Source: Selaginella moellendorffii (lineage: Eukaryota; Plantae; Lycopodiophyta). Taken from it: a stretch of DNA of 64,000 nucleotides. The stretch is from NCBI RefSeq assembly GCF_000143415.4, contig NW_003314280.1, positions 682,001 to 746,000 of the forward strand. Direction: 5' to 3'. The notes beneath the pieces were generated by a model, which saw nothing but the letters and a program-made list of their open reading frames with translations, did no database searches and was not told where the DNA came from. A program made the translations under genes and the position numbers. This document shows, piece by piece, positions 1 to 64,000 of this stretch; position 1 is the first letter of the stretch; each line of letters begins with the position of its first letter.

Positions 1-1348
1 AAAAGATGTTATATCCTATTAGCTCGCTCTCGAGGATGGAACAATATACTCACCGGCTTAACAGTGCTCGACGAAATCATTGCCGAAGAAAAAAGGATGG
101 CGCACTCCTGTTTTTTGCAGTGGTTGTGTTGCTTGTTCTCTCGCTCGCTCTCGTTCTAGACCCGTCCGTGACCGAATCCGGGGCCAGCTTTTTTAAGAAA
201 AGCAAGCCAGCTGCATGAAGAGGCATGGTACGTCGGGAGCAATAGAAAGGAAAAAAAAAAAAACGGGGAAAAAAGAGTGTACCTATTAGCGGTACAATCC
301 GTCGGTTGGATTCCCCATCTTTGCAGAGATTCGAAGCAGCCGAAGTCGAACGTTTGTGCTGCTGGCTTTTCTATTTTATTACTTTCTTGCGGCCAAGGCT
401 GTTCCATCATCATGCCCCGCTTTTGAGAGGATTTCGGAATCCTTCGCGCTGATCAACGTTTACTTGTCAATGGCCTCTCCAAAAGAAGTTGAGAATCAAA
501 TCGCAAACAAAAGCTTTCTTTCCTCTCCCCTTTTTCTTTTTGTTGGTACCTCGAGCGAAAGCTGTTGCAAGCACCTTCACCTCGTTTCCTTGAAGCTGCT
601 TCCTCCTGCAAGTGGCCTTATTGTGCTGTAATCGGAGAACCAAGTGAGTCTTCCTTAAAGTAGTGATGCAGCTTCGTCTGTTTTTGTCAATTTCCCTGTT
701 GGAGTCGTAAAGGCTGGATGGCGCTGCACAAAACGTGGTCGCTCGATATCAAGATATCTCGATAATCAAAGAAACTTCTTTTACCAGAATTTGAGACTCT
801 GAAGCTCCCTCCAAGCATCCATCTCCATGACCGTGACCAGTGGATGCATCGTCGATTTGACGACTTTTAGAACGCTTGAAAAGCTGGGAAGGAAAAAGTG
901 TTAAGGAAGTATTATTCTTGAAACGTAATGTCACCGTCCGGCGTTCTCCAAAAGCTGCTGAGAGCCCATCGTCTAGGCAACGTCGTTGTCTTGTTGCGTT
1001 CTAAAAGTCTGGACATATAAAGTTAAGTGTTGAAAGCACACACAAACCAGGATTGCAACTTTCTCCTGGCTGGAAGAACACGATTTAATCAATCTGTGAG
1101 CTAGCTTACCGACTTTACAGGGACGATACATATGTATGAAGATGAACACTGTGAAGACAACGGGGAAAGAAAATCGATACTCATACGTCGAGTGGTAGTA
1201 AATTAGCGAGCATATCCGGCTGTCTATTTGATTTATATCACTGTTAGAAGCAACACAAGTTTTCTTACACAACGCTATGATGAGTTTCTTGATGCAATGG
1301 CGGCCCTGGATACACAAGAAATAGAATGAAACTGCTTTCTTACTTCAG

Positions 1349-3045
1349 CTATTGCAGAGTTTTGATGTTGGCTTTCAAAGCTGGTGATTGTGTTGTCGGA
1401 GATTTTAGCAAACTAGAAACGCAGCGAGGGGAGCTCACCGATCTCTTGGGAGTTCCCATACGTCTTTGTCTCACAAGAGGGATCAGTGATTGGACAACGT
1501 CTGTGATAAGAGGCCTATAGTCCGGCTCCGGTTGAACACACATTGCAGCGATTGCAGCAACCTGCACGACAAATTAAGCTATATGCTGCTACTACGTTTT
1601 ACTTACTTGGACGAGCTCTTTCATGTTGTATTGACTCCTAAGATATGGATCCACCATTTGCGCCAGCTTTTCTCTATCAGTGAGCCGTGGAAGAGCCTGC
1701 ACTATTTAGTTAGTTGAGAAACATAATGTATGGTGGGAGCAGCTCACCCAATTAACGAGCACGTTTTGTCCCGGAGGGCGCTTCGCATCGACTGGAAGCC
1801 TCCCAGTTATGAGCTCCAAGAGAACAACCCCATAACTGTATACGTCGGACTTTGTTGTCAAGTGGCCTGTCATGGCGTACCTGCAACCATATCAAAGGCA
1901 ATCAAGTTGTTACAACTTGCACCAAGATTTGAATCTGGATTCTGGTAACACTTACTCGGGTGCGAGATAGCCCTGAGTTCCAAGAACTCGTGTAGAAGGT
2001 TGGCCCGCAATTTTATCAGCCCCGGTCTTTGCGAGGCCAAAATCAGCCAGCACGACATCGTTGTGTTCGTCCAGAAGAATATTGCTGCTCTTGAAGTCAC
2101 GGTGAATGATTGGAGGAATGACATACTCGTGTAGGTATTCCAGTCCCTTGGCAGCATCAAATGCTACTAGGATTCGTGTTCCCCAGTCTAAAGTGCTTTT
2201 TCCTTTTAAAGTTCGTCATGTCAAGTATGATAGGACTGCTAAAAGAATTCACCTTTGGAATGCAGATGTTCCTGAAGGCTTCCATTTGCCATGTAGCTAT
2301 AAACGAGCAGCCTGTAGTCCTTGTCTGCACAATATCCTATTAAATCCAGCAAGTATGGAGAATGGAGACGAGTAAGCATATCCACCTGTGTTTCAGTAGA
2401 AGTCAGTTTTGAAGAACACTTCAGGAAAGCTTACCTCGACCCTGAATTCTCGTTCGCCTTGTTTGCCTTGCCTGTCCATGAGCTTTACTGCAGCAAGTCT
2501 GCCGTCCGGTAAAACCCCACGATAGACCAGTCCAAAACCGCCATGGCCAATTTTGTTTAACGGGCTGAAGTTGTTGGTTGCAGACTGGAGCTGCTTGTAG
2601 GTGAAAACTTGTGCTTTCGACACCTCGTCTCGTTCGCTGCGAATGTAAGTGTCCATACTGTTTTTGCTCCCCTCTGAAATCACAAAAGCCCATCAAAAAC
2701 CCATCACAGAAGAACAAATATGGAAAAATACTACACCAAATGGCAACAAGAATGAAGAGAACTTTGAGCAGAAACAGAGCAAGGGAAAAATACTAAGAAT
2801 GAGAACTTACTTGCACTGAAAGTTCTTCTCGTCTTCAATTTGTGCCTCATGTAGAAGAAGTAAGCGAACGCTAGGAGAAGAACAAAGAGGGCCAGGGACG
2901 AAGTGATAATGGAGATGATTATCGCAATGCTGGTCCTGTTGCTGCTGCTATCGCCCGCATCACTTGTGCCATTACTAGGAGCTATCCCCGTCGCGGATTC
3001 AATGTCTGTCGAAGAGTTCTGGAGGAGAATCCTCCTGTTCACCAT
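1349..3045 (-). CDS. Receptor-like Ser/Thr kinase with one TM helix (RLK/Pelle, PBL7/extensin-like type), multi-exon
   Basis: Exons give [27 protein letters not shown], then [67 protein letters not shown] and [25 protein letters not shown]; GT-AG introns. Confidence 0.9.
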
Positions 3046-3687
3046 TGTCTTTCCTCTTGCTCTCTGCTTCTTTTCCTTCTTCGTTGGTTTTCGTTCTTCA
3101 ACAATGTAGATAGCCTGGTTAACCAAACCTTTTAGCCATAGCAATGTAATTCAACTAGTAACAGCTTGAACAAGGCAGGGGAAAACTAAAAAGAAAACAG
3201 ATGGACACAGGAAAAAGAACTCAACTCGAACAGCATTTTTATTCTCACAGGAGCGGGAGCAGCAGGACCAGAGTATCAGGCCTTTAGTCATCGAAAGATT
3301 TGTTTGTAATGCAGCGGACTCAGGAGAAAGAGGAAGCTAGGACCCCTACCTAAGCAAGACTCCAAACATCCAGGTGAAGGTACAAAATGCCAGTACCTCA
3401 TTGAATTCAGAAGGATCAGGTTAAAAAAAAAGTCTGGAAATTCAGGAACAGTAACAGTGCCTGCACGAGGACAAGGCGGAACGCAAAAATCATAAGAACC
3501 GCCAACAATCAATCAAACAAACAAACCTTATCGACGAGCGAGCAGGTCCCGACACGGCTTAACAGTGACTGGCCAGCGGCTGCCACGAGTAGCCGTTGAT
3601 TGACACCGTCCAACGGCTATCGCGCTGCTCTTCACCGTCGGATACCGTCAACTTGGATGTCCCAATCCTCGACTTAATGGGAAAATG

Positions 3688-5436
3688 TCAATGCTCGTCA
3701 CTGTATCTCCGCATCGTGGCCATGTTCTGCCACTGCTTCCAAGCATCCCGTAAGTTTGCAAACTCCAAGTCATCAATCCGGTTGAGTTCCAGTGACTCTA
3801 GCCACTGAGACCAAGGTGCCTCCTCTTCGTTCATAGATGAAGAGATCACCGGAGCTAGCTTCTCAAGCCAGAACGAGTTCATCCGCTCTGCGATTTGGCT
3901 TGACACCTGTATTCCCAGTTTGGAGAAGAAATATCCGCCAGTTCCCCCCTTAGCACGAGTGTAACCTCCTCTGAACGGGAAAAAGGAGTTACCGGACAGT
4001 ACGAGCCCGTGTGGTGGTGCAAGCGGTAACACAACTCTTGCATGCCGGCACGTAGAAACTGGAATGGCGTCCTCTGGCAGGACATGTCGAAAGACAGCAA
4101 TGGCAGTCCCGACCATTTTCCGAATCTGAAAGAAAATCATGGAAGTTAAGTCATTGAACGTCCGGAGAGCATTTTTACCTGGTGGACCATGAATGATTCG
4201 CCTGTAACTCTTATACGTACAACCGACGAAGGACAATTGAGCTTTTCAGGTCCTTCGCAAGTGCATTTCGCAACGTTTCTGAAATGCGAGGCTTTTACAG
4301 GATCTTTGCCTTCTTCCGATTCATCTAGCCAGTAAGCCCGTCGACCCGCACCCCGTTCCTCTCCTATGTCAGCAGCTGGGTTGTCCTGCTCGTCGTGTGT
4401 ATCCTTGAAAGAAGGTTCCTCGTCTTCTGATGATTCTTCGTCGGCAATTAAGTTTCTAGACGGAGAATATGTCCCTCGCCTCTGGGATTTTCTGTAGAGG
4501 CGCCTGACAGTGTAATTGTGAAACGCGTGCCTGCCCTGATCAGAAAAAATTGCACTTGGCCATGAGAAAACAACACAAAAATGAAAAGAACCTCTAGAGA
4601 TTTCAAGGTACGCCTAAAATCCTGAATCCGCTGGTCGACATCTTCACTGGATGACTCGTTATTTATGCCAATGCAGGCAGCAGGAAAGTAGTAATCATAT
4701 GTTCTGGAGTAGCAGGACCTTCTGGCATCAAACGATCTGTAAACAGAAAGCCACACCAATGTATAAAATGCAAGAGCAAAACCTTTTCTACGAACTTGGT
4801 AACAGGAACAACTCCAAATATTGATATGTTCGCCGGGAGGTAGGCATTGAAAGCGTCGGCAATCTTAATGCCGTCAACGTCATTCAGCCACGAATTCACA
4901 GCAACCTCGAGCTTCATGGTGACCACAGTGCATAAAGAATGGACCTGCGCTACAGCAATCATAAAAGAAAAAGTTCCCAAGATTGCCAACGAGATACTTA
5001 CGCCTTTGTCTGTCCTGCTGCTTCTCTTCCACCTGACTTTGTCAAGGTGTCTGTAATTTTCCTCGGAAATCCCCCCAGCTTTGTATATTGCTTCTTCGAG
5101 CTCGTTTTCAACAGCTATAGAAGAGATGAGTAATGTGGAGGAAGAGATAAAATAAACTAACAATGGATACCGGCGACTCCTCGCTGGATCTGCAAGCCTG
5201 TTCACGCAAGTAACACATTGAAAGAAACAGCCAACACGATACCTTTGTAATCCGTTCCCACATATCCCACCCAGATCGCCACATTCTTCTTGAATCGCAG
5301 CACCTCATCCACAGCGGCGAGCTTGCAAACCGCGGCGCCAGATTCCGCGCCACGCCCTGCGAGAGACTCGCCCTAGCTCATCCTGCCCTAGCTCAATCAA
5401 GCACAGCATACCTCCCAACACGCAAATAGGTACCAT
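3688..5436 (-). CDS. tRNA pseudouridine synthase (TruA/PUS1 family), multi-exon
   Basis: KKNVAIWVGYVGTDYKG, catalytic SSRTDKGVHS, FDARRSCYSRTYDYY and QIRKMVGTA motifs; start codon approximate. Confidence 0.88.
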
Positions 5437-5569
5437 GGCCAGGTTTTAGGGCTTTCCCGCCCAGTGTTTAAAATTTAATTAAACACAGATTAGTTAACAA
5501 TGTTGCTTTGTCGTGTGAGAAAAATCTTGATGTAACAAAAGGAAAAAATATAAAGAATGTTGGACGAAC

Positions 5570-7877
<2,308 letters not shown>

Positions 7878-9472
7878 TCTCAGCCCGGAATTCTCACGCG
7901 GCCACCTCCCCACGCAAAATCACCATCTATCGCCGCCGGAAGAACCCTAGCAATGCCGCGATCGCAAGCGCGCGACGCACATTCCCCGGCAAAGCATCGA
8001 TCGATCGCCCCGCCGCCCGCAGCTCCTCCCAGCCAAGGCGCCGCGCTAACTCTCGCTTTTACCCTAGCCGGAAGGATAGTCGACAGGGAGAGCTTCATAG
8101 CATCCGGCCGTACAGGGGCATATTCGCGCCGGACGCGCGGGAATCGAGCATCGGCTTTTGCGCGGCAGGGAATCGAACCCCGACCGGACAGCGTAATTAG
8201 GTGTTCGATTGACGAGCAAACTATAGCCACAAAGGCATTGTGTGACCCACCAGGAGCCACACAAGAGAACAAGGAGGTGGCCACTGTGAGTAGAGCACCT
8301 CTCCCAGCAGCGGTTACATCAGTGCTGGAGAAAAAGAAAGAAAGAGAAAGGAAGGAAAAAAAAGAAAGAAAGTGGAGGAGGAAGACAAAGAGGGGGTGTG
8401 AGTGATAGCATCTCTGGGGCAAAATTCTCGATGGATCGATCCTTGCCCTAGAGAGAGCTAGAGGGATGATCAATGGCTTCTCTATGTATGCCCTAAACGT
8501 CTACTGTAGCAGAGGGGGTGAGTAAGCAGCAATGGCACAGGAAACCCGGAGAATTGGAGGGCGAGAGGTTTGTCGCGAGCTTCTTTAGGTAGTGGTTTTT
8601 TTTTTGGGGTCTTTTCTTTTTTTTTGCCTTTCTCGTCTGATCCATCCACACACGCACCGCGGCTGGGTTGCTTTCGTGTCCGAATCACAGCAGTCGGGAA
8701 TTGAGGAGCAGCCAATTCGAATGTCCTGATTGGGATTCCCGGAAGAAGGAGGAGGGATCGATGGTGGATCTGTGCGAGAGGAGGAGGGAAAGAGAGATGG
8801 AATAGCGATGAGGCATCCAAAGGAAGAGGACAGGGTAGCCTATGGTAGAGTGGCGCTTCTCCATCCTCTCCCTCCCTCTCTCTCTCAATCTATTTCTCTC
8901 TCTTCTCTCTCAATGCTCGAGGAGCTTCCGGAATGTCAATGCAACTTGCGCTGGATCGGAGGCAAATGGGGCAACTAGGCAGCGGCAGCGACGAGGAGGG
9001 ATCTAGCGCGAGCGAATCGAGAGAGCGGGAGTGGTGGGCGAGGGATTCTTCCATTTCCTGGCGAGGGGTTTTCTTTTAGATCGTCTTGCCCGATCGATCC
9101 GGGGCCATTCTGGATCGGGAGCGACGTGGGCGGCGGGGGATTGGAGGGATCCGTGGTGGGTTCCCGAGGATTCGTGGGAATTCACGAGGTTTGGATTGGC
9201 GGGGAGCCGAGGCGCCCGGGTGGCGACAAGGGGACGTAGGAGTCAGGGGGGAACAGGGGCAGGGCGGGGAAATAGAAGCAAAGGATAAACAACGAGCATA
9301 GCTCTATCTTCTCTTTCGCGCGCGAGGCGATCTCTCTCCCTTCGCGACCACGAATCACCTCCTCCTCGAGAGACGTGTCGGTGGAGCTAGTCAATCCATA
9401 GCCATAGCTCCATGATATCACGGCTGAGGTAAGACCTCCGATCCAGCGAGTTTGGCCGAGCACCACGCGACG

Positions 9473-12400
9473 ATGCCAATGCTCGCGCCAGCGATCCGGC
9501 GGGGGCTAGCGGTCGTGGGCCTGGGAAGCAAGGATAGCAGCGGCGGTGGCACGGAGTCGCCAGAGGCGGATTTGACGCCTCCCGGATCGTCGGAGCTCAA
9601 GCGCAGCCTCCGCAAGGGGCTGGCGGCCGTGGGGCTCGGCCCCAAGGAGCAGGACACCTCGCCATCGCCGCCCGTCACCTCCGCGCTGCCGCCGCAAGAG
9701 GAGATCCTCAAGCAGCGGATTTGCGAGCTCGAGGAATCGCACGCGCGGCTCACCACCGCCTTGATCCATGTTATCAACAACGCGCCGGAGCCCGTGCTCG
9801 GCACTCTGGAGCCGGTGCTCGAGACGCTCGATCCGTCCATCCTTCCGCCAAAGCAAGCGTCGGGCTCCGACCAAGGGAGCCGCGAGTCGTCCGTCAAGGA
9901 CGTGGATTCGCCGGTTCTACTACCGCCGATCGACACCACCTCCGAGGCCAGCCCGGTGACCGCCCCAGTGGATTTTATCACTGTCGAAGGGAGTGGTGGT
10001 GGTGGCGGTGGTGGCGGTGGTGGCGGCGGCGGTGGCAGCGGTGGCAATGAAGGTGGTGCTGGCGGCGATGGAAGTGATTTTCTATCGGCCTCGAGGAAGA
10101 TGCTTCCCAAGCACTTTGGCAACGTCTTGCAGTCCATGGGACAGGCCGTGTACATCTTCACTCCCTCTGGCGAGGTGACATACTGGTGAGTTCTTCGCAA
10201 AGGTTGGATGGATTTTTCGAGAGCTTTTGCCAACTTCGCTTGCTTGCTTCTTCCCAAAGTTTGGATTTTGCGAGAGCTCTGCCAACTTCTCTTGCAAAGT
10301 TTGTATTTTTTTCTAGAGCTTTGGCAACTTTTGTTTCTTGTTCTTTGGCAGGAACCACGCCGCGGAGCTTCTTTTGGGGTGGAGCGAGGCCGAGGCGGTG
10401 GGACGCAAGGTGTCCGAGCTCATTGTGGAGCAGTCGGCTCAGGGGTTCTTGTCGGAGCTGGTTGCGCGGCTAGGGAATGGCGAGTCGTGGACGGGCCAGT
10501 TCCCGCTCAGGAAGAAGAACGGGGAGGTTTTCACCGCCTCGGTCTCGGACAATCCGTTCTATGACGACAATGGTGTGCTCATGGGCATCGTCGGCGTGGC
10601 CCACGACGTACGTATGCTCCAGGAGCAGCCGAATCCACTGGCGGCTCCTCGAGAGAACTGGGAAGATCTGGAGAAGCAGCACAAAAAAACTCCGTTTCCG
10701 TCATCGGTCTCTCAGTTGGTACGAGTGATGCTTTCCAAGTTGAGATCTTTCTGTTCTTACTTTCGGTTTCCTTCCTTGCCAGGCTTCTAAAGTTATGTCA
10801 AAGTTGCGAGTGAACGACAACAGCGACGATCGAGAAGGTGGCAGCAATGGCAGCCAGAAATCCCACGAAGAATCGCCCGGTGACAAGAAAAGGCACGACT
10901 TCCAGTCTCCGCCAGGGAGCGGGGCATCGCCAACCAAATACTCCTCGAGACAGCAGCAGCAGCAGCAGCTCGATTCGGACGGAAGTCCCCACAGCGAAGA
11001 GAACCGCTGGAACGGTGCTCGGAGAGCTCTGAGCAACAAGGCCGAGACGTGGATGGCGAAGAAAGGAATAAGCTGGCCGTGGAACTCTCCTCCGGATTAC
11101 AGTGACTCGTCGGACTCAAGCGTGAAGAAGAACAACATCATCTGGCGACTCGTGAAAAAGCCGAGAGATCATGAAAGCGGAGAGAACAGACCGAGGTTCG
11201 GGCATAGCCACAGCACCCCACCCAGGCTCTACAACGCCGGCAGCCATGATCCGGAGGAGTTCGTCGGAAGTGGTGCCAGTGGACAAAGCAGCGAGTCGAG
11301 CTTTCAAAGTTTGAACCATTCGGGAGTGGAGGACGCGGAGGAGATTCGCTGGGAGGAGCTCACGATCCGCGAGCTGATCGGACAGGGTGAGTGTCAAAGT
11401 TTGATCGGTCAAGTCTCTCTTTCTTTGCTTTTTTTCCGCTGAGAGTGTGCTTGGCTTAACAGGCTCCTGTGGATCCGTGTACCGTGGAATGTGGTGTGGA
11501 TCTGTAAGTGCGCTTTTGTTTTCTAAAAGTTTGAGCTTTCGTCACTCGTGATTGTCTTTCCAGGATGTCGCTGTCAAGGTTTTCTCCGAGCGTGGATTTT
11601 CTCCAGCTCTTCTGGATGATTTCCGCAAGGAGGTGGCGATCATGAGGAAAGTCCGCCACCCGAATGTGCTGCTGTTCATGGGAGCCGTGGCGACGCCGGA
11701 CAATCTCTGCATTGTCACCGAGTTTCTTCCTCGGTGAGATTCGATCTTATCCTTCGTGTTTCCATTTTTTTCCGTTCTGGATTGTGACCGGAAGCTTGTG
11801 GTCGTGGCAGTGGAAGTTTGTTTCGCTTGTTGCATCGGAAAACTCCTGGATTGGATCTGAGGCGCCGACTGAGAATGGCTTTAGACATTGTAAGTTGATA
11901 GATCTTTCTTCTCTCCTTTTCTCTTGAGAGTGACTTGGTAATGACAGGCACGAGGAATGAATTATCTTCACCACTGCAAGCCTCCAATCGTTCACCGCGA
12001 TCTCAAGTCCTCGAACCTCCTCGTGGACAAAGATTGGACCGTCAAGGCGAGATTTTTTTCCTCCTTTCCCTTTCCCGGGGTCTCATTCCATTGATCTTCC
12101 AAAATGTAGGTGGGGGACTTTGGTCTTTCGAGGCTCAAGCATGCAACGCTCTTGACAACAAAGTCAGGACGCGGGACTGTAAGTTCTTCTCTCTGTTTTC
12201 GAGCTTTTCTCTAAAACTTTTCCTCTGGCAGCCACAATGGATGGCGCCGGAAGTGCTGAGAAACGAGCCTTCTGACGAGAGGTTTGCATCGAATCAAATT
12301 CTTTCTCTTGTTCATGGCTGGATCGAGAAATAATCTGCTGGTTGTCGCTGTTTCTAGAGCCGACGTCTACAGCTTTGGCGTGATTGTATGGGAGCTCGCC

Positions 12401-12771
12401 ACGGAACAAGTTCCCTGGGACGGAATGAATCCCATGCAAGTAAGTTCTTCCAAAACTCTCTCAAGAACACGGACTTCTACTCTCCAAAACAGGTTGTGGG
12501 AGCTGTGGGATTCATGAACCAACGATTGACAATCCCTCCAAACACAGACCCGGGATTGACTGCTCTCATGGAACAATGCTGGCAAAGGTAGACCTCCAAT
12601 TTTTATCTCCCCAATCTCACAGATCTCTCTCGTACTTCCTCCAGCGATCCCAAAGCGCGACCCTCTTTCGAGGAGATCATCGCCAAGATCCGCGAATTGC
12701 TAGCACAAATAGCGGGATCGGCATCGAAGTCACAGTCGAATGCTAGCGAAGAATCGGCCGCACAGAGTTGA
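9473..12771 (+). CDS. PAS-domain Raf-like MAPKKK (plant B2 subgroup)
   Basis: PAS segment (GQAVYIF...YW|[18 protein letters not shown]...[14 protein letters not shown]), then kinase [65 protein letters not shown]. Confidence 0.92.
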
Positions 12772-12998
12772 GAGAAGAAGCGCTTGTGTATAGCTAAAAG
12801 CTGTATATTTGATATGCTTTTTGGTGTCATATTCTTTCGTTAAAACCTCTTAACAACAGGGAGCTTTAGGGCTCGTCGGTGTAAGCTAGGTCTAGGGTAT
12901 TCTCCTGTGGCGGAGCGAGCGCGCCATGGCGCCGGGGGAAGGGGGATTGGCGCCACTGCACTGAGAGCTGCTGATTCCAGGCAGCATTCCCGGGGGCG

Positions 12999-15868
<2,870 letters not shown>

Positions 15869-16049
15869 CGATGGAGAGCTCGATCGCTCAAGCAAAATTC
15901 TTCCACAGTGAAAGGGAGCAAGACGAGGGAAAAGAAATGGCTCTTCATAGGAAGATTTATAGGCTGTGAGACACACGGTTATAATGAATATACATACGTT
16001 TAAAACTCGATTTCTAGGGTTTTGGAAGTTCTAGCCTAGCGAGGAAGAA

Positions 16050-17473
16050 ATGGGGCTCGTGCTGCGTCTGGCGGTGCCGCATTCCTTCTCCCTCGCGCGC
16101 GTCGTGTGTAGCTATGGATTCTACATGATGCAGCCGAACAGATGGCTGCCGGAGAGCGGCGATCTGGAGCGGCCGCTGCGGCTCAAGGACGGGCGTGCTG
16201 TGGTGACGATTTTGTCGGAGGAAGCGCCCGGGATGCTGGCTGTGAGGGTTTTGGGCGTGGGGGAGCTCCCGGCGGACGATCGGGAAGAAATTCTGGTGAG
16301 TAGGTTCTTAGATTGTGTACGTTGTGTAAGGGAGAATTTCGTTGTGACAGAGCCAAGTGAAGAGGATGCTGAGGCTTTCGGATGAGGAGGATCTCCTGGT
16401 GACTGGCTTCCATGCTCTTCATCCCAAAGCCAAGGAGGAAGGCTTTGGGAGGCTGATACGATCGCCGACGCTGTTCGAGGACATGGTGAAGAGCATTCTT
16501 CTCTGCAATTGCGGGTAAGTGGATTGGATGACTCTTTCTTTTGTTTCATGCTCTTGTTTCTTGTAGGTGGGGAAGAACTTTGCAAATGGCCAGGGCCTTG
16601 TGCGAGCTCCAGTTTGAGCTCAAGGGAGCTCCAGTTGGATACACCAAGGTGCTTGCGTACGAAAAGATTGAATTTGCGGTCACCACGGTTTCGTCTTCGT
16701 CGAAAAAGAGGAAGAGTGTGGTCGCCAGAAGCACAACCAAATCGAGGGTGAAAAGACTGCAAAAAGCTTTCAATGAGAGCATGCAAGGCGCTGGGCTTGC
16801 TCCATCCGAAATGCTGGAGGCTGAAACTGGGACGCAGGCTTTCGATACACAAGTCGGAGCTTTTCCAACCCCGGAAGAGCTGAAGGATTTGGAGCCGGAC
16901 TTCCTCTCCAAGCGATGCGGCCTTGGATACCGAAGCAAAATGCTGGTGAAGCTAGCACAGGACGTTGCTTCCGGGGATTTGGAGCTGGGAAAGTTTGAAG
17001 GCCCAGACGCACTCCAAGGCGACAGCTTGAGATGCGCCGTTTTGAAGGTCTATGGATTTGGGCCCTTCTGTTGTGCCAACGTGATGATGCTACTCGGGAA
17101 CTACAACGTTATTCCGGCCGACTCAGAGACTCTTCGACATCTTAAACAGGTGAGAGTTATCCTCTGTTTTCGTTCATATCTGCTGCATTTAACAGTTTCA
17201 TGTTCTTAGTTTCACGGTACGCAAGGTGTTACAAAGCAGAATCTTGCAAAAGTTGTTGCAGCAGTCTACGAGAAGTACAAACCTTACGAATTTCTGGCCT
17301 ACTGGTATTTCCTTCTGGTCTTCTCCTTTCGCTCATTCATGTCCTTATTTTCTAGGTGGGAGATATGGAGATCTTACGAACAGCGTTTTGGAGATTTGAC
17401 ACGAATGGCTGCGTCCGAGTTTCATCAGATCACTGGTGTGAACATGAAGAAGCTCAACGCGGAAACTTCGTAG
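16050..17473 (+). CDS. HhH-GPD superfamily DNA glycosylase-like protein
   Basis: FSLARVVCSYGFYMMQPNRW, RSPTLFEDMVKSILLCNC, FPTPEEL, GLGYRS, VYGFGPFCCANVMMLLG, IPADSETLRHL. Confidence 0.85.
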
Positions 17474-17552
17474 CCAACAGGCGAGTTTTCTCTATCCATT
17501 TTATCGTTACATTTTAGGTTATGCGGGTTTCTTTCTCCAGGGCGGTTTCAGC

Positions 17553-18891
17553 ATGAAAAAGGTGAGGGAGGGGCTTTACATCGGGTGCCTGGATGATGCG
17601 CTCAAGTACCTGTTTGGATCCGAGTCCGGGATCACGCACGTCCTGTCTCTGGCGTCTCTCAACTTCCTCACGGATGACAAGTCGCTGAATGCGTTCTCGG
17701 CCTTTAGAATGCGGGCGTCTCTGCGCAGCTCCCTCATGGAGTCTGTGAAGAACCCAAATGCGGATGCTGCGGCCAGTCGTCCCGAGCCAGTCACTGCCGA
17801 GCAAGCTGCTGCAAACAGAGCCAAGCTGGTCCGGAAAACTGTTCCTTTGATCGACACAGAGGCTCAGAACCTGCTCGATTATCTGGAAGAGTGCCTGGAG
17901 TTTATTGACAAGGGAAGGAGTGAAGGGTCTGTGCTCGTCCACTGCGTAGCTGGTATTTCCCGCAGGTAACGTCCTTGTATTCTGATGCTCATCCTTCCTT
18001 TTTTTTTTATCACCTCAGTGCTACGGTGATCACTGCCTACCTTATGCGGAGCGAAAGGCTGATACTGAAAGGTCCTTTGATTCTCCCGTGTCATCAGAAA
18101 AGAACTCACACGAATTATTTAGTTTTAACATTGCAGAGGCGCTCGCTTCTTTAAAAGAATGTAGCAAAACAGCTTGCCCAAACAAAGGATTCAAGCGTCA
18201 GGTAAGAATGTGCTGCTCGCAAGTAGTTTTTTCACCGTCTCTTGTTCCCTTCAGCTGCGGATGTTTGAGGAGATGGGCTGTGTCGTGGACAAAAACAACA
18301 GTATTTACAAGAAATTTCACCTGGAAAATCTCGGTGAGCTCGTGGTTACTTTTCTCATCGGATCCCAGGTTCTAATGCTTGCTAATCAGGAAACATGTAT
18401 GGGAAAGGCCAAAAGATCGAGCTTTTGCAGTTCGCAGTAGATCCAAGCTCCCACGCAGAAAACCAGAATCCATCAGGTGGAAAGTCAGGCACCTTCTTCC
18501 GCTGCAAAAAGTGCAGGCGCTTGCTTGCGTTGCAAGGCAATGTTCTCGCTCACGCTCCCGGCGCTCAGGAGAAACCATACAAGTGGAAGAAAGGCGATGA
18601 GGACGAGACTTCAACCTCGCAGGTGCCGGACTCTTGTGCCGCCCTGTTCGTGGAGCCAATGCAGTGGATGACTACAGGTAAACAGCTCCATTTCATGTTT
18701 TTTTCATTGCTAATGCACAGTGATTTCTCCGTGCAGTCCAACAAGGGGAGATGGAAGGGAAACTCTCTTGCGCAAATTGCCACAGCAAAGTCGGGAGTTT
18801 CAACTGGGTGGGAGTGCAATGCAGCTGCGGTACTTGGATCAACCCGGCATTCCAGTTGCACACAAGCAAGGTTGATGCGTCATGGACATAA
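17553..18891 (+). CDS. Dual-specificity phosphatase with C-terminal zinc-binding domain (YVH1/DUSP12 type)
   Basis: VLVHCVAGISR catalytic motif, CPNKGFKRQL, FRCKKCRRLL, FVEPMQWM, GKLSCANCHSKVGSFNWVGVQCSCGTWINPAFQL. Confidence 0.92.
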
Positions 18892-18997
18892 ATGCTTGAG
18901 AAGAGGTAATTCTCTGGTTTTCTATGATGTTCGAGCAAACTCCATTAAATTTCCTCTCAGAGAAATGCTCTGAACGTGGCAGAGCACAGTGTTTTTC

Positions 18998-19498
18998 TCA
19001 TCGCATCTCCCTCACCAAGAACACCGAGAAGGTGACAATGACGAAGGAGATGAGGAACGACATGATCATCTCAGTGAGGAGGCTGTCCATGGAGAATCCC
19101 AGCAGCGGCGACACCTGCACCCCCGGCGGCGATTTCTTGAGCGCAAACAGGCGGAGGGCGTTGCATTCGTGGCAGGCGGAATCCATGGCGAGGATGCCGC
19201 TGGCGGCGCCGCCCAGCGCGTAGAGGGCGGCGGGCGGCGGCGTCACCTTTGGGAAGCGCATGAGCGCCGACGAGTAGGCGAGCGCGGAGGTGGAGGAGAT
19301 GGTCGCAACCGTGGCGCCCAGGACCAATCCATCGCACAGCCACGGCGTCGCGCGGATGTGCCTCGCGATTTGCCTCAGCCCGGAGGCCATTCCGGGCGCT
19401 CCAAATCCGAGCCCTGCGAGGCTTCCAAGTCCTGGGAGCCAAAATCCTTGATAGCGATGCTGGAGAGAGCTGCTGCTGCTGCTGCTCGTGCTGGGCAT
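18998..19498 (-). CDS. Hypothetical intronless membrane protein (166 aa)
   Basis: GC-rich ORF with several hydrophobic segments and a C-terminal TM (MIMSFLISFVIVTFSVFLV); family not recognised. Confidence 0.5.
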   Translation of the reverse strand: MPSTSSSSSSSLQHRYQGFWLPGLGSLAGLGFGAPGMASGLRQIARHIRATPWLCDGLVLGATVATISSTSALAYSSALMRFPKVTPPPAALYALGGAASGILAMDSACHECNALRLFALKKSPPGVQVSPLLGFSMDSLLTEMIMSFLISFVIVTFSVFLVREMR

Positions 19499-19914
19499 CG
19501 TTTCGGTCTTAGAAAATTCTCTTGTTGTTGCTCTGCTTGTCGTTCATGGAAGGTGGAGTTTGCTGAAAACAAAGTAGCAGTTTTGGGCAGTTGACAGGGG
19601 CGCGTGTGTTCGGCGGGCACTGTTCCTGTGGCAGTTGACGTGGCGGCCGTTGACAGTTCAGCAGAAACTATTATAAAAGGCAATAAAAGGATCTATATTA
19701 AATGTGTAGAGGCCAAAGATTTTACTAAAAAAGAAAATTGCATGCATATAAAAATACAGAATAAAATGAGAGAAAATATATACAATCAAGAATGATTCTC
19801 CATTGCTTATTGCTCTCCATTGCTCAAATTTCTAAAGTAGTTTGTAAAGTTTTGATTTACTTAAATTTATTATTATACATATAAATTTTAAATTTAAATG
19901 CAAAATTATTTTCG

Positions 19915-21740
19915 TCATATGTTAATGTTACACAACCCATGATTTAAGATACACCAGCGTGGCATCATCGGGTGAGCTGCCACTCCCCGTGACACCATTC
20001 TCTCCCGCCACTCCACCAGCCGCTTTCCTGCCTCAGTCGTCCGCTTCTTGGAGCTGGAGTCTCTATTCCCTGACCACGTCACCTCTGCCAGCGCGGAAGT
20101 CCGCGGCCACACCAGCCCATCCAGCACGTTCGCATCGGCCAACTCAGACCACAGGGCGGCCTCAGCGCCAATCACAAGCGCCGCCTCCTGCCGCGTCAGC
20201 CCGTACGCCAAGTCAAAGTCATAGATCCGCTGCCACGTCTTGTACGGCGCGCACCACGACCCGCCGCTACCACCGTAGTTGAAGGACGCGTCGTCACCGG
20301 TGATGCTCAGCGACGGCGGCACCACCGTCCGGTTGGGCTGGTCGAATCGCGAGTCGTTGAGCAGGAAGTCGCCGCGACCACAGTCGAGGTAGAGGAAGTC
20401 GGACGACGACACCACCGCGCGGTACCCCGCCGACGTCACCGCCTTGGTGTTGATGGCCCCGTTGTTCCACGTCTGTATGACCGTTGACCCCCTGGGGAGG
20501 AGGTCAGCAGACACGTTGACCGCGGCGTCGAGCAGAATATCCTCCCAGTACACCACCGTCTTGTTGCGCGACGCGATCATCGGGTACGTCCTGTTGACGA
20601 AGAGCTCCAGGAGGCTGCCCATGGTGGCGTTCCCGGAGGAGACGAGGCGTGAGAGCTCCTCGCTCGCGTTCCAGCAGCCGGGGGCTATCTCGTCGGCCCC
20701 TGCGTGGTAGAAGGAGTCCGGGAAGAGGGCCGTCACCTCCTCGATGATGTGCTTGAGAACCTGGTAAGTTTTTGGGTGTAGGGGATTGAGCTGCCCGGCA
20801 CCTGGCTCCGACGCCATGCGTTTGCTCCAGTCTTGAGTGTTGGGATCCCACCACATCTTTCCCAGGCATGTTAACATCTCTGGGTACGCCGCTCCCCATG
20901 ATGCTGTGTGTCCTGGACAAAAGCTTTGACTTTAGAAAGAAAAATCTGGAAGTTTTTACCTGGAGCGTCGATCTCGGGGATAACTCTGACACCGCGAGAC
21001 CTGGCGAAGGCCACAATGCGCTTCACGTCCTGACGTGAGTACGTAAACTCCGGCCCATACGAGCCTTTTTTGGACAGCTCCGGCTCCGACTCCAGGAGTA
21101 GAGGGAACGAATGCGAGTCCGATATGTGCCAGTGGAAGACGTTGAGCTTGTTGTAACTGAGAGCCTGGATGGTCCGAAGTATGTCCTTGACCGGAAAGAA
21201 GTTCCTGGATGTGTCCAGCAGGAGTCCCCTGTGAGAGTAGAGCGGCCAGTCTGTGATTCGGACCCCGTAGCTTATGAAGAGCTTGCGAGCTTGCGAGTCA
21301 AACTGCACCAGTTGAGAGAATGTTTCCAGCCCGTGGAGAGCCCCCCACGTTGTGTTCGACACAATCGAGGCAGAGTCACCCTCTGAAACCACCAGTGTGT
21401 AGGATTCGTCCACACCATTCTGTAAGCCGGCTCGTAAGTCCGACACGGAGATGACGAGCCGTGAAATAGTTGCTTGTGCGGACTGAGAAGAAATGCGAGC
21501 TTGAATGGACACTGCAGACCATTTCTCAGTACAAACTTGACGCTTGTACCTCGATGCAGCAGCTCGCAACAGCTTTGGAGAACCCGCAGGCACCGAGATC
21601 GTGAATGTTGGTGAAATCAAATGGCATGACCTGTCGATGGCCTCAACAATCTGAGGCTGCGGCCACAGAAACAAATCGGAGCCCCTGCAAACCTGCACGG
21701 ACCAGAAGATGAGAAAGCCGAACAGTCTTCTCATCTCCAT
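19915..21740 (-). CDS. Beta-hexosaminidase (GH20, HEXO2-like), signal peptide, one intron
   Basis: LWPQP, DESYTL, HRGLLLDTSRNF, NKLNVFHWHISDSHSFP, IPEIDAPG|HTASWG, HAGADE, LYLDCG, GAEAALWSE, WPRTSALAE. Confidence 0.95.
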
Positions 21741-21942
21741 TTTGTGATGTGAATCCTCTGAAGAAAATGTTAGCATATTTATTTAGAAGGAACGCGCGGC
21801 ATCAACAAATCCCACCTAGAGCTGCCGCCCAAACAGAAGATTTTATGGATTGAAGAAGTGAACAGCTCCAATGTTGTTTGTCCACTAGCAACTGTAGTCG
21901 GTGGTAAGTACAAGAAACAAAGCTGGCTTCTCACTCGCCTTA

Positions 21943-23337
21943 TTAATCCGATTTGTCGTCGTTTATGGAGAGCAGAGTCATTGCTTGAACGCTCGCATCA
22001 TCCAAGCTGTCCATAGAGATCTGCACAAAACATAAGGCCGCCATATGCAACAGGATGAAAAATAATTCATTGACTTACTAGAAGTATGTCTTCGTCTGTT
22101 CCAAAAGACTTACGTGCTTCGTCCAGCGCTTCAAGCGGCAGCTTATCGCTGCAACTGTAAAGACAAGATGTGAGGAGACAAAACACAGCGCCTAGCACCT
22201 TGAGCTTGATGGATCTTTTATTTCGAACTCGTTGGTTTCTAGATCATACCCGCAAATAACCACATAATGGCCTGCAAAATCAACATCACCTGTAAAAGAC
22301 GTGGTACAAGAAAAAAGTCTCTTCACCTGTGTAGCCAGAATGTAACCCGCAACACAAACACACTTCGAGCCAAGGATGGCTGTAAAGACCAGGAGAAGCT
22401 CTAAGAAAATATTCAGAATTTGAAAATAAAAAGTACCTGAGCTTGTGTTTGTCAACTAGCGCAATAGCAAGATATCGTCCAGAAAGAATCAGCATTGCCA
22501 ATTCTTCGCCAGATATGGATCTCCACTGTGTCACTTTCGCTTGAGTGTCAAATGAGTAGATGTTATACTGCTACCTGTATCTGAATCCCAGCTTGAGGAG
22601 CTTTCTCAAACAGCTTATTTACCCGTTTCTCGTCGGCTTCCATATTATCCTGCACGATACCATTAGCTTCTCCATGAAAAGAACATTGCAACTACAACGA
22701 ACATAGGTAGCTTTAACATGCAAAAGGCAGGCGATTCGACTTACACATCAAACTGTGGACGATCGACCTCTAAATACATACAGTTAGAAAGCGTTTGGAA
22801 AGAGCTACGCGTACGAACCTTGTAGAAAGACTCGACTGCCAGAAGTGGATTTGCTCCAAGGGTGATCGTCAAAAAGGCCACATCCACCGAAAAATGGCGA
22901 AGGAGATAAGCCAAATCAACAGTCCAAATGCTGCCAGCCACAGGGAAGAAAGAAAAATCAGCACGCACTTAAGGTTGCCTATAGGACCTACCTCGTGTTA
23001 CGACAGAGCTGGGACAATGTCTTTAAATTACAGCTCTCAATCCCGAGAGCTCGAAGCACCATCGAGACACAAGCGAGCCCACAATCCCAGCTCCTAAGCT
23101 GGCGGACATGGGGAACCTGGAAAGAAGAACAAAAAGAACTATCACGGCACAATCATAGCAACGAAGGATTGCTATCTATAATATACTCACATCAATAGAA
23201 TTCGACCGAGGAAGAGGTCTGTCACAGTCGATGAAAGGGGAATGCACGGAATCCCATTTGTATATTTCCACGAGCGATTTCGTGGCCCAGGCACTGTTCG
23301 CGGTCCTCCGAGACCTACCTCCTTCCGATCCCGCCAT
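21943..23337 (-). CDS. GUCD1 / plant 'guanylyl cyclase 1'-like protein (C39 peptidase-like fold)
   Basis: VPHVRQLRSWDCGLACVSMVL, SIWTVDLAYLL, IALVDK, GHYVVICGYD, ARKSFGTDEDILL. Confidence 0.88.
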
Positions 23338-23942
23338 TCCCTTGTCAGAGCATGATCTTCAGACAAATCCTGCGACAACGACAAAATCGCCGGCCAGCGA
23401 GAGATTTTAGAGCAGCAGCTGGTGTGAATCACCTCGAATCACTCCATTCTCGATCCTGGGACTCTCATCAGAGAGAGATCCCGCCGCGCTCGCCGCGCCG
23501 ATGCCGATTCACCTAAAGACCTCTCATCGGCATTGCCGAAATCTCGCGCAATGCGGATTGGAGCGCGCCGCGCAGCCGCTCACCCCTGGAAGGAAAACCT
23601 ATGAATGAAACCACGGTCATTTCCCAGCCAGAAAGCCTCCGCGGCATATTCCACCCTGTTCTCAAGCTTTTGGACTCGATGCGGTATATTCTACCCTGTT
23701 TTTCAAGCGGGGAATCGAACCTCGGACCTTCAACTAAAGCCCGGATTCGAACCCCAACTCGCGAGGGAGTTTTGTCTGGCGCGGTGGTGGGCATGCAAGC
23801 TCGTCTACAAATACAAATCTAGGGCTATCAAGAAGAAGAAGCGGCGCCGCCAGGATCCGCCAGTAGGGAGCGCTCGATCGATGGATTGGCGCGGCGTGTA
23901 GCTCATTCATTCATTCTCCGCGATCCACGGGACAGTAAGTAA

Positions 23943-25015
23943 ATGGCGGGATCGTCGGCGACGAGGCTCATCCTGACCAGTGGCGGCATCGTTCCAGCTC
24001 CAGAATCGCCTCCACCGACCTCGCTGGATTTGCTAGAGGTGAGGCGGCAGTCCGGGGAGGGCTCTAGATGCCGGTTTGGCTGTGCGCTCGGGAAGAACTT
24101 GCTGGGGCACGCCTTTGAGGACCGGCACTACGCCAGGATCGTCGAGCACAAGGGGAAGGAGATTGCGATGTTTGGGGTGTATGACGGGCACAAAGGGGGC
24201 GAGGTAGCGGACTTCCTCCAGCAGTATCTCTTCGACGCCATCTTGAGTCATCCACGCTTCGATGTGAATCCAAAGGAGGCGATCCGAGAGGCATACTTGG
24301 CATTGGACAAGAGGTTTGGTTTCCATCTTCGCTGGCTTGTTCTTCGTGTGATTGTGTTCCTTCCCAGGATTTTAGATCTGGGAAGCGTGAGGAGATCCGG
24401 CTCCACGGCCACGACTTGCCTTCTCTTTGATGGATCCAAGCTCATTGTCGCAAACGTCGGGGATTCGCGGGCGGTGCTGTGCCGCGGTGGCGAGGCCGTG
24501 GTCGTCTCCGTGGATCACGAACCACAGAAGCCGGAAGAACGTGAGATGGTGAGACCGAAAAATCCGATTATTCCTCCACAGGTGGCAGCTCTGAGAGATT
24601 CCCAAAGCAACACGTAGCTCTCTCGAGTGTCGTGATCGTTGTGATCGTTGTCTCCACTTATGGTTTTCTTTTGTTGTGGCTTTGTCAGGTGGAATCCAAA
24701 GGTGGAGAAGTGAGCTTAACACTCGGTGGAATCTATCGCGTCGACCGACGGCTGGCCATGTCGAGAGCTTTCGGGGACTACGATCTCAAAGAGCACATCA
24801 CGGTAGAGCCGGACATATGGGAAGGCGAGCTCTCCTCGGACGATTTCTTCATCGTCGCTAGCGATGGGCTGTGGCACAAGGTGACGAGCGAGGAGGCCGT
24901 GAGCGTGGTCCTGGAGGAAGACGAGGCCGTGGTCGCCGCGGAGGAGCTCGTCGAGCTTGCCAAAGTGAAGAGGGAGACCGATGATATAACCATCGTCGTT
25001 GTCACGTTGAAGTGA
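23943..25015 (+). CDS. Protein phosphatase 2C
   Basis: FGVYDGHKG, GSTAT, VANVGDSRAVLCRGG, SVDHEP, LAMSRAFGD, IVASDGLW, DDITIVVV. Confidence 0.93.
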
Positions 25016-25094
25016 GCGAGCTAACTAATTTTCAGTTCTATCGTCCAGCTTCCAGCCAAGATTCTCTTTCTCCTTTCTCGATTACTTTGATTCA

Positions 25095-26100
25095 TCACTG
25101 GTGCAGGAGCTGGTGTTCGCGTTGATTTGCATTCTTGACGCGGAACTCCAGCTCCGAAACGTCGCCGTGGAGACGGCTCAAGCTCTCGTTTTGCCTGTGC
25201 AAGAAAGAGAGGTAAGTTTTGACAGAGAAGTTCTTCGTGGCTATGGCAAGTTACCTTCCAAGCTCGTCTCCCATGGTAGCGGACATCTCCTTGAGCTGAT
25301 CCAGGACGCTGCTCAGGCTCGAGAGAGCTTCATCCTGCTTGGCTCGCTCATCCTTCCCAAGGATTCTCTCTTAAAGCTCGAAACGACGAACAAACAAAAC
25401 GACTTTACCTGGACGTGGGACTGAAACGTCGAGGCGTGCTGAGGAGGCGAAGACGAAGATTTCGGAGCCGCTCCATTGCCCTCGAAGAACTCTTTCCGAT
25501 CGGGATGAGCAGCAGCATGGACTGGATTATCTGATGAAAGATCATAGCTATAGCCATGAAAGAGAGAAAGAACTTTAGCTATGTACCGTGGTGGAAGTCC
25601 AAGGGCCCGCTCAATTCCTGGCCTCTCTTGGGCCGCCAGGGCCTGGAAAAGATGCCTCCAAGGCTGGCCAGAAGTTTCTCTCCCTGTGATCGATGATCCA
25701 AAGTTGTTGACAAGGATAGAACGAAGAAAAGATTTCCAAGTACCTTGTTAAGTTCTTGCTCGAGCACTAGCGCCGACTCGTGCGTGCGCCGGATCTGCTG
25801 GCCTTGCTCGTGGAGCTGGACGATCGTCTGCGTCGCCTCGTGCCTCATACCCTCGGCCACGCGGAGGCAGCTCTGGATGGCGGAAGTGGTCTCCTGGGAT
25901 GTGCCCAGAGCTTGCTGCTGGAGCTCTTGCAGATCTTCGTCATCGCCATCTAGATCCCGGCGATGCCCGGCGCCTGGAGGAGGAGCGGAGGACGCTCGAC
26001 TGTGATTACTGGGCGAATGATTTCCCAGGAGAGCTTGGCGCTGCTGGAAAGCGCTGGAATCTCGCAGAAGAAGCTCCGCCGAGGGCGATTTGTGAGCCAT
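25095..26100 (-). CDS. SNAP25-homologous Qb+c SNARE (SNAP33 family)
   Basis: ETTSAIQSCLRVAEGMRHEATQTIVQLHEQGQQIRRTH, GEKLLASLGGIFSRPWRPK; second SNARE motif ending ANQREHQLL. Confidence 0.88.
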
Positions 26101-26343
26101 CCTTGGAGAAAGAAAAATAGGCCAAGAGGGTATCAATGCCGCATTGCGATCGTCGTGACTGACCTAGTGCGGCGATGGCGATGGCGATGGCGACGATCCG
26201 GGAGCTGCCTTATAGATCTGTGGCGCCGTGGCAAGGAAAGGGCGAGAGAGGAGGAGATCAAGAGACGCCGCTAGAGAGAACTTGAATGGGACACAAGGAG
26301 GGAAACCCAAACGTTATTTTTCTTCTTTAATGGATGGGATTTT

Positions 26344-27732
26344 TTAGTAGAACACATCGTCAGCGTGTAAATGTGCTGTGAGATTCAAGCTGTCGAGCAT
26401 TGGCTCCCCGAGCTTGTTCACCGTAAAGCTCGAGATCCCACTGTTGTTTATGTCGATCGCTCGAAATCTATCCAGGAAATCATCGCAAAGTTAGCAACGG
26501 CAAAACTTGCGAGTAGAATTATCAAGACTAGAACTATGGGATGCAAGACTTTCTTAAAAGAAAGCTTGTTTACGAGTGAAAAGATCGTACCTTTCCGGTT
26601 CTAATCCCAGTGCTGTGCAAATGAGTGCTCGAAGAATCGACTTGTGAGTAACAACGAGCACGGTTTGTCCCTGTCAAGTGAAATAGAAGTAATGAAACTC
26701 TCTCTGCGAAAAGAGGGAGAGAGAACGAGCTTACAGATCCGGCGAGCATTTCGGCCCAAGCTTTCTTCGCCCTGCCCCACAGATTGACGACGGGATAGAC
26801 GCCATTCACGTTGAAGTTCCTTGGATCTTCTCTCCAGGCTTTGAACAGTTCGGGAAACTCTTGCCTTGCGTCCTCTAGAAAAGAAAATGCTTTGTAGACA
26901 ACCAAGAAGCGTGGCAAAGCTTACGATTTTTCATTCCTTCTAGGAACAGCAGGTTGGCTTCTCCCAAACTCTCAAGAAAAATCAATGGCTCCTCGCGACC
27001 AGACCACATAATCTCGGCACTAGACTGCTTCAAAACAACGCTATCAAAGAGATACATGTAGAAGAAAAACTACCACCTTGGCTCGGGAGATGGGACTAGC
27101 GTAGCACTTGTCAAACTTAATCTTCGAAAGAGCATGTTTGCACCGTTGTGCTTGCGAAACTCCAATCTCCGTGAGAACCGACTTGTCTGAGCTGCCCTGG
27201 ATCAAAGGAAACAAGAGATCAAACGAGAAAAATCACTACCACAGCTTACCTGAATCCGGCCCTCCTCGTTCCATGAGCTTAATCCATGCCTCACGAGAAA
27301 GAACCTCTTGCCAGCGGCTAGAGGAGTGGGAATTAACGGGTCTGTCGCTCCTCGAAAATCCAGAGCCGTCCCCGTGACCCATTCCAGTGCTCTCGTGGCG
27401 TAGCTGGAACTGCCATTCAGCGACAAGCGTCCACTCTCCTCTAAAGTTTTGGATAAGAAGAAAATCTATGCCGATAGAACGATAACGATAGAGAACGACT
27501 TACTTGCGGCGGAATTCGAGGAAGAGGCAGCAGTAGAAGTGGACGCGTCGTGAGAAGAAGCCGATGCCCGGATGACAAACCCTACATTGCCGGAATTTCT
27601 CCTCCGCTTGGAGGAGGCGATGCAGCTGCCGCCAAGATTGAGCGAGAAGCTCCACCAGCTGCGTGCGAACTGAGCGCTGGCGGAGGAGGAGGCGGCGGAG
27701 GAGCAAGAACACGGCGCCACAATGTCCGCCAT
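26344..27732 (-). CDS. Plastid-targeted histidine phosphatase / phosphoglycerate mutase family (CA1P-phosphatase-like)
   Basis: Ser-rich transit-like N-terminus; LVRHGLSSWNEEGRIQG, SPISRAK, LVVTHKSILRALICTALGL. Confidence 0.85.
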
Positions 27733-27862
27733 TGCGGCGGGCAGGATATTTTGAAAATAGAGACGATGCTTAATAGGCTAAAAATCCCCGCGAATATCTT
27801 AAGATTCTACCGTACGATTTAAACTGGAAGCTTAAGATATTCGCAAGTACGGATGGAGGTTC

Positions 27863-29689
27863 ATGGATCTAGAGCTCGAGCGTTTCTCTAGGCTGCTACG
27901 AGACTGTGGAGACTCGAGAGATTTAGGGCGAGGACGAAAGCTCCACCGAGAGATTCTTAGCGGTGGCGAGCACCTCAGGCACTGCAAGCTTCTCAAGGAC
28001 CAGCTGATACACATGTACGGGAAATGTGGGAGCGCCGTCGATGCCTGGGACGTGTTCTGCGGGATCAACGGCTCGGATCTCCTTTCCTGGAATCTCATGC
28101 TCAGTGCATATGCTCAGAATGGGCAACTGGGAAAAGCGAGAGAAGTGTTTGAACGTATTCCACGGCGAGATGTTTTTACATGGACGGCTATGATCACTGC
28201 TTGTCATTGCGGTAATTCCTTAGAACAATCGAAAAACTACTTTGATTCGATGCCGGAAAGAAACGTAGTTACTTGGACGGCCATGGCTACTGCATTTGCC
28301 GGAGCTGGGTATTTAGAAGAAGCCCGGATAATCTTCGATAAGATGCCCGAGTGGAATCTTGTGACCTGGAACACCATGGTCGAAGCATATTGTTCCAGCA
28401 ATGAGTTGGATGAGGCCAAGGTGATCTATGATAGCATGCCCCAAAAGACAATGGGAGCCATGACGTCGTTCATTCGTGTTTATGCAGAGAATGGGGATGT
28501 AGAAGCTGCAAAGATTCTATTTGACAGCATGCCTTACCATGATGAAATTTCTTGTGTAAGCGTAATGGCAGGATTTGTATATGACTGTTCTTTAGACCGA
28601 GCATTGTTCGTGTTCAACAATATACAATACCAAAGTATATTATCTTGGACATCTATGATCTGGGGTTATATCCAGATGGGCCACCTTGAGGAGGCAAAGG
28701 TGGTGTTTGACTCAATGCCTCTCTACAATGTGGTGGCTTTAAATGCTATGCTACAAATTCATGTTATAAACAGAAGTGTCAAGGAAACAAAGCACGTATT
28801 TGAGCGAATGTGTCAAAAGAATCTAGTCTCGTGGACTTTGATGCTTTTGGCATATGCCCAAGATGGTTATTTCTTGGATGCTCAGAGATTGTTTGAGAAG
28901 ATGCCAGAGAGAAACGTTGTAATTTGCAGTGCTTTGATGGAAATGTATACCCAAATGGGGAGTTTGGACCAAGCACTGGATATATTTCATTCGATGCCCA
29001 TTCATAATGTGGTTTCATGCACAATAGCTTTACAAATCAGATCCTTGTTAGGTAGCAGCATTGAGGATCTTAGGGTGATGCTAGAAAGATTTCCCCAGAA
29101 AGACATTGTTTCACTTAATGTAATGCTCGCTGAATATGCCCGAAGAGGGAATATGGACGAAAGCATAAACTTCTTCTATTTTGTAATGCCCTTCCACAAC
29201 ACCTCATCCTACATCCTATTACTTGAATCTTACCTTTACAATGGCCATGTTTTTTCAACAAAAGAAATATACGCAAACATGCCAAAAGAAAGTACTATTG
29301 CCTCCAAAGCCATAATAACCGCATATGCCCATTCAGGGCATCTGCTACATGCAAAAACCACCTTTGACAGATCTCTGTGTCGAGATCTTGACATGTGGAC
29401 AGCTCTGATTTGCGCCTATGGCCGTTGTGCGCAATGCAGAGAAGCCCTAGAGATCTTCCACGAGCTGGTTTCCAGCGGAATCAATCCCGACGCAATCACC
29501 TTCTTGAGTTTGCTCTTTGTCTGTAGCCACTCAGGATCTTTAAAAATCGCCCAAGAGTGCTTTTCTTCAATGGTGATTGATTACGAAATCTCACCCATTC
29601 CAGACCACTTGAGCTGCATCGTTGACATACTAGATCGCAATTTCCTTGACTCTTGGCTATACTCCAGTTTTCAATTCACTGATTTTTAA
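27863..29689 (+). CDS. PLS-class pentatricopeptide repeat protein (intronless; ends before a complete E domain)
   Basis: LIHMYGKCGS, many short FD-MP-RNVV-WT repeats, PDAITFLSLLFVCSHSG, HLSCIVDILDR. Confidence 0.9.
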   Translation: MDLELERFSRLLRDCGDSRDLGRGRKLHREILSGGEHLRHCKLLKDQLIHMYGKCGSAVDAWDVFCGINGSDLLSWNLMLSAYAQNGQLGKAREVFERIPRRDVFTWTAMITACHCGNSLEQSKNYFDSMPERNVVTWTAMATAFAGAGYLEEARIIFDKMPEWNLVTWNTMVEAYCSSNELDEAKVIYDSMPQKTMGAMTSFIRVYAENGDVEAAKILFDSMPYHDEISCVSVMAGFVYDCSLDRALFVFNNIQYQSILSWTSMIWGYIQMGHLEEAKVVFDSMPLYNVVALNAMLQIHVINRSVKETKHVFERMCQKNLVSWTLMLLAYAQDGYFLDAQRLFEKMPERNVVICSALMEMYTQMGSLDQALDIFHSMPIHNVVSCTIALQIRSLLGSSIEDLRVMLERFPQKDIVSLNVMLAEYARRGNMDESINFFYFVMPFHNTSSYILLLESYLYNGHVFSTKEIYANMPKESTIASKAIITAYAHSGHLLHAKTTFDRSLCRDLDMWTALICAYGRCAQCREALEIFHELVSSGINPDAITFLSLLFVCSHSGSLKIAQECFSSMVIDYEISPIPDHLSCIVDILDRNFLDSWLYSSFQFTDF

Positions 29690-30629
29690 AGTGTAGCATT
29701 TGGGACCTCCAGAATTAACTGGTTCTTGCTTCTATGTACTTTTACATGCTTTGATATGGGCAATTCCAAATTCTATTATACCTACAGCTGTAGGGCACAC
29801 TTCTAAGTAGAGCTTACAACACACCATGCTATATATCCCCCATATTTATGCCAGCAAGGCAACTTTGGTCATGTGGAGAACATCTACCATATTCTTTATC
29901 AATGCCCAAACCATCAGCATCTATGGGATCATATAACCCTTCATCAGGGATTGAGCATCCATGTTAGTGATGGAGGCTAGTTGTAGTAAATTGTAAAGTC
30001 TAAGTGATTAAATTTTCATTCTATTTTAGTACCACTTAAAAGAGTCTTATTTTTAACTTCCATAGGTCTACAGCAGTTTCTACTTGCCTCCGCTTGTTCT
30101 TCCTACCAAAACACTCATTGAGTTACATGGTGAGAAACGACCGCACATACCCCGCCACATGGCATCTAGCCTCAAGATCCCACTCTCATGGTGCCGAGAG
30201 CGCTGCCGCCAGGATTGCTGCTGCCCCGGCCGAAATATTGCCACCACGGCCTAGAATCCCGTCCTAGCATCACCCTAGCATTGCTGCCATGGCCGCCACG
30301 GCCGGATACTGCCCTCGTATAGCTCTTAACACCTGACAAAATCAATCTACAATTCTGTGTTTTATAAACGAATTCAAATTACACTGAGGTTAATTTCTTT
30401 GCTTCTGATCAAGCGGCCTGCATTTTGGTTCAGCAATTTCAATGAGGCAGCTGGATGAAAGAATGTATGAAAAGTTTATAACGCACTTAAGCTCTTGTCC
30501 TGGAAAGCAGAATTGACTTGGGGAGAGAGTATGGTGATAATGATATAATCAGGCATGAAACTTCTAACATCACATAATATCAGCTGGGGTGGAGATAGTG
30601 CTTGATAGGTGCCTAAAAGGAGTGCTGCC

Positions 30630-30730
30630 ACTCTCTTCTCAGTGCATGCAAATGTATCAGAACTTAGGAAAGCGCTGAGGATATTGGAGTTGAATCCATA
30701 CGTTGTTGACTTATATCCAACTTGTCGTTT
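30630..30730 (+). pseudogene. Decayed PPR E-domain remnant
   Basis: ctcttctcagtgcatgcaaatgtatcagaacttaggaaag...ggatattggagttgaatcca aligns with the E-domain remnant at ~38360-38500 (-). Confidence 0.6.
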
Positions 30731-30839
30731 AGGATCTTCTAATATTGGTTTTACCACCTAAATTGGGAAATAAAAACCGTGAAGAGAAGGAACTTTCATG
30801 TCTTTTGGTAATAGAATTTTCTTACTTAGGTAAGAAGAA

Positions 30840-31256
30840 ATGAAGAAATATTTCTCACTGGTTTTCTATTTATCTTATCTTGTTAATAAAGCATACTTTA
30901 TGAGTGATGGATATACATGGAATTGTTTACCTTATTCTTTAAGAGTTTCTAATGCAGATATTTGTAAATGTGAAAATGATATTTTTCATTCCCTTAATCG
31001 AAATCAAACTGGAAGACTATCATTTACTCATGGTCTTGTAAAAGTAACTGCATATATTGCAATCCATAGTAGTGTAACTTCAAGTGATTTAAATGAAGCT
31101 TTGAACATAATATGGGATAAATGCATAACACCTTTTAATAAAGGTGGAGCTGTATATCTAAGAAATGGGTCACTTAATGTAAGAATTGAGGCAATAAGAA
31201 CTGAGTTATCTCTAGAGGTATCAGAAAATCCTCAACTTGCTAAACAAAATTGCTAA
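30840..31256 (+). CDS. Putative secreted small Cys-containing protein, copy A (138 aa)
   Basis: Intact intronless ORF with a signal-peptide-like N-terminus; 98/138 identical to 37800-38216. Confidence 0.75.
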   Translation: MKKYFSLVFYLSYLVNKAYFMSDGYTWNCLPYSLRVSNADICKCENDIFHSLNRNQTGRLSFTHGLVKVTAYIAIHSSVTSSDLNEALNIIWDKCITPFNKGGAVYLRNGSLNVRIEAIRTELSLEVSENPQLAKQNC

Positions 31257-31499
31257 TGTAAGAAGGTTATTTTATTATTGACTATAATTTTAGTCATTTA
31301 TTTTTTCCAAAAATAATTGTGAAAAAAATTAATACTTATAATATTTAAATGCAGTTTCTACAATTGTAATATTAGAATTTTAAAACTCCAATCTAATGAG
31401 AATCTTGTATATTAAATATATGAAAAATAAGTCAATGTCATTTCTAATTGAGTGATAAATTTCTGCAATACCACTATTAATTTCAACTTCTCTAAGCTC

Positions 31500-31810
31500 C
31501 AATGGAGCTTGGAAGTCCACAAGCTCCAAGTTCCAATTGTTGTGCCTCCAAGTGATACTTACCTCAAGTGTTGCTCCTCTAAATAAGTGTTGCTTGCCTC
31601 CAAGTGTTCTACCTCTAAATGTTACTTTCTCCAAGTTGTTGTGCCTCTAAGTGTTATTTCCCTCAAAATATCAATTTTTATACTTCCAAGTTTTGCCACT
31701 AAATGTTGCTTACCTCAAAGTGTTGTGAAGTGTTATGCCTCCAAAGTGTTGCTTGTGTGACTTCACCTCCAAGTGTTGTGCCTCTAAATGTTGTTTGAAG
31801 TGTTATTGAA
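31500..31810. repeat. Imperfect tandem repeat (CCAAGTGTTG(T/C)(T/G)CCT-like units)
   Basis: Recurring aagtgttg...cctc units. Confidence 0.65.
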
Positions 31811-32630
31811 CTATTGCTTAATTTGCTAGGTGTCAAGAGTTTGTCGTTGTGAGGAGAGGAAATAACAAAACTGCTAATAAAAATACTAAAATAATGAAGA
31901 ATTTTCTTTTTATGATGAACATTGTGAGTATAAAGTCCTTAAAACCGTACTTTTCTAAAGGTTTTATAAATTAATTTAACTTCTAGCTAATCCAAAAACT
32001 TACTAGGTATAGGAATCTACATATGAAACTCATAGTGAGAATTTATTGTTAAACATATAAAACCAAAAGTTAGATCAATTGAAGAAAGAAAAAATTAAAG
32101 GAATTCTAAAATCACTATATATATATAGAGATGTATATCCTTTAATGTATCTTTATGTTTTAAAATTCTATGAATAATAATTTCAAATGATATTTTCATA
32201 AGAATACGACATATTTTCCTTAACCTGAAAAAAAATATTATATGAAATAAGTTATGATGTTTTTAAGAGTAGCATGTTAAGATGTATATGCATATATTAT
32301 GCAATAAGCTCAAAAAAAGACACATTTTATTTGACTCTATTACCAGTGTGAATTTTTATACCTTATATATATTTATATTTATTTAAATTATAATTTTAAA
32401 ATATTAATTAAATAAATTATTTTTATTTGAAAAAAACTTTAACTAATATTTTATAAAAAAATTAAAAAAATTTAATAGGTAAATATAACTAATAAATAAT
32501 AAACTAAAATGAAAAAGCTATTTTTTTATAAACTTTAATAGAGAGAACTATTCTTAAAAAATCTTAACATAAAGCTTTGAGAAAAGGAATAATGAAAATA
32601 ATTCTCAAAAAATTAATGTAATGTCTTTTA

Positions 32631-32633
<3 letters not shown>

Positions 32634-32700
<67 letters not shown>
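32634..32700. repeat. (TA)n microsatellite, insertion site of the LTR element (continues at 37711-37723)
   Basis: Direct reading. Confidence 0.95.
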
Positions 32701-32704
<4 letters not shown>

Positions 32705-32875
32705 AGGGCCAAGTGTACGGCTACGATGCCGTATACTAATATTAGCGTAGTGGATTTTGGTAGCCATCGGATTGGTTTCAATCCGGACCACTCGCTCCTG
32801 TATATAAGCTAGGGTTTTTGGGTTAATTGATATGCACATTTCTGTATTCCCTTTCCATATTCCATGCACTCACAT

Positions 32876-32893
32876 TGGTGGAGATGAGGGGCA
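32876..32893 (+). promoter_or_regulatory. Primer-binding site complementary to the tRNA-Ala 3' end
   Basis: TGGTGGAGATG-GGGG directly after the 5' LTR; complements ...CCCC.CATCTCCACCA; also at ~49484 in the old copy. Confidence 0.75.
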
Positions 32894-33107
32894 CCTTTGA
32901 TTGTCCCTTGGGAGTGCTTGGATTTGGGATTTCGGTTTAGATCTAGCTTTTGCATTGTCTAGATCTAGCTTTTTCCATTTCCTTTCTTTTGTTCTTTCCT
33001 TTCAGGATTTTGGTTTAGATCTAGCTTTTTGCATTATCTAGATCTACCATTTCTTTCTAGCTTTTTGTCATTTCTCTTCTTTTGCTCTTTCTTTCTCATT
33101 CATTTTC

Positions 33108-34040
33108 ATGGCCGATCCGCAATCTCCTCCTTTGACTCTAGAGCAGCAGTTGGTTCAATTGCTTGATGCTATGCGCCTGCAATTGAACAACCAAACTCAG
33201 TTGATGGCGGCGTTCACGGCACATGGTACAACTCCTCCTGCTTTTGGTGCCAATCCTCGCGTTCGGCCGGAGTTCTTTCGTGGGAATCCTGGGGATGCTG
33301 TGTACCATTGGTTCGATCACTTCACGGTGATTGCCACATATCATTCTTGGGATGATGCTCGGCGTTTGCGTGAGTTCCCCACATGTCTTCAAGGGACGGC
33401 ATTGTAGTGGTACAATGGATTGAGCGCAGCTACTCGTGGCGATTGGAGTGTTCTTCCGGACGTCTTCAAACGCGCCTTCGGACACACCGACGATTGTGAT
33501 GATGCCTTCCAACAATTGCATCGTCTTCGCCAAGGGCCATCTGAGTCGGTGATGCAATTTGGCGTTCGTTTCCGAAGTCTTTTGCTTCGTGCGGAGCCAA
33601 ATATGTCGGAGCGGATCAAGCTAGGAATGCTGTGGCCAGCACTTCGTCAAGATTTTGTCGGACTTGTGCATGCACTTGCTCCTGCCACTCTTGACGATGC
33701 TCTTCGCTTGGCACAACGTTATGAGACGTCGCCTCTTCCACTTCTTGCTACACGTCCTTCAGCTCCACTTCCTATGAGTGATGGTCCTGTTCCCATGGAG
33801 GTTGATGCTGCTGCTACTCGAGTCCAAGGACAAGGGCGAGGACGTGGTCGTGGCCGTGACATTCGTTGCTGGGCGTGTGATGAAGTTGGTCATACTTATC
33901 GGCGTTGTCGGTGCTTTCCGGATTGGCGACCTCCATTTCCTGGGTGGAGACCTTGGCGTCAGCAACGTCCCGTTGGTGCTGCTGCGGTGGAAGGTTTGGA
34001 TACCGAGGTGCATTCGGGAAACGAGGAGTCGCGCGAGTAA
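33108..34040 (+). pseudogene. gag with in-frame TAG at 33405-33407
   Basis: RPEFFRG, retrotransposon gag core, PVPMEVD, zinc knuckle CWACDEVGHTYRRC. Confidence 0.9.
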
Positions 34041-34079
34041 TGGAGGGACCTTGCGCGAATAAGTTAGTGACCCCTCCAT
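34016..34079 (+). promoter_or_regulatory. -1 programmed ribosomal frameshift signal (G GGA AAC + H-type pseudoknot)
   Basis: Heptamer in gag phase, 6-nt spacer, stem 1 34029-34037/34050-34058, stem 2 34040-34047/34072-34079; pol is in the -1 frame. Confidence 0.8.
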
Positions 34080-37000
34080 CTTTCTTTCGGGAGTATCATC
34101 AAGGGGTTCACTCGGCACCGGTTCATCCAGTGTTTACTTTCCAAGCTCGTTTTTATAACAAGAGGTCTCCTATTCTTCTCTCCGTGTTGGTTGATATAGG
34201 TTCGAGTTTATCTTCTATTGCTCGACCTGTTGCCACACGTTGTCGTCTACACTTGCGTCGTGTGGCGGATCCAGTTTTCATTCTTTATGGCAACGGCCGT
34301 ACACATGCATGTGCACGAGATGAGGCGGACCTGGTTGTGCGTGTGGGCGATCTCGAGCTTGAGTTGCAGTCGTTGCGGGTGGTGCCGAGTCAAGCTTTTG
34401 ACCTCATTCTTGGTATGGATTGGTTGCAGCACAATCATGCCAAGTGTGACTTTGAGGCTTTTCCCCCTTGTCTCATACTTCCTTATGTTTCATCCATTCC
34501 TCTCACTTCTGTACCTCTTCGTCCCTCTACTTCTACCTCTGCTTCCATTACTTTTGTTCCCCCATTATTTCCTCTTGTGTTTCCATCTTGTTCTGCTCTT
34601 CCCTTTTCCGATCCCTCCGATGATCTTTGTGTTGCAGCTGTTGATCAGCTCATGAAGGAGTATTCTGATCTCTTTGAATTTGACCTATCGTCAGGGGCCA
34701 AGATTGCCAGACGTCATCCCATTCCAACCGGGGATGCTCGTCCAATCAAGGTTCCTATTCGTCGGCGGTCACCCAAGGAGATCAAGATTTTACGTGCAAA
34801 CGTCAAGGAGATGTTGGAGAAGGGTGTTATTCGGAAGTCGCGGAGTCCTTGGGCATGTGAACCTCATCTTGTGATGAAGCCTGATGGGAGTATTCGTTTC
34901 TGCATCGACTATCGTCCGTTAAATGAAGTGACGATCCCGGACGTGTACCCTCTTCCTCACACTGCTGATCTCTTGGATCGTCTGGGGCGAAGTCGTTGGT
35001 TCACCAAGCTAGATCTTGCTTCTGGGTATTGGCAAGTACCGATGGCTGAAGACGATATTCCTAAAACTGTTTTTCGTACACCATTTGGTTTGTACGAGTT
35101 TTTGGTGATGCCGTTTGGTTTGAACAATGCTCCAGCAACTTTTCAGCGAATGATGGACGAGGTTCTTTGCGATATGCCAGAGGTGACGGCTGACTTCATT
35201 GATGATGTCTTGATCCACTCGGAGGGGACGTGGGAGGAGCATGTTCGTGATGTTTGTAAAGTGTTGGATCGGCTACGCGACGTTGGTTTAAAGCTGAAGC
35301 GGTCGAAGTGCGTGTTTGGGTCCAAGGACACAACTTATCTTGGGTACCGTATTTCTCGTGAGGGTTTGCAAGTTGATCCTGACAAACTTGTGGCTGTTCT
35401 AAAGTTCCCTACTCTGAAGTGTGTGAATGATGTGCAGCGCTTTTTGGGTAAGGTGCAGTATCTCGGTCGTTTTGTGGATCATCTTTCCGATCGCACTTTA
35501 CCATTGCGAGCATTGCTGAAGTCATCAACGTCATCTTTCATCTGGTCTCCCGATTGTGAGCGGGCGTTCGTGAATCTCAAAGAGCTATTGACGACTCCTC
35601 CGGTTTTGGCATATCCTGACTACACTCGACCTTTTATTTTGCGCGTGGATGCTTCTGACATTGGTCTTGGAGGTGTGTTGATGCAAGAGAGCTCGAGTGT
35701 GCCTGGTCAGCGCCATCCCATTGCATACATAAGCCGTACATTACAACCAGCGGAGATGAACTACTCCACGACGGAGAAGGAGTGTTTAGCAGCAGTCTGG
35801 GGTTTCGAGAAACTTCATGCCTATCTACATGGTTCTCGGACGTTACTTGAAGGTGACCATGCTGCTGTTACTTCATTATTGAAGTGGAAGAACCTGGTTG
35901 GTCGTACGGCTCGATGGGCTTTGAAGCTTCAGATATATGATTTCGATGTTGTTCATCGCCCAGGGAGTTCTATGGCTGATGCTGATGCCCTTTCTCGAGC
36001 TCCTCTTCCTTCTCCACTCACTTCTCATGTTTCTGATGAACCTGTTGTTCCAGCATCTGTGGATTTTCTAGATGAGGATTCTGTGCTGTCGGCGGTTGCT
36101 GTCCTTGACGTTCAGTGTCCACAGGGCGTAGAGCAAGATCTACCTTCTCTGGATGAGGTTCGCGAGGCTCAAAAGATTGAGCCGTGGATTCGAAGGCTTC
36201 GAGATGGGTTTGAGAATCCTGCATCACTTGCTGATGACTTGCCTTTTCGGCATTTACATTCTCAATATCGCCTTGAAGATGGCCTTCTTTATTTTGTGGG
36301 GACGGATCCTGATGCTCATTTACGGCTGGTGGTGCCTTCGGTGTTTATTCCGCGGTTTCTCCATGCCTACCATGATTCTCCTATTCTAGGTGGGCATATG
36401 GGACACCATCGTGTCACCGAGAAGTTGCGCAGATCTTTCTATTGACCAGAGATGCGACGTGATATTATCCGGTATGTGCGTAGCTGCGTTTGGTGCCAAG
36501 CTCGTAATACTCCCCCTTGTGCTGCGGAAGGACGGTTGGAGTCAATCGCAGTTTCTCGTCCATTTGAGTTAGTGGCGTTTGATCTTATGGGACCTTTTCC
36601 GCGATCGACTGCTGGCAATGAGTATGTTATTATTGCTTCTGACTACTTGACTCGTTGGGTGGAAGTTGGTGCTCTTGCTAGTGCCTCTGCAACTGCTGTT
36701 GGATACTTCCTCCTCAATCGAGTGGTGTTCCAGCATTCTTGTCCAGAACGGATTCTTTCGGATAATGGTCCTGCATTTATGGCTGAGGTATTTCATGTTT
36801 TGACATCTCGGTTGGGGATACGCCACACTTTTACGAGTGCTTATCATCCACAATCAGACGGTCTGGTGGAACGGCTCGTTCGGACATTCAAAGGGATGAT
36901 TGCGAAGTATGTGAACTTTCAACATTCGGATTGGGATGGTTATTTGCCGTCTCTTCGGTATGCTTATGTCACAGGGGTGCAGAGTTCTGTTGGTGCTTCA

Positions 37001-37504
37001 CCATATAAACTTCTATATGGTCATGATCCAATATTACCAACAGAGCTAGGTTTACCTTCGCGATTGCCACGAGCTCCTGATGCTAGGTCATGGGATCAAT
37101 ATTTGACAAGCATTCTTCCACTTGTCCGAGCAGAGTCTGCTGAACACTTAGGCCGCGTACAAGTGGGACAACAACGGCGCTACAATTCCCATCATCGTCC
37201 ACCAGCGGAGTACAAAGTGGATGATTTGGTGTTAGTCCGTTTTCCCCATCTTACGGTACGTGGTTTATCTAAGGGGCTCCTTGCGCAGTGGAAAGGACCG
37301 TATCGGGTGTTGCGGCAAGTTGGACCACAAGTTTATGAGGTTCGGCATGACGTTCAGCAGGCTGATCCTCCGGAGATTGTGCATGTGCAGCGGTTAAAAC
37401 GCTTCATACAGAGGGATCAGGAGCAGTTAATACCGTCTACAGATCCACCGATGCCTCCTCCTGACGTTCCTCCAGATCCTGGCCCATCTACAAGAGAACC
37501 CTAA
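34016..37504 (+). pseudogene. pol (PR-RT-RNaseH-IN) with in-frame TGA at 36443-36445
   Basis: VLVDIGSS protease, LDLASGYWQV, MPFGLNNAPATFQR, FIDD, DASDIGLGGVL, HHCC, SDNG, GLVER, GPY motif; no chromodomain. Confidence 0.92.
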
Positions 37505-37799
37505 CGGCCTTCCATTATTCCGAGAGGAGGGGATGATGTGAGGGCCAAGTGTACGGCTACGATGCCGTATACTAATATTAGCGTAGTGGATTTTGGTAGC
37601 CGTCGGATTGGTTTCAATCCGGACCACTCGCTCCTGTATATAAGCTAGGGTTTTTGGGTTAATTGATATGCACATTTCTGTATTCCCTTTCCATATTCCA
37701 TGCACTCACATATATATATATATGGAAAAATTATACATTAAATACACTAAATACTTTTTAAAAATTTATCTTGATTCTTACTGATTTATTAAGAAATAT

Positions 37800-38216
37800 C
37801 TAACAATTTAATTTAGTAAGTGTAATATCACTTGAAATATCTAGAGATAAATCAGTTCTTATTGGCTCAATTCTTACATTTAATGACCCATTATTCAGAT
37901 ATACACTTCCACCTCTTCTAGAAGGTGTTATGCATTTATCCCATATTATATTCAAAGCTTCATTTAAATCATTTGGAGTCATGTTACTATGTATCCCAAT
38001 ATAGGCAGTTACTTTTGTAAGACCACGAGTAAAAGATATTCTTCCTGTTCTATTTTGATTAAGAGCATGAAAAATATCATTTTCACAATTACAAATGTCT
38101 AATTCAGAAGCTTCTAAATGATAAGATGTACACATCCATCTATATCCATCACTCATTGAGTAAATTTTGTTTACCAGATAAGATAAATAAAAAATCAGTG
38201 AACAATATTTCTTCAT
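37800..38216 (-). CDS. Putative secreted small Cys-containing protein, copy B (138 aa)
   Basis: Intact ORF; ungapped paralog of 30840-31256 with 5 shared Cys. Confidence 0.75.
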   Translation of the reverse strand: MKKYCSLIFYLSYLVNKIYSMSDGYRWMCTSYHLEASELDICNCENDIFHALNQNRTGRISFTRGLTKVTAYIGIHSNMTPNDLNEALNIIWDKCITPSRRGGSVYLNNGSLNVRIEPIRTDLSLDISSDITLTKLNC

Positions 38217-38357
38217 TTCAAAACATAATTACCAAATAACATAAATACATAAAGACATATATATATATATATATATATATAGCTTCTGGTGGTAAAACCA
38301 AGACTAGAAGAATATTCTAACAAGAAGATATAAATCAGTCATACATCCCCTACTTAC

Positions 38358-39200
38358 CTTATACATGTTAGAGAGCTAGACATAGGATCCAGCAACCTGT
38401 GGATCTAGCTCCAGTATCCTTTGGGCAATTCTTTCACCCTTTTCTAAGTTCTGATGCATTTGGCAAGCACTAAGAAGAGTGTTCCATGCTGTGGCAGAAG
38501 GTGCCCCATCAAGTAGCACCCCAAATCAGCCATACACATGTAGTGCTCAAACTTGCCCACCACTACAAAGTTATCCCTCATCGACAAAAAAGTGCTGCCA
38601 CCCCTGCTCGAAAAGCCCAGCATGGCTGCAAGCAATCAATATGATTACAAATGTTATATTGTTGGGTGGACAGCCATTGTTCACCAAAAGAGCTCCAATG
38701 CTGCAGTGTTTGATCCATGCTTGCAGTAGGTGGTGAGCATGGTGTTCCAAGAGATGATTTTGGAACCTTGGATGTTCTAGAAGATCTCTTGAGTGCTAGC
38801 AAGTCTCAGCAAGACACTTGTTGTACATGGTGATGAGTGTGTTGCACATGACGATGTCCAACTCCACCCTATGCTGGCTGGTGGAGTAGCCCAAGTCTCC
38901 AATCTTCACACATGTCTTTGTGATCATGATGAATGCTATGTTGTTCTAAATCCCTGTGGAGCCAAAGGTGCTCATCTTGCAACAACCCAGCTTGCTACTT
39001 CAGTAAATGAGGCTGAGTATTGATGTGACTTGGTCATGCATTTAACCAAAGATCACAGCTCGAACACATTGTTTTCATCAGGGACTCACAGTTCATCATC
39101 TGTCAACTTAATGGCAAATACCAGGTTTGGAAGGTGTGAGGAATGTGGCTGCTACTGCAGCTTCTGGATCACAATCTACAGAACTCACCAGATTTTCTTG
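38358..39200 (-). pseudogene. Decayed PLS-E PPR gene
   Basis: FLSMRDNFVVVGKFEHYMCMAD and TAWNTLLSACQMHQNLEKGERIAQRILELDPQVAGSYV*LSNMY with stops and frameshifts; upstream boundary approximate. Confidence 0.75.
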
Positions 39201-40260
39201 GCACCAAGATTGACTGGATTGTGAATCTAAATGCTAATCTTTACTAGTTGGTTTCTTAGGCAAAACACCCTGTCAAAGAAAGCTGTAGGAGGAATCTAGT
39301 CCTCAAATAAAGAAGCAGGACTGACCATGTGATCACTCACCACCTAGTCTTGAAATAAAGAGGCTGGGCTGTTCTCACTCACAATTGTTGTTCCCACTTC
39401 AAAAGTGGCAAACACCATATGCTACACATACTGCATTGGTGTACCATGTTGAAGTCCTTGAGATAGAACTACAACTTAGGGAAGATCCTCTAGATAAGAT
39501 TCATGAAAAATGATATTGTCAAAAAATCCTCCACTTGGAAGATCTGCAACTCTTGAAGTTGGCCATCAACTTAATATTTAGTAGATGTGAGTTGCTAAAA
39601 TATTGGATCTTTTGCCAAGCAGGCTTGATATTGTCTATAAGAATGACCTGGTGGGTGATGCTATCTATAGGAACATTTGGAAGCTGAAAATAGTCCTAGG
39701 CAAATATATCCTTGTACCTCTAAAAAATCTTTAATAGTCGTGTCACATATACAGGAGGAAAAGTATATGCGATCAAGATACTAGTGAAGTGGACCTTATG
39801 GACTCTAGAATCTAGAGCTAGAGGTGTCTCAAGATCAGGAGAGTGTGGCCATTCTCTACTGAAGAAACAAAAGAAGAGCCTTTCTCCTTCTTGATATGTA
39901 TCATTACAGCTTGGAGATTCTATACTTCTAGGACACTCTAAAAGTTGACCTATTGGAAGTATCCCTTGAGATCCATGGCATGTTGCCAAAGGTCTCTAAA
40001 ATTGTTGGAGATTGAGAAATGGTTGGTGAAAAGTTGATGACAAGATGAAGCATGCATTATCTTTATCCTCCTCAACAATATAAATGGAATGTTTATTTCA
40101 CATAAGGGTGTACATTCAATGAGGTTGGTAAAGAGATAGAGATGGATATGACAAGACAAGAGTTCTCATTTCTAGGGCCTTAAAACTTGGGGATTTTTCA
40201 TAGTAAGAGGAAAGGCATTCTTCTCTTTAGAATGAGGTATCAATTAAGTTGTGTGGCGAT

Positions 40261-40507
40261 CAACCAACAAAAAAGCAAGAATAAAGCTTAAAGATGTGGA
40301 TTCAAATTTATATATTTTTTTGTAAAATACAAATGCCTAAAACCTAAAATAGAGCTGAAGGTGTGCCATTTGGTAGTATCTAAAGCAAAAGTCCAACAAT
40401 ATTCAACCAACAAAAGAGCAAGACTAAAGCTTAAAGATATGGATTCAAGCTTATATATTTTTTGTAAGACATAGCTCCTTTTAAGTCCCAAAATAGAGTT
40501 GAAGGTG
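40261..40507. repeat. Two ~100-bp imperfect direct repeats (period ~143)
   Basis: caaccaacaaaa...aaagcttaaagat.tggattcaa...aaaatagag.tgaaggtg occurs twice. Confidence 0.75.
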
Positions 40508-40670
40508 ATTAATAAGTTTTAAAAAAGGGATAAAAGACATGTGGCAAGTGTTGTAACATATGGAAGTGTCGAAATCAAGTCCAAGGTCAACTCTAAAATC
40601 AAGTCTAATGCCAAGTCCAAAATGGGGTACAATCAAAGTCTAAAATCAAGCCCAAAATCGAGTTTGAGCA

Positions 40671-40733
40671 AACATAAGGACACTTAACCCTAAATATTCT
40701 AAAACCTTTAACTGATTGGAAAAGGGGGTGAAC
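40671..40733 (-). mobile_element. Degenerate Cassandra LTR fragment
   Basis: aaggacacttaaccctaaatattctaaaacctttaactgattggaaaagggggtg matches the TRIM LTR at ~51208-51270. Confidence 0.65.
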
Positions 40734-40971
40734 AATCATCTTCTAAACCCTAAGTCTTAACAGGATAGTAAAGGGAGGGAACCAATGTGACTAAAGAAAA
40801 TCATACCCATATATGTAATGAACCAAACTCCCTGAGGAATAATAGGCTAAATAATCCTCAAAATCATAATCGGAACGATAATAGTTCATCAGATAAGAGC
40901 AAGTCTGGGATCCTCAGATCGACCGCAGCAGCAGCTGCCTGCGTCGCCGGTTTTGAGGGTCACCTTTTTTT

Positions 40972-41071
40972 NNNNNNNNNNNNNNNNNNNNNNNNNNNNN
41001 NNNNNNNNNNNNNNNNNNNNNNNNNNNNNNNNNNNNNNNNNNNNNNNNNNNNNNNNNNNNNNNNNNNNNNN
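40972..41071. other. Assembly gap (100 N)
   Basis: Run of N. Confidence 1.
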
Positions 41072-43400
41072 GAGGTTAAAGACTCAATTTTGAAAGAACT
41101 CTTTAGTGGTGTTTCCTAACCGAATTGAGGTTGTTAGTGACCTTGAGTGGGAATGAGTATGGACTTGGGGGCCACAAACAAGGCTTTCAAAGGAAGTGCT
41201 CAAGAGTAACTCCCACTCCTAGAAGGAAAACTAATTGTGTTACTCCTAACTCATATGGAGTGGTGCCCCATTTGAATACTAGGCAGTTTATTGGTCCTTA
41301 TTCCTTCCTAAGGGCTTAGGCTTTCCCTTTAGGATGGAAGTGGGGGAGTAGGGGTATCCATATTAGACCAGTAAGCCATAGTGTTTCCCTCTAGGGTTTT
41401 GAAGTAAGAGATGCATCTAAGGTTTGAGATTTGGAGGTTTCTATAATCAAGTATTGTTGTATCAAGGGATGTTAAAAATCTAAAAGCTTAATATGCTTGG
41501 TTTGCTTGGTTGTGTAAGAATTAAATTTTCCATTTTACTTTAGTCACTTAACCATATCTCCGACCACTTGGAGGAGTCACTCACAACCTTCATAAATCCT
41601 ATTCCAGACTTGAAGCTTGCTAACCCCGTGTGGAATGGAGAAAAGAGAAGAGCTGCATAGGATTGGCATGTGGCTAGATAAGAGCCTCATGAATGCCTCT
41701 CAAACCACTAAAAGTGCCCATGCCAAAATTTATGACTCAAAAGAAAGAGCAAAGCAAGGCACACATTATGCAATAAATAATAGTGAAAATGAATTTTAGA
41801 CACTCGAGAAATTGGTGCTCAAATATTGCTATACCATGGGAAAGAAAGAAACTAAAGCATAATTGGCAAGAAACAATTAAAATGCACAAATCTGGATGAT
41901 GGGCAGCTCTATCTGTGTCTTAAATGCCCAAAGAGGAATGAAAACCGAAAGAAAAATGGTGAGAACTCCTTCATCCTTCCAAAAATCACAAACGCTCATA
42001 GTCATTGGAAAGAAGGGCCTAATATCTACACACCCAAAGAAAGAGAACGTGAGATGCCAATAAAATTTTCTCCTTTTTCTTTGATCCATTTGAGGTGATG
42101 AACCATAGCTCCAAGTAGATGAAATCTCATTCCCACACTCAGAAGTCTTTCCATGGGGGTAATTCCTACTTCTCTTAGCTTATCCCTCTCCAAGATTGCC
42201 ACTCCAAACCCTATAGATCTTCTCCCTCAATCAAGAAATGCTCCAGAAAAAAAAGAAGGCAGGAGTCACACTAGATTCACCATATTGAGGTATGGAACCT
42301 CAATCCCCCTTCTCTTTGTGGCTCTACTCACGTCCTAAGCTCTCTCTCTCTATGCTCTAGTTCAGAGATTGAGACCGAGACTGAGACTGAGACTGAGGCC
42401 AAGACCGAGATCAAAATCGAGACTAGTTTAAGACCGAGTCCTAATCCCAATCCCAGTCCAAGTCCAAGATCAAATCCAAGTGCGGAAAGCCAATCGTCTC
42501 CTAGCACTTAGAAGTGTGGTGAGTCCCTATGGGATAATAAGGGGAGTACTCCTTGGCCAGGAAAGGGTAGTGTGACCAAGGAAGATTATACACATGTGAT
42601 AGGTGATGATATAACCACTATGATGTCCAAAGTTAAAGTGAACACAAATGGATAAGTGGGATAATTTAGTGAATCAAGAGTTGGCTCTAACTCCCTCAGG
42701 AGATCGGATGGTTGATGATCTCAATCCAAGTGTGGGTGGCACTATTTACTTGGATACCTTGCATGGCTCATTAGAACTTTGCTCTAGCCACATGGTTGGG
42801 GCACCTTAATGACAGAAGGTGAGAGGAGTACCCATTAAGACTTATATTAGATTGTAGTGTTTTGACATATCATTCTAAAATCTTTAACTATAGAAGGAAA
42901 GAGCAGTAATCCTCTTATTTAGTAAGCAAAGGTTTGATTACAGAGTGAGGAAGTTCCAAAAGTTAGTGGGGCTTAATAGGTGGGCCTTCAAGCCCTAAAC
43001 CAATGGTGGTGTTAGCAAATACTTCTATGGACAAAATGTGTCTTAAGGCATCTTAAGAATGCTAAAGTGTAATCATGGGATAACCACTCATGGATGGATA
43101 ACTCAGTCTTAAAAAGACAAATGGATAACTCAGTTTTAGAGAGACAAAACTATGTTGCAAAGTCTCATATACATGAAATTATGTTGTAGGTGGTTTTGGA
43201 CTATCAATAATGCAAAAGTGAATAAATAAAACTTTAATGTAATAAACTAAAATGTTAATGGTACTTTTAGGTGTTAGAAGTGATATTTAACATATGGAGG
43301 TGCAAAGCTGATGTAATCTTGGGGGTAAGAAAATCGTTACATGGTGAGGAACTTCAAGGCTAAGTGTTGTTTAGCACCAAAGTTATAACAAGAACTTAGA
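41072..43400. mobile_element. Highly degenerate repeat-derived sequence, possibly a retroelement remnant; hexamer array at ~42365-42480
   Basis: No long ORFs, CpG-poor, GAGAC(T/C) and CCAAGT arrays; family not identifiable. Confidence 0.35.
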
Positions 43401-43502
43401 CAAAAGAAACTTGGCATATCTCATTGAGTCATGTGTATCTATAGCTTTAGATTTTCTTCTTTTCCATGTTCCAAGAGGAGACAATCAGGAAAGCAGACAC
43501 TA

Positions 43503-44968
43503 TTAAAGCATACGTTTGGGAGCATAAACAGCAAGGGACTCCTCCAGCCTCAGCCATTCCTCGGCCATCTGTCTCTTATAGTTAACCGACTGAGGCACAA
43601 ACTCTGCACGTCGAAACCCAAGAAGATAGCCAGCATAGCGCCCCGATCTCTCCAAATTCGAGACAACAATGCTCTTGTTGTCAATCCCTCCATGAAGGAT
43701 ACCCCGATCATGCATCGCTTGCAGTGCCTCTCTTGCGCCAGAGCCAAGAGCTTCATACTGCTCGCTCGTCAAAGGTATGTCCAAGTTTCCCGTCCTAACA
43801 TCCGACATCATCGTGTAGAGAAACATCCCCCCGCCAAAGAAACCATACGAGTAGAGGTGTGGTATGCAGCGTCCCTGGTACTTGTGCAGCCTCTGGTAGA
43901 CTTTAATCTCTGTGACCGTGCTCTTGAGGCATGTTTCGAAATCACTTCGCCAGCAGGTTAGATCCATGATCTTCAAAGCCACAGTTTTGCCCCGGTACTT
44001 TGCTCGAACCACACTCGCGCTCTGTGACACAAGCCTGGTCACTTCCTCTAGCTCGCGCTCGTCGATGCCACGTAGCATGGATTCAACCTTGTCAAGCCTG
44101 CCAAGTCCCATCTCTTGGCACGCTGCCATAAACCTGTGATTGAGCAAGCGAATGCCATCGAACGAAAACTTCCTTGTGGGCGACACGCCAGAAGGTGGGG
44201 ATGGCGAACGCCTGCCTAAATGCATAGCGTAGCCCAGAGATAACAGTGTTGTGGGATCATCCTTGGAAGCAACGTGAACTTTCAACCCGTCATCTATCCG
44301 GAAACAAAACGCTAAATGCTCCGCAAAGGCCACCATCCCGATGGAGACCTGGTTTAGTACCATGTACACCCAGAGCCTTGCATACACAAGCTTGCTACTA
44401 GAAGACTCCATCCCATCCAATGTGATGACTCCCAGAAACATCATCTCATCCCCTGCAAAACCGAGACCGAAGAATAGCAAAGAATTTATTGCAAAGAGAG
44501 AACTTCAAGAACAAGGAACTTACTTTCGCTGATAGTGCATATTTCGGCCCTGCCGATCGTCGGCCCACGCGGCCCACACGAGAGCTCGTGGCGAATGAAG
44601 GGTTTCATGGCCAATGCCAGTTCCCAATGTGGATTCCCTGCAATCGGCGGATCTGCTGCCGTCCTCTTTCCAGGGGCAGGCAGAGAATCATCCCGGTGAA
44701 GCGATAACCACCTGTCAAAGAGCTGCCCAAAATCTTGCCATGATTCGAGCTGCAGATCCTCGGCTGGGCACAAGTCGTCTAGGCGAGGGTAAGAAGAAGA
44801 CGAGGCGGACGATGTTGAGGACCACTTCAATAGGAGAACTCCATGTAGGTCGCGTAGATGTAGCTTTTGGGGCGGCGAGCGCGGTAGATCAGGCCAACCT
44901 GGAACTGGGTCTTCTCGGGGAGGAACCGGCCTACACCGACGAAGTGGAAGTACCCTGCGCTCCTCCAT
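43503..44968 (-). CDS. Crinkler-like protein: putative inactive REase-fold region plus atypical kinase domain lacking catalytic Asp residues
   Basis: Two exons joined in frame by a GT-AG intron at 44453-44523; YRGKTVALK, EIKVYQRLHKYQGRCIPHLYSYG, LQAMHDRGILHGGI, LLGFRRA. Confidence 0.7.
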
Positions 44969-45289
44969 CCTTGCGCTAAAATTAGACACGCAAGTTATCA
45001 CTTTCTCTTTCGTCGATGCTCATCCCGTTGCCACCTGTCTCTTCGGTCGGATCGGACACGATCGTATGAAAGACGCGGCTCTGTTCTCCCCCATAGTTGA
45101 CACCAGGACTCTTGCTACTGCTAAATCATTAACCGAGCGAACGAGCAATCCCAGAGCGCCTTCAAAAACGAGAAACTTGTCCACCTGAGCCTCCTGTGTG
45201 TGTCGCAGGTGATGTCCTGCGATCCCATGGAGCCTGATCGATTCACCACGTCTGGCAAACACGAAGTTGATAGTGAACTCTAGTCAGTT

Positions 45290-48200
45290 GTGTCGGTCTT
45301 CAGTCACATAGCCTTGCTTTTGGCGGGAGGAGGAACTCTTCGCTCTTCTGGACGGCTTTGTAAGCTTCCTGTTGTGTAGAAGATAAAATATGAAGTTTAT
45401 GTACCTTGCACCAAGAAGACATGCATGGAAGTCCGGCTCGCCGCTGCCGAATCCACGAGACGTAATCCCCTCGAAGAAGTCTTTCAGAGCTTCCAGCCGG
45501 CTTTCCTGCGCAGTAACCGCTGCTTACAACTTGGAGATCGCTTCCCACCACTCCACCATGATCCTGGGAGCTTCCGTTACCACGTACTTCTTCGAGGGGA
45601 TTAACGAATGCCGAGAGCGTCTGCAGGTTCATGTCGCGAAAGAGGCCTGGCCTTGGAACTGAACTCTATTGTCGAAGCCTTGACACCGGAGAAAACCAGT
45701 ATGCTAGTCCACTGCCTCTTCTGTGAGTGACAATTTATGTCGAAGAATTTCGGTATTATTCCCACACCAAGATCACTCCAATTGTCTTCACGTGCATGTA
45801 AAGCGTCGACTCCGGATCCAGATTCAGGCCCCTACATATGATCTCCCGGTCGGCCTCTGGCCGCAACTCTCGGCATCATGGTCCACGCTCACGACTTCGA
45901 CGACATATCCAAGTGTAGAACTTGACAGAACTTGACGGTAATCGACTAATGCTTCATGCTCTTGGCAGTCGAAAAGCCCGGGCCTTGGTGCTCCTAGCAG
46001 CATTCCCACTTTCCTTACTGCCCATATTCCTGGTTTTTAACGAGGCAGCCGTGCGGAGAAGTACTTTACTGCCATTTGATTCATCAGCATTTCCGAGGCA
46101 ATATTCCGGATGGTCCGCGAGGCAGAGGAAACTCTTGGGGGGGGGGGGGGGGGGGGGGCTGGAAGCAACTATAGCCTTTTTAAATTAAACAGAAAGAGCT
46201 GCTCTGTGCTCTCTTTCGATTACTTTTGGAGGAGTCTTGGCCTCATAGAGATGTGTTTCAGACGCCAAGTACCAAGCGTTTTTCTCTAGTTCATTGAAGA
46301 TGTTGAACGAAATGAGGAACAATGAGGATCTGCTGCTGTTTTGAACCTTGATAAAACTTCAATCCAGCTGATTCATCCAAGTTTAGGTACTTGACTTGTT
46401 TTCTTGAAAATAGCTGCAGTGACAATCAATGATAAATTCTAATGTTCAGGATGTAGCTAGAAAAGTCATGCCCTCCTTCCACCAGAGCTCGCAACATTTC
46501 TTTGAGAATCAAGTCAATGGTGAAGATCCTCTGGACTGCGAGCTCACAAGAAAGCAAATAATTCTGCCAAAAGAAATCAAATATCAAGAAAGGACCGGCT
46601 TTTGTTGGCTCATTGCCATCAAAACCATTTCTGTAACGGAGGAGCCATCCTCCACAAGCAAGTGAGTGCATTTCTCGTCGGATCTTTCCACACAGCATGC
46701 CCTTGAATGATCACACCAGATTTTGGCTCTAACAACTCAAAAGCAGTGTTTGCCGTTGAAATCGAACCTGGGAGGCTGAAACGCAAAAGAAGACATGCTC
46801 GTACATTCCGGATGTCCTCCCGATCAGTGCTTGGTTCCAATCGCAGCTGCTTGCGACGCGCCTTTGACGTCTTTCACTAGAGTATTTCTCCCTCGAATCC
46901 TTGAATAAAAAACGAAGCACGATTAAATCATCCATGACACTCATAGTGTCCCAAAATAGAATCACACCGACTTAAAAAAACTTACCAGCCGCATAACATT
47001 CATCCTTTTTATATCTTAGTAAAGTGCTTCCTTAATTTGTTCGTCAATGCTTATAGACGACCGAGACCTCTTTGCCGAGGCTTTGAACACCTGTAAACAG
47101 TCTCAGCGATAAAAACTACAACGCATGAGGCTTTGTGCTTACTTACGAGTTCGAGCTAAGTTGGGAACTCCTACGCTTTTGTAAGTTCCCTCCCCTCTTC
47201 GTATTCCATATCTAGAGGTAAAAGAAAGCTTGGTGACTTGAAACTCAGTGGCGAAGCACCTGAAGCGCGGAAGTTCAGATATAAAGTATTAGCGGCCATA
47301 GATTCTCGCAGCTCCTACCACTGGCCTTCTCAGTGCAATACTGCCTGGAAACTGCCACTGAGAACGAAAAGCTTCCAAAACATGAAAATCAAGAGATTAC
47401 CTGCACTGCTGTGTTCTGTCAGTGGCCACAGTGATGATCGTCTTCCTGAGTACAACTTTCGAAGTCTGGACCATATCCCGTCTTCCAGAAACTTCAGGTG
47501 GATATCGAGCTGTGCAGTGTATCATGCACATCTCAGCCGCACCGTGGCTGATGCACATCTTCTCATGACAGGCATGAGTGTGGTCGATCACCGCCACAGA
47601 ATAAACGCTACACCCAGTCTCGCCACAGGTGTGGCTCTTCAGCTTGGAGTCGTGCAGACGCATAGCTGTCTTCCAGATAAAATCAAACAGCATACCTTCT
47701 CCATCCATTTCTCCAAGGCAACTTCCATCAAGGCCGAAATTGGTATTCTGCAACTGCTACCGAGAATCCTGCCAAGTTCCTAAGAAGCGCTTTTTGTCCG
47801 GAGCTCCCACGCCAAAAGGGATCTGTGACGTACAAGCTTTTGAAAAAAAAAACTAAGACAATTTGAAGAACAAACTTACCGATCAATAGATCGGCTGTAA
47901 TACGTGAACCACATATGCTAGTGCGTCCCAAAAAATCCAAAGGGTTCATATGAACAGCATTTTCATGAGCATATCCTGGAAAAAAGGATAGAAGGAAAAA
48001 AGATAAAATATCCGAATCTAAAACTTACCTGCTACTTGTGCGATAACTCCTCTTAAATGCTCATCCATTACATTGTACTGATAAGCACCTTCTATGTATT
48101 CAGCTGAAAACCCTCTTACGTTGTTTGGTAATTTATAGTCACCTGCAGCTTTCACGACATCACCAGTTGGAAATCAGGGATACCTTCAAAAGTTAAAATA

Positions 48201-48400
48201 CATTCTCAAATATTTAAATTTTAAAAAAAAAGAAAAATACCTTGGTACCCTGAAACAGATCTATACAACCATTGTAGTCTGTCAAAGCACCCTGAAGAAA
48301 AGAAAACCAACATGAGTTTTTACTCCCTCCTCCAGCTCTATGCTAAGATTATCTTTCCACCAACCCGAAACTAATCCCATGGCTGCTGACGATGGAAAAG
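45290..48400 (-). pseudogene. Uncharacterised multi-exon gene or pseudogene(s)
   Basis: Repeated minus-strand splice donors (cttac at ~46981, 47876, 48023) and protein-like exon frames interrupted by stops; no family recognised. Confidence 0.35.
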
Positions 48401-48429
48401 AGCATAATATATGCCTAATACCCATATCC

Positions 48430-48495
48430 ACAAGCCTAAAAATTCGAAAAAGAAAAACCAAAACAAGCCTAAAAATTCGAAAAAGAAAAACCAAA
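48430..48495. repeat. 33-bp tandem duplication
   Basis: acaagcctaaaaattcgaaaaagaaaaaccaaa x2. Confidence 0.85.
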
Positions 48496-49306
48496 ATCAG
48501 AACCAATGAGAAGTTTACTTACTCATCAAACAACTCCCACTTAAAAACAGTTCCTGGCTCGTGCCATGTGCGCGAAATAGTGCAGCTCGTTGGCTAATTG
48601 CGCATGTCAAACAATGGAAGCAGTGGAGAGTTTAAAACCTGCCATAATGGCCTGTCTTTAGTAGCAGCCATCCTGTGAAATAGCTCCAGATCAAACTAGC
48701 TAGCTGCAACTACTCAAACCTGAACCGCTCGCCTGTGAATGCCGCCTCTAGGCAGAGCGAATGAGATCCATCAATCGATTGCTATAGGATCATTACCTCT
48801 TGTATGCTGGAGGAATGAATCCAGCACCGGGAGCAGCGTGCAAGAGATCGATCGCACCTTGTTTGCAGCAGCTAGGAATTTCTCCACTTTCCAGCCAGGG
48901 TTTTTGAGCAAGAATCCCTTTTCTTCTCTCCATGAATTATCCATGGTTGGAGGTGGATAACTGACAAATATCCGGTTATAAATCCCTTAAGGGTGTATCT
49001 TGTGGAATTTCTGCTTTAATATGGATCTCTTCTAAATTTTTTAGAATGTTCCGGTTGATAGTTAAATGCACATAGTTCAGCACGTTGATCTCTAGCTATA
49101 TTTTGCTGGATCTCCTTGCTACATCTAAGTACCATGAAAAGTCAAGGCTTGAGTTGAAATATTTATCTGAAGGTCTCTTTTATATCTTTAAGGTTGTTTG
49201 TCTTGGCTTTAAAAGTTGAGTTGGTTAAGTAAAAATGTGGGTTTGGTTGAGGGTGGTGAATAAAACCAATATTGAAATTGATGATATGGATAGTTAATAA
49301 AGGTTG

Positions 49307-52300
49307 TGTGAGATCCAAGTGTATGGTTATGATGTTGTATATTAATATTAATATAGTGGGATTTTGGTAGCCATTAGATTAGTTTTAATTTAGATCATTC
49401 ACTCTTGTATATAAACTAAGGTTTTTGGGTTAATTTATATGCACATTTTCTGTATTCCCTTTCCATATTCCATTAACTCACATTGGTGGAGATGAAGAGT
49501 AATTTTGATTGTTCTTGAAGAGTGCTTGGATTTGGGATTTTAGTTTATGTCTAGCTTTTGCACTGTCTAAATCTAATTTTTTCCATTTCCTTTATTTTGT
49601 TTTTTCCTTTTAGGATTTTGGTTTAGATTTAGCTTTTGCATTGTTTAGATCTCCCTTTTCTTCTAACCTTTTTTTCATTTCTCTTCTTTTACTCTTTTTT
49701 TTTCATTCATCTTCATGGCAGAGCAGTAATCTCTTCCTCCTTTAACTCTAGAGTAGCAATTGGTTTAATTACTTGATGCAATGTGATTTCAATTGAACAA
49801 CTAAACTCAGTTAATGGTGGCATTCATGGCACATGGTACAACTCCTGCTCTTGGTGTCAACCCTCGCATTCGACCAAAGTTATTTCATGGGAATCCTAGA
49901 GATGATGTGTATTATTGGTTCGATCACTTCATAGTGATTGCCACATATCATTCTTGGGATAATGCTCAATGTTTGTTTCCCATGTGTCTCCAAAGGGATG
50001 GCGCTATAATGGTACAATGGTTTGAGTGCAGCCACTCGTGGAGTGTTCTCTTGAACATCTTCAAACACACATTGGAACATGCTGACAATTCTAATGATGC
50101 CTTCCAACAATTGCATCGTATTTGTCAAAGGCTTTTGAGTCGGTGATGCAATTTGGCATTCCTTTCCAAAGCCTCTTGCTTTATGCAGAGCTAAATATGT
50201 CAGAGCAGATTAAACTAGGAATGTTATGGCTAGCACTTTGTCAAGATCTTGTTAAATTTATGCATGCATTTACTCTAGCCACCCTTGACAATGCTTTTCG
50301 TTTATCACAATGTTATGAGACATCGCCTTTTCCACTTCTCACTGCATATCCTTCAGCTCCACTTCATGTGGGCAATGATCCTGTTCCAATGGAGGTTGAT
50401 GTTGTTGCTACTTGAGTACAAAGACAAAGGGGGTGAAGACATAGTTATGGCCATGATATTCATTATTGGGCATGTGATGAAGTTGGTTACACTTATCAAC
50501 GTTGTTGGTGTTTTCTGGATTAGTGGCCTCCATTTCCTGGGTGGAGACCTTGGCGTCAATAATGTCCTATTAGTGTTGCTACAATGGAAGGTCTAGACAC
50601 CAAGATGCATCCAGAAAACGAGGAGTCATGCGAGTAATGAAGGGACCTTGTGCAAATAAATCAATAACCCCTCCATCTATCTTTTGGAAGTATCATCAAG
50701 AGGTTCACTTGACATTAATTCATCCAATGTTTACTTTCCAAACTCTTTTTTATAACAAGAGGTCTCATATTATTCTCTTTGTGTTGGTTGATACAAGTTC
50801 GAGTTTATCTTCTATTGCTCGATCTGTTGCCACATGTTACGATCTACACTTGTATTGTGCAGTGGAGCTAGTTTTCATTCTTTATGGCAACGACCATACA
50901 CATGCATATGCATGGGAAGAGGCAGACCTAATTGTGCATATGGGTGATCTTGAGCTTGGGTTGCAATCATTGCAAGTGGTGTTGAGTTAAGCTTTTGACC
51001 TCATTCGTGGTATGGATTGGTTGCAGCACAATCATAGCAAGTGTGATTTTGAGGTTTCTCCCCTTTATCTCACACTTTCCTATATTTCATCCATTCCTCT
51101 CATTTCTATACCTTTTTGTTCCTCTACTTTTCCATTACTTTTCTCTTTATTACTGTAAGCTCCTGAGTTTAGACTTCCCAGGAGGTCACCCAGCCTAGTA
51201 CTATTCAAACCCAAGGACGCTTAACCCCAAATATCCCAAGACCCTTAACCGATTGGAAAAGGGGGTGCACTCTTGTTCATGGGCCCTTTCCCTCTATATT
51301 TGAACCCCATGGATCGTCTCTCAAGTCGTTCCCTTTGGTTGCTTACAATCCACCACGCTTCCCTGCAAGTTCACGCCCTCGTGAACGGAAGCTGAGAGCC
51401 GCAGCTCTCCCGAGAGCCCCGCTCTCTTGACACCCTACCCCTCGGGTCGAGCCCAGCGGGAGCAAACTGGACCAGCCAGATGTCAATCAACATGTGGTGT
51501 GATTCCCTTAGCCAACCAACTTAGTCGGACCCGAGACCTCTCTGATACCAAATGTAAGCTCCTGAGTTTGGACTTCCCGGGAGGTCACCCAGCCCAGTAC
51601 TATTCAAACCCAAGGATGCTTAACCCCAAATATCCCAAGACCCTTAACCAATTGGAAAAGGGGGTGCACTCTTGTTCATGGGCCCTTTCCCTCTATATTT
51701 GAACCCCATGGATCGTCTCTCAAGTCGTTCCCTTTGGTTGCTTACAATTACTTCCTCCTATATTTCCGTTTTGTTCCACACTTTCTTTTTCTAATCCCTC
51801 TGACAATCTTTGTGTTGTAATGGTTGACCAATTCATGAAGGAGTATGCTAATTTCTTTGAATTTGACTTATCGTCTAGGGTTAAGATTGCCACACGTAAT
51901 CTGATTTCAACCAAGGATACTCATCCAATCAAAGTTCCTGTTTGTCATTAGTCACCCAAAGATATCAAGATTTTACATACAAATATCAAGGAGATATTGG
52001 AAAAGAGTGTTATTCGAAAGTTATGGAGTCCTTGGGCATGTGAACTTCATCTTGTAACGAAATCTAATGGGAATATTCATTTCTGCATCAACTATCATCC
52101 ATTAAACAAAGTGATAATCCCGAATGTGTACCCTTTTCTTCACATTGCTGATTTCTTAGGTTATTTATGGAGAAATCGTTGGTTCACCAAGTTAGATTTT
52201 GCTTCTGGGTACTAATAAATACCAATGGCTGAAGAAAATATTTTTAAAATTGTTTTTCATATACCGTTTGGTTTGTACAAGTTTTTGGTGATGCTGTTTA

Positions 52301-54746
52301 GTTTGAACAATGCTTCAGCAACTTTCTAGTGGATGATAGACGAGGTTCTTTGCGATATGCAGAGATGACTGCTGACTTCATTGATGATGTCTTTATCCAC
52401 TCGAAGGGATGTGGGAGGAACATGTCCGTGATGTTTGTAAAGTGTTGGATTGACTATAGGATGTTGGTTTAAAGTTGAAATGGTCAAAGTGCGTGTTTGG
52501 GTCCAAGGACACGAATTATCTTGGGTACCGTATTTCTTGTGAGGGTTTGCAAGTTGACCCTGAAAAACTTGTGGCTGTTCTAAAGTTCCCTACTTTGAAG
52601 TGTGTAAATGATATACAACACTTCCTAGGCAAAGCGCGATATTTCGGTTGTTTTGTAGATCATTTTTTTGATTGCACTACACTATTGGGAGCATTGTTAA
52701 AGTTATCAACGTCATCTTTCATTTGGTCTCCGGATTGTGAGCAGGCATTCATGAATCTCAAAGAGCTATTGATGACTCTTTTGGTTTTGGCATATCCTAA
52801 TTACACCCAACCTTTCAATTTGTGCATGGATGCTTCTGATATTAGTTTTGGAGGTGTGCTGATGCAAGAGAGCATGCGTGTGTTTAGTCTGCACAATCCC
52901 ATTGCATGTATAAGCGAAGGTGAACTACTCCACGATAGAGAAGGAGTGTTTAACAGCAGTCTGGGGTTTTGAGAAACTTTATGCATATCTACATGGTTCT
53001 CATACATTACTAAAAGGTGATCATGCTACCATTACTTCATTATTGAAGCGGAAGAACTTGGTTAGTCATACTAGTCGGTGGGCTTTAAAGCTTTAGATAT
53101 ATAATTTTGATGTTATTTATTGCCTAGAGAGTTCTATGGCTGATGCTAATCCTTTTTTCAAGCTCCTATTCTTCACTTTCTTCTCATGTTTCTGACGAGT
53201 CTGTTGTTCCAACATTTGTGGATTTTCTAAACAAAGATTTTTTGCCGTCGGTAGTTACTGTATTTGATGTTCAATGTCCACAAGGTGCAAAACAAGATCT
53301 ACCTTCTCTTGATGAAGTTCACAAAGTTTAAAAGATTGAGCCATGGATTCAGAGGCTTTGAGATGGGTTTGAAAATCTTACATCACTTGCTGATGACTTG
53401 CCATTCTGGCATTTATATTATCAATATTGCCTTAAAGATGACGTTTTTTATTTTGAGAGGATGGATCCTAATGATTATTTACAACTAGTGGTGCCTTTCA
53501 TCTTTATTCCATGATTTCTCCATACTTACCATGATTCTTTTAATCTATGCAGGTATATGGGACATCATCATATGACTAAGAAGTTACGCAAGTCTTTCTA
53601 TTGGCTAGAGATGCGACCTGATATTATCCAGTATGTGTGTAGTTGCATTTGGTGCTATGCTCATAATACTCCCTCTCGTGCCATGAAAGGACGGTTGGAG
53701 TTAATTGCAGTTTCCCATCCATTTGAGTTAGTGACGTTTGATCTTATGGGACCTTTTCCATGATCAATTGTTAGCAATGAATATATTATTATTGCTTCTG
53801 ACTATTTGACTCATTGGGTGGAAGCTAGTGCTCTTGTTAGTGCCTCTGTAACTACTGTTGGACACTTCCTCCTCAATCGAGTGGTGTTTTAGCATTTTTA
53901 TCTAGAGCAGATTCTTTCAGATAAAAAGAATAATCACAAAGTATGTGAACTTTTAGCATTCGGATTGAGATGGTTATTTTTCATCTCTTTGGTATACATA
54001 TGTCATAGGGGTGTAGAGTTCTGTTGGTGTTTCACCATATAAACTCTTATATGGTCATGATCCAATATTACCAACGAAGCTGAGTTTACCTTTGCGATTG
54101 CCACAAGTTGCCAATGCTAGGTCGTTGGATTAGTATTTGATAAGCATTCTTCCATTTATCCAAGCAGAGTCTACCAAACACTTAGGCCGTATACAAGTGA
54201 GATAACAATAATGCTACAACTCCCATCATTATCCACCTGTAAAGTACAAAGTGGATGACTTAGTGTTAGTCTATTTTCCCCATTTTACGGTATATAGTTT
54301 ATCTAAGGGGCTCTTTGCTTAGTGGAAATGACCATATTGGGTGTTGTGGCAAGTTGGACCACAAGTTTATGAGATTCGACATGACGTATAGCAGGCTGAT
54401 CCTCTAGAAATTGTGCATGTGTAGTGGTTGAAACACTTCATATAAAGGGATTAGGAACAATTGATACCACCTATAGATTCGCCGATGCCTCCTCCTGACA
54501 TTCCTCCAAATCCCGGCCTATCTACAAGAGAATTTTGATGGTCTTCTATTTTTCTGAGAGGAGGGGATGATGGGAGGTCCAAGTATATGGCTACGATGCT
54601 GTATACTAATATTAGTGTAATGGGATTTTGGTAACCATCAGATTGATTTCAATCTTGACCATTCGCTCTTACATATAAGTTAGGGTTTTTGGGCTAATTG
54701 ATATGCACATTTTCTATATTCCCTTTCCATATTCCATACACTCATA
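49307..54746 (+). mobile_element. Old, hypermutated copy of the same Ty3/gypsy family as 32701-37710
   Basis: Diverged LTRs at 49307-49482 and 54571-54746, same PBS and PPT, colinear gag-pol with many stops, a deletion in integrase and a nested TRIM. Confidence 0.95.
51154..51746 (-). mobile_element. Cassandra-type TRIM (593 bp) with 5S rRNA-derived Pol III promoter in each LTR
   Basis: 194-bp LTRs at 51154-51347 and 51553-51746 (TGTAAGC...GCTTACA, 5 transitions apart); perfect ATTAC TSD; iMet PBS TGGTATCAGAG; purine-rich PPT; 5S-like GTTAAGCGTCCTTGGG...TAGTACTAGGCTGGGTGACCTCCTGGGAAGTC. Confidence 0.93.
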
Positions 54747-55639
54747 GCTAGAATATATGCAAAAGAGTGAGATAGTGATTGATTACAGATGAGGCTAGCG
54801 TGTGTAACTCATCTTAGTTGTGTTGCTTGAGGCTTGTTACGAATATAAATAACAAGTTTTATGATGAGACACAATGCTTGAAGGTGCTGAATAACTGGTG
54901 TAAACTTTTCAGTCCAACACAGATATAATGGCTTTAAAAGGTAGTGTTTGCGTATTTTGAAAAAAAAAATGACTTGATACTTTGTTAAGGTTAAGCTCAA
55001 GGTTTTGATGAAGCTTCACTCTCCAAGTCTTAGTAAGAATCTCCCACTTAAGGCTAGTGGTATGTAGTTGATTTGTCAATGGATTTACTTCTAGTTATGT
55101 TGATCACTCAAGACTAAGAATTGAGTAGCTTGAACTTCCAAGACTCCTCTACATAAAACAGCTCAAATGGGTCTCAATAACCATCTACGCAAAATAGCGC
55201 CATAAGCTTCGTACTTCCCCAATGGTGGTAAGCTCCAATATGTAAGAATCTTGTTGTTAATATAAACTTCATTGATCACTTCAAACTCTTGTAATAATCT
55301 CAATGTATAAATGTCATGTGCTGAATGGTTTAAGACAACACTATGAACTATTTGAATAGCCACTAGATCAAAGTCTTGAATCATGGTTTGTAAAAATAGA
55401 AGCTTGTAGCTCAACTGGCAATGTGAATACAAATTGATTAAGACTGGGACTTGTATTAAACTTATGAGCTTAAGCTTAAGATAGTAGACATGTTTCACAT
55501 TTGACACAACACAACAAACATACTCTATCAGAATATCTTAGGTTTGAATAAATGACTAAACTATGCAGTGCCTCTTCATGAGGTTCCTCACCATATAAAC
55601 TACCCCTGAGCTACTTCAAAAGCTCCATTGTGCTGCAAT

Positions 55640-55900
55640 TGCTATTATAATGCAAACCTTCAAAGAAAAAGAGGTCTTGGATAAAGTGCTGATTTTTTGA
55701 AATGTCAACACCATAATGTCAGCTTATGACTGGGATTAACAGATACAAAGAGAACGTTCCTCTTAATGCCTTTTTACAATCAACTTGCATGGTGTGTTCT
55801 TCTAACTGGCTATAGAGATTACAGTGAATTTGATGAATTAATTGAAGCCTTCAATTGAATGCTCTTGCATGACATAGTGTTATGGAACATTATGATCTTA
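55640..55900 (+). pseudogene. Decayed PPR fragment
   Basis: EAFN*MLLHDIVLWNIMI resembles a PLS repeat. Confidence 0.4.
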
Positions 55901-56707
55901 GTCTTGTGAGTCTTGTCTTGTGAGTTTTGGGTGGGTGCGCTTGGTGAAAATGAGTTGGAGTGTGGTTGAGAGATATTTGCTGGCAAGTGTTGTGATCTTT
56001 GATCATATGATGATATATATATGCAAATATTTCATAAAAGTAAAATATCTATGGAATGCCCCTAACAAATTTATCATAAATACATGATCATGGATGTGTT
56101 TACTACCAGCCAGACTTCAACTATCCTTGAAGTCTCTAAAGAATGAAGTAGGTTGGTTGAAGAAAATTTTGAGTTGTAAAAGTCACAGATGGAAAGAGTT
56201 TTCAATAAAACACTATTATGCGTTAGATACTATAAAAAATTGAAACAACACAAAGAAGATTAGCATTGCAAGGATTATATATAAACCTTCATGGACATGG
56301 ATTGGGAGTTCTAGGGCACCAAAAGGACCCATAAGTTCTAGACTCAATGTTTTGTGCCGAAGGCTGCACGGCCATGGTGTTGCTGTTGAGCGACCATGAC
56401 ACAAAGGTAGCGAGCATGGGTGATTACTGCTGTGTGGCTTTCAGGGCCAGGGTGGCAGAAGAGCTGAGCCAGGATCACAAACTAGACCTCCCTGACAAGA
56501 GAGAGAGTGCATCGAGACCATAGATGGCAGTATTACTTTTGGGTGGCTCAAGGATCTCAATGTGAGTAGGGGCGCACTATAGGCATGGATAAACTATTTT
56601 GGCAAAATATAATAGGATTTTTACTCTCTTATATAATCCAAGGTAGTTATTTTTTCTCATTTTTTAAAAATGGTTTTAAGCATTGCCCTTTTTATAGGCT
56701 ATATTCC

Positions 56708-56791
56708 AAGTTGATAATTGCAATAGTAAAGTTTAAAGTTGATAATTGCAATAGTAGAGTTTAAAGTTGATAATTGCAATAGTAGAGTTTA
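56708..56791. repeat. 28-bp tandem repeat x3
   Basis: aagttgataattgcaatagta(a/g)agttta three times. Confidence 0.9.
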
Positions 56792-59700
56792 AAGTACAAG
56801 ACCAGATGGCCATAGAAATATTTTGGAAGTCCCTTTTTGACATTGTATTGAAGTGGATTGGTAAGCTTGCTAAATTTTGCAATTTTATAGCAAATGGGAC
56901 TAGGGCTAATTGGAATGGCATTTAAGTAGTTTTTAGGAATGGTCAACTCCTAAAAGGTCATGAGAGAACTTGTGAATTCTATTGCAAAGCCTAAACTAGC
57001 ACTATCACTTTATCAAATTAGATTTTCAATTAGCATTTAATGAGTTGTATAAATAATGGTAGGTTATACTTTTTGAAAAAAGAGCATGAGGCAAAAACAA
57101 ATAATATTTGAATCTGGTGAGATAAAGATAGTCATACAGACATAAGTTGTCTACCACAACTTGAGTTATGGTTGGAGTGGTGGGAAGTTAGGATGTTCTA
57201 ATAAGGACATCACTCTCTTTAGGTTGGTTTTTTTTTTTTTAATCTTTTTATTGTCTTTTAATATTGTCTTTTTCATTAAAACCAACCATATTGATTTTGT
57301 ATATACCCTAACTATGAATCTCTCAGAGAGTAAAGATTGGAGCTAGCATTCCTTTGAGGCAGGGAAAGGGAAGATGAATTTATACGAAGCATGTCTATTG
57401 AATTTGATATATATTATAGAGAAGGGGAAGACAAGTTTATAAAAAGTATATTTCAGAACAATCTTCAAAAGCCTTGGCATTTAAGGAAGGAAGACACATG
57501 GGAATAAAACCTTCAATTAAGATGTTACATGATTGGATGAAGAAAAAATGACTCCATTAGTACAAATAGTGGCAATTATAATGGACGAAATGGTTTGCAA
57601 CACATGTATAGAATATACTCCCTAGGCTTCTATTAGTGACATAAAGACTATCCACTCAAAGTGTTTTTTTTCCTTTGCTGGTGAAAATGTTGGTATATAC
57701 CTTAGAGCAAAAAGCTCTCGCACGTTTAATGTTGAGTACCATTTTACTCCAAGACATCACTTTTGGTATATTAGTGGATTCTCATAATTTAACCAAGAAT
57801 ATTTTTTATCCCTACTATAAAGTGATTTGGCAAGTTTAAGAAGTGAGGAAGAATAAAATGGTTATTGTACAAGATTAACATATGGTAGTTGGAAGCTATT
57901 GAAAGTATCATATAAGCTAATATTGATGTGGAAAAAGAAAAGATACCTTGGAGTATTTTAAGGCATTGATGAAAGAATTAATGCCATGGTTGAGGCAATA
58001 GAATATTATACTAGATAAGTACTTTATGTTCACCAAGCCAAAACTTGTATATCTCTATGACTTACAATAACATATTTGGTCTGATTGTAGCTCATGGGTT
58101 GATGATACCTCCATCTTAAATCTTTGAGAAATACCCAACTTTTAATTTTTAAAGTAGAAATATTTAAGCATTTTTAGGAAGTTTAGACCTCCAACTTTCA
58201 AAGGAGATGCCCCTCTTGATGAGAATCAAAATTGGGTTGTCACCTTGTCTACAACTAAAAATGTCAATAGATGAATTGATTATAGCATTTTACTTTAAGC
58301 TAATATTGCTATGGCATAAGGGGTATACTAGGGTTTGGTGGAAAATAAAGAGGAATTCTTTATCTATCTAGAGGGATTTATAATGGGCTTGAATTAGTTT
58401 GAGGCAAAATTTGATGAAAAATTTCTGAGTTTAAATTGTTGAATAGGTTGTGAGCTAAGAAGTAAAAAGAGAAGAAAGATGTTCAAATATATGTAGACAC
58501 ATTGAATTGACTCACAATACAACTTAGATCTTCACTAGTGACAAATTGACAATTGCGTAGATATTTTTGTTAAGGCTTTAAAAAAATTTTGGGAGCAAAT
58601 GTAATTTTATGCCCAAACAATACACCAAACATGCAAATTCAAGATACAAAAGGAGTGAAGATTCAATCAAGATTCCTAAAGATAAATCTTTTAAAGAAAA
58701 AATAAACATCAAATGAGTAACTACAGAATGTTAAGGATATTGTAACAACTTTAACACAAGAATTGAAGAAAGATAAATCATTAGTTCATATCTTTTGGGA
58801 AGAGGTTAGTTGACGAAGGTGGTGGAGCAAGATGATAAATATGATAATAACAATTTAGTTTGATATTGTGTAATGAACCAACAACATTCAACTACCAACC
58901 ATGATATATAATTTGACACAAAGACATAGGTAGATTCTATTAATAGATCTTTAGAACTAGAAAATCTAAATAAATACCCATTTAAACCATACTAGAGCCT
59001 TAGAGAGAGAAAAAAAGGAATTAGAGCAAAAACTAATACATAAAGGGATGTAAATATTATTAGGAAGTTAAGGCTAATAGATGATGGAAATTTTAATAAA
59101 AGATCCTTTGTGGCTAATAGGTAACAGTAAACATTTCAATGGCATTGCAATAATATCTTTAAAAATAATTATGTAGAGGGGAACCTACTTGTGATGGTGT
59201 AAATTAAACTTAGATATGAATGAAGGTAAGTACAGTTTAATGTGATGCATTACAATGAGGTGGTAAGGCTCCATGTGTTATTAGATGACAAGGGGCTAAA
59301 AGAGGAGGATGCTAATAAAAATCCTTAAATAGGGCAATTATAAATAAAATTTCAGGTCATGTCCATTAGAATAAGAACTTGTACCATAGCATTGCTCATT
59401 GCTTTCCACTTTTACCTTTTATCTTTGAGAATCTTAAAATTTTGGAATCCTTTGCATGCGTTATAGCCCTACTACACCCTAATCCATCTCATTATTCTAA
59501 TTGCTTCAAGTTTGACCATTCACAAGTTTGTATAATAAAAACTAACAGTCCCACTCCTGCTAGTCTAGGGTAATCCTAGCTGCAAGTGTAGGTCATTATT
59601 GTGCAGCTTTGGCCAACCAAATGTAGATATGGCTATAGCTACTATAGCCATGGCCATGGGCTTCTTTTGGCCCATGACCACATAGCTTGCTATAAAGATA

Positions 59701-61392
59701 AAATAAATAAGAGCACATAGAGATTTTACATGAGTGTGGTTACTAGTTGTGGCTGGCTATAGCAACCTAAGCCTATAGCTATGGCAGCCTGGTGTAACTT
59801 GCCAAAAGAAAAAAAAATATAGAATAGTAGGTTGTGTTTTTGGCTATAACTCTAGCCGCATTAAATATGGAGTTAAATGCTTGTCTGAGGAGAAAGAGAA
59901 TCTTAACAATCTATCATAACCAAAAATTTGAAAAAAAAAACAAGAAAAACCTTATCCTACTATCGACTTCACAACCATGTTACCATAGCTTCACCACAGC
60001 TAGGGTCTGGCACTGGTACAAGTGCAAGGAGTAATGGACAATCCTAAGAATGCTTGGCATGCACAAAGAGGCCCTTGCATTTGAATTTGTCTATTGTATA
60101 TTATGACATTGTCATTTATGACATGTCATCATGTCCACATGGTAAATAAAGGCCAAGGAGATGATTTGCAACTTACATCTAGCAACCCTAATTCAATATC
60201 CAAAACCTAGGGCTTTAGCTCAGATAGATTCATTTATTCCCATATAATATTCAAGAATTATTTGACATTCCCGCATTCTACAATTTCACTACTAAAAGAA
60301 GATTGATTAATGGTTCACAATGAGCTTTGAAACGTCTACTACTAGGATTTCTAGGGTTCATGATTCCTCCTTGATCTTCTCAAGCTCCAATTTAGCAGCA
60401 TCATTAGGCTTTAGGTAGCATCTGAAAGAAAAAAGTTTAAAATCTAGATGATTTGAAAGATACAAAAGGGAATAGTACCTTCTCTAATCTTACTTCCACC
60501 ATGTGTTTAATCATTTTTAGTTGCAACTAGCTTAGGAGCAAATGCTAAGAATTTGATCGTTGAATGAGAAGATCCATAACCAATGATACTAGATGAATTT
60601 GCCTTGCACTTGACAATGTTTGCTATGCATTCAATAGAAATTTGTGAGTAATAACAATTTGTCTCATTGCCTTATAAGGCATCATTGTGTAATCTGGACA
60701 TATTAAAGCTATGAAGAACTTTTGCCTAGTAATATCTTTTTGTGTTTTTTCTAGTGCCATTTTAAGTATTTCTGAGCTATATTTGAGTTTAGTTTCTGGT
60801 CCCCATCACCATTCCATTCCTCTATTTTTCTATAAGTTTTGCTTCCTTGGCTACTTGTTTTTCTTGTTCTCTTAGTTGTTTTGCAATGTCAAGCTTAAAG
60901 AAATTGAATAGATCCTTAGGGCCATAGCACTTTTGTTTGCCAATTTGCAGTGAGATAGATATTTCTTTTTAAAAAAGTTTCTGGACCTATTTATATCTTT
61001 AATTTTACTTTTTAATTTTATTCACTTGGTTGGGATACAGCCCCCTACTATTGTGGCAAGGCAATTGTTGGATTTAGAGTATGAACATTCTAGGCAGTGA
61101 ATCCCTGCTAGGTTGAAAATGCCAATTGGCGATAATTTAGGGGCTAGTTTACAAGACTTTGGTATTTTTGTTAAACTTTGAAAACCTTTCAAAGAGGAAT
61201 TTACCAAGTGCTAGTGGATTTCCTTACATGACAATATATTTAGCATTTCAAAGCTATTTGTTTCCTGCTAGAATCATTATTTTTGTACACGAAGCCTTGT
61301 TTCTGAAATTGATACGATATGGAAACAACTCGTACCAAAGGAACGTGGTCGAGTGGTTTAAGAATATTCTTCCAATTGGGAGGTGCCCTAGA

Positions 61393-63251
61393 ATGGAGTG
61401 TACGCTGAGCGGCAATGCCGTCAAGGGCTTGCATCGTGCCGTGGCGTGCCTGGCGCGCGTCGGCCCGGAGCTCCTACTAGAGGCGCTGCCGGACAAGGTG
61501 AGAGAAAATCTAAGCGAGGAGGAGGAGGAAGAGGAGCAGCGCGATCTCTTTTCTTTTTCTTTGCTAGGTGACCCTCCGATCGCTCAACTCGGCGCGCTCG
61601 GCGTTCGTCGCGATCACATTCCGGCGCCACTTCTTCGATAGGCTGCAGCTCTCTTCCTCGAGCGCTCAGTGCGGTGTGCTTCTCAAGGTGTGAGCCTTTG
61701 TCCTCGAGGAGCGCCTAGTCTTGGGGTTGCTAATATCGTCTTTAAGGCCGTGTGCACTGTCTTGCGGACGCAACCAGGCAGTGTAGAGCGCATGGCGATC
61801 ACGCTGCCGGACAGCAATGCTTCCAAGTTGAAGTGGACGATCGACTGCTTGAATGGTATGTTGTTCGTCTTGGCTTTGGAATGTGTTTTCGTAGCTTATG
61901 TCGCGAGCTTTCGAGCAGGGCTGAGGAAAACGTACTGGATATCTTGCAACAACGACATAGAAATGCAGCATGTAGCGATCGAGAGGAACATTTTTCCCAG
62001 CAATCTGGTGGCAAGGCCTCGTGACTTCAGCAGGCTGCTGGCTAATTTCCAGTCGAGCTTGCAAGAGATTACTCTGATCGCCACCGAGCCTTTCCTTGCG
62101 CCTACTGAGTCGGAAGGCAAGGCAGTGGAACTCAGGAGCTACATCGACCCCGTCAAAGGTATGTTGTTGCTCGCTCGGCTCTATATGTTTCGTTTTCTTT
62201 GTTCTGTGCCCGTAGAAAACAACGATGGCGCACTTCATACTCAACTTTGGATTGATCCCGCCGAAGAATTGCGAGACTATCATCACACTGGGGTCGCAGT
62301 GGACGTTACGTTCAGCGTCAAGGAGCTCAAGGTGCCTCACTTATCACTTATCTTAAGAGGAAATCCTAACATCTATAGCCTTTGCATGCTTCAGGCCTTT
62401 ATGAATTTTTGTGAAGGTTCAGAGGCTGATATGCAGCTTTTCTTTGACAAAGCTGGAAGGTACTTATCTTTCAGTGTCTTATTGTATTCTAGTTACAAAA
62501 TCCACGTCCTGTGTGCAGCCCGATTCTCCTTGCTCCAAAGTTCAGTGTTGATGATGCCGCAAATGCCGATTTTGACGCAACTCTTGTGCTAGCGACTATG
62601 CTGGGCTCTCAGCTTAGATCCAGTGATTCTGCTAGTGATCGAGCTCCAACAGATGCTCAGCCTGCACAGGGCGCTCCCCAAGCGGGTTATACTACTCCAA
62701 AGAATGCAGCTAATAAGGAAACAGCGGGAACGGGTTCAGGCCCTCGGTCTGATCATACTGTAATTTGGTCAGAGCTTTCAGGTACATTTTGTCAATCGTG
62801 GACAAGCTAAAGTCACTCCGTTTTACAGGCACGGCAGATCAAAGAGGAAGAGGGTATGCTGACAGACTTGCAAACCAACAGCCTCGTCAAATATTCCCGG
62901 ATAGTGGCGACGCTACCGAGGAACTTCCTTTCCACCGGCATGAGTTTGTTTTTAAGATCCATCCACCTCTTTTGTTCCTCACATCTGTCATTTTGCTCTC
63001 GGCAGTGTCACGTTAGAGAAGGATGTCCGGAATGGTACAGAGGATGACGTCGTGCAGCAGCAACCCAATGGTGAATGCTTTTCGGTGTTTGTTGTTTCAA
63101 GCTAAGCTTGTAAGTTGTCAATGCAGATGAGCGTAGTGCACAACAGCTGTTTGGAAAGGATTTGAGCAACTGGATTGCTGCCGATACAGACGAGGAAAGC
63201 GATGGGGATGGGTTTTGCGTTCAAGCAACACCTCCCCACCGGAGGGGGTGA
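61393..63251 (+). CDS. RAD9: Cell-cycle checkpoint protein RAD9 (9-1-1 clamp subunit)
   Basis: MECTLSGNAVKGLHRAVACLARVGPELLLEA, LRSLNSARSAF, GLRKTYWISCN, FQSSLQEITLIATE, VTFSVKELKAF, FDATLVLATML, acidic tail ending VQATPP. Confidence 0.9.
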
Positions 63252-63814
63252 AAGAGGGCGCTGGTATGTTCTTGTCGAGCCCGCTTTCGCTTTTCACGCT
63301 TGTCGTTCAAATTCCAGTTGCAAGTCAATAACGTGTCTCCAGTTTTGCTTTCGACTGAACAGGCATTTCCCAAGTGCACTCAAGTTACGATGACAGGCAT
63401 GAAATCTTGTCCTGGGCCTATCAGAGCTCTTCCTTTAACAGGAACCGACAGCCTAGCAAAGATGACAATTTTTAGCAAGCAACATATTCAACTTGTGATA
63501 TGTTGATACAAATTATTCCTTTGTGTCATATGTTTTTTGTGATCGGGATTCTAGTCCATGCATCCTAGACAGGCACAAGTGGGCTGAAAATATTTTGAAC
63601 CAGCTGGAGATCCCGACAAGCGTGAAATTATTTCAAAGAAACAATTCTTCCATTGTCTTGGACAACTTGTCCCCATCTTGCACGAGTCTATGATCCTCGT
63701 ATGCCAAGGTTTTGCCGAAGACACTAGCGTCCAAGCCGGTATCGACGAGAGACGAGCAGGGTCCTCGCCTGAGCTATTAAAGTTGGCCAGCGTTTTCCAT
63801 CACCTAAGACTCCA

Positions 63815-64000
63815 ATGGCAAAAGGTTCCAACCATGTTGTTCTTGTTCCTCTTCCAGCACAAGGCCATCTCCTGCCAATCCTCTACCTCGCCAGGAAGCT
63901 CGCAGCGCATGGATTTGCGGTAACCATCGTCAACATCGACAGCGTCCACGAGAGTGTGAAGCAAAACTGGAGGAACGTTCCACAGCAAGACATCCGCCTG
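63815..64000 (+). CDS. UDP-glycosyltransferase (family 1), N-terminal part truncated by the window edge
   Basis: MAKGSNHVVLVPLPAQGHLLPILYLARKLAAHGFAVTIVN, with the typical GH catalytic-His motif. Confidence 0.88.
   Translation, partial: MAKGSNHVVLVPLPAQGHLLPILYLARKLAAHGFAVTIVNIDSVHESVKQNWRNVPQQDIRL

Follow-up and report, generated by a model that had tools for sequence, protein, structure and literature searches.

A pair of inverted, AT-rich orphan reading frames with signs of moderate purifying selection in a land-plant genome

The stretch of DNA analysed here (the window, 64 kb in length) comes from a land plant, as is clear from the genes neighbouring the locus of interest: the best matches of the PPR proteins are at 33% or less (Selaginella, Ginkgo and conifers) and those of GH20 at 57%. 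Inside an AT-rich block of the window lie two reading frames, ORF138-A and ORF138-B, arranged tail to tail. The locus comprises the following features:

27863-29689, forward strand: open PPR reading frame of 608 aa, upstream of ORF138-A
30555-30839, forward strand: 5′ flank of ORF138-A, homologous to the 5′ flank of ORF138-B
about 30555-30700, forward strand: decayed PPR E-motif relic within the ORF138-A 5′ flank
30840-31256, forward strand: ORF138-A, intact, 138 codons, TAA stop, GC 0.29, GC3 0.14
31257-32700, no strand: AT-rich spacer between the ORF138 3′ ends, GC 0.12-0.38 per 200 nt
31532-31660: minisatellite with a 32-36-nt unit, in the AT-rich spacer
32634-32701: (AT)34 run, in the AT-rich spacer
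32701-37710, forward strand: young, nearly intact Ty3/gypsy LTR retrotransposon, outside the gene pair
37800-38216, reverse strand: ORF138-B, intact paralogue, 138 codons, TAG stop, GC 0.28, GC3 0.15
38217-38900, reverse strand: 5′ flank of ORF138-B, with a truncated PLS-class PPR pseudogene fragment

A preliminary description of this DNA had reported two convergent frames of 138 residues at these positions, with 98 identical residues and no indels. This was confirmed in full (BLASTP: 98/138 identities, or 71%; 112 positives; 0 gaps). At the DNA level, the pair forms a single gapless inverted repeat of 419 nt with 81% identity (30837-31255 and 37801-38219). The five cysteines described earlier as common to both copies are indeed present, at positions 29, 42, 44, 95 and 138, and so are the common N-x-S/T sequons, at N55 and N109; ORF138-B has in addition a sixth Cys at position 5 and a further N-x-S/T site at N78. 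No internal duplication was detected when residues 31-78 were compared with residues 79-126 by BLASTP. ORF138-A and ORF138-B are paralogous, intronless reading frames.

We judge that the frames did not arise by chance, because stops are dense in the other frames (7-19 in each of the remaining five frames of either copy), because none of 50,000 shuffles of ORF138-A stayed open, and because the pair, short trivial frames aside, represents the only long ATG-initiated ORFs with GC below 0.36 in the window. In GC3 (0.14) the pair departs widely from the neighbouring genes (0.41-0.81), and a foreign or de novo origin is conceivable on this account; at the same time, both GC3 and overall composition agree with the surrounding AT-rich DNA and spacer.

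Homology between the copies extends upstream of their start codons. Both are preceded by a conserved block that ends about 80 nt before the ATG of ORF138-A, and both have the start context GAAATG; the aligned columns of the 5′ flanks are 78% identical and contain 22 gap events. An (AT)12 run (38257-38281) lies directly upstream of the ORF138-B ATG. Downstream of the stop codons, similarity between the copies does not exceed that expected from AT-rich composition. At a distance of about 130-150 nt, each copy is preceded by a decayed PPR E motif. On the ORF138-A side, about 870 nt of unrelated DNA lie between this relic and the 608-aa PPR ORF, of which it would be the normal continuation; on the ORF138-B side, it stands at the end of a pseudogene fragment running from about 38900 to 38350 on the reverse strand and bearing in-frame stops and frameshifts. 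The earlier statement that the neighbouring PPR sequence is full of stops therefore holds for the displaced E-motif relic and the fragment upstream of ORF138-B, the only places where stops are abundant, but not for the 608-aa ORF, which is open. The duplication unit has PPR relics on both sides, and because an E-motif relic lies 5′ of each copy, we attribute the arrangement to an old inverted segmental duplication. At this event, which corresponds to a dS of roughly 0.3-0.6, the ORF was copied together with a short spacer and the 3′ end of the PLS-class PPR gene preceding it; subsequently, the PPR parts decayed and both ORFs stayed free of stops and indels. We also discarded the possibility that ORF138 is the degenerate E2/DYW tail of the PPR gene upstream: Pfam shows no DYW match, the composition differs greatly, and stops interrupt the PPR relics.

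The arms are now separated by the Ty3/gypsy element, whose ends are set by its LTRs, a primer-binding-like site and a polypurine tract, so that both ORF138 copies fall outside it. Its LTRs (174 nt, TG..CA, 32701-32874 and 37537-37710) are 99% identical, and it codes for long gag, protease-RT-RNaseH and integrase ORFs; gag and pol are each interrupted by a single in-frame stop. The insertion, into the (AT)n run, is later than the duplication. The setting had been characterized as a decaying transposon island; that picture has to be given up, as the intervening element is young and the two ORFs are arms of a segmental duplication. The retroelements of the neighbourhood, together with the lack of cellular relatives, might still suggest that ORF138 belongs to a transposable element, as an accessory or captured ORF, and that the copies represent two insertions. 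We consider this very unlikely: neither copy lies within the LTR element, the identical PPR relic 5′ of both points to a host segmental duplication rather than to transposition, neither terminal repeats nor further ORF138 copies occur within the window, and there is no Pfam match to any TE protein family.

Before the retroelement was inserted, the two stop codons were about 1.5 kb apart (the spacer plus 37711-37799). Under the inverted-duplication model, new plant small-RNA loci arise by inverted duplication of a target gene, and the ORF138 arrangement, with its 419-nt arms, fits this model. Read-through of the arms would then yield a long hairpin and siRNAs, as in a proto-miRNA locus. Yet the arms are 81% complementary with no sign of compensatory maintenance, the loop now harbors a 5-kb retroelement, and a search of the whole window against Rfam gave no match. 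Moreover, an RNA stem needs neither intact frames nor the deficit of non-synonymous change described below. An RNA locus is thus a highly improbable account of the pair.

Selection on the pair was assessed by a neutral simulation in which 80 random substitutions were applied to ORF138. The frame remained open in only 2.4% of simulated derivatives. The observed number of residue changes, 40, compares with 52.2±3.5 expected, and 40 or fewer occurred in 0.02% of simulations (p≈2e-4). Likewise, there are no indels in 417 nt of ORF138, whereas the alignable upstream sequence has 22 gap events over about 250 columns. Conserved between the copies are the start codon and its context, the stop position and the first 20 residues, with synonymous changes among them; in the signal-like region, four codons have synonymous change only and four have non-synonymous change. 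Identity is 75% in the predicted core and 56% in the linker and tail. The preliminary description had proposed a dN/dS comparison of the copies, and the estimates range from 0.3 to 0.8 depending on the method (ML, 0.30; YN00, 0.41; NG86, 0.69; LWL85, 0.81), with dS at roughly 0.3-0.6. As had been surmised from the open frames, the pair has been kept open under purifying selection, a conclusion that the data support. The constraint is moderate rather than strong, because the differences are spread nearly evenly over codon positions (24/26/30). One of the copies could be an open pseudogene, as the comparison is between two copies without an outgroup.

The chief competitor is that ORF138 is non-functional or barely functional, either a duplicated relic or a de novo AT-rich ORF, with at least one copy, and possibly both, open by luck, perhaps aided by gene conversion between the inverted arms. 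The nearly even distribution over codon positions and the NG86 and LWL85 values of 0.7-0.8 agree with such drift, as do a divergence (JC 0.22) little short of the 0.26 or more measured in the alignable flank, a composition like that of the surrounding AT-rich spacer and the absence of relatives from any collection searched. In addition, a single drifting lineage would stay open with a probability of about 0.15, approximately the square root of 0.024. On the other hand, luck has to contend with the stop density of AT-rich DNA, with the absence of indels, and with start, stop and N-terminus that are conserved alongside synonymous changes. Above all, amino-acid changes are significantly below expectation, and this deficit is not a product of gene conversion. 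We regard survival by luck as unlikely, though less so than the other alternatives.

Searches for relatives were uniformly negative. In Pfam, the full, mature and core pieces of both copies retrieved only sub-threshold noise (Cap15_TM, AAA_lid_8, UBA_RAD5A); a known plant family or a TE accessory ORF, the outcomes envisaged earlier, did not emerge from this search, which included TE protein families. There was no match in PHROGs or by word search, the exact sequences are absent from a collection of 15 billion proteins, and no relative was confirmed in viral (two scans), prokaryotic-genome or metagenome collections. A HMMER search of 1.84 billion representative proteins found no true relative; its sole match, P0001, is an 840-aa tandem-repeat protein in which a 35-residue stretch was matched three times, a repeat artefact. 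Among PDB sequences, matches to the MEF2 MADS/MEF2 domain (E 0.1-0.3) and to a complex-I subunit were judged to be due to chance, in the case of MEF2 because there is no SRF-TF match in Pfam and the secondary structure differs. Three conserved ORF138 peptide motifs were looked for in the literature, where no paper mentions them, and a scan for bacterial-type promoters and terminators was uninformative for plant DNA. The proteins had been called unrecognised, and this stands for Pfam, PDB sequences and the 1.84 billion representatives. Judged by these comparisons, ORF138 appears to be a true orphan gene pair without detectable relatives, if a rather unremarkable one.

The encoded protein of about 15 kDa would begin with a short hydrophobic segment, possibly a signal peptide, followed by an alpha+beta core. 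A signal-peptide-like N-terminus had been noted before, and it is plausible but marginal: the hydrophobic maximum is 1.84 and 1.87 for the two copies, values reached by the highest 10% of PPR proteins that are not secreted and lying near the bottom of the range for hexosaminidases with a signal peptide, and the predicted cleavage region is not conserved between the copies. AlphaFold was run on two constructs, each from a different copy; both models are of low confidence (pLDDT 38 and 46) and have the same H-E-E-H(-E-E) order. The predicted core, at residues of about 38-118, consists of a helix, a beta-hairpin, a second helix and a second beta-hairpin (H38-53, E58-64, E67-75, H81-95, E102-107 and E110-118 at these pLDDT values).

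Foldseek searches with the models against PDB placed DUF26 ectodomains (6gre/6grf) at the top for both low-confidence models: for the first, E was 0.013-0.07 with a probability of up to 0.98; for the second, E was 0.057 and the probability 0.77. The TM scores of the DUF26 matches are 0.33-0.42 at E of 0.013 or above, and neither model has any match at E ≤ 0.001. The lists also contain ginkbilobin-2 (3a2e) and the fungal lectins LDL (4nds) and Y3 (5v6i); against viral structures, the match list obtained with one of the models was incoherent.

The preliminary description had likened ORF138 to KP4/Ecp2-type proteins and considered horizontal acquisition. A family of killer toxins or effectors like KP4/KP6/Ecp2, perhaps gained horizontally from a fungus, would account for a small Cys-containing protein with a hydrophobic N-terminus and for a GC3 very unlike that of host genes. 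Furthermore, the predicted alpha+beta sandwich shares the general architecture of KP4, and Zt-KP4 (8acx), a small secreted alpha/beta-sandwich effector, comes up at ranks 4-6 with the second model, below the DUF26 and lectin matches that are themselves non-significant. However, E for the KP4 matches is 0.57-1.6, their probability does not exceed 0.12 and their TM lies at 0.19-0.30, KP4 is not among the top 50 matches of the first model, and no KP4 or Hce2 match was found in Pfam at E ≤ 10. The cysteine framework differs as well: KP4 has ten Cys in five disulfides, and the ORF138 copies share five Cys. With regard to fungal or other foreign ancestry, there is no homologue among the 1.84 billion representatives and no viral, prokaryotic or metagenome relative, and the low GC is in line with the local AT-rich DNA. 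We could not uphold either proposal, and membership in such a toxin family seems extremely unlikely.

The DUF26 fold comprises two small helices on an antiparallel sheet and is related to LDL and Y3; its hallmarks are a C-X8-C-X2-C motif and six conserved Cys in three disulfides, of which the fungal lectins keep just one (PMC6368629). In a 40-sequence DUF26 alignment, four of the canonical Cys are invariant. A regular-expression search found no C-X8-C-X2-C in ORF138, where the spacing is C-X12-C-X1-C, and the six-Cys pattern is likewise absent. PF01657 is not listed at E ≤ 10 for full, mature or core pieces of either copy, and HMMs built from 194 real domains (84 DUF26-A and 110 DUF26-B) did not separate ORF138 (-1 to 0 bits) from 1000 shuffles. 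The hhalign probability of ORF138 against DUF26 was 0.8-3.1% (P 0.015-0.07), with 1.9% of 370 column shuffles attaining the observed score; neither the profile comparison nor the HMMs thus gave a significant sequence signal. In the hhalign register, ORF138 residues 66-117 are placed onto the second half of DUF26, and GG...SLNVRIE aligns with GG...C.lRYe. Of the three DUF26 disulfides, only C29-C95 could remain in ORF138. A lectin-like fold of the DUF26/ginkbilobin-2/fungal-lectin kind is accordingly a tentative and rather doubtful assignment, drawn from low-confidence models.

Several known systems offer parallels. Ginkbilobin-2 (Gnk2) and the sdCRRSPs (PF01657, Stress-antifung) are, like ORF138, land-plant proteins; they have one small domain behind an N-terminal export signal, a layout that ORF138 may share, and the predicted helix and hairpin order of ORF138 fits DUF26. 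Precursors of secreted single-DUF26 proteins have about 130-140 aa, similar to ORF138. Unlike Gnk2, ORF138 has the extra Cys 42, 44 and 138 and an extremely AT-rich gene. LDL, from Lyophyllum decastes, and Y3, from Coprinus comatus, are small alpha+beta sandwiches, as is predicted for ORF138, and have the DUF26 fold despite slight similarity to it in sequence; they belong to another kingdom, have no sequence similarity to ORF138, and their matches to the two low-confidence models are weak (E 0.13-1.1, TM 0.33-0.49).

Our favored explanation, to which we give about even credence, is that the pair is real, selected, protein-coding and presumably expressed, and that its product, lineage-restricted within land plants, is probably secreted. 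Fewer amino-acid changes have accumulated since the duplication than are expected under neutral drift. By analogy with ginkbilobin-2 and the related fungal lectins, the likeliest action would be that of a small extracellular alpha+beta sandwich binding a carbohydrate or cell-wall ligand, with a role in defence or cell-surface recognition rather than as a pore-forming killer toxin. A bolder version, which we deem decidedly unlikely, is that ORF138 founds an unseen family of small secreted plant proteins, either a deeply divergent DUF26/lectin branch that has lost the Cys motif or a new fold, with a role in extracellular defence or recognition and a distribution limited to an under-sampled lineage of land plants.

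If ORF138 is expressed and secreted, it would represent a new family of small extracellular plant proteins invisible to present sequence methods. Should the DUF26-like fold prove true, an antifungal lectin-like fold would persist in plants without C-X8-C-X2-C, as in fungal lectins, with a bearing on the origin of DUF26 and on the number of such proteins missed by annotation pipelines. If not expressed, ORF138 would be one of many orphan ORFs in plant genomes, and even then a useful example of an outgroup-free selection test on two open AT-rich frames. Orphan small secreted plant proteins, a descriptive class rather than a family and one that says nothing on mechanism, are likewise short, intronless, AT-rich, locally duplicated and without database relatives. 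With a dN/dS of 0.3-0.8, ORF138 also evolves fairly fast, as genes of this class do.

At the centre of the locus lie two related reading frames, both ATG-initiated in our ORF list and both 138 codons long:

30840-31256, + strand, ORF138-A (copy A)
37800-38216, - strand, ORF138-B (copy B)

Aligned end to end with BLASTP, the copies share 98 of 138 residues (112 positives) without a gap, in agreement with the preliminary description of this DNA; at the DNA level they form a single gapless inverted repeat of 419 nt with 81% identity. The common cysteines (29, 42, 44, 95 and 138) and the two common sequons (N55 and N109) are likewise as first described, and copy B has an additional Cys at position 5 and an additional sequon at N78. 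Since the copies have a G+C content of 29%, stop codons are frequent: each of the five other frames of either copy contains 7-19 of them, and none of 50,000 shuffled versions of copy A remained open. A window-wide ORF survey revealed no further long AT-rich ATG-ORF. The ORF138 frames are not chance products of sequence.

The earlier proposal that purifying selection keeps the frames open was borne out at moderate strength by a neutral simulation and by the contrast in indels. Pairwise dN/dS itself is strongly method-dependent because GC3 is just 0.14:

Pairwise dN/dS of the ORF138 copies
ML, 0.30
YN00, 0.41
NG86, 0.69
LWL85, 0.81

The 80 nucleotide differences are distributed over the codon positions as 24/26/30. 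Random placement of 80 substitutions of the observed spectrum on copy A left just 2.4% of the derivatives open, and 52.2±3.5 changed residues were expected against the 40 observed (40 or fewer in 0.02% of simulations). Moreover, the 417 nt of ORF138 are free of indels, whereas the homologous flank has 22 gap events over about 250 columns. The predicted structured core (residues 38-118) is 75% identical, whereas the linker and tail are 56% identical. Selection on the pair is thus real but moderate, as judged by a pairwise test without an outgroup that does not separate the two copies.

Codons 1-21 carry four synonymous-only and four non-synonymous changes, a pattern which suggests that the hydrophobic N-terminus is read as protein. 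In this N-terminus, described earlier as signal-peptide-like, two lysines precede 11-12 residues that are mostly hydrophobic or aromatic. Its hydrophobicity is marginal: the best 10-residue Kyte-Doolittle mean (1.84-1.87) falls within the top 10% of 119 non-secreted PPR proteins and at the low end relative to full-length hexosaminidases with obvious signal peptides (1.9-3.2). The two copies differ where cleavage would be expected. Judging from sequence, secretion is plausible.

The preliminary description had also called the family unrecognised, and every search agreed. We detected no Pfam family at E ≤ 10, no match in PHROGs, no relative in a word search and no exact counterpart in the protein collection. 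HMMER, run against 1.84 billion representatives without a length window and thus covering longer or shorter kin too, returned a single match, a repeat artefact. No match was confirmed in back-translated scans of metagenomes, prokaryotic genomes or viral contigs (the last scanned twice), and the conserved peptides occur in no paper found by literature search. PDB sequence matches were limited to weak ones with MEF2 and complex I, which we judged to be chance. The former links residues 41-90 (30960-31106) to the MADS/MEF2 region of animal MEF2A/C, at E 0.1-0.2 against PDB sequences and about one third identity over 50 residues; we judge it fortuitous, though it is the only match of any kind at the sequence level.

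The contig is not human, and the neighbouring ORFs identify the host as a land plant:

27863-29689, PLS-type PPR protein ORF of 608 aa
other neighbouring ORFs: GH20 hexosaminidase, PP2C, poly(A) polymerase exons and Rad9

The best database relatives of the PPR protein (from Selaginella, Ginkgo and conifers) are just 26-33% identical; for GH20, where one ORF piece of the split gene served as the query, identity to any protein is 57% at most. The source lineage is therefore poorly represented in protein collections, and an argument from lack of relatives is the weaker for it.

The two copies alone served as the input alignment for AlphaFold. The full-length model of copy A (pLDDT 38, pTM 0.34) has a disordered N-terminus followed by helix 38-53, strands 58-64 and 67-75, helix 81-95, and strands 102-107 and 110-118. 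Copy B, modelled as its mature part (pLDDT 46, pTM 0.47), again shows the first helix, the hairpin after it and the second helix. Foldseek found nothing in PDB at E ≤ 0.001 for either of these low-confidence models, but the top of both lists was coherent. With copy A, first place went to the tandem DUF26 ectodomains of PDLP5/8 (6gre, 6grf; E 0.013-0.07, probability 0.95-0.98); the fungal lectins LDL (4nds) and Y3 (5v6i) and ginkbilobin-2 (3a2e, TM 0.42-0.50) followed. With copy B, 6grf again ranked first (E 0.057, probability 0.77), ahead of Y3 and, after it, Zt-KP4 (probability ≤ 0.12), with LDL and ginkbilobin-2 lower. Together with the lack of a Pfam match, the low rank of Zt-KP4 leaves the proposed KP4/Ecp2 assignment without support. 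Against viral structures, the same model gave an incoherent match list. The DUF26 fold is common to these DUF26 proteins, ginkbilobin-2 and the fungal lectins, of which the lectins retain just one of its three disulfides (PMC6368629).

For DUF26 references, metagenome contigs were scanned with a back-translated QCTPDL-x4-C-x2-C pattern, yielding 120 loci from which 84 DUF26-A and 110 DUF26-B domains were cut by coordinates; all 40 sampled domains matched PF01657 (best E 1.7e-29). At these loci (L001-L120, JGI/ENA), many contigs carry genes for cysteine-rich receptor-like kinases or DUF26 proteins of plants; on several, two such genes stand in tandem. Host-plant DNA is therefore well represented in these metagenomes, which can be used as a plant reference source. 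In hhalign, the ORF138 pair matched the DUF26 profiles with a probability of 0.8-3.1% (P 0.015-0.068), and 1.9% of 370 column shuffles reached the observed score. With DUF26 HMMs and all filters off, hmmsearch scored ORF138 no better than shuffled sequences, and the C-X8-C-X2-C motif is absent from ORF138. The hhalign register is that expected from topology: residues 66-117 fall on the second half of the DUF26 domain, and GG...SLNVRIE on GG...C.lRYe. As we read this register, other residues take the place of every DUF26 motif cysteine and of the partner of the third one, and C29 and C95 could match the disulfide that is left. These sequence comparisons therefore do not show DUF26 membership; a DUF26/lectin-like sandwich is still the only structural lead.

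How the pair arose can be read from its flanks. Upstream of the copies, about 250-280 nt are alignable (78% identity, 22 gap events), with one significant BLASTN block (30630-30672 vs 38439-38482, 86%), and translation revealed PPR remnants on both sides:

38900 to 38350, - strand, copy B side, end of a PLS-class PPR gene (last PPR motifs plus E motif), broken by frameshifts and in-frame stops
~30555-30700, + strand, copy A side, E-motif relic, counterpart of the copy B relic

Similarity between the copies stops at their stop codons. The duplication therefore took in ORF138, the 3' end of a PPR gene and the spacer (about 140 nt) between them, and it was an inverted segmental one. Two separate transposon insertions were rejected as the origin of the copies, since both flanks carry the PPR 3'-end relic.

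About 870 nt of unrelated sequence, including a GC-rich piece (~30140-30310), separate the open 608-aa ORF from the E-motif relic at ~30555-30700, and the C-terminal residues of this ORF form the motif that normally precedes E. An insertion probably disrupted the PPR gene at 27863-30700, so even the ORF that is still open may represent a truncated gene. Directly after the E motif, the copy B relic ends in a match to the 5' splice-donor consensus, AAG|GTAAGT (38340-38360, - strand); copy A has lost the corresponding 50 nt by deletion, and no conserved acceptor was seen between the donor-like site and ORF138. Just downstream of ORF138-A lies a minisatellite (31532-31660, units of 32-36 nt, similar units to ~31800).

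Horizontal transfer, as suggested earlier, is not supported. GC3 is 0.14-0.15 in ORF138, compared with 0.41-0.81 in neighbouring genes and 0.43 in the retroelement, but the surrounding spacer is equally AT-rich (the block has 12-38% G+C per 200 nt), so local composition explains the low GC3 without foreign DNA; no donor was found. In both copies composition switches sharply at the truncated E motif, showing that the AT-rich block had joined the PPR remnant before duplication.

The pair had been placed in a decaying transposon island; what we found instead is a young element inside the pair. Most of the interval is one compact Ty3/gypsy retrotransposon (32701-37710, 5,010 bp) with unusually short TG..CA LTRs (174 nt, 99% identical), a polypurine tract, and gag, protease-RT-RNaseH and integrase ORFs, gag and pol being in different frames. 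It contains only two in-frame stops, in gag (~33405) and pol (~36443). Its insertion site was an (AT)n run. Until then, the ORF138 stop codons had been about 1.5 kb apart, tail to tail, within the AT-rich block.

The locus is best explained as a pair of lineage-restricted genes for a small protein, which arose by inverted segmental duplication. The product would most likely be an extracellular alpha+beta sandwich; a lectin-like or antifungal role is suggested with low confidence. Of the initial interpretation, a real, selected, unrecognised and perhaps secreted pair stands; the KP4/Ecp2 kinship, horizontal origin and decaying island are not supported. Plants commonly have orphan genes of this sort; evidence of expression and of a DUF26-like or new fold would add to the pair's importance.

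Elsewhere in the window, the gene for the HEXO2-like GH20 hexosaminidase is broken into two ORFs (19915-21776, - strand) that overlap by 7 nt (20871-20877) and have unequal GC3 (0.61 and 0.81). A frameshift, whether real (a pseudogene) or a sequencing error, could account for the break, and so could a very short intron. An RT/RNaseH relic lies at 52475-53488, and the translation of an ORF within it (53267-53488) closely resembles that of an out-of-frame ORF (36153-36389) of the young gypsy element. The relic appears to be a copy from this family of elements, but an older one, decayed and richer in A+T.
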